In this document: one piece after another, positions 1 through 64,000 of the stretch | Position numbering within the stretch: position 1 is the stretch's first letter | How the letters are laid out: each line of letters starts with the position of its first letter | Assembly: GCA_958414825.1 (NCBI GenBank) | Contig: CATYXQ010000003.1 | Coordinates: 3,689 to 67,688, forward strand | Source of the DNA: an uncultured Eubacteriales bacterium | Lineage (GTDB): Bacteria; Bacillota; Clostridia; Oscillospirales; CAG-272 | Length of the DNA: 64,000 nucleotides | Direction of reading: 5' to 3' | Made by a program: the position numbers and the translations under genes | The notes under the pieces: model-generated | Database searches by the model: none | Seen by the model: only the letters and a program-made list of their open reading frames with translations | Told to the model about the DNA's origin: nothing

Positions 1-110
1 TGCAGGAATCATACGTCCCGTTTCGCCGCAAAATCGCGCATTTGTTTCTAATATGCGTAAAAAACGGAAAAAAATACAGGACATTCACCTCAAAATCAGG
101 CAAATTTCTT

Positions 111-139
111 TTGACTTGCCGCCGTCGGTATGCTAAAAT
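111..139 (+). promoter_or_regulatory. sigmaA-type promoter upstream of SLH surface protein gene
   Basis: TTGACT (111-116), 17-nt spacer ending in TGc (extended -10), TAAAAT (134-139). Confidence 0.5.
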
Positions 140-209
140 AGAGGTATGAATATTTTCCTGCACCGCATTTGCGGCGCAGTTCGTTTATGCCGCTGACGCT
201 GCAAAGGGG

Positions 210-3200
210 ATGCAAGCGCGCGGCATCAGAGGATGTGAATTGAAAAAAGCACTTCAAAAAATCGCGGCGGCGGCGCTTTCGCTTTCGCTGACGCTCGGCG
301 GCGCGCTGCCGATATTCGCAGCCGAAGAAAGTTCGGCAGAAGAAACGGACGTCTTCAGCGAAACCCGCTCCGAGACCGAGGAAGAACCGGAACTCTACGG
401 CTATACTTTTTCGGGGCTCGGAAAACTCACCGCAGCCGACGTGCAGCGGCTGGGCAGCGGCGTTCAGCTTTACAAATACAAGGCGACGCTCGATCAAACC
501 CTGCTTCAGACGGCTTTTGTGCTCATGGTGGATCCGGCGGCGGGCGGACGGCTCGCGACGGCGAACCTCGGCGACGGCGTTTACGGACTGGGTCGTCCGG
601 GAACGCTTGCCGACCGGGATTTCGGCGAGAACCTCGGCCTGCTTGCCGCGGTAAACGGCGACTTTTACAGCATGGCCACCGGCGTTCCCATGGGCGTCTA
701 CATAGAAAACGGACGCTTTGTTTCCTCCTCCGACGGAAACAAAGCGTTTGGGATCAACACGGACGGTTCGGCCTTTTTCGGCACGGTCGGCGACGAAGTC
801 TACATTCTTGAAAACGGCGAGGAACTGCCGGTAAGCTATGTCAACAAATATCCGTCGGTATACGGCGTGTATCTTTTGACCCGGGACTACGGGGAAACGA
901 CCAAAATCCCCGAAAGCCTCAAAACGACCGAATATATTCTTGAGCTTGACGACGACCTGCGGCTCTCCGATGAGATCCGCGCCGTCGTGACCGAAGTGCG
1001 CGAGGACGCCGCGGACGGCGAAATTCCCGAGGGCGGCGCGGTGCTGGTGGTACCCAAAGAATATGAAACCCAGAAACTCTACCGCATTCTGGACGAGGGC
1101 AGCCGCATCACCATCGGCGTGGACAGCAACGGCGATTTCGATCAGGTGGAATATGCGCTCGGCGGCGGAGACATTATCCTTGAAGACGGCGAAATCGTAG
1201 AGAACACAGCCGACCTTGACCACGAAAAAACCCGGCAGCCGCGCACGGCGGTCGGCCTGCGTGAGGACGGCGAAATCGTGGTCGCGGTCGTCGATGGGCG
1301 GCAGCTTTCCCACAGCAGCGGCCTGACGCTCTACAAGCTGGCCGAATTCATGCGCGACCTCGGCTGCGTGACGGCGCTGAACATGGACGGCGGCGGTTCC
1401 ACCTGCATGGTTTTGTTCGGCGGCGGACAGGCTACAACCCTAAACCGCCCCTCGGACGGCGTCGTGCGCCGCGTATCCAACGCGATTGCCGTCCTTGAGA
1501 CGGACGAAGCGGACAACCCTTACTATATAGAATGCGATCCCGTGGACGGCTACATTTTAACCGGCCAGGAGTATATATTTGAACCGCGTCTCATGGACGG
1601 CAGCTTTTCCTTTGAACAGGAGCGCGCGGATGAGGACGCGGACACGGAGGACGAAGAAACAGACACGGACGAAAGCGGAAGCGGAGACAAAGACGAGAGC
1701 CGTGAAACCGAAGCGCAGCCGGACGCGGAAAAGCCCCGTCGGGGAACCGCCGTGGATTTTCTCTTTGACGAGGACAACACCGAGCTTTTCATCGACGAGG
1801 AATTTGGCAGCGCATATATTGAGGACGGCAAAATCCATCTCACACCGTCGGTCAGCGCCGGGCTCGGACGGCTCCGCATCGAAAGTGAGACCGAGTACGG
1901 CGACCTGTCGCTCGATTTGTTTGTGCGCGTAACCGATAAGGTAGACGCGCTGATTCCGGATCAGAGCCTGCTCTTGCCGAGCGAGTACGAACAGACCGAG
2001 TTCCGTGTACGCGCGCTCTTTAAGGGAGAGCCGGTCTGGTTTGGAAACGCGCTTGAATCCAAAGCGGAAAGCGACAGCTTTTCCATCTCGGCCGACGGCG
2101 ATACGCTCACCGTGCGCGCAAAATCGGGCAGCGGCAATGTCGGCGCCGTCCTCCTGGATCAGACGGCGATGCTCCCAGCCTATTTCGATCCCCTGCTTTC
2201 CCTCCTGCTCACCGAATTTCTGAGCGGCAGCCTGAGTGCAGAGGGCTATGAGACTGTTTGGGACGACACGGCGGGCATCCTCGGCAAGGGCGCGTTCGTC
2301 CTGCGTATGCCCGAACCGGAAAGCCCCGACCCGGAAACATCCGAAACCGCAGAGCGTGAAGAACAGGCGACAAAGGCCGCCGGGGAAACCTCCGCGGCTA
2401 CAAGCCTAACTGAATTTCCGGAGGACGGCGAAAGCGGTACGGCCGAAACAACGCCCGCCGGCGCGCCCGCAGAAAGCATATCCGCCGAAGCGACGGATGA
2501 GGGCGGCGAATCCGGTTCAAAGGAATCGGGAGAGACCGAGGAACCAATCGAAGAACCCGAACCAGAACCGTTTACGGTTGACGTCGCGCCCGGCGCGCTG
2601 CGAGCCAGCGGCCTTTGGGGACGCAAACTCTGGGTATGGGTGGACGGACTCGCGCCGGACAGCGACCCATACGCCGTGGTCAGCGTGACCGAGGAGGACG
2701 GAACGAAAACCGAATACTCGATTCCCTACGAAATCTACTATGATTTCCGCGCCTACAACGGCCGCGCGCTGCTCGTTTTGACCATCAATCCCGAACAGCG
2801 GGGCGTCGTAGAACTTGAAAGCATCCTCCGCTACACATCAAACGAAGCGCCGAAACGCCTGACGCTCGAAAACATCCTGCTCGCCGGCGCTTACGAAACC
2901 AACCGCTTCACCGACCTTGACGGTCACTGGGCAAGCGACTATGTCAACACGCTCTGCTACATGGGCGTGGTCAGCGGCAGCGAAAACCTCAAGGGCGAGT
3001 TGGTCTACATCCCGGACGACGGACTGAGCCGCGAACAGTTTGCCAAAATTCTTGTCGGCTATCTTGGTATAGACATAGAAAAATATGCGCAGACGCCGCT
3101 TGAATTTGAGGATACCGGGGAAATCGCCGAGTGGGCGCTGCCCTTTGTGCGCGCCGCGGTCGGCGAGGGTCTCATGCGCGGCAAAACCACCGTATACGAC

Positions 3201-3476
3201 ACGCTGATCTTCGCGCCGAAAGACAGCATCACACGTCAGGAAGCCATCTTTGTGCTCGGCGCGCTGCTGCCTGAGACTGAAGATGACGAAACGGACGCCG
3301 AGTTCACCGACAGCGACAAGATCGCGCCCTGGGCAGACGAGAATCTGCGCCGCGCCTACGCGCAGGGACTGATCTCGGGCTATGACGACGGCAGTGTGCG
3401 TCCCGAGGGAAAAATTACCCGCGCCGAAGCGGCGACGCTGGTTGTAAAACTGGAAGCAATTCTGCAAAACAGTTGA
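210..3476 (+). CDS. S-layer-anchored surface protein with phosphodiester glycosidase (DUF2233/NAGPA-like) domain
   Basis: 1088-aa ORF. Signal-peptide-like N-terminus (KKALQKIAAAALSLSLTLGGALPIFAAEE); TTG at 240 with a GAGG RBS is a plausible true start. ALNMDGGGST motif typical of the DUF2233 family. Two acidic D/E/T/P-rich linkers. Three C-terminal SLH repeats (FTDLDGHWASDYV, FEDTGEIAEWALPFV, FTDSDKIAPWADENL). Confidence 0.65.
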   Translation: MQARGIRGCELKKALQKIAAAALSLSLTLGGALPIFAAEESSAEETDVFSETRSETEEEPELYGYTFSGLGKLTAADVQRLGSGVQLYKYKATLDQTLLQTAFVLMVDPAAGGRLATANLGDGVYGLGRPGTLADRDFGENLGLLAAVNGDFYSMATGVPMGVYIENGRFVSSSDGNKAFGINTDGSAFFGTVGDEVYILENGEELPVSYVNKYPSVYGVYLLTRDYGETTKIPESLKTTEYILELDDDLRLSDEIRAVVTEVREDAADGEIPEGGAVLVVPKEYETQKLYRILDEGSRITIGVDSNGDFDQVEYALGGGDIILEDGEIVENTADLDHEKTRQPRTAVGLREDGEIVVAVVDGRQLSHSSGLTLYKLAEFMRDLGCVTALNMDGGGSTCMVLFGGGQATTLNRPSDGVVRRVSNAIAVLETDEADNPYYIECDPVDGYILTGQEYIFEPRLMDGSFSFEQERADEDADTEDEETDTDESGSGDKDESRETEAQPDAEKPRRGTAVDFLFDEDNTELFIDEEFGSAYIEDGKIHLTPSVSAGLGRLRIESETEYGDLSLDLFVRVTDKVDALIPDQSLLLPSEYEQTEFRVRALFKGEPVWFGNALESKAESDSFSISADGDTLTVRAKSGSGNVGAVLLDQTAMLPAYFDPLLSLLLTEFLSGSLSAEGYETVWDDTAGILGKGAFVLRMPEPESPDPETSETAEREEQATKAAGETSAATSLTEFPEDGESGTAETTPAGAPAESISAEATDEGGESGSKESGETEEPIEEPEPEPFTVDVAPGALRASGLWGRKLWVWVDGLAPDSDPYAVVSVTEEDGTKTEYSIPYEIYYDFRAYNGRALLVLTINPEQRGVVELESILRYTSNEAPKRLTLENILLAGAYETNRFTDLDGHWASDYVNTLCYMGVVSGSENLKGELVYIPDDGLSREQFAKILVGYLGIDIEKYAQTPLEFEDTGEIAEWALPFVRAAVGEGLMRGKTTVYDTLIFAPKDSITRQEAIFVLGALLPETEDDETDAEFTDSDKIAPWADENLRRAYAQGLISGYDDGSVRPEGKITRAEAATLVVKLEAILQNS

Positions 3477-3544
3477 AAAACAGCTTGTAAATCAGCAAAG
3501 ATTATGGTAAAATTGTCCTATTCCATTCACGGGAGGTTGACCCC

Positions 3545-4495
3545 ATGCAGGACAAGTACACGATTTCTCTGGAAAAAATCATCGAGGAGTTCTCGCTGGA
3601 ACCGATTTATCTTCCCTCAGCGCCAGCGGAAATCCCAATCTCCAGCCCGGAACTGAACCGGCCGGCCTTTCCGCTTTTCGGATTTTTTGAGCTTTTTGAC
3701 CGGGAGCGCATTCAGGTTCTCGGCAAGGTCGAAATGCGATACCTTGAAGAACGCACGCCCGAAGAACGCCGTATAGCCGTGGATCGGTTTATGGCCATGC
3801 ATCCTGTGGCCGTAGTCGTGACTTCCATGCTCGATATTCCGCTCAACATGACCGAGTGCGCGCAGAAATACGACGTTCCTCTGCTCCGCACCGCCGACCG
3901 GACAAGCGAATTTATGGCGGCTATGATCTCCCAGCTCAACGTTCTGCTCGCGCCGCGGATCACCCGGCACGGCGTTCTGGTGGAAGTGTACGGCGAGGGC
4001 ATTCTGATTCTCGGCGACAGCGGCGTCGGCAAAAGCGAGACCGCCATTGAACTGGTCAAGCGCGGACACCGTCTGATTGCGGACGACGCGGTCGAAATCA
4101 AGCGCGTCTCGGCAAAATCCCTGGTCGGCTCCGCGCCCGAAGTCATCCGGCACTATGTGGAGCTTCGCGGCATCGGCATCGTAGACGTGCGCCGGTTGTT
4201 CGGCATGGGCGCCGTCAAGCTGACCGAGAAAATCGACCTCGTTGTGACGCTGGAACCCTGGGTGCAGGGAAAAATGTACGACCGGCTGGGCATGGAGTCC
4301 CAGTCCATGGAAATTCTGGGCATCCATATCCCCTCGCTGACCATTCCGGTTCGTCCCGGCCGAAATCTGGCCGTTGTGCTGGAGATCGCGGCGATGAACA
4401 ACCGTCAGAAAAAGATGGGATACAACACAGCCGAAGAATTCAACAAGCGGCTCATGGGTCAGTTCGGCATGGACGAGACCGACCGGAACCGGTAA
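3545..4495 (+). CDS. hprK: HPr kinase/phosphorylase
   Basis: 316 aa. Walker A GDSGVGKSE followed by ELVKRGHRLIADD, the characteristic HprK core. Length typical. Confidence 0.9.
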   Translation: MQDKYTISLEKIIEEFSLEPIYLPSAPAEIPISSPELNRPAFPLFGFFELFDRERIQVLGKVEMRYLEERTPEERRIAVDRFMAMHPVAVVVTSMLDIPLNMTECAQKYDVPLLRTADRTSEFMAAMISQLNVLLAPRITRHGVLVEVYGEGILILGDSGVGKSETAIELVKRGHRLIADDAVEIKRVSAKSLVGSAPEVIRHYVELRGIGIVDVRRLFGMGAVKLTEKIDLVVTLEPWVQGKMYDRLGMESQSMEILGIHIPSLTIPVRPGRNLAVVLEIAAMNNRQKKMGYNTAEEFNKRLMGQFGMDETDRNR

Positions 4496-4589
4496 GACGG
4501 CTGCGGACAGGCTTCTCCGTATGCCTGCAAAGCACGGAGCGACAAAAAGCCGCAATTTTCCCGACGGCGTAAGCGAACCGAAAAAACGG

Positions 4590-4708
4590 ATTCAATAAGA
4601 GGCTTTGCCCCGTCATTCAACGTTTTCAGCGGGAGATTGTACGCCCGCTGAAAAAATGAAGCGGAACCCGCCGCCCTTAGAGGCGGGGGATATCTCAATT
4701 TCGTTATA
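4590..4708 (-). repeat. Copy A of ~117-nt three-hairpin repeat family (unclassified)
   Basis: Roughly 90% identical by eye to 22445-22560 (+) and 30818-30934 (-). Begins TATAACGAAAT and ends TTATTGAAT in element orientation. Lies just after the terminator of the minus-strand gene 4788-5804. Confidence 0.8.
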
Positions 4709-4713
4709 AAATG

Positions 4714-4749
4714 AAAAAGGGACTGCCCTTACTGCGGGCAGTCCCTTTT
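4714..4749 (-). terminator. Intrinsic (bidirectional) terminator after epimerase-family gene
   Basis: 10-bp GC-rich stem GGGACTGCCC/GGGCAGTCCC (4719-4728/4736-4745) flanked by an A5 and a T4 run. Confidence 0.7.
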
Positions 4750-4787
4750 GATTTTGAACATCGAAAAATTCAATCCGGCCGCGCTTC

Positions 4788-5804
4788 TTACAGGCCGTGC
4801 GCCTCGATATACGCATCCATGCGCGCGCAGAGCGCGGCGTCGTTTTTCCATACCGTATCGCGGGGAAGCGCGGCAAGCTCCCGCTTCAGTCCGTCATAAA
4901 CCGCGGTCATCTCACACTGCTGCATCCCGGCCGCCGCAAGCACCTTGCGGTTATCCATAATGCGGTCAAACATGCGGTCGTATTCCAACTGCCACCGCGC
5001 GCCGCGCATCGGTTCTTTCGGGTCGATCAGCGTCAGATAATCCGCTTCGGGAATCGGTACAAATTCAAGGCCGATCAGTTCCCTGTAATAGCCCGCTATC
5101 GTCTCCCATGTATTGTGCTCGGCGGTGCAGAGGCTGTAATGCTCGCAAAGCGCTTTTTCATTGAACAAAAGGCGCGAAAGCAGTTTGGCCACATCGCCCG
5201 CCCAGGTCATGGTGGCCTGCGCGCCGAGCGCCTCGCGCGGAAGCAGCACCTTTTTTCCCTCAAAAGCGCGGCGCACGATCACGCTCGCTTCCAGCGTCAC
5301 AAGCTGATAGCGGAACTTGGAAAACGTGATGGCCGGACGGACAACCGTCCAGTTGCGAAACGCCGAACGCTCAAGCACGTCCTCCTGACGCGCTTTGGCC
5401 AGCGCGTACGTATCGGTTGAAAGCATATCCTCGTCTTTTGAAACGTCCAGCAGCTGCGGCGAGGTTTCGGTAATGGGATGCGCCTCGTCCGCGTACACGC
5501 GGTAGGAGGAAAGATAGATATAGTGTCCCGTATTTTCCAGCAGCATCCGGCAGCGCGTTTCAAACAGTTCGGTGCTGTAAATCATAAAGTCCACAATTCC
5601 GTCGTAGCCGCGCTCGAGAATCGGACGGATAAACGCTTCGTTTTTCGCGTTGCCCACGGTGTAGGTCAGATTCGGATGCCCGGACTTTACGTCGTCCAGC
5701 GAAACCACATCCACCCTGTAGCCTTTTGCCAGCAACTCCGGCACAAGATACACGCCCATTGCGCCCGTACCGCCGAGCACGAGCACGCTTTTCTGTTTTT
5801 CCAT
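4788..5804 (-). CDS. NAD(P)-dependent epimerase/dehydratase (SDR/NmrA-like) family protein
   Basis: 338 aa. N-terminal Rossmann motif VLVLGGTGAMGVYLVPELLAKG. No more specific assignment possible. Confidence 0.65.
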   Translation of the reverse strand: MEKQKSVLVLGGTGAMGVYLVPELLAKGYRVDVVSLDDVKSGHPNLTYTVGNAKNEAFIRPILERGYDGIVDFMIYSTELFETRCRMLLENTGHYIYLSSYRVYADEAHPITETSPQLLDVSKDEDMLSTDTYALAKARQEDVLERSAFRNWTVVRPAITFSKFRYQLVTLEASVIVRRAFEGKKVLLPREALGAQATMTWAGDVAKLLSRLLFNEKALCEHYSLCTAEHNTWETIAGYYRELIGLEFVPIPEADYLTLIDPKEPMRGARWQLEYDRMFDRIMDNRKVLAAAGMQQCEMTAVYDGLKRELAALPRDTVWKNDAALCARMDAYIEAHGL

Positions 5805-5926
5805 AGTAAACCCTCCCTCTGAATACCTGTGTTCATGCTTATTCTAACGGCTTGACAATCGGACGGCAATATTCTATACTGTAAAAAAACAGATACGATT
5901 CTGCAAATAAACGGGGACTTTTTTAA

Positions 5927-6685
5927 ATGAATGATCTATCTTTCTGCAAATCCTTTGCGTTTTGCAGCTTTCAGTTTACCCGCAACCGCCACACCGACAA
6001 ATCATGCGGCACAATCTGTCATCATATCGGCCGGCTTACGGCCGGGCGCGCCGAATTTGTCACGGACAGCGAAAAAATCTGCTTTGAAGCCGGCGACGTG
6101 TTCTTTATCCCCTGCGGATGCCGCTATCATTCCTATTGGTACGGTGAGGACAAGATCGCCTTTGAATCCTATGCCTTCACCTATACGCCGGACGCGGGCG
6201 AAACGCGCTACACGCTGCAAAAACTGAATCTCACGCCGAAAGCGCGGCGCTGTATCGAAGAACTGTCGGCGGACAGGCGCGTCACGCCGGGAAGCGTCGG
6301 GCTGCTCTATCAGTTTCTCGGCGAGGTAACGCCGACTATGGCCGCCGCCGGAAAGGATGCAAAAAGCGCGCTCGTCGAGCGCGCAAAGCGGTATATCCTC
6401 GCGCATCCGAATTTTACCGTGCCGCAGCTTGCAAGGCACTGTCATGTCAGCGAATCGGGACTGTACGCGGCGTTCCGCGAGGTTACGGGGCGCACGCCGG
6501 TCGGCGAAAAGCACCGCGTTCTCGCCGAGCGCGCGGCCTCTCTCCTGCAAACCACCGATCTCTCGGTGGAGGAGATCAGCGAACGGCTCGGATTCGGCAC
6601 GGCGGCGCATTTTCGCAAGGTTCTGCACGCCGTTTACGGCATGACGCCGCGCGAGTTGCGAAAAGGGCGGCAGAACGAACTGTAA
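5927..6685 (+). CDS. AraC family transcriptional regulator (cupin + HTH)
   Basis: 252 aa. C-terminal double HTH of AraC type (FTVPQLARHCHVSESGLYAAFREVTGRTP ... EISERLGFGTAAHFRKVLHAVYGMTPRELR). Divergent from 4788-5804. Confidence 0.8.
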   Translation: MNDLSFCKSFAFCSFQFTRNRHTDKSCGTICHHIGRLTAGRAEFVTDSEKICFEAGDVFFIPCGCRYHSYWYGEDKIAFESYAFTYTPDAGETRYTLQKLNLTPKARRCIEELSADRRVTPGSVGLLYQFLGEVTPTMAAAGKDAKSALVERAKRYILAHPNFTVPQLARHCHVSESGLYAAFREVTGRTPVGEKHRVLAERAASLLQTTDLSVEEISERLGFGTAAHFRKVLHAVYGMTPRELRKGRQNEL

Positions 6686-6735
6686 ATACATCCGGATAAA
6701 TTCGCCCGGTCGGCGTCTCTGATTTTTCGGGCGTT

Positions 6736-7482
6736 TTACAATTTTACATTTTCCGCTTCCGGGCGCGCACCCGAACATGACCTGTCCGAATCCCGCTCTG
6801 TTTGCCGCCGCTGCATCCTGTACCAGCTGATAAAGCCGTAAATATCGTTGACAAAAAACATGACAAAGCAGATCGTCACCGAAAGATAGGAGCGATCCGT
6901 CAACGACGCCAGGATCCACAAAAAAATCAGCACAAGATCATTTGCGGCGTAGGCGGCGGCATAATACGCGCTCCTGCGGAACGTGAGATAAACGGCGGCA
7001 AAGCTGGTTGTGACGGAGAGAGTGCTCGGAATCAGATTCGCGGTGTGAAACGCCTTGAGGATAAAATAGAAAACGCCCGTGACAACGGCGCTCAGCAGAG
7101 CCATAAAGACAATTTCTTTTCGCTTTAGGCGATTGACCCTGACCTGCGCCCGGTCGCCGTTATACGGATGACGCAGCCAGGAAACGAGGGAAAGCGCCGC
7201 CATCGGCGCGGTCATGCCGATGTAGGTAATCATTTCGCCGTAGTAGGCAAAGCGAAAGGAGATCACGCCGTAGACGACGCTGAAAACAATCATCAAAAGC
7301 TGGCCTGCGGGATTGCCCTTTGCGGTCAAAATCAGCGAAGTCGCGCCGATAAGCGAGGCGGCAAGCGTGAGATAATTCTCCCTGTCAAAAATGCAAAACG
7401 AGACCGCGATCAGCAGTACCGAGGCGCACCAAAGTATTTTTTCAGTTTTTGTAAAATAGTTTAAAATCTTTTTTTCTTTCAT
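6736..7482 (-). CDS. pnuC: Nicotinamide riboside transporter PnuC family
   Basis: 248 aa, about 7 TM segments. PnuC-like features (WLRHPY loop, C-terminal ANDLVLIFLWI ... VNDIYGFISW). Substrate not certain; the Pnu family also carries thiamine/riboflavin precursors. Confidence 0.65.
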   Translation of the reverse strand: MKEKKILNYFTKTEKILWCASVLLIAVSFCIFDRENYLTLAASLIGATSLILTAKGNPAGQLLMIVFSVVYGVISFRFAYYGEMITYIGMTAPMAALSLVSWLRHPYNGDRAQVRVNRLKRKEIVFMALLSAVVTGVFYFILKAFHTANLIPSTLSVTTSFAAVYLTFRRSAYYAAAYAANDLVLIFLWILASLTDRSYLSVTICFVMFFVNDIYGFISWYRMQRRQTERDSDRSCSGARPEAENVKL

Positions 7483-7493
7483 ACTAACTCCTC

Positions 7494-7667
7494 AAAAAAA
7501 GCATTCGCATACACATCTTCCAAGACCTAACGATGTGTAAAACGAATGCTTTCGCATTTCCTACCCGGTGGCAGATTTGCTGTTTCAACCCAAAACAGCG
7601 AAAATATTCAAACGTGCATCCCGGTATTTTCAAAATCGCCGGGGATTTTCCGTAAAACGCGGCGCGC
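7494..7667 (-). promoter_or_regulatory. Structured leader with terminator/antiterminator between thiI and pnuC (candidate attenuator/riboswitch-like)
   Basis: Minus strand. Possible promoter TTGAAA-N17-TGAATA (7633-7605). Hairpin GCTGTTT/AAACAGC (7599-7579). Small hairpin AATGC-GAAA-GCATT that competes with the 5' arm of a two-tier terminator (outer stem AAAGCATTCG/CGAATGCTTT, inner ACACATC/GATGTGT, 7552-7498). A T7 run ends about 11 nt before the pnuC ATG and abuts the GAGGAG RBS. Confidence 0.45.
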
Positions 7668-8894
7668 TCAGTCCCCGCGCTTTTCGCCGCCCTTGTCCTG
7701 TTTTTCAAGCCGCTCGATTTTGTCCGGCGTGATACGCACGGTGTATGCAAGGGAAAAGGCCTCGTCGCAGAGCGCGTCAAAATCAAGCTTTGCCGCCTCA
7801 GCCGCGACCTTTTCAGCCTCGGGACGGGTTTTCGGATGCCGGGGCGTGAACACCGTGCAACAGTCCTCATACGGCAGAACCGACGTATCATAGGTGCCGA
7901 TTCTGCGCGCGGTCTGCACGATTTCTTCCTTGTCCATACCGATGCAGGGACGCAGCACCGGCCGGTCGGCCATGGCGTCGGTCACGCAGATCGCCTCCAG
8001 CGTCTGGCTTGCGACCTGGCCGAGACTCTCACCCGTGACAAGCGCGCCGCAGGCGTGCGCCTGCGCCACGCGGGAAGCCAGCGCCATCATAAAACGCCGC
8101 AAAAGCAGCGTAAAGTATTCCTCGGCGCAGTTCTTTTTGATTTCCTCCTGAATGCGCGTCAGCGACAGCACATGCACATACATCCGGTCGGTATAGGCGG
8201 TGAGCAGCTGCGCCAGCGAAAAGACCTTGTCCCGCGCCCGCTCGCTCGTATACGGAAAGCTCTCAAAATGCACCGCGTCGATTTCCATGCCCCGGCGCGC
8301 CATACGGTATCCGGCGACCGGACTGTCAATGCCGCCTGAAAGCAGCAGAAGTCCGCGCCCGCTCGAACCGAGCGGCATACCACCCGCGCCGCGAAGCTGA
8401 TCGAAGTGCAGATACGCGCCCGCCTCGCGGATCTCAACCCGCACAATCCGGTCGGGATTCTTCACATCGACGCGAAGCGCCGGAATGCAGTCCAGCACAT
8501 ATCCGCCGACCGCCGCGCAGATTTCGGGCGAACCGAGCGGGAAGCGCTTATCCGAACGCTTGGCCTCGACCTTGAACGTGCGCACGCCGGCCATGCGGCG
8601 GGGGAGGTATTCGCGCACGCAGGCGCGCAGTTCCTCCATGCTTTTCCCGCAGACGGCGGCGACCGTCACGCCCGTAAAGCCGAAGAGCCTGGTCATGCTG
8701 TCCAGCATACCTGCAAGATCGCAGTCCCCGCTCTGCGGCTCGATATAGACCGTGCTCTGCATACTGCGCACTGAAAAGTCGCCGTAGCGCGCCGCCCGCG
8801 CGCGGACGCGGCGGAGCAGCATCGCCTCAAAGTGCGGCTTGTTTGCGCCTTTGAGCACCAGTTCCCCATATTTGCAAAGAATGATTTCTTTCAT
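7668..8894 (-). CDS. thiI: tRNA 4-thiouridine(8) synthase ThiI
   Basis: 408 aa. N-terminal ferredoxin-like/THUMP region and PP-loop motif LLLSGGIDSPVAGY. Confidence 0.9.
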   Translation of the reverse strand: MKEIILCKYGELVLKGANKPHFEAMLLRRVRARAARYGDFSVRSMQSTVYIEPQSGDCDLAGMLDSMTRLFGFTGVTVAAVCGKSMEELRACVREYLPRRMAGVRTFKVEAKRSDKRFPLGSPEICAAVGGYVLDCIPALRVDVKNPDRIVRVEIREAGAYLHFDQLRGAGGMPLGSSGRGLLLLSGGIDSPVAGYRMARRGMEIDAVHFESFPYTSERARDKVFSLAQLLTAYTDRMYVHVLSLTRIQEEIKKNCAEEYFTLLLRRFMMALASRVAQAHACGALVTGESLGQVASQTLEAICVTDAMADRPVLRPCIGMDKEEIVQTARRIGTYDTSVLPYEDCCTVFTPRHPKTRPEAEKVAAEAAKLDFDALCDEAFSLAYTVRITPDKIERLEKQDKGGEKRGD

Positions 8895-8903
8895 ATCAGC
8901 CTC

Positions 8904-10157
8904 TCAGCCTCGGATAGCGCCGTCCGAAAACACAGCGTATTTTACAGTAGTCAGAGCCGAAAGCCCCATCGGTCCGCGCGCGTGCAGCTTCTGCGTAGAG
9001 ATGCCGATTTCCGCGCCGTAGCCAAATTCGCCGCCGTCCGTGAAGCGGGTGGACGTATTGACGTAGACGGCCGCCGCGTCCACGCGCTCGGTAAAGCGCG
9101 CCGCGGCCTCCCGGCTGCGGGTGACGATCGCCTCGCTGTGCTTCGTGCCGTATTGGTTGATGTGCGCAATCGCCTCGTCCACATTCTCTACCGCTTTGAC
9201 CGAGAGGATCAAATCGTTGTATTCCGCGGAAAGATCCGCTTCGGTTGCCAAAGCGGCCTCCGCAAAGCAGTCGATGCAGTTTGCGTCTGCGCGGATCTCC
9301 ACGCCGTGCGCGCGCAGATCCGCTTCAAGAAGCGGCAAAAAATCCTTTGCGACCGCGCGGTCGCAGAGCAGGCTCTCGGCTGCGTTGCAGACCGACGGCC
9401 GCTGAACTTTGGCGTTGAGAATAATTTTGCGCGCCATGTCAAAATCGGCGGTTTTCTCCACATACACATGGCAGTTGCCCGCGCCGGTTTCAATAACCGG
9501 CACGCGCGCGTTGTCCACAACGCGCTGGATAAGCCCCCGACCGCCGCGCGGAATCAGCACGTCGATATAGCCCCGGATGTCGAGCAGCGCGTCGGCACCC
9601 GCGCGCTCGGTGCGCTCGACAAAACAGACTCCGTCGCGCGGCAGGCCGCAGTCGGAAAGCGCCTCGCAAAGCAGATCGCGCAGCGCCATGCCGCTGTACA
9701 GCGCTTCTCTGCCGCCGCGAAGCAGCGCCGCGTTGCCCGTTTTAATACAGAGCGCCGCCGCGTCGAGCGTGACGTTCGGCCGCGCCTCGTAAATGACCGC
9801 AACTACGCCGAGCGGCACGGTCCGCTCGTGAATCTCGATTCCGCTCTCCCGCGTCCAGACCTTTTCGCCCGCAAGCGGGTCGGGCAGCGCAATCAGCGCA
9901 TCAAGCGCCGACGCCATGCCCTCAATCCGCGCGTCGTTTAACATCAGGCGGTCGAGCATCTGCGGCGCAACGCCGTTCTCCCTGGCCATCGAAAGATCGA
10001 CCGCGTTGGCTGTAAGCACAGTCTCTTTTTTCTCCCGCAGCAGCGCGGCCGCGCGCGCAAGCACGGCGCAGCGCTTTTCATGCGAGGCGCAGTTCATCTC
10101 GGGCGCGGCCGTTTTCGCGCGCCGTTCCAGTTCCAGAATATAATCGCGGATTTCCAT
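8904..10157 (-). CDS. proA: Glutamate-5-semialdehyde dehydrogenase (gamma-glutamyl phosphate reductase)
   Basis: 417 aa aldehyde-dehydrogenase fold with the typical ProA C-terminus ([32 protein letters not shown]). Directly downstream of proB. Confidence 0.9.
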   Translation of the reverse strand: [417 protein letters not shown]

Positions 10158-10160
10158 GAA

Positions 10161-10949
10161 TCAAACCTCTTTCGCATCAAAATATGTACCGCGCGCCGTT
10201 CCGTCCAGTACGCCGTACAGAATTTCCGGATCGGTGCCGTTGACGATCATCATGGGGACGCCCGCCTGATTGCAGATCTGCGCGGCGAGCAGCTTTGCCT
10301 GCATACCGCCCGTGCCGCGCGCGGTGCCCGCACCGCCGGCGGCCTCAACCATCTCGTCCGAAACCGCTTCCACATAGGGAATCAGCTTCGCGTACGGATT
10401 TTTGCGTGGATCGCTGTCAAAATAGCCGTCGATGTCGGTCAAATTGATAACGATGTCCGCATGGCAGACCACGCCGACATAGGCCGACAGACGGTCGTTT
10501 CCGCCAAATTCAAGCTCATAGCTGGAAACCGGGTCGTTTTCATTGATAATCGGGACGCACCCCATCCGCAAAAGCTCCTCAAACGTAGCCTCAGCGGCCG
10601 CGCGGCGCGTCGGACTGTCGATGACGTCCCGCGTCAGCAAAATCTGCGCGACCGTGTGACCGTACAGTGAGAAAAATTTCCCGTAAATCTTCATGAGTTC
10701 GTTTTGCCCGATGGCGGCGAGCGCCTGTTTTTCGCGTGTGCAGGTCGGACGGTGATAGCCGATTTTGGAAACGCCGGCGCTGACCGCGCCGCTCGAAACC
10801 AATATCACCTCGCAGCCCCCGTTTTTCAGATCGGACAAAACCCGCGCAAGCGTCTCTACCCGGCGCAGGTTCAGCCGCTCGGTATCGTGGGTGAGCGTGG
10901 ACGAACCGATCTTGACCACAATGCGCCTGATGTCCTTTTTCTCTTTCAT
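10161..10949 (-). CDS. proB: Glutamate 5-kinase (short form, no PUA domain)
   Basis: Track ORF runs to 11081, but the conserved start is MKEKKDIRRIVVKIGSSTLT (ATG at 10949). Amino-acid kinase fold with the motif VSSGAV. Confidence 0.85.
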   Translation of the reverse strand: MKEKKDIRRIVVKIGSSTLTHDTERLNLRRVETLARVLSDLKNGGCEVILVSSGAVSAGVSKIGYHRPTCTREKQALAAIGQNELMKIYGKFFSLYGHTVAQILLTRDVIDSPTRRAAAEATFEELLRMGCVPIINENDPVSSYELEFGGNDRLSAYVGVVCHADIVINLTDIDGYFDSDPRKNPYAKLIPYVEAVSDEMVEAAGGAGTARGTGGMQAKLLAAQICNQAGVPMMIVNGTDPEILYGVLDGTARGTYFDAKEV

Positions 10950-11145
10950 TTCCCGATTTTCTCCGCAAATAAAAATTTTTTCAATAAGGGCTTCAAATCC
11001 CTCTGTAAATATAGTATAATAATACAGGAATACAGTCAAAGCCGGACGAAAAGTTCCGCTTTGCCGAAGCAAAGCGCGCATACGGCTCTGCGCCGGACTT
11101 TCAGGCGGTCAAACCACCCCAATCTACAGCGTCCGTATTTGTATT

Positions 11146-11174
11146 ATTATAAAGCAAGCGGGCGCGTTTTGCAA
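11146..11174 (-). promoter_or_regulatory. sigmaA-type promoter for proBA-thiI operon
   Basis: Minus strand: TTGCAA (11174-11169), 17-nt spacer, TATAAT (11151-11146). About 190-nt leader to the proB ATG. Confidence 0.55.
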
Positions 11175-11201
11175 GTAGTAAAAAAGAAAAGGTGACGATA
11201 T

Positions 11202-11528
11202 ATGAAAGAAAAATTCACAATCACGCTGATGGACATGCCGGTCAGCATCGTAAGCGACGAGGGAGAGGATACCGTGCGGGCGCTTGCCGCCGTACTCAAC
11301 GAGCGGCTGCAGAGTCTGCTTTGGAAATCCAGACAGATCTCCAAAACCGAGGCGGCGCTTTTCTGCGCGCTCGACTATCTGGGTGAAGCGCAAAGCCTGA
11401 AAAAGCGTCTTGAGCGCGCGGAAGCGCAGCTTGAAGTCTACGCCGGAAACGCGGTGCGCCTGACGGAGGAAAACGAGCGGCTGTCCAAAAAAGTGGACGA
11501 GCTTGAAGCTCGGCAAAAACGCAAATGA
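11202..11528 (+). CDS. zapA: Cell division protein ZapA
   Basis: 108 aa. N-terminal beta region FTITLMDMPVSIVSDEGED followed by a long coiled coil, the ZapA pattern. Sits at the head of the division/elongation cluster. Confidence 0.65.
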   Translation: MKEKFTITLMDMPVSIVSDEGEDTVRALAAVLNERLQSLLWKSRQISKTEAALFCALDYLGEAQSLKKRLERAEAQLEVYAGNAVRLTEENERLSKKVDELEARQKRK

Positions 11529-13528
11529 CCCGCCTGCCCGAACTGCTTGCGCCTGCGGGCGGCTTCGCGGCGCTCCAGGCGGCTATTGAGGCGGGCGCGG
11601 ACGCGGTCTATTTCGGCGGCGAGCAATTCGGCGCGCGCGCGTTTGCGCAGAACTTTAGCCGCGGCGAGTTGCGCGACGCGGCAAAGCTCTGCCGCGCCTA
11701 TTCGGTCAAAAGCTATGTGACGCTGAACACGCTGATCTTCGACCGCGAATTTCCGGACATGCTACGTTACGCCGCGTTCCTTGAAGAAGCGGGGATCGAC
11801 GCGCTGATCGTCGCTGATCTCGGCGCCGCGTCCTGCATCCGGCGGCATATCCCGACCATGCGATTACATGCCTCCACCCAGTTTTCCGGCCACAACGCGC
11901 ACGCCGCGGAGATACTCGCCGAAAACGGATTTGAGCGCATGGTGGCGGCGCGCGAGCTTTCCTTTGAAAATCTTTCGCGCCTGTGCGCGGCCTCGCCGAT
12001 TGAAATTGAGGTATTTGCGCACGGCGCGCTCTGCGTCTGCCACAGCGGACAGTGCCTGTACAGCGCGATGCTCGGCGGCCGGAGCGGCAACCGCGGCATG
12101 TGCGCGCAGCCCTGCCGTCTGCCGGACGCGCGCGGGCGCTATCCGCTCAGCCTGCGCGACCTCGCGCTGGCCGAGCGCATTCCAAAGCTGATCGAAACAG
12201 GCGCGGCCTCGCTCAAAATCGAGGGGCGCATGAAGTCGCCCGAATATGTTTACGGCGTTACGAGCATTTACCGCCGCCTGCTCGACGAGCGGCGCGCGGC
12301 AAGTGCGGAGGAGATGCGCCGACTTTCCGAAATTTTCAGCCGCGGCGGCTTTACCTCAGGCTATTTTGACCGAAAGATCAATCGTTCCATGCTCGGTGTG
12401 CGCGCTGCGGAAGACAAACAGAAAAGCCGGTCGCAGACGCCCTTTTCAGGTCTTGAGCGCAAATGTCCGGTACGCATTTTTTGCACGTTTGCATCCGGAA
12501 AACCCTTTCGAGTCGCGGTAAGCGGCGAAAAGGGGGCTGCCGAAGCGTTCGGCCGCATACCCGAAGCGGCGAAAAGCGCGCCGCTGGATAAACAGGCGCT
12601 TGAAAAAAATCTTTTGAAGCTGGGCGGCACCCCCTATACGGCCAAATCAGCCGATATTGAATTTGAAGAGGGACTGATTCTGCGAATCGGCGAAATCAAC
12701 GCCGTTCGGCGGGAGGCGCTTGCGCGCTACGCCGCGCTCGGCGAGCGGGCGCATGTCGTTCAGGGCGATTTTTCCGGGCGCGCACGCGCGGAATTTGCCC
12801 CGCTTCTGCCCACTGCGCTTGTGATGCGCGCGAAAAATCTGCCCTCCGACCCAAAGTTTTACGAATACTTTGAAACCGTCTTTCTGCCGCTTGCCGAATT
12901 TTCACCCGCCCTTTTTCCGCGCGTGCGCGGCGTACAGCTGCCGGGCGTGGTTCCCGACGACGAGTATGCCGGGGTTCTTCAGGCGCTGCGCGCGGCGCGC
13001 GCGGCGGGCGCCGATTGGGCGCTTGTCGGCAACTACGGCCATCTTGCGCTGGCGAGAGAAGCCGGATTTCAAAAAATCTGCGGCGATTTCAGACTGAATA
13101 TTACAAACGGTTTTTCCGCCGATTTTGCAAAGGAAAACGGCTTTTCCTCGCTGATCCTGTCCCCGGAACTAAGCCTTGCGCAGGCGCGGGACGTCGGCGG
13201 GCGAAGCCGGATTATCGTATACGGCCGCGTGCCGCTGATGCTGCTTGAAAAATGCGTAGTCCGCGAGGTCGCGGACTGCGGCGTATGCGGCGCCGACCGT
13301 GCGGCGCTCACCGACCGGCGGGGCGTGCGCTTCCCGATTCTGCGCGAACCGCCGCACCGCAACATTCTGTTCAACAGCGTGCCGGTCTATATGGCGGACA
13401 AACCGGTCGCCTGCGGCGGACACTTCATTTTTTCCACGGAGAGCGCGAAGGAAACCCTTGAAGTTGTCCGCGCATACCGGGAAAAGCTGCCCCATTCGGG
13501 CAATATAAGGAGAATCAGAGAAAAATGA
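11525..13528 (+). CDS. Peptidase U32 family protein (PrtC/RlhA/TrhP-like)
   Basis: 667 aa. Typical U32 N-terminus PELLAPAGGFAALQAAIEAGADAVYFGG. Conserved Cys cluster region (GALCVCHSGQCLYS ... NRGMCAQPCR). ATGA overlap with the zapA stop. Confidence 0.8.
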   Translation: MTRLPELLAPAGGFAALQAAIEAGADAVYFGGEQFGARAFAQNFSRGELRDAAKLCRAYSVKSYVTLNTLIFDREFPDMLRYAAFLEEAGIDALIVADLGAASCIRRHIPTMRLHASTQFSGHNAHAAEILAENGFERMVAARELSFENLSRLCAASPIEIEVFAHGALCVCHSGQCLYSAMLGGRSGNRGMCAQPCRLPDARGRYPLSLRDLALAERIPKLIETGAASLKIEGRMKSPEYVYGVTSIYRRLLDERRAASAEEMRRLSEIFSRGGFTSGYFDRKINRSMLGVRAAEDKQKSRSQTPFSGLERKCPVRIFCTFASGKPFRVAVSGEKGAAEAFGRIPEAAKSAPLDKQALEKNLLKLGGTPYTAKSADIEFEEGLILRIGEINAVRREALARYAALGERAHVVQGDFSGRARAEFAPLLPTALVMRAKNLPSDPKFYEYFETVFLPLAEFSPALFPRVRGVQLPGVVPDDEYAGVLQALRAARAAGADWALVGNYGHLALAREAGFQKICGDFRLNITNGFSADFAKENGFSSLILSPELSLAQARDVGGRSRIIVYGRVPLMLLEKCVVREVADCGVCGADRAALTDRRGVRFPILREPPHRNILFNSVPVYMADKPVACGGHFIFSTESAKETLEVVRAYREKLPHSGNIRRIREK

Positions 13529-14139
13529 CCCCAAAACTGTATCTTGCCTCCAATTCGCCGCGCCGCCGAGAGATACTCGATCGGATGCGGCTGTCCTATA
13601 CAGTCTTTACCGCCGACGCGGACGAGCAGCTCGCAGACGATGTTCCGGAAGAACAGGCCTGCGAATTTCTCGCCGTGCGCAAGGCTATGGCCGCACGCGG
13701 CGGCCTCTGCGCCGCCGGAAGATTCGGCGATGACACGCTGCTGCTTGCGGCCGATACGCTGGTTTTCGCAGACGGACGGCCGCTCGGCAAGCCAAAAGAC
13801 GCGGACGAAGCCCTTCGTATGCTGCTTTCGCTGCGCGGCCGCGGACACACGGTGCGCACCGGCGTCTGCCTCCTGCGCGGCGCGCGCTCCTTTTCGACGA
13901 CCAACAGCGCGGTCGTGCGGATGCGCGATTTTTCAGAGGCGGAAGCCGCGGCCTATGTCCGCACGGGCGAACCGCTCGACAAGGCCGGCGCATACGGCGT
14001 CCAGGGCGTCGGATCGGTGCTCATTGAGCGGATCGAGGGCGATTTCTTTACAGTGATGGGTCTGCCGCCGAGCGGCGTGTACCGCCTGCTCGCGACGGCG
14101 GGAATTTCTTATTTCGACCGGATACAGGAGGGCGTATGA
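13525..14139 (+). CDS. maf: Maf-like nucleoside triphosphate pyrophosphatase (septum formation protein)
   Basis: 204 aa. LYLASNSPRRREIL N-terminal motif and C-terminal DKAGAYGVQG motif. ATGA overlaps at both ends. Confidence 0.85.
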   Translation: MTPKLYLASNSPRRREILDRMRLSYTVFTADADEQLADDVPEEQACEFLAVRKAMAARGGLCAAGRFGDDTLLLAADTLVFADGRPLGKPKDADEALRMLLSLRGRGHTVRTGVCLLRGARSFSTTNSAVVRMRDFSEAEAAAYVRTGEPLDKAGAYGVQGVGSVLIERIEGDFFTVMGLPPSGVYRLLATAGISYFDRIQEGV

Positions 14140-15170
14140 AACTTGGCGTATCGAAGTTCAGAGTCTCAAATAACATCGGCGTGGATCTCGGCACCTCCAA
14201 TACCCTGATCTGCCTTGCCGGACGCGGTATCGCGCTGCACGAACCCTCGGTGGCGGCGGTCAACAGCCGCACGATGGCGGCCGTGGAGGTGGGCGACGCG
14301 GCAAGCCTGATGGTGGGCAAAACCGCGGGCGAGCTTCAGGCCTTTCATCCAATCCGGGACGGCGTCATCGCCGACTACGACGTGGCGGTCGCCATGCTGC
14401 GGAAATTCATCCGCAAGGTCGCGGGGCCGATTTTGTTCAACCGCCCGAAAGTCGCCATGTGCGTCCCGCACGAGATCACCGGCGTTGACCGGCGCGCATT
14501 CGAGGACGCGGCTATGGAGTCGGGCGCGCGGAGCGTAACGCTGATCGAAAAGCCGGTCGCCGCCGCCATCGGCGCAGGCGTCAAAATCGGCGCGCCGCGC
14601 GGCAGCTTTATCATCGACATCGGCGGCGGAACAACCGAGGTCGCCTCGATCAGCCTCGGCGCGATTGTGACCTCCGGCTCCATCCGCATTGCGGGCAACC
14701 GGTTAGACGACGCCATTATGCTCTACATTAAGCGGCGCTACAATGTCTCCATCAGCCCGAAAACCGCCGAAGTGCTCAAACAGCGCATCGGATCGGTGCA
14801 CCCGCAGACCGACGCGGGTATGCTCGAAATCCGGGGCAAGAATCTCACAAGCGGTCTGCCCGTCACGCTGAACGTGACCTCCGGCGAGGTCCGCGAGGCT
14901 ATGAGCGACCAAATCGAACAGATCATCGACTGCGTGCGCGCGGTGCTGGAGAAAACGCCGCCTGAAATCTGCGCCGACATTTACGACCGGGGCGTGATTT
15001 TGACCGGCGGATGCGCCAATCTGCGCGGTCTGCCGATCTTGCTGTCCCAGATCACCGGCGTGCGGGTCACCGTGGCCGAAAAGCCGTTTCAAACTGTGGC
15101 GATCGGCCTCGGACGCTTTGTGGAACATCCGGAAAACTTTCCGTATTTGATGCAGTACCGCGCAAAATAA
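14136..15170 (+). CDS. mreB: Rod shape-determining protein MreB
   Basis: 344 aa actin-like ATPase. Motifs GVDLGTSNTLI and DIGGGTTEVA. Confidence 0.9.
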   Translation: MKLGVSKFRVSNNIGVDLGTSNTLICLAGRGIALHEPSVAAVNSRTMAAVEVGDAASLMVGKTAGELQAFHPIRDGVIADYDVAVAMLRKFIRKVAGPILFNRPKVAMCVPHEITGVDRRAFEDAAMESGARSVTLIEKPVAAAIGAGVKIGAPRGSFIIDIGGGTTEVASISLGAIVTSGSIRIAGNRLDDAIMLYIKRRYNVSISPKTAEVLKQRIGSVHPQTDAGMLEIRGKNLTSGLPVTLNVTSGEVREAMSDQIEQIIDCVRAVLEKTPPEICADIYDRGVILTGGCANLRGLPILLSQITGVRVTVAEKPFQTVAIGLGRFVEHPENFPYLMQYRAK

Positions 15171-15206
15171 CCGGGCGCTTCCGGAAAAACATGCAGGAGA
15201 AACGGA

Positions 15207-16061
15207 ATGGGTAATTTTTTCAGAAGCCGGGTTTTTGCGGCCATGCTGACCCTGTTTATCATTTTGGCCGGAATCCCGACGATCCTCTGTTCGATGGGAC
15301 AGGGGGATTTTGTCAAGGACACGCTGATGAGCGTTGTCACGCCCTTTATGCGGGGCGCTGCGTTTGTCGGGGAGTCGCTTCGCGGGTTCAGCGAATATTT
15401 TACCGAATTTGACCGCTTAAAGGCCGAAAACGAAGCGCTTGCCGAGCGGGTTTCCGAACTGGAGGAGCAGATTTACAACGCGCAGCTGCTGGAGGATGAA
15501 AACGAGTGGATGCGCGCCTACCTCGGCGTCAAGCGCGCGCACACCGATTTTGTGCTGTGCGACGCCGATCTGATCGGCAGCGATTCGGGCCGCTATATTT
15601 CCGCTTTCACGCTCGACCGCGGCACAAGTTCGGGGATCGCCGCCGGAATGCCGGTGATTACCGATGCGGGCGTGGTCGGCCGTGTAACCGAAGTCGGACT
15701 CACGTTTTGCCGAGTGTCCACCATTATCAATTACGACTCGTCTATAGGCGCGTACGTCGAGCGCAGCGGCGAGGTCGGCCTTGTATGCGGAGATTTCGAG
15801 CGGCGTTCGGACGGAACCTGCCTGCTCCGCTATCTACCCTTTGATGCGGACGTCGAGGTCGGCGACAAAATTTATTCAAGCGGACTCGGAAGCGTGTATC
15901 CGCGCGGCCTTTATATCGGCGAGGTTGCGGAAGTCACCGGCGACAGCTACGACCATACGAAAATCGCAGTCGTCCGCCCTGCCGCAGATCTCTCCTCGAT
16001 CTCGAGGGTAATGATCCTGACCGACTACACGGTCTATACGGAGGCGGGGCATGAGGATTAA
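15207..16061 (+). CDS. mreC: Rod shape-determining protein MreC
   Basis: 284 aa. N-terminal TM segment, coiled coil (ENEALAERVSELEEQI), C-terminal beta domains (GMPVITDAGVVGRV, GLYIGEV). Position after mreB. Confidence 0.8.
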   Translation: MGNFFRSRVFAAMLTLFIILAGIPTILCSMGQGDFVKDTLMSVVTPFMRGAAFVGESLRGFSEYFTEFDRLKAENEALAERVSELEEQIYNAQLLEDENEWMRAYLGVKRAHTDFVLCDADLIGSDSGRYISAFTLDRGTSSGIAAGMPVITDAGVVGRVTEVGLTFCRVSTIINYDSSIGAYVERSGEVGLVCGDFERRSDGTCLLRYLPFDADVEVGDKIYSSGLGSVYPRGLYIGEVAEVTGDSYDHTKIAVVRPAADLSSISRVMILTDYTVYTEAGHED

Positions 16062-16572
16062 CATCCGAAAGCAAACATTGGTCAAATCCCTCTGCTATTC
16101 GCTGCTCTTTTTCGCGCTGCTCCTGTTTTCCGAATCCTTTCTGCCCGCGCTCTGTCCAAGCTTTGCCGCGCCCTGGCTTCTGCCCGGCGCGCTGGCCGCG
16201 CTCGCGCTCTTTGAGGACGAACGCTACGCAGGGCTTTTTGCGGTTATCTTCGGCGTTCTTGAGGAATGTATGAGCCGGGGCGGCCGCACGGTGTTCCCGC
16301 TCCTCTATGTTTCGTTCGCCCTGCTTTGCGCCTATCTGTACTCACACGTTTTTGTGCGGAATTTTCTTTCCTGGTTTTGTTATACGACCGCCGGCCTTGC
16401 GCTCTGCGCCCTCGCCGAACTCTTTTATCTCGTCGCGCGCTGGGATTTACCGGCGCATATGCTCTTGCAGGAAGTGCTGCCTGTGTTTCTGACCTCGCTT
16501 CCCCTCTCCCTTTTGCTCTACCCGATTTTTTCCAAAATCAAAAAGAAGACCACCCGCGAGGGGTACGCATAA
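16051..16572 (+). CDS. mreD: Rod shape-determining protein MreD
   Basis: 173 aa polytopic membrane protein. Overlaps the mreC stop by 11 nt. Assigned mainly by position. Confidence 0.6.
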   Translation: MRINIRKQTLVKSLCYSLLFFALLLFSESFLPALCPSFAAPWLLPGALAALALFEDERYAGLFAVIFGVLEECMSRGGRTVFPLLYVSFALLCAYLYSHVFVRNFLSWFCYTTAGLALCALAELFYLVARWDLPAHMLLQEVLPVFLTSLPLSLLLYPIFSKIKKKTTREGYA

Positions 16573-16683
16573 AGCGCCGGGGTATGCGAGCCGCTTATCG
16601 AAGCGGAAAGCCGCATAGCCGCTGACTACCCGTGCGCAAGCCGTTTTTCCCATGTATTTTGCTTTGAAAGGAGGCGCTTTTCC

Positions 16684-18786
16684 ATGAAAAAACTGCACAC
16701 TACCCTGCGGATTACGATTCCCGGCGCGCTTTTTCTGGGAATCTGCGCCGCCTATCTGATTATCCTGATTAACATTCAAATCACCGGTCAGGACTACTAT
16801 ACGATCATCAAAGAGGAAACGCACACCCGCTATGTTTCCATTGAAGCGGCGCGCGGCGAAATCTATGACCGAAACGGCCTGCCGCTGGTCATCAACACCG
16901 AGGCGTACAACGTCAGCCTGGAATACGGCGCGATGCCGAAGAGCAAGGCCGACTTCAACGACGTGATTCTGCGCACGGTATCGGCCGTGCGGGAAAGCGG
17001 GGGCGAAGATTGCCTGACCGGACAGAATTTTCCGTTTACGGGCTTTTATCCCGACTATGCGCCAAACGAGGAATTTCTCAACGCCGGTTCCAACCGGACA
17101 AAATTTGAAGCGCTGCTCGCGCGGCTGGAACTGCCCGCCGACGTCGGCTGCACGGAACTGCTCGACTTTCTCAAATTCCGATACGGCCTCACCGATAAAG
17201 AGGGGAACGACTCCGGTCTGTACACCGCCGACGAAGCCGATCTTCTGCTGCGCATCCGCTACGACATGGAATACCTGCAATTCAGCCGGGTGCAGCCCTA
17301 TACGATAGCCGAGCGCGTAGACATTCGGACGCTCACCTATGTCAAGGAGCTTGCCATCGGACAGGTTCTCATTACCGAGGAAGCCGCGCGCACCTATGTA
17401 TACGACGGATACGCCTCGCACATTCTCGGCCGGATCGGCAAAATTCCGTCGGAGCGCGCGGAGGAATACGCGGCGCTCGGCTACAGCGGGGACGCATATG
17501 TCGGCATTTCGGGCGCGGAACAGGTGTATGAGGAATATCTGCGCGGTATCGACGGCATTTTGGCCATTGAAGAGGATCAATACGGCAACATCCTTTCCGA
17601 AACGGTCACCAAAGAGCCGGTTGCCGGAAAAGACGTTTACCTGACCATCGACATCAACCTGCAAATGACGGCGGAGAACGCGCTCTGCGACAACATTGCG
17701 CTGATCCGCGAAACGGCCGCGGCCAGCGGCGACGAACATAACGGCGAGGACGCAAACTCCGGCGCGGCCGTCGCCGTAGACCCGGACACGGGCGAGGTAC
17801 TGGCAATTGCCTCATATCCCACTTTTTCCCTGGCCAAATTCCAGGAGGAATATGCAAAAACCAGCAACGACCCGCTCCGTCCGCATTACAACCGCGCGCT
17901 CTTTGGCCTGTATGAACCCGGCTCCACCTTTAAGCCCGGCGTTGCGGCCGCCGCGCTCAACGAAGGCGTCATCTCTTCCAATACGGTTATCGTAGACCGC
18001 GGCGCATACGATTATTATGACACCTATCAGCCCCGCTGCTGGATTTATCTGCGCTTCGGCTACACGCACGGCCCGCAGAACGTCACCCAGGCGATTCAAA
18101 ATTCCTGCAACTATTTCTTTTACGAGGTCGGACGCCTGCTCGGCATCGAAAAAATGAACGAATACTGCCGCATGTACGGCCTCGGCGTGCCGACCGGCAT
18201 CGAATTCGGCGAATCGACCGGCACGCTTGCCGGACCCGAATACAGCGAAAGCATGGGCAAAATCTGGAATCCGGGAGACACGCTTCAGGCGGCGATTGGC
18301 CAGTCGGACAACACGTTTACGCCGCTGCAAATGGCCGTTTATACCGCTACCCTTGCAAACGGCGGCACGCGCTACCGCGCGCATATGCTGCACGAGGTTC
18401 ACAGCTTTCCGGACGGCGGAGTCGTCGCAAAGAGCGACCCCGAGGCGCTCTGTCAAATCGAATTTAAGGCGGGCGTGCTCGCCACCGTGAAAAACGCGAT
18501 GAAAAACGTGGTGGAAAACGGTTCGGCCGCGCGGATTTTCCGCAACTACGACCTGACGGTCGGCGGCAAAACCGGTACGGCGCAGGTCGGCTCCGACCGA
18601 AGCGACAACGCGACTTTTATCGGCTTTGCTCCATATGAGGAACCGAAAATAGCCGTTTCGGTCGTGATCGAACAGGGGGCGAACGGCACGGACGCCGCGT
18701 ACACCGCCAAAGCCATTTTTGACGCTTATATCAAGGGACAAACCTATGTTCCAATGGCAGACAGGGAGGAAAACCATGCAGAATAA
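16684..18786 (+). CDS. mrdA: Penicillin-binding protein 2 (class B transpeptidase)
   Basis: 700 aa. N-terminal TM segment. Transpeptidase motifs STFK (EPGSTFKP), SCN (IQNSCNY) and KTGT (GGKTGTAQV). Confidence 0.85.
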   Translation: MKKLHTTLRITIPGALFLGICAAYLIILINIQITGQDYYTIIKEETHTRYVSIEAARGEIYDRNGLPLVINTEAYNVSLEYGAMPKSKADFNDVILRTVSAVRESGGEDCLTGQNFPFTGFYPDYAPNEEFLNAGSNRTKFEALLARLELPADVGCTELLDFLKFRYGLTDKEGNDSGLYTADEADLLLRIRYDMEYLQFSRVQPYTIAERVDIRTLTYVKELAIGQVLITEEAARTYVYDGYASHILGRIGKIPSERAEEYAALGYSGDAYVGISGAEQVYEEYLRGIDGILAIEEDQYGNILSETVTKEPVAGKDVYLTIDINLQMTAENALCDNIALIRETAAASGDEHNGEDANSGAAVAVDPDTGEVLAIASYPTFSLAKFQEEYAKTSNDPLRPHYNRALFGLYEPGSTFKPGVAAAALNEGVISSNTVIVDRGAYDYYDTYQPRCWIYLRFGYTHGPQNVTQAIQNSCNYFFYEVGRLLGIEKMNEYCRMYGLGVPTGIEFGESTGTLAGPEYSESMGKIWNPGDTLQAAIGQSDNTFTPLQMAVYTATLANGGTRYRAHMLHEVHSFPDGGVVAKSDPEALCQIEFKAGVLATVKNAMKNVVENGSAARIFRNYDLTVGGKTGTAQVGSDRSDNATFIGFAPYEEPKIAVSVVIEQGANGTDAAYTAKAIFDAYIKGQTYVPMADREENHAE

Positions 18787-19420
18787 AGAACTGGCCGCGC
18801 GCGCGGCCGCCGCGCTTGAGGCGCTCTACCCGGACGCCGCCTGCTCGCTCGAATACGCGGGCGAACCCTGGAAGCTTTTGATTATGGCGCGGCTCTCCGC
18901 CCAGTGCACCGACGCGCGCGTCAACATCGTATCCGAAGATTTGTTCCGCAAATATCCCACGCTCGCCTCCGTGGCGGAAAGCGAGCTTTCCGAGCTTGAG
19001 GAGGCCGTCAAACCCTGCGGACTGTATAAAACCAAGGCAAAAAGCATCCGCGAGACCGCCGGGATTCTGATGCGCGATTTCGGCGGGCGTGTGCCGGACA
19101 CCATGGACGCGCTGCTTTCCCTGCCCGGCGTCGGACGCAAAATCGCCAATCTGATGCTCGGCGACGTGTTCGGACAGCCGAATATCGTCACCGATACCCA
19201 CTGCATCCGCATCTGCGGCCGGCTCGGCTTTTATCCGGAAAGCGAAAAGAATCCGGCGAAGATCGAAAAAATTTTAGACGGATGCGTGGAAAAGCCGATC
19301 CAGTCGGATTTCTGCCACCGTCTGGTGCTGTTCGGGCGGGATATTTGCACGGCGCGCGGTCCGCGCTGCGCCGACTGTCCGCTCAGCGAATTTTGCAAAC
19401 ACAATTCTGCAAAAAAATAG
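18776..19420 (+). CDS. nth: Endonuclease III
   Basis: Start moved to the ATG at 18776 (AGGGAGGA RBS; overlaps the pbp2 stop). HhH-GPD motif LPGVGRKIANLML. C-terminal 4Fe-4S cluster CTARGPRCADCPLSEFC. Confidence 0.85.
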   Translation: MQNKELAARAAAALEALYPDAACSLEYAGEPWKLLIMARLSAQCTDARVNIVSEDLFRKYPTLASVAESELSELEEAVKPCGLYKTKAKSIRETAGILMRDFGGRVPDTMDALLSLPGVGRKIANLMLGDVFGQPNIVTDTHCIRICGRLGFYPESEKNPAKIEKILDGCVEKPIQSDFCHRLVLFGRDICTARGPRCADCPLSEFCKHNSAKK

Positions 19421-19421
19421 A

Positions 19422-19450
19422 TTGCATTTATCCGCGCGCCGCGATATAAT
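19422..19450 (+). promoter_or_regulatory. sigmaA-type promoter for asnS
   Basis: TTGCAT (19422-19427), 17-nt spacer, TATAAT (19445-19450). Confidence 0.6.
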
Positions 19451-19521
19451 AATATAATAAAAAAACAGCCGCAAAACGGTTTTACAGAAATAGAAATTCA
19501 ATGTACTGTGAGGAAAATCAT

Positions 19522-20916
19522 ATGCAGAGAACAGAAATTCGCAGCATTTTTCAAAATCCCGACAGCGCAGCCAGGCAGGAAATCACGGTTTGCGGATGGG
19601 CGCGTTCCATCCGGGCAAGCAACGCGTTCGGCTTTATCGAACTGAACGACGGAAGCTGTTTCGGCAATCTGCAAATTGTATTTGAAGCGGACAAAATCGA
19701 AAATTACGCCGAAATCGCACGGCAGAACGTGGGCGCCGCGCTGGAAGCGACCGGTACGCTCGTGCTGACGCCGGGCGCAAAGCAGCCCTTTGAACTCAAG
19801 GCCGCTTCGGTGCGCGTGGAGGGCGTTTCTCTGCCCGACTATCCGCTGCAAAAGAAAAAACACTCGTTTGAATTTCTGCGCACCATCGCGCATCTGCGCC
19901 CGCGCGCCAACACGTTCAACGCTGTATTCCGCGTGCGGAGCGAATGCGCCTATGCGATCCACAATTTCTTCCATGAGCGCGGCTTTGTCTATGTCAACAC
20001 GCCGATCATTACGACCTCCGACTGCGAGGGCGCGGGCGAGATGTTCCGGGTGACCGCGCTGGATATGAACGATCTGCCGACGCTCCCGGACGGAACCGTC
20101 GATTTTTCGCAGGATTTCTTCGGCAAAAAAACCAGTCTGACCGTGTCCGGCCAACTCAACGCCGAATGCTTTGCACTCGCGTTCGGAAACGTCTACACGT
20201 TCGGTCCGACTTTCCGCGCCGAGCGCTCCAATACGGGGCGACATGCGGCGGAATTCTGGATGATGGAACCGGAGATGGCCTTTGCCGATCTGAACGACGA
20301 CATGGAGCTTGCCGAGGCCATGATAAAATCGGTCGTCCGTCATGTGATGGCGTCCTGCCCTGCCGAGCTTGAATTTTTCAACAAATTCTTCGATCAGACG
20401 CTGCTTTTGCGTCTGCAAAACCTGGTAGAAAACGATTTCGCGCGCGTCAGCTATACCGAAGCGATCCGCATTCTTGAAGAAAGCGGCCACGCCTTTGAAT
20501 ATCCGGTTTCGTTCGGTATCGACCTCCAGACCGAGCATGAGCGCTGGCTGACCGAAAAGGTATTCGGCAAGCCGGTGTTTGTCACCGACTATCCGAAAGA
20601 GATCAAGGCTTTCTACATGCGGCAGAACGACGACGGAAAAACCGTCGCCGCCATGGACATGTTGGTTCCGGGCGTCGGCGAACTGATCGGCGGTTCTCAG
20701 CGCGAAGAGCGCATGGATCGCCTGACCGAGGCAATGGCGCGCTTCGGCCTTTCCGAGGCGGATTATAAATGGTATTTGGATCTGCGCCGCTACGGCAGCG
20801 CAAAGCACGCGGGATTTGGCCTCGGTTTTGAGCGCCTCGTGATGTACCTGACCGGCGTATCCAACATCCGGGACGTGGAAGCTTTCCCGCGCACGACCGG
20901 CTCCGCCGAATTTTAA
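19522..20916 (+). CDS. asnS: Asparagine--tRNA ligase
   Basis: Class IIb aa[23 protein letters not shown] motif 2 region and [12 protein letters not shown] motif 3. Start set at the ATG preceded by GAGGAAAA (track ORF starts at 19501). Confidence 0.9.
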
Positions 20917-20961
20917 GCCGGGTTTACGGTTCAACCGACCCCATAAGGAGATTTTTGTTAT

Positions 20962-22248
20962 ATGAAGTATTCCGAACGCTCAACAGAAGAAAAAAAAGAA
21001 CTGCTGAAACGCGCGCAGATCGAATTTGACTGTCTGTGCAAGCTCAAGCTTTCGCTCGACCTCTCGCGCGGCAAGCCGATCACCGAGCAGCTCGATTTGT
21101 CCGACGCGCTTTTGACCTCGATCACCGGCGAACACGGCGATTACATCGGCGAGCGCGGCTTTGATTACCGCAACTATGGTCTGCTCGACGGGATTCCGGA
21201 AGCGAAGCGGCTGTTTTCACAGCTGCTCGACATCCCGAGTGAAAATCTGTTCGTCGGCGGCAACTCCAGCCTGAATATGATCTACGACGCGCTCACCCGC
21301 CTGATGCTGCACGGCGCGCCCGGCGTAGACATTCCCTGGTGCAAATACGACCGCGTCAAATTCATCTGTCCCGCGCCCGGCTACGACCGGCACTTCGCTA
21401 TGCTCGAAACGCTCGGCATCGAGATGATTACAGTCGAATATCTCGAAAACGGCCTGCTCGACATTGACCGCGTGGAAGCGCTTGCGCGCGATCCCGAAGT
21501 ACACGGCATGATCTGCGTGCCGAAATACTCCAATCCGACCGGCGCGACGTATCCGCGCGACGTCGTGCGCCGTCTGGCCAAGATGGAGTGCGCCGCGCCC
21601 GACTTCCGCATTGTGTGGGACAACGCCTATGTGGTGCACGACATCTACACTGAGGAGCATTTGGCCAATATCTTTGAGTTCGGACGCCGCTACGGCACCG
21701 AGGATCGGATTCTGTATTTTGCCTCGACCTCCAAGATCACATTCCCGGGTTCAGGAGTCGCGGTCATGGCGCTGAGCGAAACCAATATGGCACAGGCCAA
21801 AAAGCTCATCGGCATTCAGACCATCAGCTTCGACAAGCTCAATCAGCTTCGGCACGTCCGTTTCCTGAAAGACGCCGCGCATGTGCATGAACTCATGAAA
21901 CAACATGCAGAGATCATTCGGCCAAAGTTCGATATTGTGTTTGAATCGCTGGAAGCCGAACTCGGCGGACTGGGCATCGCAAGCTGGACAAAGCCGAACG
22001 GCGGCTATTTCATCAGCCTGACGCTGCTTGACGGCTGCGCAAAGCGCGTCTGGAATCTGATGAAGCAGGCCGGCGTAGTTTTGACCGCCGCGGGCGCGAC
22101 CTATCCGTACGGAAAGGATCCGCGCGACGCGAATCTGCGTCTTGCGCCGACCTATTCGCCCGCGCACGAGCTTGAAGTCTGCATTCAGGCGCTGTCCGCG
22201 TGCGTCCGCCTGGCGTCGCTCGAAAAAATGCTCGCCGACGAAGCGTAA
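20962..22248 (+). CDS. Class I/II PLP-dependent aminotransferase (putative aspartate aminotransferase)
   Basis: 428 aa. PLP-lysine context FASTSKITFPGSGVA. Fold-type I aminotransferase layout. Adjacent to asnS. Confidence 0.65.
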   Translation: MKYSERSTEEKKELLKRAQIEFDCLCKLKLSLDLSRGKPITEQLDLSDALLTSITGEHGDYIGERGFDYRNYGLLDGIPEAKRLFSQLLDIPSENLFVGGNSSLNMIYDALTRLMLHGAPGVDIPWCKYDRVKFICPAPGYDRHFAMLETLGIEMITVEYLENGLLDIDRVEALARDPEVHGMICVPKYSNPTGATYPRDVVRRLAKMECAAPDFRIVWDNAYVVHDIYTEEHLANIFEFGRRYGTEDRILYFASTSKITFPGSGVAVMALSETNMAQAKKLIGIQTISFDKLNQLRHVRFLKDAAHVHELMKQHAEIIRPKFDIVFESLEAELGGLGIASWTKPNGGYFISLTLLDGCAKRVWNLMKQAGVVLTAAGATYPYGKDPRDANLRLAPTYSPAHELEVCIQALSACVRLASLEKMLADEA

Positions 22249-22274
22249 GGCCGCGAATCTGCCTACATAAAACC

Positions 22275-22313
22275 GCGCCCGAAGCGAAACACTTTCGCTT
22301 CGGGGCGCTTTTT
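22275..22313 (+). terminator. Intrinsic terminator after aminotransferase gene
   Basis: About 15-bp stem GCGCCCGAAGCGAAA/TTTCGCTTCGGGGCGC (one bulge) followed by T5. Confidence 0.8.
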
Positions 22314-22421
22314 AGACAGTACAGGCTTTGAAGCCGCACGCTGTATTGGCCGCTTCGATTTCTTTGCGCCGGACGGCAATGAACGGCAGGCGGAAGTATC
22401 TGCCGATATGCAGCATGAGAC

Positions 22422-22450
22422 TTGACAAAAAACCTTTTTTTGTATATAAC
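22422..22450 (+). promoter_or_regulatory. Near-consensus sigmaA promoter reading into repeat copy B
   Basis: TTGACA (22422-22427), 17-nt spacer, TATAAC (22445-22450). The -10 hexamer is the first 6 nt of the repeat element. Confidence 0.55.
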
Positions 22451-22560
22451 GAAATGAAGATGTCCCCCGCCTCAAAGGCGGCGGGTTCCACTTCATTTTT
22501 TCAGCGGGCGTACAATCCCGTTGAAAACGTTGAATCACGGGGCAAAGCCCCCTATTGAAT
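22445..22560 (+). repeat. Copy B of ~117-nt three-hairpin repeat family (candidate sRNA / non-autonomous element)
   Basis: TATAACGAAATGAAGATGTCCCCCGCC-TCAAA-GGCGGCGGGTTCCACTTCATTTTTT / CAGCGGG-CGTACAAT-CCCGTTG / GGGGC-AAA-GCCCC. Matches copies A and C in reverse complement. Confidence 0.8.
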
Positions 22561-22600
22561 TAAGCTCTACGGTCGGAGGATCTGCAAACAGGATCTGTAA

Positions 22601-22658
22601 GGTTGGATAAGACGCGGAAACACCCATTTTATCCGGCCTTTTGTTTTATTCTTTTTTT
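22601..22658 (+). terminator. Intrinsic terminator downstream of repeat copy B / upstream of MATE gene
   Basis: 10-bp stem GGTTGGATAA/TTATCCGGCC (two G-U pairs, 18-nt loop) followed by TTTTGTTTTATTCTTTTTTT. Confidence 0.5.
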
Positions 22659-22705
22659 CATGGGAATACTCTATTCAAAGAGCGTTTTCTATAAGGAGGC
22701 GCGCC

Positions 22706-24037
22706 GTGCGTACACAGTCTGTTTATGAAAAACCCATAGAACTGCATACTGTTCTCAAATTTACGCTGCCTACCATGCTGATGATGGCGTTTACCTCGCT
22801 GTATACGCTGGTAGACGGCGTTGTCGTCTCGCGCTTTGTGGGAACGGACGCCCTCTCCGCGATCAACATCGTCTTTCCGCTGATTACCATGATAAGCGGC
22901 GTCGGCTTTATGTTCAGCACAGGCGGTACGGCCATCGCCGCCAAGCGCATGGGCGAGGGCAGACAGGCCGACGCCAATTCTTTCTTTACCCTGCTGGCGC
23001 TTGCGACCGGCGCGGTCAGTCTCCTGCTCTCTGCCGGAACGCTTGCGCTCGGCGACGAACTCTATTATCTGCTCGGCGCGGACGATTCGCTGCTCGACTA
23101 CTGCGTGCAGTACGGTCGAATCATGCTGCTCGGCAACGCCGTCTCCATGCTGCAAATTTTGTTTCAAAGCTTTCTGATTGCCGCCGACCGACCGCGGCTC
23201 GGACTGATTTTGACCGTTTTGTGCGGGCTTTGCAATATGATATTGGACGTGCTTTTCGTCCATACGCTCGACATGGGCATTGCGGGCGCGGCTGCCGCAA
23301 CCATTACCAGCGCGGCTGTCGGCTGTGTGTTCCCGATTTTTTACTTTATGTCCGGAAGGACGGCTCTGCGCTTTTCCCGCCCGGTATTCGACGGACGGGC
23401 GCTGCTCTTTGCCATGGCCAACGGCTCCTCCGAGATGGTTTCCAATCTGGCAAGCTCGGTGACAACATTTCTCTACAACATACAGATGCTCCGGCTTGCG
23501 GGCAACGCGGGCGTTGCGGCGATCACGGCCGTTTTGTACTCGCAGTTTTTGTTTTCCTCTTTGCTGATCGGGTTCACGACCGGATGCGCGCCGCTGGTCA
23601 GCTTCCACTACGGCGCCGGGAACCGGGAAAAGCTGCGCGCGCTGTTCCGCCTCTGTCTGCGGATCGTCTTTACGGTTTCGGGCGCGATGTTCCTTTTGGC
23701 CGAGCTTTCGGCGGAAAGCGCAATCGGCGTCTTTGCCGGAAACGACGCCGCCATGGCCGAAATCGGCGTCCGAGGCTTTCGCATATTCTCCGTTTCCTAT
23801 TTGCTTTGCGGATTGAATATTTTTGCCTCCGGTTTTTTCACCGCGCTCTGTAACGGGAAAGTTTCCGCGGGCATTTCGGTACTGCGCACCTTTTTGCTGC
23901 AGGTGGGCGCGATTCTGCTGCTGCCGCTGATTTTTAAAGTGGACGGCGTATTTGCCGCAATCCCCGTGGCCGAGCTTTTGACCGCTTTTATATCGGCGGC
24001 GCTCTTCGCCCGCTTCAGACGGCGGTACGGATACTGA
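22706..24037 (+). CDS. MATE family efflux transporter
   Basis: 443 aa, about 12 TM segments. N-terminus LKFTLPTMLMMAFTSLYTLVDGVVVSRFVGTDALSAINIVFP is typical of MATE/NorM. GTG start with an AAGGAGG RBS. Confidence 0.85.
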   Translation: MRTQSVYEKPIELHTVLKFTLPTMLMMAFTSLYTLVDGVVVSRFVGTDALSAINIVFPLITMISGVGFMFSTGGTAIAAKRMGEGRQADANSFFTLLALATGAVSLLLSAGTLALGDELYYLLGADDSLLDYCVQYGRIMLLGNAVSMLQILFQSFLIAADRPRLGLILTVLCGLCNMILDVLFVHTLDMGIAGAAAATITSAAVGCVFPIFYFMSGRTALRFSRPVFDGRALLFAMANGSSEMVSNLASSVTTFLYNIQMLRLAGNAGVAAITAVLYSQFLFSSLLIGFTTGCAPLVSFHYGAGNREKLRALFRLCLRIVFTVSGAMFLLAELSAESAIGVFAGNDAAMAEIGVRGFRIFSVSYLLCGLNIFASGFFTALCNGKVSAGISVLRTFLLQVGAILLLPLIFKVDGVFAAIPVAELLTAFISAALFARFRRRYGY

Positions 24038-24076
24038 AAAAAAGCGTCGGGAAACAAAGTTTCCCGACGCTTTTTT
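24037..24076. terminator. Bidirectional intrinsic terminator between convergent genes
   Basis: 11-bp stem GCGTCGGGAAA/TTTCCCGACGC flanked by A7 and T6. Confidence 0.8.
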
Positions 24077-24078
24077 CT

Positions 24079-26064
24079 TTATTCCCCAGAGGGAGCAAAA
24101 CGCGATTCATACTGAGACACAGGCTCTCCGAACACCGGCATTCCGCTCTCGTCAAAACCGAACTTCTGCACATGCAGATACCGCTCGCCTTTTTCGGTCG
24201 TGCGCGCATGGTAGGCTAACCAATATTCGGCGCCGTCGGGCGACAGAAATACCGAGCAGTGCCCGGGCGCGTAAACATTGTTTCCGGCGGTGAACATGAC
24301 CTTGTCATATTTTGTCCAGCTGGCTTTGGAGAGAATATCGGTCCCGGTAAACTCCAAAAGACCAAGACAATAGTAGGGTGAAGTCACATTGTTTGCGCTG
24401 TACACAAGGAACAGGCGTCCGTCATGCTCAAAGGTGTACGGCCCCTCGTTTACTTTGCCGTCTTTCGTTTCAAAATCAAAGGTCGCGCTGGACAGAACCG
24501 ATATTCGCTTGGGATCAATTGTCCAGGGGTTTTCAAGTCTTGCGATGGTGATTACGTTGCCGTTTAAAATGCGCGCGCAGGTCACGTAATTTTCTCCCTG
24601 ATAGGTGAACACATGCGCGTCGATGGCCCAGAGCGTATCGTTTAAAAAGCCTTTAAAAATATAGTCGCCGTATGGGTCGTCGCCGACGGCCTCAAGACAG
24701 AACAGACGAATGGATTTCGCCGGTTTGCCGCTCCCTTTTTCGGAAAGATCGGTCGCGCCGCTGGCGTAGATATACCATTTGCCGTCTACTTTTACGATCT
24801 CAGGCGCGTACAGCTTATGCTTGATCTCGCCCGTGTCGCTGGCCACATAAACGTCCTTGCCCTCGGCCGTGCGCAATTCGGCCAGTGTTTTTGCCCGGTA
24901 GAGCGTCACGCGGTCGTTTTTCGGCGAGGAGTACACCGCATAGTAGTACGCCGTTTCATGGTCGTATATGATGCAGGGGTCGCCGCCCGGAGTGGCTGTG
25001 CGCAGCGGATTTTGAATAAAGTCACGCATCTTTGAATCCTCATCTGTCAAATCAATTCCCACTTTGCCCTCGATATATTCTTCCGCAAAATACTGGCAAA
25101 GACGGCGCAAAACCGTATTGGAAGCGCCTCGCAGACAGACCGAGGTTCCCTCGATCAAAAGGGCGGCTTCTGTCCCGGTGAGCGAACCGGCTTTCCGGCT
25201 GATCGCGCGCGTGGTATCGCCGATGACGATTTCATTGGCCGCCGCGGGCGCGGAGTCGTCTATAACCGGCAGCTCTGTGCCGTATGCTTCTTTTACGGCG
25301 TCGGCCAAATCCCTGGCGGCAATTGTCTCAATCGCGTTCGCGCCGGCGCCGACGACAATGGTATATTCCGTGATTGGCGCCCCGCCGATGCGCAGACCGC
25401 CGGCTGAAGTTTCAGCCAAAACCGCAGCCATCGCCTGCGCGTCCACAGCGCCTGCCTGAACCAGCCGGTCGCAAAGCCTGTCCCCGGATTTCGGCGCAGC
25501 GGTCAGCGCGCGGTAGCAGATCTGAAATGCGTCCCCGCGGCAAAAAGTCGCGCCCGGCGCGCTGTTTTCGGTCAGTCCCGCAGTCTTGGCGAGCGTGAAC
25601 GGATCGCTCCACACAAAGTCTCCGCCGCCGTCGTTTGCATCCTCATACCCAAGCACGCGCAGAATGCTCGTCAGAAACGCCGCTTCCGTGATGCCTGCAT
25701 CCGTGCCGAAGCGGGTTTTGTCAATCCCCTGCGCAATGCCGTTCGTATAGACGTATCCCACATACGGCGCCGCCCATGCGGGCACGTCCGAAAACGGATG
25801 CGCAAAACTTCCCTCCAAAGCCTCGGCCTCCGCGCCGAGAAAGCGCACTACAAGCGCCATGGCCTGCGCGCGCGTCAAACTGTCCTCCAGCGCAAAATTC
25901 ACGCCGCCGTCCGCCGCGGCATAGCCCTGCACAAGTCCGAGCTTGTACAGCGCCTCGGCGCTCGACCTGGAAGCGTCCGCCGCAGCGGAAGCCGGCAGCG
26001 CGCTGAATAAAATCAAAAATGCCAGAAATACAGAAATAATTTGGATTGGTTTTTTCATAAACAC
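24079..26064 (-). CDS. S-layer-anchored glycoside hydrolase family 43-like protein
   Basis: 661 aa. Signal peptide (KKPIQIISVFLAFLILFSALPASAAA). Two N-terminal SLH-like repeats. C-terminal five-bladed-propeller-type GH43 signatures (DPCIIYDHETAYYYAVYS, YAPEIVKVDGKWYIYAS, NEGPYTFEHDGRLFLVYS). Confidence 0.7.
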   Translation of the reverse strand: MFMKKPIQIISVFLAFLILFSALPASAAADASRSSAEALYKLGLVQGYAAADGGVNFALEDSLTRAQAMALVVRFLGAEAEALEGSFAHPFSDVPAWAAPYVGYVYTNGIAQGIDKTRFGTDAGITEAAFLTSILRVLGYEDANDGGGDFVWSDPFTLAKTAGLTENSAPGATFCRGDAFQICYRALTAAPKSGDRLCDRLVQAGAVDAQAMAAVLAETSAGGLRIGGAPITEYTIVVGAGANAIETIAARDLADAVKEAYGTELPVIDDSAPAAANEIVIGDTTRAISRKAGSLTGTEAALLIEGTSVCLRGASNTVLRRLCQYFAEEYIEGKVGIDLTDEDSKMRDFIQNPLRTATPGGDPCIIYDHETAYYYAVYSSPKNDRVTLYRAKTLAELRTAEGKDVYVASDTGEIKHKLYAPEIVKVDGKWYIYASGATDLSEKGSGKPAKSIRLFCLEAVGDDPYGDYIFKGFLNDTLWAIDAHVFTYQGENYVTCARILNGNVITIARLENPWTIDPKRISVLSSATFDFETKDGKVNEGPYTFEHDGRLFLVYSANNVTSPYYCLGLLEFTGTDILSKASWTKYDKVMFTAGNNVYAPGHCSVFLSPDGAEYWLAYHARTTEKGERYLHVQKFGFDESGMPVFGEPVSQYESRFAPSGE

Positions 26065-26084
26065 CCTCCATGCTAAGAAATTCT

Positions 26085-26113
26085 ATATTATCAATATACA
26101 CGAAATTTGACAA
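26085..26113 (-). promoter_or_regulatory. sigmaA-type promoter for 24079-26064
   Basis: Minus strand: TTGTCA (26113-26108), 17-nt spacer, TAATAT (26090-26085). Confidence 0.5.
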
Positions 26114-26258
26114 ATAGTAAATACAAATTCAAAGACTTCTTGTATAATAAATATAATTGTTTGATTCCCAAAAGGCGCGGGCTTGCGGTACAAAGGACGC
26201 GCGTGCATAAGAGCCCCGGAAAGCCCATTTTTTTATATGCGCCCTGCTTTTCCGCAAT

Positions 26259-26286
26259 ATAAAAAGGCCGTCCGCAGACGGCCTTT
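26259..26286 (-). terminator. Intrinsic terminator after 31-codon ORF
   Basis: Minus strand: stem AAAGGCCGTC/GACGGCCTTT with a 4-nt loop, followed by TTTTTAT. Confidence 0.65.
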
Positions 26287-26328
26287 CTAAAAAGGAGGAA
26301 AAGAGCATAGCCCCGGCAACAGAAAAAA

Positions 26329-26424
26329 TTACAGAAATACGGAGCCCTGCGCAGTCAGTGCGACAAACAGCAAAACGGCGGCAGCCGCGACAAAAAACGA
26401 CCAAGACGGTTTCACGAGTTTCAT
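26329..26424 (-). CDS. Small hydrophobic peptide (31 aa), unannotated in ORF track
   Basis: ATG preceded by GGGAGGA with 4-nt spacing. Translates to MKLVKPSWSFFVAAAAVLLFVALTAQGSVFL (single TM segment). Followed within 45 nt by an intrinsic terminator. Confidence 0.45.
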   Translation of the reverse strand: MKLVKPSWSFFVAAAAVLLFVALTAQGSVFL

Positions 26425-26550
26425 ATTGTCCTCCCATGCGTTTGTTTCTATTCTTTAGTCGAATCCGCAAAACAAAATCCTCACCGGCAAGCCCGAATTT
26501 TTCCAAAACGCTTTTCCATCTGCCTTTTCTGCGCTTAAGCGCGCCCATAG

Positions 26551-26594
26551 AAAGCAATTGCCGGAGGCATACGTATGCCTCCGGCAATTGCTTT
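26551..26594. repeat. Perfect 44-nt palindrome (20-bp stem, 4-nt loop); probable terminator of 26708-30646
   Basis: AAAGCAATTGCCGGAGGCAT-ACGT-ATGCCTCCGGCAATTGCTTT. A second 12-nt palindrome GCGCTTAAGCGC lies at 26531-26542. Confidence 0.6.
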
Positions 26595-26707
26595 TCTTTT
26601 ACCGTACAAGTCCCGGCGCGCGCCGCCGTCCCGGAACGCATAGATTCAATCGCTTTGACGCCGCTCCGCAAAGCAGGACGCGGCGGTTCGGTTTGTTTTC
26701 CGAAAAA

Positions 26708-29700
26708 TCAGAACATGCCGCGCAGAATCAAAAGCACGTCCTGCTCATTCACTCTGCCGTCCCGGTTCAGATCCGCATGTACAGGGTCAAAGCCGTCCGG
26801 CGTGCTGCCCGCAACATAGCGCAGCGTGCGAAAAATATCGGCAAAGGAAACCTGCCCGTCGCCGGTCACGTCGCCGGGCGCGCGGTTGCTCACATACCGC
26901 ATCTCATCATCCACCCGCTCGGGTCGCGGATTTTCCGCGATTCCGGTATCTGCAAATCCGGAAATGCGTCTGCTAAGCGGCATCGCGTTCATCTGAATCG
27001 TAAACTCGGTATCCACCGGCTTCGGGTCGTCGATATGCGGCATTCCGTCCGACCAGGTCACATTCTGCATGTACATGCGGCGCATGGTATAGGCGGAATA
27101 GTGATAGGTTTTCGCGTGATAGACCGCGATCGTGTCCTTTCCGTCCGGGGAGACGGTCATGACCATCGCCCCCGGCGAATACACGCCGCTGTCATAATCG
27201 ACAAACTGGAAAGCCTCCGGGAACTTTTCCCAGAGCGACGCATCCAGGAGCGAATCCGACTGGGTTCCGTTGAACCGCATCAGTCCGGTACAGTATTCGT
27301 CGGTGCGGGTATGTCCGGCCGCGAAAATCAGCCAGAGCGTGCCGTCCGGTCCGTAGAACGGATACGGCCCCTCCATCAGATTTTTCTCATAATCGTACAT
27401 CGGAGAGGAGAAAACGACCTGCTTTGAAGCCATTGTATAGGGATTGGACATTTCGCAGACGCGCAGGCGCTGGATATGCGTCGGCGCAATGTCCGCCGCC
27501 GTATAAAAGCCGCTGCAGAACATATAGAGCTTGCCGCCATGCTCAATAAGCCGCTGCGAGAGATAGGAATACACGCTCGTATCAAGATTCTTCATGCAGC
27601 CGATCATCGTATAACTGCCGGTCGGATCGTCGGGCTGTCCCTCCCAGACATACGGCAGGCGGTAATTCGCGCCCGTTTCCGCATCCAGGCCGGTCTGCGC
27701 GGCGGCATAGACATACCATCTGCCATCCAAATGATACAGCTGAGGCGCCCAGAGCGCGGTGATTTCCTGTCCCTCCGCCGCGTCGGCCTGCCCCCAGACG
27801 AGCACCGGCTCTACCTTGCCGATGTCGCACAGATTGGCCGCCTTTGCAATCCAGATAGCCGGTTTGGATTTATAATTCTTTGAAAACGTGTAGTAATACC
27901 AGCCGTCGGCAAATACCACAGACGGGTCGGCATAGCCCGCAATCGGATTCTGATAGGTTATCGTACCCTCAAATGTCGCGTCGGTCTTTACCCTTGCGCC
28001 GAGATTCAATCTGCTCTTCGGATTTCCGGCGGCGCCGGTTCCGCGGATTTGGCCAATCCGGCTGAAGTCGCCCTTTTGCAGATCGAGCGTAAAGCTGCCG
28101 TTCAGCGTCGGCGCGCCGCCCTGCGTAAGAAGCACATCCCCGCGCAAAGCGCCGCCAAGCACCACTGCGCAAATGTCGCCCGTTTGAATCACATCCGCGC
28201 CGGGCAAACCGTAAATCGAACAGTCGATCTCGCCGCCCGTAATCAGAAGACTCGAATCGCCGGTGAGGTGATTCTGGCCGCTGATATAGACACCGCCGGT
28301 GATTCTGCCGCCGTCAATGCGGAGATCCGTGCTGCCCGTGAGCTTGAATCCGGCCGGCGTAGCGGAATATGCGCCGCCCGAAACCACGCCCCAGGTACCG
28401 CTTTGAATCACCACTTTCGTGTCGGCCTTGAGGATTTTGCGCAGCGTGTGTGATCCGCCGGCAATCGCCGGATATTTCTCCACGCGCTTGCTTTCAAACA
28501 GGCTGCACTGCATATCCTCGCCGACGGTCAGCGGATTTCCCTCGGCGGAAATGCAGGTGGCGTTCGTCGCTGCAACGACATGCAGCCCGTATAAAACCGT
28601 CTCGCCGGACAGGCGCAGTTCATCCCAGAGTTCAAGATACGCATCCGACAGTCCGCGGTAGTCAATACCCATGTGCATACTGGTGACGGTCGTTTTTTTG
28701 TCGATTTTCGGAAGCGTCAGTCCGCCGCGCAGCGTCAGAGGCCCGCAGATGACGACCGTTTTACCGTCCGAGGCTTCCACGGCCGCTTTGAGGTCGCCCA
28801 AAGGCGAGAGCGGCGAGCTTCCGTCTCCGGTGCCGCCATCGGCAACAAAAACAGCCTCGTTTGGCGCGTACCGCTTTTCCGCCGCGCTGTAGTCCAAAAG
28901 CGCCCTGGAGGAGAGCAGCCCCTCCGCCGCCGTTATGCCGAACACGCCGACCGAGCGGCCGGAAGGCGTTTTGGCCGCCGCGACCCTGCGGCTTTTCACC
29001 GTGCCGCCAAGCAGGGATACGGCGCCGCTGTCTCCGCCGGTGGAAAACGCATAAATGTCGCCGGTGACGGTTCCGGAGCGAACCACGACCGCGGCGTTTC
29101 CGCCCTCGGCCGCGACGATTTCACCGACGGAGCCTCCGTCGATCACCACAAATACCGTCTCACCCGCATTCGCGACGCCGCCCGAAATACCGGCAAATTC
29201 GCCGGATCTCACTGTGATTTTTCTCGTGCCGCCGCCCGATGTGGAAAGCGTAACGCCGCTGCCGCCGGCGACTCCCTCGCCCACCGTCAACGAGCCGGCG
29301 GCCGACAATGCGCCCTGTCCGGCAAGCTTGACCCCGTCAAGCGTCAGCGAACCCGCACAGGAGAGCGCGCCGTCAAGCGTCAGCGTAGCGCCGTAATCGA
29401 CGCCGTTCCAGTTGTCGGTGATGCGCAGAACCTTGCCGTCCGCGGCGGAAAGCGCGGCGCCCGCCGCAGAAATATCGCCGCAGAGCACAACGACGCCGTT
29501 TTCGGCGGAAAGCGTCTTTTTCGCCGTGGCGGGCGACAGGCCGTCGGCCGCGTCGTCTCCGTCCCCTCGGACAAATACGACCGGATCAAAGCCGAGCACG
29601 CGCAGTCCCTGCTCATAGTAGGTATAGTCAATGTTCGGAATCGCGTTGCCGCGCACACACGCCGCGTCAAAGCCCTCAAAGCCCCTGGAAAACTCGCCGC

Positions 29701-30646
29701 CGGTCACCGTCAGGTAAAAATCGCCGTCAATCCAGGAAGCAACCTTGTCCTGCACGGCGCCGACCCGGCTGGCGCCCGAGAACGTACCGCCGGTGATTGT
29801 GATACGGAGGTTGCCGTTTCCGTAGTAGTTGTTGGAGACGGTCGAGTTGTACCCCGGACGGCCGACGCCGACCACGGCGCACTTGAAATCGCCGCCGTTT
29901 ATACGAATCTCGGCGTCGCCGTCGAGCGCGTCAAAGCCGGTTGCGGCAATCACGCCGTTTTTCGTTGCGTCGGTGGTTCTCGACGTGAACGTGCCGCCGT
30001 TGATTTCAATGGTCACGCCGCCTATAGTTCCGACCGGCTGGGTTTCATCGTCGCGCATACTGCCGCCCCGGACATAGTTCCAGGTGCCGCTGTCAATGCG
30101 GATGGTATAGTCGTAATAGGTCATGCTCTCAGCCGTAACGCCGACCCGTCCGCCATAGGTGCCGCCCCAAATGGCAGGAGCGGAGGACAGGTAGGAGCAG
30201 GTCAGTCCCGCTCCGAACGTCACGCTGTTGCCCTGGCAGTAGATCACAGGTCCGCTGCTGTGAAAATTCAGCGTCAGATTTTCAAAAACAAGCTCGGATT
30301 TCAAATACACGTTGCCCGAAAAAATGATACCGGCCTTATTTTGCCTGACATAGTCCACGCCGCCGTACACGCCGGTTATCGTGGTCTTTCCCGCTGTGGC
30401 GCTGAGTTCCACGTCCGACCCGACAGTCAAGGGGCCGCAGACAACAATTGTACCGCCCTCCTTGCCGAGACGGATCAGCGCCACATTCAGCGATTTGAGC
30501 GCCTCCGCCGCGCTGGCGCCGGTATTTTTGTCGTTGCCGTTATCGCATACATAGAGAACCTGCTCCGCCGCCGCAGGCGTCAGCGCGCAGGTACAGAAAC
30601 CAAGAACGGATAAAAGGAGAAATGCGCCGATTCTTTTAAAATTCAT
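26708..30646 (-). CDS. Giant secreted protein: 3 beta-helix-like modules + GH43 domain + C-terminal type I dockerin
   Basis: Start set at MNFKRIGAFLLLSVLGF (signal peptide; track ORF extends to 30802). Three internal modules, each opening with a VxVxDGGxGDGSS...GGTIVVCG-type segment. GH43 signatures (YQNPIAGYADPSVVFADGWYYYTF, ALWAPQLYHLDGRWYVY, MEGPYPFYGPDGTLWLIF). Dockerin duplicated Ca-loops DVTGDGQVS / DLNRDGRVN at the C-terminus. Confidence 0.7.
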   Translation of the reverse strand: MNFKRIGAFLLLSVLGFCTCALTPAAAEQVLYVCDNGNDKNTGASAAEALKSLNVALIRLGKEGGTIVVCGPLTVGSDVELSATAGKTTITGVYGGVDYVRQNKAGIIFSGNVYLKSELVFENLTLNFHSSGPVIYCQGNSVTFGAGLTCSYLSSAPAIWGGTYGGRVGVTAESMTYYDYTIRIDSGTWNYVRGGSMRDDETQPVGTIGGVTIEINGGTFTSRTTDATKNGVIAATGFDALDGDAEIRINGGDFKCAVVGVGRPGYNSTVSNNYYGNGNLRITITGGTFSGASRVGAVQDKVASWIDGDFYLTVTGGEFSRGFEGFDAACVRGNAIPNIDYTYYEQGLRVLGFDPVVFVRGDGDDAADGLSPATAKKTLSAENGVVVLCGDISAAGAALSAADGKVLRITDNWNGVDYGATLTLDGALSCAGSLTLDGVKLAGQGALSAAGSLTVGEGVAGGSGVTLSTSGGGTRKITVRSGEFAGISGGVANAGETVFVVIDGGSVGEIVAAEGGNAAVVVRSGTVTGDIYAFSTGGDSGAVSLLGGTVKSRRVAAAKTPSGRSVGVFGITAAEGLLSSRALLDYSAAEKRYAPNEAVFVADGGTGDGSSPLSPLGDLKAAVEASDGKTVVICGPLTLRGGLTLPKIDKKTTVTSMHMGIDYRGLSDAYLELWDELRLSGETVLYGLHVVAATNATCISAEGNPLTVGEDMQCSLFESKRVEKYPAIAGGSHTLRKILKADTKVVIQSGTWGVVSGGAYSATPAGFKLTGSTDLRIDGGRITGGVYISGQNHLTGDSSLLITGGEIDCSIYGLPGADVIQTGDICAVVLGGALRGDVLLTQGGAPTLNGSFTLDLQKGDFSRIGQIRGTGAAGNPKSRLNLGARVKTDATFEGTITYQNPIAGYADPSVVFADGWYYYTFSKNYKSKPAIWIAKAANLCDIGKVEPVLVWGQADAAEGQEITALWAPQLYHLDGRWYVYAAAQTGLDAETGANYRLPYVWEGQPDDPTGSYTMIGCMKNLDTSVYSYLSQRLIEHGGKLYMFCSGFYTAADIAPTHIQRLRVCEMSNPYTMASKQVVFSSPMYDYEKNLMEGPYPFYGPDGTLWLIFAAGHTRTDEYCTGLMRFNGTQSDSLLDASLWEKFPEAFQFVDYDSGVYSPGAMVMTVSPDGKDTIAVYHAKTYHYSAYTMRRMYMQNVTWSDGMPHIDDPKPVDTEFTIQMNAMPLSRRISGFADTGIAENPRPERVDDEMRYVSNRAPGDVTGDGQVSFADIFRTLRYVAGSTPDGFDPVHADLNRDGRVNEQDVLLILRGMF

Positions 30647-30817
30647 AGCTCTATCCTTTCCAAAATCCCGCCAAACGCCGAACCGGCGTTTGGCGGACAA
30701 AAAGAATCTTTTTTCAGTCAAGCGAAAAGTGCATTTTCGGCGTGCCTGGCCGAATCGGTCTGCCGCCGAAACCGCCGGACAAACACCGACGCCCGCGAAC
30801 AAAGGGGCTTACATTAT

Positions 30818-30934
30818 TTTCAATAAGGGGCTTTGCCCCGTCATTCAACGTTTTCAGCGGGAGCTTGTACGCCCGCTGAAAAAATGAAGTGAACCCACCG
30901 CCTTTGAGGCGGGGGACATCTTCATTTCGTTATA
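30818..30934 (-). repeat. Copy C of ~117-nt three-hairpin repeat family
   Basis: About 8 differences from copy B by eye. Its first 12 nt (ATA ACG AAA TGA) are the last three sense codons and the stop of CDS 30922-35247. It lies about 170 nt upstream of the start of CDS 26708-30646. Confidence 0.8.
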
Positions 30935-33900
30935 CGTTTGTCCGCCGCAGCAATGCGGGTGAAAATGACACAGGCTTCACTGCGGATAATCTCATCGTCC
31001 GGACGGTAATTTCCCGTTCCCGAATCGCCGCCGACAATGCCCGCCTGATAAAGCTTTGTAACCGCCGCATAGCAATCCGTATTTTCGCCGACGTCCGGGC
31101 AGACGCCCGTGCGAACCGCCGCATACTCGCGCTCCGGCAGAATGGCCGCGAAAACGACCGCCATTTCGCCGCGCGTGATGTTTTGATTATAATCCGCAAA
31201 CTGCGACGCGGTAATAATGCCCTTTTCCACACAGTAACTGACATAGGGCGCGTACCACGCTTCCCCCGCCGCCGCTGCCGGTACGCTTCCGCCAAAGTAA
31301 GCGGTGTGGATATTGGCGGCCGCCGTCAGCGCCTGCGCCACCGTAAACTTGCTGTCCGGCGAGAACGCCGTGCCGCTCGTGCCGTTTGCCAGCGCGTATT
31401 CATACGCAAGCGTCACATACGGATAGAACCATTTATCCGCCGTTACGTCGGCAAACTGATTTTCATAAGTGCGCACAGGCTTAAACGGGCTGACCGCGGG
31501 CAGTTTTCCGGTTGTGTCAAAGCCGTTTATACGCTGTGAAACCGGCATCGGATTCATCGCGACGCTATGCACCGTATCGACCGGCTGCGGATCGTCGATA
31601 TGCGGGAAGCCGTTTTCGTCAAATGTGATCGGCTGCATATGCATACGGCGCATGGTAAACGCCGAATAGTGGTATTCTTTAGCGTGGTATACGCCGAAAT
31701 ATTCGCCGTCGGGCGCCCTTGTCACGACCATTGCGCCGGGCGAATAGACCAGATTGTCATAATCGGTAAACTGAAGCGGCTCGGAAAATTTCTCCCAGAG
31801 CGAGGATTTGAGCAGCGAGTCCTTTTCGCCGCCGTTGAAGCGGATGATACCGGTGCAGTACTCGTCGGTGCGCGTATGGCCGGCCGCGAAAATCATATAG
31901 AGCGTACCGTCCGGCCCGTAGAACGGGAACGGCCCCTCCATCAGATTCTTTTCGTAATCGTAAATCGGATCGGAAATCACCTGCATCGGCGTAGCCATCG
32001 TCAGCGGGTCGGAAAGCTCGCACATAAACAGCCGCTGCAGATGCTGATTAATCATGTCCTCAGGGCGGAAGCATCCGCTGCAGACCATGTACAGCTTGCC
32101 GCCGTGCTCAATAAGCCGCGGGGAAAGATAGGAGGTCACTGCCGTGTCGAGTCCCCGGAACGTCCCCATGTAGGTATAGCCGCCGATGGGATCCTGCGTT
32201 TTGGCTTTCCAGATCTGCGGAATGCGCACGTCATAGTTGCTGGTGCCGAGCGCCTCTTTGACGCCGCAGGTCGTATAGACATACCAGTCGCCGTCAAGGT
32301 AATACAGCTGCGGCGCCCAGACGCTGGTGATCTCCTGGCCGTCGTTCGACTCCGCCTGTCCCCAGACAAGCACCGGTTCGACCTTGCCAATATCGCACAG
32401 ATTGGCCGCTTTGGCCATCCAGACGGCCGGTTTGGATTTGTAATCCTTTGCAAAAGTGTAATAATACCATCCGTCCGCGTACACAATGGACGGATCGGCA
32501 AAGCCCGCTATCGGGTTTTGATATTCGATCCTGCCCGAAAGCGCTCTGGTCAGATCGACGCCCTCGGCGATATGAACGGCGGAAGAACCGCCGCCCGCAA
32601 GACCGTCGGTACCGAGAATTGAGCTTGCGCGGCTGACGTCTGAACCGGCGATGTTCAGCGTATAGACGCCGCTGAAGGTCGGCGTTTTGTCCTGCGCCGC
32701 GCGGATGTCGCCCTCAAATGCGCTGCCCGCGGCATTGACCGTGATGTTGCCGGTATAGGAAAGCGCCTCGCCCGCCATGCCGAAGACCGAGCAGGCAAAG
32801 ACGCCGCCCTCGGCATTCAGCACCGCGTTTCCGGTCAGGTTGTTGATACCGCCGACAATGCAGTCGTCGGTAAAGACGCCGCCGCGAACCGTCAGCGTAA
32901 TATCTCCGGTCAGGCGGCGGGAGGCTGAAGCGTCCGGCTTCGTGCTAAACTGGCCGCCGCAAAGACTGCCCCATGTGCCGCTGCAGACAAGAATCTCCGG
33001 ATTCTTTTTGAGGCTCGGCGCATTCACCGCCGACCCGGCAACAAGATCGGGATAGTCCTCGGTACGGTTGTCATAAAAAATTTCGCACCGGACGCCCTCG
33101 CCGACCGTTAAGCGGTTGCCCTCGGCGGAGATATAGGTATCGTTTGCCGCCGCGACGATTCTAATATCACGGATCTCGGTCTCGTCCGCAAGCGACAGGT
33201 ATTTCCAAAGCTCAATCTGCGCGTCGTCCAGCACAGCATAGTCAAGGCCGCCGTAGAAAGAAGTGATCGTTACCTTGCCGCCTGTGTAGCGAAGCGTTTT
33301 TCCGTTTTGCGGCGCCACCTTGCCGCAAACGACGATGGTACCGCCGCCGCTGAGCTTCGCCGAAGCCTCGGTGACGTCGCCCATAGCATTGAGCGGCGAA
33401 GAGCCGTCGCCGTCTCCCCCGTCGCGGACAAAGACGACCGCGCCGTTTTCATAGAGCGACTGCGCGCCGCTCTCCGTAATCGAAGCCGTAACCGACGCGC
33501 CCCGGTTTTGCAGACTGTATTTCGCGACCGTGCCCGACTTAGAGGGCGCGACGGTTCCCGCTACAGTGCCGCCGAGCAGTTCTACGCCGCCGCTCGCAGG
33601 CGTGCCCGCCTCGGCTGCGTAGACCCCGTTTGTCACGTTTCCGCCGCGCACCGACGCCATGCAGCCGCCGCGCGTACCGGCGCCGCCGCCGTAAATCGTG
33701 CCGACGCTGCCGCCCTCAAACAGTACAAATGTGGACGCGCCGCTATCGGTCACGCCGCCGCCGCGAATTTCCGAAAAGCTGCCCGAACGCACGATAACGC
33801 CGTGCGTCCCGCTGCCCGCGCCGCCGTCAAGCGACACGGCGCCCGTGCAGATGAGATTCTGCCCGGCAAGCAGATCATGCCCCGCGGCGTTAAAGCCGCC

Positions 33901-35247
33901 GTTTCCGGCAATTGTCATCCCCTCAAGGCGCGTCTCGCCGCCGAGCGTGAGCGTGCCGTCAAGGATCAGCTTTGCTCCCTCCGCGCGGTAATCCTTTCCC
34001 GCCCACGCGCTGGTGATGCGGAGCGTTTTGGAATAGGCCGCTAACGTTTCGCCGCCGACCGGCGTATCGCCGCAGACGACGATCACGCCGCCCTCGCCAT
34101 AGAGCGCCGCTGCCGCCGCGGAAAGCGTTTTCTTCGGCATATCCGCCGTTTTTCCGCTTGCCGCGTCATTGCCGCTACCGCTGACAAAAACAGTTCTCGC
34201 AAAGCCGGTCATCGGCTGGCTGATCGTCGGCGCGATGTCGGCAAACGCGGTTCCGCGCACGCACTGCGCGTCAAACCCGCCGAACGAAGCCGGAAAGTAT
34301 CCGCCGCTGACCGTCAGATAAAAGTCGCCGCCGACATAGCTCGCCACGGTGTCATGCACCGCGCCGATTTTGGCGCCGGCGCGGAAATTGCCGCCGTTCA
34401 CCGTGATATGTACGTCTCCCTTGACGTAGGCGTTGTTGGAGACGGTAGAATTATAGCCCGGGCGGCCGACGCCCATGACCGAGCAGTTAATCGTACCGCC
34501 GTTGATGATGATGTGGGCGTCCCCGTAGAGCGCATCAAAGCCCGACACGGCAATGATACCGTTTTTGTCCGGCGCCGTCGAGGTTGAGGTAAAGGTTCCG
34601 CCGTTAATGAGGATGGTAACGTCGCCTATGGTTCCGACCGGCTGCGTCTCGTCCGTGCGGAGACTGCCGCCGCGGACATACCAAAAGGTTCCGCTGTCGA
34701 TCTGGATCGTATAGTCAAAGAAGTCCGCCATATGCGCGACCGTCAGTTTTGCACAGTCGGTTCCGCCCCAAATAGCCATCGGATTTTGCGCGTACTGGCA
34801 GGTAACGCCGCCGCCCATAGTCAAATCGTTGCCGCAACAAAAGATGTTGACGCCGTTTCCGGAGGTCAGTTTGATATTTTCAAACCGGGTCGGCCCGCCG
34901 AGAAACACACTGGTCTGAATGGAAAGACGCGCGCCTTTTGCGCCATAGTCCACACCGTCCCAGGTACTGGTAAAGGTGATGAGACTGTCGCGCTTCGGGA
35001 ACGTGGCCAGTGCTGTGGAGTTGAGCGTCGTCGCGCCGCAGACGACAACGGTTCCGCCGTCCGCGCCCAGTTTTTGAAAGGCCTGCGCAAGCGTTTTTAC
35101 CGGCTCGGCGTCCGAAAGACCGGAATTTTTTGGGTCTCCGGAATCACTGACAAAAACATACTTCTGCTCTGCCGCCGAAGAAAGAGAAAGCGCGGCGAAC
35201 AGCAGAGCGGCGCAGAACAGAAGAAGGAAAATGCGTTTCAGTTTCAT
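30922..35247 (-). CDS. Giant S-layer-anchored protein: 3 beta-helix-like modules + GH43 domain + C-terminal SLH repeats (tandem paralogue of 26708-30646)
   Basis: 1441 aa. Signal peptide MKLKRIFLLLFCAALLFAALSLSSAA. Same module order as the downstream paralogue. The GH43 region is near-identical in places (KSKPAVWMAKAANLCDIGKVEPVLVWGQA). Three C-terminal SLH repeats (FADVTADKWFYPYV..., EAWYAPYVSYCVEKG..., CYAAVTKLYQAGIVGG...). Confidence 0.7.
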   Translation of the reverse strand: MKLKRIFLLLFCAALLFAALSLSSAAEQKYVFVSDSGDPKNSGLSDAEPVKTLAQAFQKLGADGGTVVVCGATTLNSTALATFPKRDSLITFTSTWDGVDYGAKGARLSIQTSVFLGGPTRFENIKLTSGNGVNIFCCGNDLTMGGGVTCQYAQNPMAIWGGTDCAKLTVAHMADFFDYTIQIDSGTFWYVRGGSLRTDETQPVGTIGDVTILINGGTFTSTSTAPDKNGIIAVSGFDALYGDAHIIINGGTINCSVMGVGRPGYNSTVSNNAYVKGDVHITVNGGNFRAGAKIGAVHDTVASYVGGDFYLTVSGGYFPASFGGFDAQCVRGTAFADIAPTISQPMTGFARTVFVSGSGNDAASGKTADMPKKTLSAAAAALYGEGGVIVVCGDTPVGGETLAAYSKTLRITSAWAGKDYRAEGAKLILDGTLTLGGETRLEGMTIAGNGGFNAAGHDLLAGQNLICTGAVSLDGGAGSGTHGVIVRSGSFSEIRGGGVTDSGASTFVLFEGGSVGTIYGGGAGTRGGCMASVRGGNVTNGVYAAEAGTPASGGVELLGGTVAGTVAPSKSGTVAKYSLQNRGASVTASITESGAQSLYENGAVVFVRDGGDGDGSSPLNAMGDVTEASAKLSGGGTIVVCGKVAPQNGKTLRYTGGKVTITSFYGGLDYAVLDDAQIELWKYLSLADETEIRDIRIVAAANDTYISAEGNRLTVGEGVRCEIFYDNRTEDYPDLVAGSAVNAPSLKKNPEILVCSGTWGSLCGGQFSTKPDASASRRLTGDITLTVRGGVFTDDCIVGGINNLTGNAVLNAEGGVFACSVFGMAGEALSYTGNITVNAAGSAFEGDIRAAQDKTPTFSGVYTLNIAGSDVSRASSILGTDGLAGGGSSAVHIAEGVDLTRALSGRIEYQNPIAGFADPSIVYADGWYYYTFAKDYKSKPAVWMAKAANLCDIGKVEPVLVWGQAESNDGQEITSVWAPQLYYLDGDWYVYTTCGVKEALGTSNYDVRIPQIWKAKTQDPIGGYTYMGTFRGLDTAVTSYLSPRLIEHGGKLYMVCSGCFRPEDMINQHLQRLFMCELSDPLTMATPMQVISDPIYDYEKNLMEGPFPFYGPDGTLYMIFAAGHTRTDEYCTGIIRFNGGEKDSLLKSSLWEKFSEPLQFTDYDNLVYSPGAMVVTRAPDGEYFGVYHAKEYHYSAFTMRRMHMQPITFDENGFPHIDDPQPVDTVHSVAMNPMPVSQRINGFDTTGKLPAVSPFKPVRTYENQFADVTADKWFYPYVTLAYEYALANGTSGTAFSPDSKFTVAQALTAAANIHTAYFGGSVPAAAAGEAWYAPYVSYCVEKGIITASQFADYNQNITRGEMAVVFAAILPEREYAAVRTGVCPDVGENTDCYAAVTKLYQAGIVGGDSGTGNYRPDDEIIRSEACVIFTRIAAADKRITK

Positions 35248-35619
35248 TTAGGGGAATCCTTTCCTTTCGGTTACAAACGGCGCGGTCAAAACCGTCCAGC
35301 CTATCAAAATCATGCGTGTGCGGCAAAGCACAAAGCAGCCCGGCCCTGTTCCCGCATAACCAAAGTCCCATAGTCGGCCGCAGGGAAATCACAACACATA
35401 TTGACAGCGTGGGGCAGTTCTTCAAAACCGCGCCGTTTTTCAAAAAATTTTTCAGTATTGCATCGTACCGGCGGCGTATTTGCGCCGGGATCGCGTTTGC
35501 ATCGGTATGGTTTTGCGCCAATGCCGCATTGCGTCAGCATCGCGCCTGTACCAATGCCATTTCAGCGGTTTTTGCGCCGAAAATCATGTTCCGAATGCGG
35601 AAAATCTACGCTTCCGGAT

Positions 35620-37038
35620 TTATTTCGTAAGCGTCGCCGTGCTGGTCGCGCCGTCCCAGGCAACTGTAGCGCCGAGCGCTTCCGCTACGAAACGAACCGG
35701 CAGATAGGTTCTCGAATTCTCGATGAACGCAGGCGCGTCAAGCGGCTTCTCAACGCCGTTGACCGTCGCCGTATTTGCGCCGATTGTAATTTTAATCTCG
35801 GTCGTGCCGCTCGTGAGCGTCGCCGTGCTGGTATTGCCGTCCCAAGCCACTGCGGCTCCGAGGTTTTCGGCAACAAAGCGAACCGGAAGCATCGTGCGAT
35901 CCTGACGGATGATCGGAGCGGCGTCAAGCGCTTTAGCAACACCGTTGACATAGCCGTTCATGTCGCCGATGGTCATTTTGATAACGGTACCGGGCTGACC
36001 GAAAGCGGTCACGGTGCCGAACGAATCGAGATATACATAGCTCTTCAGCCACTCGTCGGTGACGTTTTTCGCAGAGGAAAGGTCAAGCACAGTCGCGCCG
36101 TAGTTGAGGGCAACCGTACCAAACGCGCCGCCCGCCGTCAGGCCGTACCAAACAGCGTCCGAACCCCAGCCGGGCGCATTGAGCGTGAAATAATTTTCGG
36201 GAACCATATTTTCAGTGATCTTGACGTTCACATCGCAAGTATAGGTATGCTGCTCAGCGCCGCAGGCCGTGATAAACAGACCGACAGACCCGCCGTCGAG
36301 CGTGATGTTCGCCTTGCCGTTCGTTTCCGCCGCGGAGCCCCAGCGGTAGCATCCGAACACCTTTTTGACATCAGCCGTGCCGCCGATGGTCAGGTTAGCC
36401 GTGCCGGTATAGACCGCTTTTCCTTTTGCGCGGCCTACGTTTCTGCCAAGGCCGACAAGTTCAGCAAACGTACCCGAACGCAGCGTAACATGCGTATCCT
36501 TGGAATAATCTTCATCCGGTACGCCCACAACCTCATTGGTGTGCTCCATACCGCCGACAACAATAAACTCGGAGAAATTGTCCATCACGCAGCCCTCGTC
36601 AAACGTGAGTTCAAAGAAGCGCGCGGCCATAACAGCCGTCTTGCCGTCCGCGTTGTAGAGCGTCACATTCTTAAACACGGTATTGCCGGTGCAGAAGAAG
36701 CGCGCGCCCGAATTGAAAATCAGGCGGCCGCCGTTCTCGGACGTGATCGTGATCGTGCCGTTTGTCGCCGGCGCCGTAAACGAGGGCAGGGCGGCGTCAT
36801 AGTTGGCCGAGTTTTTCAGCGTATAGTCGCCGGAGAGCACAACCGTACCGCCGTTTGGCAATGCGGACATTGCGTCCGCAAGATCGCCGAGGGGCGCGGC
36901 AGCGCTTGAACCGTCGCCAATGCCGCCGTCTTTCAGATACACCGTATCCGCGGCGGACGCGGTCACGGCAAGCGCGGTCATGGCAAGCATGACGCAGAGC
37001 GCGGTCAGGAAAATTCTAAATTTTTTCATAAGTTCCAC
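35620..37038 (-). CDS. Secreted protein: one beta-helix-like module + two copper-amine-oxidase N-terminal-like (stalk) repeats
   Basis: 472 aa. Signal peptide. N-terminal module opening TVYLKDGGIGDGSSAAAPLGDLADAMSALPNGGTVVLSG is homologous to the modules of the giant proteins. The C-terminus has two repeats of the type MLPVRFVAENLGAAVAWDGNTSTATLT. Confidence 0.6.
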   Translation of the reverse strand: MELMKKFRIFLTALCVMLAMTALAVTASAADTVYLKDGGIGDGSSAAAPLGDLADAMSALPNGGTVVLSGDYTLKNSANYDAALPSFTAPATNGTITITSENGGRLIFNSGARFFCTGNTVFKNVTLYNADGKTAVMAARFFELTFDEGCVMDNFSEFIVVGGMEHTNEVVGVPDEDYSKDTHVTLRSGTFAELVGLGRNVGRAKGKAVYTGTANLTIGGTADVKKVFGCYRWGSAAETNGKANITLDGGSVGLFITACGAEQHTYTCDVNVKITENMVPENYFTLNAPGWGSDAVWYGLTAGGAFGTVALNYGATVLDLSSAKNVTDEWLKSYVYLDSFGTVTAFGQPGTVIKMTIGDMNGYVNGVAKALDAAPIIRQDRTMLPVRFVAENLGAAVAWDGNTSTATLTSGTTEIKITIGANTATVNGVEKPLDAPAFIENSRTYLPVRFVAEALGATVAWDGATSTATLTK

Positions 37039-37077
37039 CTTTCTTATCTGGAGACCCCCGAAAGCCGACGCGCCGCG

Positions 37078-38598
37078 TTACTGCGCCCAGACTTCAGCCG
37101 CCTCTTTGTATTTTTCGTTTACCTGTGCAAGCGCCGCAGTCGCGGCGTCCTTATAGGAATCAAACGTCGAAACGAAATCCGTGCTTCCCTTGCGGAAAAG
37201 GAAGATCAATTCCTTATTGATATTACCGGGCTGAACATAGAATCCGATGTCATAGGAACGGGTCTCGGCCATCAGTTCAAGGGTCGCCACGCTGTCCTCA
37301 TCGCGGAAATACTGGCCGGTCAGCGTCGTGTCGTAGTAAGCGCCGGTCATGTATTCCTTGCCGTAGTAGGCAAGCGCCTCCAAAACCGCGCCCGATTTTT
37401 CGGGATCGCCGGCCATAACGGGCACGCAGACAAAGGTCATATGATACGGGGAGGGCATGGAATAGTACTCTTCCTGGTCAATATCGTATTTCGGATAAGG
37501 CAGAATGCCGTAATCGGTTTCCATGTCGCGGTAGTTGTCAAGCGACTGAAGCCGTCCGAGGAAGAAGAGCGCGCGGTTGGTGGAGAACATCGTAATCGCT
37601 TCCGTAGACGTGTAGCGCTGATAGTTGATCGCATCGCCGCCGAAGCAGATGTTGGTGTATTTGGTCATGACGTCCACAATGCGCTCGCTGCCGGTCAGCG
37701 TCAGCGAAAGCTCGCCGTCGTCGCCTACCGTGACGACCTTTTCACCGCTGCCGCCGAACACCGCGTAGGTCGAGTCGTCCCAGGTGATGATGCCGAACTT
37801 GTCGGACATGTCGTATATGCCGTCCTGGTTGAGATCCTCAGTGACTTCCTTTGCATAGGCAGCCAGCGCTTCGAGCGTCCATTTGCCGTCCGCGACGACC
37901 GAATAGAAATCATCCTCAATATTATGATCCGCTTTCACCTGCTTGTTAAAGCCGACCACATTCTGCTGCATATCGTCCCAAACCGTGATGTCGCCGGTGG
38001 CAAAGAAGAGCACGTCGTGGATCTTCAGGTCGCTGTTGGCGCGCTGGTCCCACCAGGAATTGTTCAGGTGGAGCGACTCGATCGAGCCAAGCTCATACAA
38101 AGCGTCCGCCGTTGCCAGCGGAACGGCGTCATACGCCGCGATTATGGCCGCGTCATAGTCGGAACTGCCCGCAGTCGCGGCGGTGAGCAGCTTCTGATAG
38201 CCCTGATTGTTGCCGCCCATGTCCTCAATCACATTCAGATGAATGCCGTACAGTTCCTCCACGGCGGCGTTTTTCCGGTAAACGGCCTCTTCAAGCTGCG
38301 TTTTCTCATAGCCCTCGTCCAGCGCCGAGAAATCCTTGAACTCGACGTTGCCGTCCGGCGCCTTTCCCGAAATCAAAAGATTGAAGTCGCCCTCATACTT
38401 TTGCTCTACCGGGGTGAACACGTCCACGGGGTCGGTCGCCTCCGTCGTATCCTCCGACGAGACCGGTGCCGTGTCCGAAACCGGATCGGAGCCGCCGGTG
38501 TTTTGCGGATCCTTTTCGCCGCAGGCAAACAGCGCCATGGTGCTGAGCAGCATCGCCGCGCACAGCGCAAGGGTCGTTGCTTTTTTCATGTTGAACAT
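37078..38598 (-). CDS. Extracellular solute-binding lipoprotein (ABC transporter SBP, family 1, large LplA-like type)
   Basis: Lipobox ALFAC after a signal peptide (MFNMKKATTLALCAAMLLSTMALFACGEKD). About 500 aa SBP layout. Start chosen at the ATG preceded by GAAAGGAAA (track ORF starts at 38622). Confidence 0.7.
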   Translation of the reverse strand: MFNMKKATTLALCAAMLLSTMALFACGEKDPQNTGGSDPVSDTAPVSSEDTTEATDPVDVFTPVEQKYEGDFNLLISGKAPDGNVEFKDFSALDEGYEKTQLEEAVYRKNAAVEELYGIHLNVIEDMGGNNQGYQKLLTAATAGSSDYDAAIIAAYDAVPLATADALYELGSIESLHLNNSWWDQRANSDLKIHDVLFFATGDITVWDDMQQNVVGFNKQVKADHNIEDDFYSVVADGKWTLEALAAYAKEVTEDLNQDGIYDMSDKFGIITWDDSTYAVFGGSGEKVVTVGDDGELSLTLTGSERIVDVMTKYTNICFGGDAINYQRYTSTEAITMFSTNRALFFLGRLQSLDNYRDMETDYGILPYPKYDIDQEEYYSMPSPYHMTFVCVPVMAGDPEKSGAVLEALAYYGKEYMTGAYYDTTLTGQYFRDEDSVATLELMAETRSYDIGFYVQPGNINKELIFLFRKGSTDFVSTFDSYKDAATAALAQVNEKYKEAAEVWAQ

Positions 38599-38806
38599 AA
38601 CGCATTTCCTTTCTATAAACACTATAAAAATTTGGTTTTAGCCTTTGTGTAAACTAATCATAACAGTCCGAAGCGCGCATACAACAGCGTAATTTGTGTG
38701 AAATGATATGCATAATGTTGTTTCGTGCAAAAAATATAGATTTTTCTTCTGATATTTAGGCCGCATTTGAAATTTTTTGCACGCTTTTTTGTCTGTATTG
38801 CACAAA

Positions 38807-39607
38807 TCAGGGAATCAGCCCCGCGTGGGTCATAATCATTTCCCGGTACCTGCTCGGCGCCACGCCGAAATGTTTTTTGAACATCCGGGAAAAATTGACA
38901 ATATCGCTGTAGCCGGTATAATAAGCCGCGGCCGCGACCGAATCTTCCCCCAGCGCCAACCGGTGCGCCGCGCGCTCCAGACGGTAATCGTTCAGATACT
39001 GCTGCGGCGAAACGCCGGTGTATTTGCGGAACAGCGTGCTGAAATAGCTGCGGTCAAGATTCAACTCCCGCGCGATGTCGGTCACGTGGATTCCGGTCAT
39101 ATAATTTTGTTCGATATACCGCTTGGCTTTGATTACATACGGATTCTGGCGGCTCTGCCGGCCGGCTTCAAGCCGACGCAGCGCGCTCATCAGTTCCCAT
39201 ATTTTCCCGCTCAGATACTCCTCTTTCCCAGCTTCCAGATGCGCCGCTTCCAAAATCTCCGAGAAAATCCGCCCGCAGTCGGGCGCGGTAATCACATCGG
39301 TGCCGAGAATCTGCGGCAGATCGACGTCGCTGTCAAAGCAGATCCACATATAATGCCACGGATCGGCGTCGTCCGCGCGGTACTCGTGCGTCTGGTGCGG
39401 ATGGATCACAAAAATCTGCGCGGGTTTGACGTCATAGGAAGCGCCGCCCGTAAAAAACCGCCCCTTGCCCGCAACAACAAAATGTAAAACCCAATAAGGC
39501 CGCGGCACGTTCACCGAAAATCCAGGCTCGCATTTTTGCTGTCCGTAGCTGACCGGATTCAGTCCCGGCAGCCGTTTTTCGGTCAGTTTGTATTCCTCTC
39601 TGAGCAA
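38807..39607 (-). CDS. AraC family transcriptional regulator (cupin + HTH)
   Basis: 266 aa. C-terminal AraC HTH pair (IHVTDIARELNLDRSYFSTLFRKYTGVSPQQY ... YYTGYSDIVNFSRMFKKHFGVAPSRYR). TTG start with a GGGAGGG RBS. Confidence 0.8.
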   Translation of the reverse strand: MLREEYKLTEKRLPGLNPVSYGQQKCEPGFSVNVPRPYWVLHFVVAGKGRFFTGGASYDVKPAQIFVIHPHQTHEYRADDADPWHYMWICFDSDVDLPQILGTDVITAPDCGRIFSEILEAAHLEAGKEEYLSGKIWELMSALRRLEAGRQSRQNPYVIKAKRYIEQNYMTGIHVTDIARELNLDRSYFSTLFRKYTGVSPQQYLNDYRLERAAHRLALGEDSVAAAAYYTGYSDIVNFSRMFKKHFGVAPSRYREMIMTHAGLIP

Positions 39608-40057
39608 TCCTGTCCCTCCCGCGTCTGCGCCGAATTTAAATTCACCCGTTTTTACGCTTGACTTGCCGTCCCGCTCCTCTTTCTATTACAGTAACAAAAA
39701 CGATGCGATCTTGCAAGACAAATCGAAGCATAAAAACAGACAAAAATTACGATTTTCGGGCGTTTTTGTATAGATATGCCAAAAAAATAGAATGTTTATT
39801 GGAATGTATGCACAAAATCTATGGCTGTACATTCCGGAAAAACCGCAGTCCGAACATACATGCGCCCCGCCGTCTGTGCGCGTCTTTCTGCATTCATTGT
39901 ACAAAATTTTACAAATCCGCGCAAGAAAAACTTTTGAAATTTCCCGCAAACGCGCCATCCAAAATATGGAAAACGCGAAACGCTTCCGCAAACAGGACCG
40001 CTTTTCGGGACGGAGAGAACCGTATATTCGACGACTCTGGCTTTCGCCGCCGTTCCC

Positions 40058-45248
<5,191 letters not shown>

Positions 45249-45473
45249 AAACCCCCAAAATGTTGTGTTCTTTTTTGTATAAAATGCATAAAAGCAGGTG
45301 AACTTTTATAGTCTAATTATAGAATCAGGCCGCATTTCTGTCAATAACCGGATGCAAGAAACAATAAAAAGCGCAAAATCAGACAACATTATGCATGGTA
45401 TGGGTTGACCGCATGTTGGGGATATAGCGAAGAAAAGCGAGGGTTCCGCGCGGAGCGAAAAAATCCGCATTCG

Positions 45474-45515
45474 CAGACAAAAGCGCCCCGCAGCGGATTT
45501 ACCGCTGCGGGGCGC
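45474..45515 (-). terminator. Intrinsic terminator after LUD-domain gene
   Basis: 14-bp GC-rich stem GCGCCCCGCAGCGG/CCGCTGCGGGGCGC, followed on the minus strand by TTTTGT. Confidence 0.75.
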
Positions 45516-45577
45516 CTGACCATCATAGAAATCTATATACGAAATAAAAGCAAAATGGAAACTTTTGAAAGGCTGTA

Positions 45578-46219
45578 TCAAAAGCCGAGATTTTCATTGA
45601 CTAAAATCACCGTGACGCGTCCCTTTTCGTGACAGCGGCGGGAAACCACGATGTTTGAGCAGATACAGCGCTCGGACAGGCAGTCGTGACAAACGCCGTC
45701 TGCCAAGCAGGGCGTTCCGGCGCCCTCAAAGCGCTGCGCGTTGACCGGCGCGGCATAGCCGCGCGCACGGGCAAGCGCGCTTTCCTCGGTGTGGCAGATT
45801 TTGTTCGCCCCGGCGACAATCAACACCCGGTCGGGGCCGTAGATCATGGCGGCGACGCGGTTTCCGTTGCCGTCGATGTTATACAGAACGCCGTTTTCGC
45901 TGATGGCGTTGGCGCTCATCAAAAACACGTCGGCGGTCAGCCCGCGGCGCATAAGCGCTTTTCTCTCCTCAGGCGTTTTCGCCCGTTCACGGTCGATAAG
46001 CCCCGCGTATCCCCCGCGAAGCGCGTCCAAAAGGCCGATCTGGGACAGGGTCGCGCTGCCGCCGAACGCAATCGTATCCGCCGCTCCGATACGCGCAAGC
46101 GCAGCGGCGCAGGCTTCCCCGCGCGTCTCACAGACCAGCGCCTCGTAGCGGCGGCGCCGGAGATTCTCCGCCGTGCGTTCCAGCATCTTTCGGTTGCGGA
46201 TTTTTTCAAATTCGTTCAT
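45578..46219 (-). CDS. LUD (lactate utilisation, DUF162) domain protein
   Basis: 213 aa. Pattern TIAFGGSATL ... VFLMSANAISENGVLYNIDGNGNRV typical of LutC/YkgG-like LUD domains. C-terminal Cys-rich tail. 4-nt overlap with the upstream regulator gene. Confidence 0.65.
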   Translation of the reverse strand: MNEFEKIRNRKMLERTAENLRRRRYEALVCETRGEACAAALARIGAADTIAFGGSATLSQIGLLDALRGGYAGLIDRERAKTPEERKALMRRGLTADVFLMSANAISENGVLYNIDGNGNRVAAMIYGPDRVLIVAGANKICHTEESALARARGYAAPVNAQRFEGAGTPCLADGVCHDCLSERCICSNIVVSRRCHEKGRVTVILVNENLGF

Positions 46220-47364
46220 TTCTCTAAAATCCTTTCGATAGAATCTTTATCAATATACGGCGCAAGCAGTGAAACAAGCTCGCCTCTTTTCTGACAGCCG
46301 GTCAGGCGGCACATCCGCTTGATGCGGTAGGAAATGACGTTTTCCGAGGTGTACAGCCGCTCCGCAATGCACGGATAGGTCTCCTCCCCAAGAATGCCCT
46401 CCAGAATACCGAAATCCAGTTCGTCGCAGTCCGAAAGCAGCGTCTCCGCCCGAAAAATGCACTGCGCCGCCGGATCGTCGTAAAATTCCACATCCGGAAC
46501 CTGCTGCAAAAAAGAGGAAAACGCATCGGCGTCCGACGCGGGCTGCCGTGCGCCGGTAGACGCGCGCACCACCAACTTTGCGTCCACCTTGACGGTGAGC
46601 GAAATGTCGCCCGGATTCTTGTACAGATAGGCGTAGGCCAGCACTGCCTGCCGTCCGAGCGTTGCATGATCCACTGTGACGGTGGTGATCGTCGGACGGC
46701 TAAGCGAGGCCAAAAGGCTTGAACCGAAGCTGACCGCATACAAATCGTCCGGCACCGAGACGCCCGCCTTTTGCAGATGGCTGACCAGCGAAAGCGCAAC
46801 CACGTCGTTTGCGCAGATGACCGCGTCATAACACGCGCGGTTTTCAAAAAAGCGGGCGAAGCAGCCGGTCAGCGACGCATAATTATAGTAGATGTCACGC
46901 GCGGGATTTTTGCCTTCGCGGCCAAGGTATTCGCGAAAAAAGCCGTCCTTAATCATATCGGTGGCCGAGTTTGGATTGACGCCGTAGAGCGCAAAATCCG
47001 AGCGACCTGACGCAAGCAGATAATTGATGATTTTCCGCATACCGTCCCGATAGTCAAGCAGGATTTTGGAATAGCGGCCGGAGAGCACCGAGGACTCGTA
47101 ATTGATAAAAATACCGTGTACGCCGCATTCGGAAAAGCGCGAAAGCAGGCGCGGCGTAATCGCGACCGACGCGCCGACGTAAATCAGCAGCCGGCGCTCG
47201 CCCGTCTCATAGATCTCGTCGAAATTCAGCGCCGTCGGGTCGGGCGCGTCCAAAAACACGGGCGTATACCGTTTCTGCATGATTTCGGACGAAATCGCGC
47301 GCACAGCCTGCTTCGTCCAGAGCGTGTCCGCTGTTTTCGGGGAAACGTAAACTCTCACTTTCAT
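46216..47364 (-). CDS. Regulator-like protein: LacI-type sugar-binding domain (no N-terminal HTH) + C-terminal LuxR/GerE-like HTH
   Basis: 382 aa. Periplasmic-binding-fold region (AVICANDVVALSLVSHLQKAGVSVPDDLYAVSFGSS). C-terminal segment IAERLYTSENVISYRIKRMCRLTG resembles a GerE-type recognition helix. Confidence 0.5.
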   Translation of the reverse strand: MKVRVYVSPKTADTLWTKQAVRAISSEIMQKRYTPVFLDAPDPTALNFDEIYETGERRLLIYVGASVAITPRLLSRFSECGVHGIFINYESSVLSGRYSKILLDYRDGMRKIINYLLASGRSDFALYGVNPNSATDMIKDGFFREYLGREGKNPARDIYYNYASLTGCFARFFENRACYDAVICANDVVALSLVSHLQKAGVSVPDDLYAVSFGSSLLASLSRPTITTVTVDHATLGRQAVLAYAYLYKNPGDISLTVKVDAKLVVRASTGARQPASDADAFSSFLQQVPDVEFYDDPAAQCIFRAETLLSDCDELDFGILEGILGEETYPCIAERLYTSENVISYRIKRMCRLTGCQKRGELVSLLAPYIDKDSIERILEK

Positions 47365-47476
47365 GGGAAATACCCTCCACTCGGTCCATCCGCCAAAAAA
47401 GGACGTTCAAGGCGGCTGCGCCGCCTTGAATCTATGTAGATTCTATTTCGGACTGTTTTCAAAACAGCGCCGATTC

Positions 47477-48835
47477 TCAGTTCTTGAGCGAATGAATCGG
47501 CGCGGGAATGCGGCCTCCGCGCGCGATAAATTTCTCACAGGAAACCTCAGAAACGCGCATGACCGGCGCATGGCCGAGCAGACCGCCGAACTCAACCCGG
47601 TCGCCCACCTTGGTGCCCGGCGCGGGAATGACGCGCACAGCCGTAGTCTTGTTGTTGACCATGCCGATGGCAATCTCGTCCGCGATAATGCCGCTGATCG
47701 TCTCGGCGCTCGTATCGCCGGGGATGCAGATCATATCCAAGCCAACCGAGCAAACCGCGGTCATAGCCTCCAGCTTTTCAAGCGACAGAACGCCGCACTC
47801 GGCCGCGGCAATCATGCCCGCGTCCTCGCTGACCGGAATAAACGCGCCCGAAAGACCGCCGACATGACTCGACGCCATAACGCCGCCCTTTTTCACCGCG
47901 TCGTTGAGCAGGGCAAGCGCCGCCGTCGTGCCGCAGCCGCCGCAGCGCTCAAGCCCCATCGCCTCCAGAATATTCGCCACGCTGTCCCCAACCGCCGGCG
48001 TCGGCGCAAGCGACAGATCCACAATGCCGTAGGGCACGTCCAACCTGCGGGAAGCCTCATACGCGATCAACTGACCGACGCGCGTGATTTTGAACGCCGT
48101 CTTTTTGATAACGTCGGCAAGCGCGGAAAAATCGCAGTCGCCCGCGCGGCGGACCGCTTTTTCCACAACGCCGGGACCGCTGACGCCGACGTTAATCACG
48201 CAGTCGCCCTCTCCCGTGCCGTGAAACGCGCCCGCCATAAACGGATTGTCGTCCACCGCGTTGGCAAATACGACAAACTTTGCGCAGCCTATGGCGTCGC
48301 GGTCGGCGGTGCGCGCGGCGGTCTCCTTTACCGTGCGACCCATGCGCGCGACCGCGTCCATATTGATCCCCGCGCGGGTCGAACCGACGTTGACCGACGA
48401 GCAGACAAGCTCAGTCTCGGCCAGCGCCTCGGGAATCGCCTCGATCATGCGGTCCGCGCCGCCGGTCATGCCCTTCTGCACAAGCGCGGAAAAGCCGCCG
48501 ATAAAGTTGACGCCGAGCGCGCGCGCCGCGCGGTCGAGCGTTTTGGCGACGCGGACATATTCTTCAGGTGAGCACCGCCCGCCGATACAGGATACCGGCG
48601 TGACCGAAATACGCTTGTTGACGATCGGCACGCCGTACAGCTTTTCCAGCTTCTCGCACTCGGAAACCAGGTTCGCCGCGCGGCGGGTGATCTTGTCGTA
48701 AATATTCCGGCAAAGGCGGTCGCAGTCGTCCGAAACGCAGTCATAGAGCGAAATGCCCATTGTGACCGTGCGCACGTCCAAATTCTCCTGCCGGATCATA
48801 TTGATGGTTTCAAGAATATCTGCAGTATTAATCAT
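47477..48835 (-). CDS. UPF0210 (DUF711) family protein
   Basis: 452 aa. N-terminus [24 protein letters not shown] is characteristic of UPF0210. Paired with an upstream ACT-domain gene, as in many Firmicutes. Confidence 0.8.
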
Positions 48836-48847
48836 CAGGCGCTCTCC

Positions 48848-49132
48848 TCATACCGAATGCATACAGTCGAAAATATCCTCGTGCATACAGCGGATTTCCA
48901 GTCCGGCGTCGCTGCCGAGCGCGGCCAATGCATCCGCAAACACGGAAAAATCGCCGGTCAGTCCGTCGATCTGTGCAACCATAATCATGGCGAAATACTT
49001 GTCCAGCACGCTCTGGGTGATCTCGGTAATATTTGCGCCGTACTCCGCGCATTTTGCACTGACTTTTGCGATGATGCCGACCTGATCCCGGCCAATCACT
49101 GTGATTACAGCTTTAATTTCAATCAACCTCAT
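48848..49132 (-). CDS. ACT domain protein (UPF0237 family)
   Basis: 94 aa. AVITVIGRDQVGIIAKVS ACT motif. Conserved partner of UPF0210. Confidence 0.8.
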   Translation of the reverse strand: MRLIEIKAVITVIGRDQVGIIAKVSAKCAEYGANITEITQSVLDKYFAMIMVAQIDGLTGDFSVFADALAALGSDAGLEIRCMHEDIFDCMHSV

Positions 49133-49283
49133 TTCAAAAAAATTCGATGCGTCCGCGCCGGCGCGCCGCCTTTTTCGGCTCTGCGGCGGCCGGAGAGGAT
49201 GCCCATTCTTCGGATTCCGCGTATTATGATACTATAAATTGCTTCCGGATTCAAGAGATTCGGCGATAATTCGAGAAAAATAA

Positions 49284-49312
49284 TTGAAATTTACAGGCGC
49301 GTGTGCTATACT
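49284..49312 (+). promoter_or_regulatory. sigmaA-type promoter for 49428-49967
   Basis: TTGAAA, 17-nt spacer ending TGc, TATACT. Coordinates are approximate to +/-1. Confidence 0.5.
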
Positions 49313-49427
49313 GAATTGATATAAACCCCGGAAAACGTGAAAAACCGAAGCCGAACATCAATGCCGGGGCCGATCCGTACCGCCGCGCACGCGCGGGTTC
49401 GGTGAAAAAATGCCCGGAGGTAACAAA

Positions 49428-49967
49428 ATGTACGAGTATGATTTTTGCGAATACGCCGTGCGGAAAAAGGTCGAGGGCGCCTACCTCGCCGCGCTGTGCG
49501 CAGCGGCGGCGGCAGTTCTGCTTTTCGCCGCAGTCTTTTTTCTTTTTCTTCTGCCCGCCCTCGGTATGCTCTGGTCGGCCTTGATTCTCACGGCGGTCGG
49601 CGCGCTCCTCTGGTATCTCTCCAGATTTACGGCTATTGAATACGAATACACGCTGACCGGATCGATTTTCGACGCGGCGGCCGTCTACAACCGACAGTAC
49701 CGCCGGGAAAAGCTGTCGGTGGATCTGAAAAAATCCGCGCGCCAGTGCGCGCCGTATCAAAACGGCCGATTTGAGGGCGGCGTGACCCCGAAGAAAATCC
49801 ACGATCTGCGCTCCTCCAGGCGCTCGGACTGCGCCTATGCGCTCGTCTATGAAGCGGAGCACGGCTGCGAGGCGCTTTTGTTTGACGCGAGCGCGCGCAT
49901 GATCGACTGCATCCGGCGCGTGATCCCCTCTGTAACGGTGCGCTCGGACAACCTGCCGGAGCTTTAA
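49428..49967 (+). CDS. Hypothetical membrane protein (two TM segments)
   Basis: Start at MYEYDF preceded by GGAGGT (track ORF starts 18 nt earlier). Two hydrophobic segments, then a soluble C-terminal domain. No family recognised. Confidence 0.5.
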   Translation: MYEYDFCEYAVRKKVEGAYLAALCAAAAAVLLFAAVFFLFLLPALGMLWSALILTAVGALLWYLSRFTAIEYEYTLTGSIFDAAAVYNRQYRREKLSVDLKKSARQCAPYQNGRFEGGVTPKKIHDLRSSRRSDCAYALVYEAEHGCEALLFDASARMIDCIRRVIPSVTVRSDNLPEL

Positions 49968-50178
49968 AACGGTTTTCAGACGCGGCGCGGCAAGGACGGC
50001 GCATACAATCCCCAAACGGTACGCGAGGGCCGACTGCGGACGGTGCAAAAAGCCGCCCCCGCCCGAAAGCCCTTCGGTTAAAGCCGCGTCCCCGCATGTT
50101 TCAGGCATACTTTTCATATCCTGTATAATAAACTGCAAAAGCGCCGGAACCCCGGCGCCGCTATACGGGAGGTTCTGT

Positions 50179-50700
50179 ATGAGACATGTTTTTAGCCGCG
50201 CGGCGGCGATTTCCGTCCTGATTTTCTGCATACTGCTTTCGGCCTGCACGGGCACAAAGCACGACCCGCTCGCCTATCAGGACGCGGCTTTTACCGCCGA
50301 AATCAGCTGTACCACCGAGAAAACGCAATTCGGCGCGGTCTATACCCAAAACAGCGAAGAACAGCTTCTCTGCTTCACAGCGCCTGAGAATCTCGCGGGC
50401 GTCACCGCGCGGCGCACGCCGGACGGGCAGATCACGCTGACAAAGGACGCCCTTTCGTTTCCCGCCTCGCCGGGTACGTCCGGTCTGTTTGCCGTCACGG
50501 CGCTGTTTGAAATCCCGCGCGGCTGCCTGATTAAAAAAACCGAGCGGGACGGCCTTTCGGTTCTTTCCGGGGACTACGGCAAGAACAGCTACAAGCTCTC
50601 GCTGGACAGCGCCGGACGGCCTGTAAGGATAGAGGGCGAGATCGACGGCGAAAAGCTTGCGGCGGACGTCGTCAAATTCAGCATAATCGAAAACGGGTGA
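50179..50700 (+). CDS. Hypothetical lipoprotein
   Basis: 173 aa. Signal peptide with lipobox LLSAC. GGGAGG RBS. Confidence 0.5.
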   Translation: MRHVFSRAAAISVLIFCILLSACTGTKHDPLAYQDAAFTAEISCTTEKTQFGAVYTQNSEEQLLCFTAPENLAGVTARRTPDGQITLTKDALSFPASPGTSGLFAVTALFEIPRGCLIKKTERDGLSVLSGDYGKNSYKLSLDSAGRPVRIEGEIDGEKLAADVVKFSIIENG

Positions 50701-50704
50701 AATC

Positions 50705-51850
50705 ATGACCGAAAAAAATATCGCCGAAATCGATCTTTCGGCGCTGCGGCACAATTTTACATATCTGCGCGGGAAGCTGCGCGCGGGCTGCGGCACGACC
50801 GAACCGATGTGCGTCGTCAAAGCCGACGCCTACGGCCACTCGGCAAAGCTCTGCGTCCCCGCGCTCTACGAAGCGGGCGCGCGGCATTTCGCCGTCTCCA
50901 GCCTTGAGGAGGCCGAGGAGGTCTACGCCATCCTCGGACGCACGGGCGCGCGCGCCGAAACCATCCTGATCCTTGGCTACACGCCGCCCGAACCCGAAAA
51001 TATCGCGGCGCTCGGACGGCACGGCGTAACGCAGGCGGTTTTCTCGCTCGAATACGCGAGGGCGCTCGACGCGGCGGCTGCGGCGCAGAACACGCGCGTG
51101 GCCTGCCACATAAAGCTTGACAGCGGCATGAACCGCCTCGGCTTTGACACGCACGGCGAATGTATAGAGGACACCGTGCGCGCCGTCTGCGAGACGGCGG
51201 CGCTGCGCGGGCTGCGGATCGACGGCGTCTTTTCGCACTTTGCCTGCGCGGACGAGCCCGGATCGGCGTTAACCCGCGTCCAGACCGAGCGCTATCTGCG
51301 CGCTGTGCAGGCGTGCGAGGCCGCCGGACTTCGCTTTCCAAAAAAACACATCTGCAACAGCGCGGGCGCGCTCCGCCTGCCCGAACTTTATCAGGACTTT
51401 GTACGGCTGGGCATCGTACTCTACGGCCTGCCGCCGTCGGGCGAGGTTGCCGACCCGAATCTGATTCCCGTCATGCGCCTGAAGTCCCGCATTGCGCAGA
51501 TCCACACGGTACATGCGGGCGACACGGTAAGCTACGGCGCGGAATTCTGCGCCGCTGCCGAAACCACGGTCGCAACCATTCCCATCGGATACGCGGACGG
51601 CTTTATCCGCGCCTATAAAAACGGCACGGTCATGATAGGCGGGCGTCCCGCGCCCCTGCTCGGCCGGATCTGCATGGATCAGTGCATGGCCGACATAACC
51701 GGCATTCCCGCCGCCGTCGGAGACGAGGTCGGCATCTTTGACGCGGAGGGAAAGAACATCGAACGGCTCTGCCGCGCCGCCGGAACCATCAACTATGAGG
51801 CGGTCTGCCTTGTAAGCCGGCGCGTTCGCCGCGTCCCCGTCGGCGTCTGA
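50705..51850 (+). CDS. alr: Alanine racemase
   Basis: 381 aa. PLP-lysine motif VVKADAYGHS. C-terminal GRICMDQCM motif. Confidence 0.9.
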   Translation: MTEKNIAEIDLSALRHNFTYLRGKLRAGCGTTEPMCVVKADAYGHSAKLCVPALYEAGARHFAVSSLEEAEEVYAILGRTGARAETILILGYTPPEPENIAALGRHGVTQAVFSLEYARALDAAAAAQNTRVACHIKLDSGMNRLGFDTHGECIEDTVRAVCETAALRGLRIDGVFSHFACADEPGSALTRVQTERYLRAVQACEAAGLRFPKKHICNSAGALRLPELYQDFVRLGIVLYGLPPSGEVADPNLIPVMRLKSRIAQIHTVHAGDTVSYGAEFCAAAETTVATIPIGYADGFIRAYKNGTVMIGGRPAPLLGRICMDQCMADITGIPAAVGDEVGIFDAEGKNIERLCRAAGTINYEAVCLVSRRVRRVPVGV

Positions 51851-51924
51851 ATTTACCCGCGTTTTTCGGGCACGGTCTGCGTTTTCCCGCAGATCCGCAA
51901 ATTTTAAGATAAGGAGGCGGTTTC

Positions 51925-53436
51925 ATGCAGAAAAAACAGGTCTATCTGTTTCTTGTTTTCGCCATTCTTGCCGGACTGCTCGCAGGCGCGGCGCTGCTGA
52001 TGGCCGCCTCAAAGCGGGTGGCCGACGTCAGCGATGAAAATGAGGAAATCCGCGCGTCCCTCACGGTTCTCTCCCCCACGCCCATCATTCCCCCCGACAC
52101 GGACGGATTTACACTGTCCCTCTTATGCGACCGCGCCGCCTATCCGTATTTTACCGGGCAGGAGGACGGCGGCGGACTTGCGCGGCGCGTATGGCTGCGC
52201 AACAACCACTTGAAAGAAGAAACCGGCGTCACGCTGGATCTCTCGTATACCGCCGACTTTTACGCCGAAGCGACCGCCGACCTTTTGTCCGGCGACCGCC
52301 AGTACAACCTCTACGCCGCGGACGCAGCGCAGAATCTTTCAAAGCTGCTGGCCGCCGGATATCTTTCCGACACGTCGGACAGCGCATACATACAGGATAC
52401 GCGCCCCTGGTACGACGCCGCCGGCATGGACGAGCTTTCCCTGTTCGGCAAGCGCTATCTGATCTCCTCCGCCGCGCTGGACGCGCGGCAGGGCGCTACA
52501 GTTCTTCTGTATAACCGTTCGCTGCTCCGCCTGCTGGAAAATTCGGAAAACACGGCGCTGACCCTCTCGGCCTCGGCGCTCGACGGGCTTTTTACCTTTG
52601 AAGAACTGCTGGCCGCGAGCAAAACGGCGGCGGCAGCTTATGCCAATCCCCCCTCCGTGCCGACGCTGATGGATCAGATGCAAACGGAGCGCGTTTTCGC
52701 CGAAGAAAAGTCAGCGCCCGAACCGAGCGCGCAGTCTGCGGCGGGCGCGCCGGACGGCGTGGGCTTTTACGGCCTTACGTTCGGCAGTGAGGATGCTTTC
52801 GCGATTTACACCGCGCTCGGCGGCAGCTTTGCCGAATCCACATCGGACACGCCCGAAATTTCCGTGACGCTCGGCACGCTGCGGGACAAGCTTTCAGCCG
52901 TGATCGACCTGTCGATTGAGGACAGTGTGCGCGTCCACGCCGCCGCCTTTGAAAACGCGGCCTCGCTGTTCGGCGTCGCAAAGCTGTCCGAAGTGGAGAC
53001 GATAAAAACCGCAATCAGCGACGTCGGCTTATTGCCGATGCCAAAGCAAAGCGTCACGGAGGATTACCGCTGCTTTGTGGATCTGCGCGGAACGCCGGTT
53101 ATGGCGATTCCATCCGGCGCGTCCGATATGCGCAAGATCGAATACCTGATCGACCGCATGGCCTTTCTGTCCTACGGATACATCGAGCCGCTTGTGCAAA
53201 AGAATCTCACGCAGGGCAATCCCGACGATGAGAAGATGCTTGAACTGATCTTCGACAGCGCGGTATACGACCTGTCCAACCTGTTTGGGTACGGAAGCAT
53301 CGAGCGCCTTGCAGCCGACACGCTGGAAGCAAAGACGACCGACCGTTTAGCGCTCGACTACTACAACCGGCAGGCGCTCTATGAAAAGGCGTTTGAAATT
53401 ATCGGAAAGCGGCTGGCAAAGCCGCCGGACGCATAA
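51925..53436 (+). CDS. Hypothetical membrane-anchored extracytoplasmic protein (distant SBP-like)
   Basis: 503 aa. N-terminal TM anchor. Loose resemblance in layout to the large family-1 SBP at 37078-38598. No confident family. Confidence 0.4.
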   Translation: MQKKQVYLFLVFAILAGLLAGAALLMAASKRVADVSDENEEIRASLTVLSPTPIIPPDTDGFTLSLLCDRAAYPYFTGQEDGGGLARRVWLRNNHLKEETGVTLDLSYTADFYAEATADLLSGDRQYNLYAADAAQNLSKLLAAGYLSDTSDSAYIQDTRPWYDAAGMDELSLFGKRYLISSAALDARQGATVLLYNRSLLRLLENSENTALTLSASALDGLFTFEELLAASKTAAAAYANPPSVPTLMDQMQTERVFAEEKSAPEPSAQSAAGAPDGVGFYGLTFGSEDAFAIYTALGGSFAESTSDTPEISVTLGTLRDKLSAVIDLSIEDSVRVHAAAFENAASLFGVAKLSEVETIKTAISDVGLLPMPKQSVTEDYRCFVDLRGTPVMAIPSGASDMRKIEYLIDRMAFLSYGYIEPLVQKNLTQGNPDDEKMLELIFDSAVYDLSNLFGYGSIERLAADTLEAKTTDRLALDYYNRQALYEKAFEIIGKRLAKPPDA

Positions 53437-53545
53437 AAACAGAGCGCAGACGCGGGAGGTTCCAGATATATAAAATCCGCGAACGTCCGCAAAAGCAACC
53501 GTATGCCGCGATATAAAGAAAGAACGCCGCCAAAGGGGAATAACA

Positions 53546-54223
53546 ATGAAAGATCTTACCTGCTATGTACGAGGTAATCTGCTGGAAAAGTTTGAATTTC
53601 AAAATTACGGACACGCTTTAGAAATATTAAACGAAGCGTTTCCAAATGAATGGAATGAAATTCAGGACTGTTTGGAACAGTTATTCATTTCGATAGATGA
53701 TTTAAAAGCCGCCGGCGGGAATGAAACCGCAATACCGAAAAAATTTGACGACATTTTATATCCTCTTGGATGGCAGGAAATCAGAATTACCGGCGATTTA
53801 CTGGTAAGACTTTACCCGCGCAAAGCAAATCAAAGAGGACGTTTTGCCGACAAACCGTTTGACGAGAAAATAATCGCAGGATATATAGACGGCCACAACA
53901 TTGATTTTGTCAAAAGCAGAGTTGCCTTCGACTTGGAATGGAACAGCAAAGACCAAACATTTGATCGTGATTTATTGGCCATGCGCACTTATTTTGACTG
54001 CGGTTTGATCGAAGTCGGAATCATTGTAACCAGATCAAAAGAATTAAACGACATTTTCAAAGAGATTACAGACGAAAACTGCAAACCAATTATGCCGAAA
54101 TATGGAGCAAGTACAACGTGGATGGGAAAATTGGAATACAGGCTGAAATCCCGCAGAAACGGCGGCTGTCCTATTTTAGCCATTGGGATCAGAAAGCCTT
54201 GCATAGAAGGGTACTCGCTATGA
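53546..54223 (+). CDS. Type II restriction endonuclease, BglII/BstYI/BamHI-like fold
   Basis: 225 aa, low GC. N-terminal NYGHALEILNEAFPNEWNEIQDCL resembles BglII YNHADEILNPQLWKEIEETL. Candidate catalytic block IDFVKSRVAFDLEWN followed by IEVGIIVTRS parallels BglII DIDF...LVEVQF...VAIIITK. ATGA overlap with the methyltransferase gene. Confidence 0.55.
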   Translation: MKDLTCYVRGNLLEKFEFQNYGHALEILNEAFPNEWNEIQDCLEQLFISIDDLKAAGGNETAIPKKFDDILYPLGWQEIRITGDLLVRLYPRKANQRGRFADKPFDEKIIAGYIDGHNIDFVKSRVAFDLEWNSKDQTFDRDLLAMRTYFDCGLIEVGIIVTRSKELNDIFKEITDENCKPIMPKYGASTTWMGKLEYRLKSRRNGGCPILAIGIRKPCIEGYSL

Positions 54224-54870
54224 CAAACGAAATTTTTGAAGCAACGGTAGAAAACTTCAGGCGTTATACCCATGGAAAGAAGTACAAAACAATTTATGCG
54301 GATCCCCCGTGGCAATTTCAAAATCGAACGGGGAAAGTAGCGCCTGAACACAAACGGCTTTCCCGATACGGAACCATGACGCTGTCTGAAATTATGCAAA
54401 TGCCTGTCTCAGAGGTTGCAGATGAAAAAAGCCATTTATATTTGTGGGTTCCCAACGCTCTGCTGCCGGAAGGCTTAGCGGTTATGGAGGCATGGGGATT
54501 TGAATACAAAACGAATCTTGTATGGGAAAAAATCCGAAAAGACGGTATGCCGGACGGAAGAGGCGTCGGATTTTACTTTAGAAATGTGACCGAAATTCTT
54601 TTATTCGGAATCAAAGGCGATAAAAACCGAACGCTTGATCCGGGAAGATCCCAGGTAAATCTAATCCGCGCCGCTAAAAGAGAACATTCAAGAAAGCCGG
54701 ACGAATTTATTCCCTTGATTGAAAGCTGTTCATCTCCGCCGTTTTTAGAATTGTTTGCGCGGGGAAACAGAAGCGGATGGGATATGTGGGGCAATCAGGC
54801 AACAGACAGTTATGAACCGACATGGAACACATATGCCAATCACACAGTTCCGACAGCCAAACCCGAATGA
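54220..54870 (+). CDS. MT-A70 family DNA methyltransferase (N6-adenine or N4-cytosine)
   Basis: Start at MTNEIFEA (ATG overlaps the upstream TGA). Catalytic DPPW motif (IYADPPWQF). SAM-binding region HLYLWVPN. Low GC. Confidence 0.8.
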   Translation: MTNEIFEATVENFRRYTHGKKYKTIYADPPWQFQNRTGKVAPEHKRLSRYGTMTLSEIMQMPVSEVADEKSHLYLWVPNALLPEGLAVMEAWGFEYKTNLVWEKIRKDGMPDGRGVGFYFRNVTEILLFGIKGDKNRTLDPGRSQVNLIRAAKREHSRKPDEFIPLIESCSSPPFLELFARGNRSGWDMWGNQATDSYEPTWNTYANHTVPTAKPE

Positions 54871-54908
54871 TTTTTTCCAAAGCAAAAAAATTCATGCGCA
54901 GCAAAATC

Positions 54909-54941
54909 AAAATCCGCGCGCAAAAATGCGCGCCGGATTTT
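54909..54941 (+). terminator. Intrinsic terminator after R-M pair
   Basis: Stem ATCCGCGCGCA/TGCGCGCCGGAT (one bulge) followed by TTT. Confidence 0.5.
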
Positions 54942-55035
54942 GCGCGCTTCTTTTGCGCGCCGCGCTGACCGGCAGAAAACGGCAGCCGACGGCCGCGTTA
55001 AAAATACACAACCGACGCCAAAGGAGAGAAAAACA

Positions 55036-56832
55036 ATGGCACAGCTATTACAGCAAAACGACGTCCGCACCTGCCGGTGCGGCGAACTGCGTTCAGCCGA
55101 CCTCGGCAAAGAGGTCTGCCTGATGGGATGGGCGCAAAAACAGCGCGACCTCGGCTCCCTGATCTTTATCGACCTGCGCGACCGCAGCGGCGTCATTCAG
55201 CTCGCCGTGGACGAAACGACCGAAAAGGACGCCTTTAAAACCGCGTTTTCCGTCCGAAGCGAATTTGTACTCCTGGCGCGCGGCGTGGTCCGCGCCCGCG
55301 GGGAAGCCGCAGTCAATCACAATCTGCCGACCGGCGAAATCGAAGTCGCGGTGCGCGAGCTCCGCATCCTCTCGGCGTCCAAAACGCCTCCCTTTGCCAT
55401 TGAGGAAAACAGCAACGTCCGCCCTGAGCTTCGCCTGACCTACCGTTATCTCGATCTGCGCCGCCCGGATTTGCAGCGCAACATCTTAGCGCGTTCGGCA
55501 ATTACAAAAATCGCGCGCGACTACTATGCCGAGCAAGGCTTTGCAGACATTGAAACGCCCGCGCTGATTAAACCCACGCCTGAGGGCGCGCGCGACTATC
55601 TGGTTCCAAGCCGCGTGCATCCGGGCAAATTCTACGCGCTGCCCCAGTCGCCCCAGCTGTACAAGCAGCTTTTGATGGTGGCGGGCTTTGACCGCTACTT
55701 CCAGATCGCCCGCTGTTTCCGCGACGAGGACCTGCGCGCCGACCGTCAGCCGGAATTTACGCAGATCGACGTGGAGATGTCCTTTGTCCGTCAGGACGAC
55801 GTGATCGGCGTGACCGAGGGCTTTTTGAAGCGCCTTTGGAAAGAATTTCTTGGAATCGAGCTTACGACGCCTCTGCCGCGGCTCACCTATAAGGAAGCGA
55901 TGGAGCGCTTTGGCTCGGACAAGCCGGATATGCGCTTCGGCTTTGAACTCTGCGACATTTCCGATCTCGTCAGAAACTCCGGGTTCAAGGTATTTTCCGG
56001 CGCGGTTGCGGCCGGCGGAAGCGTGCGCGCTGTCAACGTGCGCGGCGGCGCGTCCTTCTCCCGCAAGGAGATCGATTCGCTCGTCGAATTTGCGAAATCC
56101 TACCGCGCGCGCGGGCTTGCGTGGTCGAAATTCTCAGGCGGCGAGGTCTCGTCCTCATTCGCCAAGTTTCTGACCCCCGAAGAAAACGCCGCGATTTCGG
56201 AGCGGCTCGGCGCTGACGACGGCGACCTGATTCTCATCTGCGCGGACAAAGATTCGGTCGTGTTCGACACGCTCGGCGCTTTGCGCGTCGAGTGCGCAAA
56301 GCGGCTCGGCCTGCTCGACCCGCACGACTTTAAATTCCTCTGGGTCACCGACTTCCCGCTCTTTGAATATTCTGAGGACGATGGGCGCTACTACGCAATG
56401 CACCACCCGTTCACCATGCCAAACCCGGACGATCTCGACAAAATCGAGCGCGATCCGGCAAACGCGCGCGCCGTTGCCTATGACATTGTGCTCAACGGCA
56501 CTGAACTCGGCGGCGGCTCTATTCGGATCCATGACCCTGAGATCCAGTCCCGCATGTTCCGCGCGCTCGGCATGAGCGAGGCCGAAGCGGCTGAAAAATT
56601 CGGCTTTTTGCTCGAAGCGTTCCAATACGGCGTTCCGCCGCACGGCGGCATGGCGTTCGGCCTCGACCGGCTTGTGACCCTCGCGCTCGGCCTTGAGGAC
56701 ATCCGCGACGTAATCGCGTTCCCGAAAGTGCAGAACGCCTCCGAACTGATGTCCGGATGCCCGTCGGCAACCGACGCAGCCGCGCTCGACGAGCTTTCAA
56801 TTTCAGTCGTGCGCACAGAGGACGATGAATAA
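55036..56832 (+). CDS. aspS: Aspartate--tRNA ligase
   Basis: Start at MAQLLQQNDVRTCRCGELR (AAGGAGAG RBS; track ORF starts at 54940). Class IIb motifs FRDEDLRADRQPEFTQID and GGMAFGLDRLV. Bacterial insertion domain present. Confidence 0.9.
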   Translation: MAQLLQQNDVRTCRCGELRSADLGKEVCLMGWAQKQRDLGSLIFIDLRDRSGVIQLAVDETTEKDAFKTAFSVRSEFVLLARGVVRARGEAAVNHNLPTGEIEVAVRELRILSASKTPPFAIEENSNVRPELRLTYRYLDLRRPDLQRNILARSAITKIARDYYAEQGFADIETPALIKPTPEGARDYLVPSRVHPGKFYALPQSPQLYKQLLMVAGFDRYFQIARCFRDEDLRADRQPEFTQIDVEMSFVRQDDVIGVTEGFLKRLWKEFLGIELTTPLPRLTYKEAMERFGSDKPDMRFGFELCDISDLVRNSGFKVFSGAVAAGGSVRAVNVRGGASFSRKEIDSLVEFAKSYRARGLAWSKFSGGEVSSSFAKFLTPEENAAISERLGADDGDLILICADKDSVVFDTLGALRVECAKRLGLLDPHDFKFLWVTDFPLFEYSEDDGRYYAMHHPFTMPNPDDLDKIERDPANARAVAYDIVLNGTELGGGSIRIHDPEIQSRMFRALGMSEAEAAEKFGFLLEAFQYGVPPHGGMAFGLDRLVTLALGLEDIRDVIAFPKVQNASELMSGCPSATDAAALDELSISVVRTEDDE

Positions 56833-57721
56833 TTCGGGCATTCTGATTCTCGACAAACCGGCCGGCATGACGTCGCACGACGTCGTAAACCGCGCGCGCA
56901 GTCTGTACGGCACAAGGCAGGTCGGACACACCGGCACGCTCGACCCAATGGCGACCGGCGTTCTGCCGCTGCTCGTGGGCCGCGCGGTCAAGGCCTCCGA
57001 ATACCTGAGCGCGCGCGACAAGCGCTATGAGGCCGAGTTTTGTCTCGGCTTTGTGAGCGACACCGAAGACAGCGCCGGCACGCTCACAAAGACCGGCGCG
57101 CCGATTCCCGAAAGCGAAGCGGTTCTGGCCGCCGCCGCCGCCATGCGCGGGCGCAGAATGCAGACCCCGCCGATGATAAGCGCGGTCAAAATCGGCGGAA
57201 AAAAGCTGCTCGACTACGCAAGGCAGGGGCAGACGCCGGAAATTCCGCCGCGGGAAATCGAAATCTATGAAATCGAAGCCGCGCCGCTTGAAAAGAATCT
57301 CTATACGCTATCCCTCTCCGTCTCCAAAGGCGCTTATGTGCGCACCATAATAGCCGACGTCGGCAAGGCGCTCGGCTGCGGCGCGGTAATGACCGCACTG
57401 CGGCGCACACGCAGCGGAGATTTTTCGCTCGGCCAGGCGCACACGCTCGAAGAACTGGAGGCGCTTGATCCGGACGCGCGCCATGCGCTTCTCCTGCCCG
57501 TGGAAAGCGCGTTTTTGAACCTTGAAGCGCTCAATCTCCCCGACTTTTACGCGCGGCTGTGCAAAAACGGATGTGAAATCTATCAGAGCAGGCTCAAAAG
57601 CGCGCTTCCCGACGGCGCGCGCGTCCGGCTCTACGAACGGAACGTTTTCTTCGGACTGGGCGAGGTGCGCGCATATCCGGCGGGCAGCGCGGTCAAAATG
57701 ATCAAGCTTTTTGCAGTATGA
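56825..57721 (+). CDS. truB: tRNA pseudouridine(55) synthase
   Basis: 298 aa. GILILDKPAGMTSHDVV and catalytic GHTGTLDPMATGVLPL. Confidence 0.9.
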   Translation: MNNSGILILDKPAGMTSHDVVNRARSLYGTRQVGHTGTLDPMATGVLPLLVGRAVKASEYLSARDKRYEAEFCLGFVSDTEDSAGTLTKTGAPIPESEAVLAAAAAMRGRRMQTPPMISAVKIGGKKLLDYARQGQTPEIPPREIEIYEIEAAPLEKNLYTLSLSVSKGAYVRTIIADVGKALGCGAVMTALRRTRSGDFSLGQAHTLEELEALDPDARHALLLPVESAFLNLEALNLPDFYARLCKNGCEIYQSRLKSALPDGARVRLYERNVFFGLGEVRAYPAGSAVKMIKLFAV

Positions 57722-57734
57722 AAGGTTAGATTCC

Positions 57735-58541
57735 ATGCAACAACGCACTGATTACAACGGCGTAACCTATTTTTATTCCGAGGCGCTCTATCCGGTTCGC
57801 CACGGCTTTTCCACAAGAATCGGCGGCCTTTCGCGCGCCGAGCATACAAAGTCTCTGAATCTCGGTTTTTACCGCGGAGACAAGGACATTATCGTACAAA
57901 AAAACGTCGAGCGCTTCTGCGAGGCGGTTGACGTTGATCCGCATACCCTGATCGTCATGCCCCAGATTCACTCCGCAAAGGTCACGGTCGTGGACAAAAC
58001 GCTCGGCGGCCACGGCATTTACACGCCCGCCTCGTTTGAGGGGGACGCGCTTGTCACCGATTCCATCGGAACGGCGCTCGGCGTGCGGGTGGCCGACTGC
58101 GTGCCGATTCTGTTAGCCGACCCGGGCGCAAAGGTCATTGCCGCCGTTCACGCCGGATGGCGCGGCACGGTGGAAAACATCGTCGGGCATACAATAGCGA
58201 AAATGTGCTTTCTCGGCGCGTGCGCCGAAGATATCCGCGCCGCGATAGGCCCGCACATCTCCATGGCGCGCTATGAGGTCGGCGAGGACGTCGCGAAGCG
58301 CGTGCTGGACGTGCTCGGCGAGGAACGCCTGACGCTGCGCCATCTCCGCCCCGCAGGCGAGGCCGGAAAATTTCTCTGCGACCTCGGCGAGATCAACAAA
58401 ACGCTTCTTATAGCCGCCGGACTGCCCGAATCGGGCATTGATCTCTCGGCGCTCTGCACCTACGAGCATCCCGACCTGTTTTACTCGCACCGCCGCATGG
58501 GCGAGAAACGCGGCGCGATGATGGGCATGATCGCGATTTGA
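57735..58541 (+). CDS. pgeF: Peptidoglycan editing factor PgeF (YfiH/laccase-domain family)
   Basis: The YfiH-family His/Cys pattern is present: QIHS, VADCVPILL, HAGWRGT. Confidence 0.8.
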   Translation: MQQRTDYNGVTYFYSEALYPVRHGFSTRIGGLSRAEHTKSLNLGFYRGDKDIIVQKNVERFCEAVDVDPHTLIVMPQIHSAKVTVVDKTLGGHGIYTPASFEGDALVTDSIGTALGVRVADCVPILLADPGAKVIAAVHAGWRGTVENIVGHTIAKMCFLGACAEDIRAAIGPHISMARYEVGEDVAKRVLDVLGEERLTLRHLRPAGEAGKFLCDLGEINKTLLIAAGLPESGIDLSALCTYEHPDLFYSHRRMGEKRGAMMGMIAI

Positions 58542-58574
58542 GCGAAAAAAGTGCGCGGCCGCCTTTTTCCGCCG

Positions 58575-58611
58575 AAAAACCGCGCTTGCTTTCAGGCAAG
58601 CGCGGTTTTTT
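58575..58611. terminator. Bidirectional intrinsic terminator between pgeF and XRE gene
   Basis: 10-bp stem CCGCGCTTGC/GCAAGCGCGG flanked by A5 and T6. Confidence 0.8.
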
Positions 58612-58626
58612 GTATCCATATTCAAT

Positions 58627-58848
58627 TTATTCGATCGTTTCATCCGTTTCATCTTTTTCATATCGAACAATGTCGGATAGCTCGCAGTCTAATATCGCAC
58701 AGAGCTTATTCAGCGTATTCGTCGTGACATTTTCGTTGTTTCGGAGCTTGGAGATTGTTTTGGAATTGAATCCGTGATCCTCTCTCAAACGATAGGTTGA
58801 AACCCCTTTTTCTTTCATGACCGCCCACAATCGATCATACCGTATCAT
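58627..58848 (-). CDS. XRE/Cro-CI family helix-turn-helix transcriptional regulator
   Basis: 73 aa, low GC. HTH VSTYRLREDHGFNSKTISKLRNNENVTTNTLNKLCAILDCELSDIV. GAGGAGGA RBS. Confidence 0.8.
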   Translation of the reverse strand: MIRYDRLWAVMKEKGVSTYRLREDHGFNSKTISKLRNNENVTTNTLNKLCAILDCELSDIVRYEKDETDETIE

Positions 58849-58867
58849 AAAATATTCCTCCTCACTA

Positions 58868-58902
58868 TTGACAATCTCTATTATGAACTATATAATGTTC
58901 AT
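58868..58902 (+). promoter_or_regulatory. Consensus sigmaA promoter overlapped by palindromic operator, divergent from XRE gene
   Basis: TTGACA (58868-58873), 17-nt spacer, TATAAT (58891-58896). Palindrome ATGAAC-N8-GTTCAT (58883-58902) spans the -10. A further GTTCATAT half-site lies at about 58920. Confidence 0.6.
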
Positions 58903-59206
58903 ATATAAGCAGGCGATAGTGTTCATATTTTATGGAGGAGTGTTATTTTGAACGAGAAACGGTAAACATTGTCTTGGAAACGGAAAACATACCGACGAAA
59001 ACGGAGACCAAATTGAATGTTGTTGTGATGAATGTGATTATTATTTACAATGCTTCGATGAATAAAAATCCTGAACAAAAAACCGCTTTTGCTACTAAAG
59101 CAAAAGCGGTTGGGATATTAACAAAGTAAAAATATGCAGAAACGATTGCTTTCAAGTCGGTGTATGACGCCTTGAAATTCCCCTCATATCCGCGCGCACC
59201 GGCAAA

Positions 59207-60370
59207 TCAAGCGCCGCGTTTTGCCGCGATTCGGAACATCCGTTCTGTCATGCCGACCATCAAAAGGACAAACACAAAAAGATAGATCGGAAGAATCGAA
59301 AAACCAATAAGGCTGCCGAGAAATCCAAACAGCGGCGGGACAAAGGTAGATCCGACATAGGCGCTCGCCATTTGAATCCCGATCACCGCGCCCGAATTTT
59401 CCGCGCCGAAATTCGCAGGCGTGGAATGAATCATACAGGGATAAATCGGCGCGCATCCAAACCCGATAACGGCAAACCCGACAAGCGAAATCACCGGATT
59501 TTCCGCGGGTATCATCAGAGAAACAATCCCGCACGACAGAATGCAGGCGCCGAGAACGATCATGTTTCTGTCCCCAAACCGATTCATAAGGAAGCCGCCG
59601 AGAAACCTGCCGGCGGTTATCCCAATGTAAAACAGCGAAGCCAATCCCGCCGCCTGCTCAGCCGGCAAGCCCTTCGCTTCCACTAAATACGTGCTCGCCC
59701 ACCCCATCGCAGTGGCTTCTGCGGCGCAGTACGCAAAAAAGCCGAACAAAAGACAGGGAACGCCTCTGATTTTCAGCGCGCCGACAAGCCCGACGCCCCC
59801 CGCCCCGTCCTCAGCCTGTTTTCGGTTGGTTTTCTTCCAAACCGGAAGCGTGGCAAGGAGAAACAGGCCGATGCCAAGCTGAATGAACGCAGTTATTCGG
59901 TACCCGCTGTTCCATACCGAATGGGTCAGGGCATAGCGCATGATAAACGGGCTGATAATGGTTCCCACACCCCAAAAGCAGTGCAACCAGCTCATATGCT
60001 TTGAGGTATAGTGGAGGGCGACATAGTTGTTCAGCGCGGCGTCAACCGCGCCGGCGCCGAGTCCGTAGGGAACCGCAAAGACCACGAGCATCCAGAACCG
60101 GCTGGAAAAGGAAAATCCGAGCAGCGCTATCGCCGTCAGAAACACGCTGATTACCGTTACAATCTGCGTGCCGAGCTTTCCCGTCAGCCGAGCCGACAAA
60201 AGACTGGATACAATCGTTCCGCCCGATATGACCATCGAAACGATCCCCATATAGGAAACCGGAACATTCAAATCAGTATGGATAACCGGCCACCCCGCGC
60301 CAAGAAGCGAATCGGGCAGTCCGAGACTGATAAAAGCGATATAAATGAGCGCAAGCAAAAGCGAATACAT
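59207..60370 (-). CDS. MFS transporter
   Basis: Start set at MYSLLLALIYIAFISLG (track ORF extends to 60487). About 12 TM segments. Confidence 0.75.
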   Translation of the reverse strand: MYSLLLALIYIAFISLGLPDSLLGAGWPVIHTDLNVPVSYMGIVSMVISGGTIVSSLLSARLTGKLGTQIVTVISVFLTAIALLGFSFSSRFWMLVVFAVPYGLGAGAVDAALNNYVALHYTSKHMSWLHCFWGVGTIISPFIMRYALTHSVWNSGYRITAFIQLGIGLFLLATLPVWKKTNRKQAEDGAGGVGLVGALKIRGVPCLLFGFFAYCAAEATAMGWASTYLVEAKGLPAEQAAGLASLFYIGITAGRFLGGFLMNRFGDRNMIVLGACILSCGIVSLMIPAENPVISLVGFAVIGFGCAPIYPCMIHSTPANFGAENSGAVIGIQMASAYVGSTFVPPLFGFLGSLIGFSILPIYLFVFVLLMVGMTERMFRIAAKRGA

Positions 60371-60492
60371 GTCTCCATCTCCGGATTTCAATATGGTTTT
60401 TTCGTACAGCGCATCCCCGTCAGCCGGTCCGCTGTGCGAAGCGTCCGCGGCGGGCGGCGGGACTGCGCGCTTCCAAAAGCGCGGCACGGAGT

Positions 60493-60534
60493 AAAAAAGC
60501 CGCCTTTGTCTGTAGAGACAAAGGCGGCTTTTTT
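60493..60534 (-). terminator. Intrinsic (bidirectional) terminator after tRNA genes
   Basis: 12-bp stem GCCGCCTTTGTC/GACAAAGGCGGC flanked by A6 and T7. Confidence 0.8.
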
Positions 60535-60608
<74 letters not shown>

Positions 60609-60674
60609 AAAGCGCCGGGGAAAGCCCCGGAAGCGCTCGTATCGGAACATCCGCGCATTTGGCCGTTCCCCTTT

Positions 60675-60751
60675 TGGTGGACCATCTAGGACTCGAACCT
60701 AGGACCGACCGGTTATGAGCCGGTAGCTCTAACCAACTGAGCTAATGGTCC
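60675..60751 (-). tRNA. tRNA with CAT anticodon, most like tRNA-Ile2 (lysidine) rather than elongator Met
   Basis: GGACCATTAGCTCAGTTGGTTAGAGCTACCGGCTCATAACCGGTCGGTCCTAGGTTCGAGTCCTAGATGGTCCACCA. Cloverleaf is complete. The body resembles the Bacillus tRNA-Ile(CAU) as I recall it. Confidence 0.85.
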
Positions 60752-60933
60752 GAAACCGCCGTCCGATACTTTATTATTATACATCGGCATATATTCTTTG
60801 TCAAGAAAAATACGAAAAGATTTGCAGACGCGCCCGAAATTCGGGAAAGAAAAAGAACCTATTGACGTTTTTGCCGAAATCCTATATAATAACGGCAGTA
60901 TCGTTCTATCTTTATACCATTTGGGAGGAAATC

Positions 60934-61467
60934 ATGAAAAAAACTGTCTCTTTACTTCTGACCGCAGCGCTGCTGCTTTCGGCCTTTCTTCTTGTTTCCT
61001 GCGGCGGCAAGACCCCCTCGCAGGTTCTGACCGACGAACTTGAAAAGCTCCGCAGCGGAGAGATTTTTGAGGACGGAAACGCCTCGCTTTCAAACGAAGA
61101 TATGGAAATGCAGAAAAGAATCTACGAAAGCATGAAATACACCGTAGGCGAGGAAAAAATATCCGGCGATACGGCGACGGTCGCGCTCGAAATCACCGTG
61201 GTTGACATGCAGGCCGCATTCATAAAGTATATAACCGAAGCCGCGGCGCACAAGGACGAGGACAACTGGGACGCCGACGGAAAAGTGATGCTGGACATTC
61301 TCTCCGCGCCCGACGCGGCCTCCGTCACGAAAAACGTGACCGTCAGCATGGTCAAAGCCGACGGCCGCTGGACGATAGCCGAAGAAAACAACGACGATTT
61401 TCTGAACGCGGTTTCAGGCGGACTTTTCGGCTATCTGAGCGAGGCTGGAAGCGACTCCGAAAAATAA
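60934..61467 (+). CDS. Hypothetical lipoprotein
   Basis: Start at MKKTVSLLLTAALLLSAFLLVSCGG (lipobox; GGGAGGAA RBS). The track ORF starts at 60745, inside the tRNA gene. Confidence 0.6.
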   Translation: MKKTVSLLLTAALLLSAFLLVSCGGKTPSQVLTDELEKLRSGEIFEDGNASLSNEDMEMQKRIYESMKYTVGEEKISGDTATVALEITVVDMQAAFIKYITEAAAHKDEDNWDADGKVMLDILSAPDAASVTKNVTVSMVKADGRWTIAEENNDDFLNAVSGGLFGYLSEAGSDSEK

Positions 61468-61566
61468 GCGGAATTTTGTAAAAACCCGCGAAAACACCGT
61501 ACATCCGGAATCGGCGCGCCGACGCGGGCGCGCGTCTTCTCACGCCGAAAAAGAGGAGATTTGCAC

Positions 61567-62901
61567 ATGAAAAAACGAATGTTCCTACTCATAATGCTCC
61601 TGATCTGCGCATCGATCCCCTTTGTGTGTCAAGCCAAAAGCGGAGATATTGCAGGCGTTTACTATGCCACCGACATTTGCACGTCTTTAAACGGGTATGC
61701 CATCGATTCGATCAACATCGGCGGAAAGACCCTGATAAGCGCCGAGGATATGCATTTCTACAGCTTTGATGTAGTCTGGAGCGAATCGGAAAGGACGCTC
61801 CGCATTTCCCGCGCGCCCCATCCGGTAAACGGAACGCCGCCCGCCGTACAGAAATCCAACGTCCCTTCCGGAAACGTCCTCGGTTACTACTACGAAACCG
61901 ACGTCACGGCCTATCTTGACGGAAACGCAATCACCGCCTGCAACATCGGCGGCAGAACCTATATTTTAGCCGAAGAAATGCGCAACTTCGGCTATACCGT
62001 AAACTGGGACGCCGAGCGCCGGACGCTCGACATTCTCAGCGCCGACCGCGCAGGCTACGAATACTCCATTCGGCTGTCGCAGGGGCGTCCGACCGAGGAA
62101 GAGGGCGTCGGATGCTTCTCGATTGCGTACACAAAGGACGGACTTTTCGGAAGCGGCGACGCCGATCATCTGAATGCAAGGCTTGATTGCTTGGGAACGG
62201 GATACTCGGTTACAGCGGCGTTTTATCAAAACGAGGCGCTGTTTGATTCGTCAAAGCTTCTCGGCAAGCTCCAAAGCTTTGTCAGCGGCGGATACGGCGC
62301 GAGGGTCGGCGACACGCCTGAGGAAAAGGCGGATTTGGTCTCTCAAAGCGTGAAGATCTCGATCAACGGATACCCCGCGCAGCATATAGCCGTATCCGGC
62401 GGCGCGGGCAACGGACACCGCGATTTTCAGTTTACGTTTGACGGAATCCCGCTCTTTCGCCAGGACGAAATCAACACGATACACGTTTCGGTTGACGAAG
62501 ACCCGTCGGCAGAGATGTACGCGCTCCGCTTTCCCGTCTCCGAACCGGATGCGGCCGGCGCGGCTTTTGAAACGCTGAAAAAGAACCCGGAAGATTTTAT
62601 GCGCGGCAGCTACACGTTCGGCGGCTATCTGCTGATAAACGTCTGTGAGATCCCGGTTTTCGGAACCGTAATCGAGCGTCTGTACGTCCTGCGGCTCGAC
62701 GACGGCGCAGTTTTATATGACGCGCTTGAAGCGGTACGGGACTTTGACGGATATAACTTCGCGAATTTAAGCGTGTATGACGTGAAAACAGACGAGCAGG
62801 GCAATCTGCTTTTTGCCTGCATGTCCGATAAGAAAAACGGCAATTTTCTGGTAGAAGCCGAATCGGGCAAGGCGCGGCTGCTGTCTGAGTACGACCGGTA
62901 A
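61567..62901 (+). CDS. Hypothetical secreted protein
   Basis: Signal peptide MKKRMFLLIMLLICASIPFVCQA. Two N-terminal repeats of the type Y..TDI..YLNG..I...NIGG.T.I.AE.M..Y.F.V.W. No family recognised. Confidence 0.5.
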   Translation: MKKRMFLLIMLLICASIPFVCQAKSGDIAGVYYATDICTSLNGYAIDSINIGGKTLISAEDMHFYSFDVVWSESERTLRISRAPHPVNGTPPAVQKSNVPSGNVLGYYYETDVTAYLDGNAITACNIGGRTYILAEEMRNFGYTVNWDAERRTLDILSADRAGYEYSIRLSQGRPTEEEGVGCFSIAYTKDGLFGSGDADHLNARLDCLGTGYSVTAAFYQNEALFDSSKLLGKLQSFVSGGYGARVGDTPEEKADLVSQSVKISINGYPAQHIAVSGGAGNGHRDFQFTFDGIPLFRQDEINTIHVSVDEDPSAEMYALRFPVSEPDAAGAAFETLKKNPEDFMRGSYTFGGYLLINVCEIPVFGTVIERLYVLRLDDGAVLYDALEAVRDFDGYNFANLSVYDVKTDEQGNLLFACMSDKKNGNFLVEAESGKARLLSEYDR

Positions 62902-63042
62902 GCAACCGGAATTTACAGTTCAGAATGTTTTTTGACCGCGTATCGCGCCCGCTCAAATGAGGGACGGACATACGCGAATACGCAAAAAAGGACAATGCAC
63001 GCCCTACCGCCGTAAAACCGGAGGTTTGCGGCGGCGATACGC

Positions 63043-63073
63043 AAAGAGCAGCCGATGAAAGCGGCTGCTCTTT
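63043..63073. terminator. Bidirectional intrinsic terminator between convergent genes
   Basis: 12-bp stem AAAGAGCAGCCG/CGGCTGCTCTTT with a 7-nt loop. Confidence 0.7.
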
Positions 63074-63100
63074 GTATGTACCCTCAAGGTTCTGCGCGGT

Positions 63101-63307
63101 TTATTTTTCCTCCTGCTCGCAGATCGCTTTTTTGACGGCGGCCATATCCACAATGCCTTCCGCCGCAAGATACGCGACCACGGAGGCGACGATTGCCGTC
63201 ACCCCCTCGGTCACATTGCCGCCGACAATCAGCACAATGCCGCTCACGACGCCCGTTACCGCCACCAAAAACTTCCGGCTGCCCACTTTTCTTAAAAATT
63301 CTTTCAT
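63101..63307 (-). CDS. Small membrane protein, holin-like
   Basis: 68 aa. Two hydrophobic segments (FLVAVTGVVSGIVLIVGG, VTAIVASVVAYLAAEGIV) and a charged C-terminus. Last gene of a tight three-gene cassette. Confidence 0.4.
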   Translation of the reverse strand: MKEFLRKVGSRKFLVAVTGVVSGIVLIVGGNVTEGVTAIVASVVAYLAAEGIVDMAAVKKAICEQEEK

Positions 63308-63310
63308 TGC

Positions 63311-63562
63311 TCACACCTCGTCAATCTGGGGCGGCTCCGTATGGCCGCCCTTTATTTTCTCTTTGTTCTCATAGGCGCTTTTGAGCATATAGCTCACAAT
63401 TCCGCCGGTCATCGGCGCGCCGATATACAGCAGAAGATCCGACAGATTCACGGTGCAGTCCCCGCGCACAAGCTGCACAAGGACGACCGCGACGCCGAGC
63501 AGCGCGCACAAAAACCATGCGCCGATCAAAAGCGCAATCACGCATTTTGAAAATTCTCTCAT
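63311..63562 (-). CDS. Small membrane protein (two TM segments)
   Basis: Start set at MREFSKCVIALLIGAWFLCALLG, whose ATG overlaps the TGA of the upstream M23 gene (ATGA). The track ORF extends to 63634. Confidence 0.4.
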   Translation of the reverse strand: MREFSKCVIALLIGAWFLCALLGVAVVLVQLVRGDCTVNLSDLLLYIGAPMTGGIVSYMLKSAYENKEKIKGGHTEPPQIDEV

Positions 63563-64000
63563 CGCTGCAGCGCCTCCGCCATGTTGCGGATCAGATCGGG
63601 CAGATATTGCAGTTTTTCCGCGTTTTTCTTCCAATACTCCGGACTTGACAGTACGCCGCGCGCCTGCAGCGTATCCACCGCCGCGCTCAGCGACATGCGC
63701 TCGTATGTGCCGACCGCGTTCGGAATTTGCAGCACTTCTGCCGGATTAACCTTCGTCTTTCCGTCCGCGCGCCGCACCTCAAAGTGCAGATGCGCGCCGA
63801 ACGAATAGCCCGTGTTCCCCATGACGCCGAGCTTTTCGCCGCTTTTTACATTCTGCCCCTCGCGCACCGCGCGCGAATCCAAATGACAGTAATAGTGGTA
63901 CTGTCCGGACGCTGTTTTCACACACACATAGTTTCCCCACTGCCAGGTCAGATTCTGCTTGTCGGTCACGATCCGGGAACGCACGACCGTGCCGCTCTCG
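63559..64000 (-). CDS. M23 (LytM/lysostaphin-type) peptidase, 5' end outside window
   Basis: The frame is open to the window edge. M23 signature GNTGYSFGAHLHFEVR preceded by HYYCHLD. C-terminal extra domain of about 60 aa. Confidence 0.7.
   Translation of the reverse strand, partial: ESGTVVRSRIVTDKQNLTWQWGNYVCVKTASGQYHYYCHLDSRAVREGQNVKSGEKLGVMGNTGYSFGAHLHFEVRRADGKTKVNPAEVLQIPNAVGTYERMSLSAAVDTLQARGVLSSPEYWKKNAEKLQYLPDLIRNMAEALQR

Follow-up and report, generated by a model that had tools for sequence, protein, structure and literature searches.

Small hairpin-rich interspersed repeats are a well-known kind of bacterial sequence. In enterobacteria, the REP/BIME and ERIC families are intergenic repeats carried within mRNAs, where their hairpins stabilise 3′ ends or terminate transcription weakly, and the REPs themselves are units of ~35 nt whose GTAG head is conserved and is recognised by RAYT. 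A quite different organisation is that of the integron attC sites, whose RYYYAAC and GTTRRRY cores pair in a single imperfect hairpin and which occur in cassette arrays. Other elements, the PATEs, are ends-only derivatives of IS200/IS605 (PMC7290912; PMC3119063). The pneumococcal SPRITE is a terminator-like interspersed repeat, AT-rich (28% GC) and built on one 18-bp duplex, with virtually no terminal inverted repeat (TIR), no known target-site duplication (TSD) and no insertion sequence (IS) partner, whose density differs between sister species (PMC3049150). In Neisseria, a Correia element lies downstream of the promoter of the mtrCDE efflux pump, and the terminal inverted repeats of this family are 26 bp long and accompanied by a TA duplication and an IHF site (PMC10969869).

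Here we describe a family of this kind from an uncultured lineage of human-gut Clostridia, found as three copies of a ~117-nt repeat in a 64-kb stretch of DNA (the window). The family is uncatalogued, and no prior description of the repeat was found in the literature. Set beside the SPRITE by description, it is likewise a non-coding Firmicute repeat of less than 200 bp, found near the 3′ ends of genes, in which a U-rich tract comes after a long stem (in this case T6 after a 49-nt hairpin), with practically no TIR, with neither a demonstrable TSD nor an identified IS partner, and with a difference in presence or density between sister species; it departs from the SPRITE in its 50% GC, in its three hairpins with a bipartite first stem, in the finding of an empty site and in the location of one copy within a promoter. 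With the Correia elements it shares a multicopy occurrence at ~100-200 bp, a TATA-like end able to contribute a -10 box and the capacity to sit between a promoter and efflux-pump genes (mtrCDE in that case), where it may alter expression and be co-transcribed as structured RNA, but it comes from another phylum and has neither the terminal inverted repeats nor the TA duplication. As in PATEs, there is no TIR and no target duplication, hairpins are conserved near both ends, the architecture is strand-specific and precise presence/absence differences are possible; unlike in PATEs, only a TA is shared 5′ of the repeat in place of a conserved tetra- or pentanucleotide, and the left and right hairpins are mutually unrelated. 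The REP/BIME and ERIC repeats resemble it in being intergenic and transcribed within mRNAs, with hairpins acting as 3′-end stabilisers or weak terminators, but they belong to other phyla and have no sequence similarity to it, and the REP architecture with its GTAG head is not seen here. An integron attC site was rejected: the ends of the repeat, (A)TATAAC and ATTGAAT, do not pair, its three hairpins are separate and its copies are dispersed. In kind, the closest described sequences would be terminator-like repeats such as the SPRITE or TIR-less, hairpin-ended elements such as the PATEs, and we consider it probable that the repeat represents a family, uncatalogued so far, of small interspersed repeats that are non-coding, rich in hairpins, non-autonomous and either mobile or formerly mobile, that is, MITEs in the broad sense of the term.

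Three copies with a common fold

The three units (Table 1), each of 116-119 nt, are 94.0%, 91.5% and 89.9% identical in pairwise comparisons, and these 7-12 differences agree with the count made in a preliminary description of this DNA, whose positions for the copies were exact. An nhmmer search of the window, with a profile built from the three copies, retrieves each of them with an E value of 1e-40 to 2e-41, and neither this profile nor a covariance model detected further copies, full or partial, in the window. An invariant 18-mer, TTTTCAGCGGGCGTACAA, occurs exactly three times against 0.12 occurrences expected from shuffles when up to 3 mismatches are allowed, and a 27-mer of the repeat occurs three times against 0.00 expected in shuffles. 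The alignment of the three copies places the boundaries of the unit at TATAACGAAAT ... TTATTGAA(T), outside of which the flanking DNA is unrelated between copies. All copies start with the -10-like TATAAC, and the 3′ third of the repeat contains TTGAA three times; an outward promoter in the right end (TTGAAT-N17-TATTGA) was rejected as too poor and was uncalled by the promoter scan. The repeat has a GC content of 50%, in a window of ~57% GC. A coding sequence was discarded, the reading frames across the repeat being interrupted by indels and stops, and so was an assembly artefact, as the same copies were found across many independent assemblies.

Table 1. Positions in the window of the repeat copies, of the hairpins of copy A and of the MATE locus
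Feature	Position	Strand	Length	Description
MATE promoter	22422..22450	+		-35 TTGACA 22422-27, 17-nt spacer, -10 TATAAC 22445-50
Copy A	22445..22560	+	116 nt	In the -10 region of the MATE promoter; 129.6 bits
Hairpin 1, copy A	22451..22499	+		-24.2 kcal/mol, z = -4.8
Hairpin 2, copy A	22498..22527	+		TTTTCAGCGGG / loop CGTACAAT / CCCGTTGAAAA
Hairpin 3, copy A	22529..22560	+		Core GGGGC-AAA-GCCCC 22539-22551, AU-rich extended lower stem, right boundary TATTGAAT
MATE 5′ leader	22561..22705	+		Hairpin 22599-22640, U-rich tail to 22658, AAGGAGG before GTG start
MATE efflux transporter gene	22706..24037	+		Downstream of the disrupted promoter
Copy B	4590..4708	-	119 nt	Between convergent genes, past the epimerase terminator
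Copy C	30818..30934	-	117 nt	Between two co-directional GH43 genes

Searches of the databases returned no known family, in line with the earlier impression that the repeat belongs to no recognised RNA class. At gathering thresholds, Rfam finds only two tRNAs in the window, at 60538-60608 and 60678-60751 (-), and a permissive scan of 22380-22720 gave a best E value of 1.6, with 17 bits against a cut-off of 53 bits. No BLAST match to the repeat was obtained in plasmid and phage collections. The six-frame peptides of the three copies, joined in a chimeric query aimed at spurious ORFs called across other copies of the repeat, had no match in a database of 5.8 billion proteins. In IMG/VR, the pattern of hairpin 2 retrieved three weak palindromic look-alikes (14-15 bits) that were taken as chance, and the motif of hairpin 3 had no match.

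The three-hairpin fold proposed initially is found in every copy, with minimum free energies of -46 to -56 kcal/mol and z values of -4.7 to -6.9; 0 of 200 shuffles folded as stably as the repeat copies, and the opposite strand gives a slightly weaker fold than the element strand. Hairpin 1, which begins 6 nt from the left end, is a bipartite structure of 49 nt made of an AU-rich lower stem (GAAAUGAAG/CUUCAUUUU) and a GC-rich upper stem from which a C bulges, and in copy A it runs into T6 at 22496-22501. On its predicted fold this arrangement is terminator-like; the AU-rich base is atypical of efficient intrinsic terminators, and a simple terminator scan left the full hairpin 1 uncalled. Hairpin 2 is the best-conserved part of the family, common to the two relatives found outside this genome (L025 and L018, see below), and ~9 nt separate the core of hairpin 3 from the right end.

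It had also been suggested that the differences between copies either keep pairing or fall in loops, as would be expected for a structure under selection. Some of the substitutions are indeed G-U-compatible, but several others break pairs, namely G12>U in copy B, two changes in the third hairpin of copy A (G>C and U>C), and a T>A strain variant. Among seven distinct sequences, 94.7% of the cells pair and two cells are compensatory, with no significant covariation: 129 of 500 column shuffles equal the observed alignment, and the claim of selection is not sustained by it. The G-U-compatible substitutions, six on the element strand versus three on the opposite strand, may lean, weakly and non-significantly, toward a constraint on the element strand at the level of RNA or of single strands. 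Because the copies are 90-94% identical, common recent descent explains the conserved hairpins equally well.

The MATE promoter and its counterpart without the repeat

An aspartate aminotransferase, a MATE transporter, an HPr kinase and an epimerase are encoded around the repeat, along with large GH43 enzymes that carry SLH or dockerin modules. Contigs L028-L036 were reached through homologues of the aminotransferase (98% protein identity). Their ~92% DNA identity to the window marks them as a sister species, and the repeat is absent from all of them. In the sister species the spacer between the aminotransferase and MATE genes reads ...GGGACTTGACAAAACGCTTTTTTCTGTATAGAATAGACTTCACGGTCGGAGGATCTGCAAACAGG..., and in the window ...GAGACTTGACAAAAAACCTTTTTTTGTATA[TAACGAAATG...CCCCCTATT]GAATTAAGCTCTACGGTCGGAGGATCTGCAAACAGG... 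The promoter scan finds in the sister species (L028-L035) a TTGACA-N17-TAGAAT promoter with 11 of 12 matches, and the MATE gene follows directly downstream of its leader, without the repeat. From ACGGTCGG to the GTG start, a stretch of ~140 nt, the window and the sister species are ~95% identical, and this conserved leader includes the hairpin GGUUGGAUAAGAC...GUUUUAUCCGGCU with its U-rich tail. Since the sister species has both signals and no repeat, the promoter and the downstream terminator are those of the MATE gene itself, older than the repeat.

These observations change the interpretation of copy A, which had been described as a promoter-to-terminator unit giving a discrete RNA of ~200 nt, upstream of a MATE gene lacking a promoter of its own. 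The proposed TTGACA-N17-TATAAC sequence is there, but the consensus promoter scan refuses TATAAC, in which the T at hexamer position 6 is absent, and the promoter predates the repeat. Likewise, a hairpin with a U-rich tail does lie past the repeat, at 22599-22658, but it belongs to the MATE leader. Both signals are present without the repeat in the sister species, where TTGACA-N17-TAGAAT stands ahead of MATE, so that neither the ~200-nt unit nor the promoterless MATE gene can be maintained: the apparent small RNA unit is an artefact of the repeat landing between the MATE promoter and the leader terminator.

The repeat at this site is thus best read as a lineage-specific insertion into the MATE -10 box, by which an ancestral TA|GAAT would have become TA[TAAC...TATT]GAAT. 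At the filled site the 17-nt spacing is kept and the hexamer changes from TAGAAT to TATAAC, the last four bases of the latter coming from the repeat. The junction can be read either as 110 nt placed between TA and GAAT or as a 116-nt unit in place of TAGAA, and it is ambiguous by a few bases because the target TA|GAAT resembles the ends of the element, TA...GAAT. The flanks add to this ambiguity, as those of the MATE empty site differ from the window by several substitutions and one indel and those of the epimerase site (see below) do not align. Formally, a loss in the sister species could be invoked instead of a gain here.

As for its consequences, the insertion would probably weaken the MATE promoter, because the rebuilt -10 box lacks the conserved last T, and would add ~100 nt of structured RNA to the MATE 5′ leader. 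A transcript starting ~7 nt past the hexamer, near 22457, would miss the 5′ side of hairpin 1's lower stem; when folded from 22458, the upper stem forms alone, at -15.9 versus -24.2 kcal/mol, with ~13 unpaired nt before the U-run. Termination at copy A is predicted to be unlikely, as the T6 run would no longer abut a stem in the shortened transcript. The locus offers a clean natural case of an efflux-pump promoter whose -10 box has received a small repeat, the site being filled in one species and empty in its sister, and such insertions can alter drug-efflux expression, fragment metagenome assemblies and pass for small RNA genes or riboswitches.

The repeat itself opens no new biological question, and the conserved, terminator-containing MATE leader may be the more interesting regulatory element of the two. 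This leader (window 22561-22705; L031 11573-11716) contains a direct repeat, GGATCTGCAAAC AGGATCTGTAAGG, and an AAGGAGG-N6-GTG start, had no Rfam match in the permissive scan of 22380-22720 and, judging from its modelled hairpin and tail, looks like an attenuator or a riboswitch-type leader. The spacer between the aminotransferase and MATE genes (window 22305-22421; L028 11411-11845) is variable between lineages: a minus-strand gene for a 144-aa GNAT acetyltransferase is present in some of the sister-species spacers and absent in others, and the spacer of the window has only ~120 nt, partly related to that of the sister species.

The remaining copies and the relatives outside the genome

The epimerase gene has a canonical terminator of its own (4749-4715); copy B starts 6 nt past its T-run, is redundant with it and is present in all the same-species contigs examined. 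Homologues of the epimerase (96% protein and ~90-94% DNA identity) led to the sister-species contig L050, which tracks the window through the epimerase terminator; homology ends at window position 4715, and unrelated sequence without the repeat follows. The contig ends 27 nt beyond this empty site, and its far junction is unalignable. Both orthologous sites that could be tested, at the MATE and epimerase genes, are therefore empty in the sister species. The end of L050 (11083-11109) lies in a small hairpin, CGCAAAACC/GGTTTTGCG, and the assembly break could reflect strain heterogeneity at this spot.

The site of copy C is in an island of GH43 genes that is absent from the sister species at this position. 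The notion that all copies are intergenic applies to copies A and B only, as copy C contains the TGA (30924-30922) that closes the upstream 1441-aa GH43/SLH ORF; the co-orientation with the gene on the 5′ side, also pointed out previously, is borne out in the three copies. The GH43/SLH protein has the C-terminus ...DKR-ITK*, whose last three codons, together with the TGA, come from the repeat (window 30922-30934), so that the insertion would have replaced the original C-terminus of the protein, and copy C provides the only terminator-like structure after this ORF. At copies B and C, which lie downstream of genes, the complete hairpin 1 with U6 may act as a terminator or as a 3′-end stabiliser. 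No -35 box was found upstream of either of them, nor any promoter-like site in the promoter scan. The three large GH43 genes (window 24079-35247), whose products bear SLH or dockerin modules and of which the two largest are missing there in the sister species, suggest a cell-surface or cellulosome-like hemicellulase cluster in human-gut Clostridia.

By exact-protein look-ups, the locus was found only in metagenome assemblies and MAGs, human-gut samples included. Contigs of the same species, at 99.5-99.8% identity to the window, carry the repeat at the same three sites, and this lack of presence/absence polymorphism among the strains sampled gives no sign of current mobility. Short-read contigs from Logan break inside the repeat, which points to multicopy behaviour. 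Exact 18-mer scans covered the GTDB representative genomes, the JGI metagenomes and IMG/VR, and nearly all of the matches were set aside as chance, a second motif being missing, with two real exceptions, both on unrelated metagenome contigs. In one of them, the 1.1-kb contig L025, the element is cut off by the contig end; it aligns to model positions 1-83 with 83.8 bits and, in hairpin 1, has a compensatory double change, G-C>C-G, of the lower stem. The other one, L018, scores 47.3 bits and comes from a Firmicute of 41% GC, where it sits amid housekeeping genes and, like copy B, directly follows the terminator T-run of a gene; it retains TATAACGAAA, the entire hairpin 2 with its loop and a diverged hairpin 3, and has lost ~30 nt of hairpin 1. 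Within ~650 kb of fetched loci, from the sister species and from relatives at 70-80% protein identity, the covariance model found no additional or diverged copies. Altogether, the family is sampled by two diverged fragments in addition to the three sites of this species, and over these few copies the types of site are diverse: between convergent genes (B), over the end of a CDS (C), past a terminator (L018) and in a promoter (A).

A probable mobile element and the competing explanations

Among the three candidate explanations offered at first, a multicopy small RNA family, a mobile terminator/promoter cassette and a non-autonomous element, the last one fits best, and the idea of a promoter-to-terminator unit fails. 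The repeat is short (116-119 nt), non-coding and multicopy (three copies in 64 kb plus two relatives), as classical MITEs are. No terminal inverted repeats join the two ends in any of the copies, which hold only the three internal hairpins. The flanks read TTGTA/TAAGC, CATTT/CCGTT and AAACG/(A)ATAA, with no target-site duplication either shared or per copy, and none was seen in the empty-site comparison. A TA is shared upstream of TAACG in the five left flanks available (TATA, TTTA, CGTA, CTTA and TTTA), and the empty site reads TA|GAAT. As hairpins are found near both ends, with no TIR and no target duplication, single-strand transposition of the HUH/Y1, IS200/IS605-like type, supplied in trans, would be the most plausible route of movement, and by analogy the repeat may be of the IS200/IS605 'PATE' type, with subterminal hairpins at both ends. 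No partner with matching ends, encoding a Y1 (HUH) TnpA or a TnpB, was found in the fetched loci.

An explanation that seems to us unlikely is that the repeat has been domesticated as a cis-acting module, a portable terminator or insulator made of hairpin 1 and U6 with two accessory hairpins, which would be kept for ending or stabilising the transcript of its 5′ neighbour, the copy in the MATE promoter being an accidental or regulatory by-product. In this line, each of the three copies points the same way as its upstream gene, although with one of them between convergent genes this would occur by chance about 1 time in 4. Copy C supplies the GH43/SLH ORF with both its stop codon and its only terminator-like structure, and L018 and copy B are also at gene 3′ ends, but these two lie directly past good terminators and are redundant. 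The stability of hairpin 1 (-24 kcal/mol), followed by T6, and the precedent of the SPRITE (PMC3049150) argue for such a role; against it, the lower stem adjoining the U-run is AU-rich, L018 kept hairpin 2 but lost most of hairpin 1, and a terminator at the position of copy A would be harmful.

We are more than doubtful about a bolder version of the mobile reading, in which the repeat would represent an undescribed class of TIR-less and TSD-less structured mobile modules that spread horizontally among distant Clostridia (57% and 41% GC). In such a class, the invariant core of hairpin 2, TTTTCAGCGGG-CGTACAAtCT-CCCGCTGAA, would be the recognition site of a trans-acting enzyme or RNA, and insertion at TA|GAA-like sites (-10 boxes and terminator tails) would rewire promoters and terminators.

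Improbable, too, is a multicopy family of small RNA genes, each copy being an independent promoter-to-terminator unit for a trans- or cis-acting RNA. The very stable three-hairpin fold of the element strand, the compensatory pair of L025, the six-versus-three strand bias of the G-U-compatible substitutions, the loop and stem of hairpin 2 kept even in a 41% GC host and the -10-like TATAAC that opens all copies are what such a family would display. However, the sole -35/-10 pair, that of copy A, predates the element and exists without it in the sister species, copies B and C have no -35 box, what was taken for the terminator belongs to the conserved MATE leader, a stop codon lies within copy C, 129 of 500 shuffles equal the observed covariation, and there is no match in Rfam.

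It is very improbable that the repeat is a classical MITE descended from an insertion sequence of the TA-targeting (IS630/Tc1-like) type or of another DDE type: its size, its multicopy intergenic spread, the AT-rich insertion points, the TA ahead of TAACG in 5 of 5 copies and the TA that follows copy A would fit, but a DDE-type MITE fails for the repeat on both TIR and TSD, the TA duplication being clean in 1 of 3 copies only and requiring an extra deletion of 4-5 nt at the empty site, and no DDE transposase was found among the ORFs tested. In this last respect, the earlier remark that no transposase is nearby stands, none having been detected among the window ORFs scanned with Pfam, six of which had no Pfam match. 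Elsewhere in the window (53546-54870), a gene for a BglII-type restriction endonuclease adjoins one for an MT-A70 methyltransferase, and the two probably form a type II restriction-modification system.
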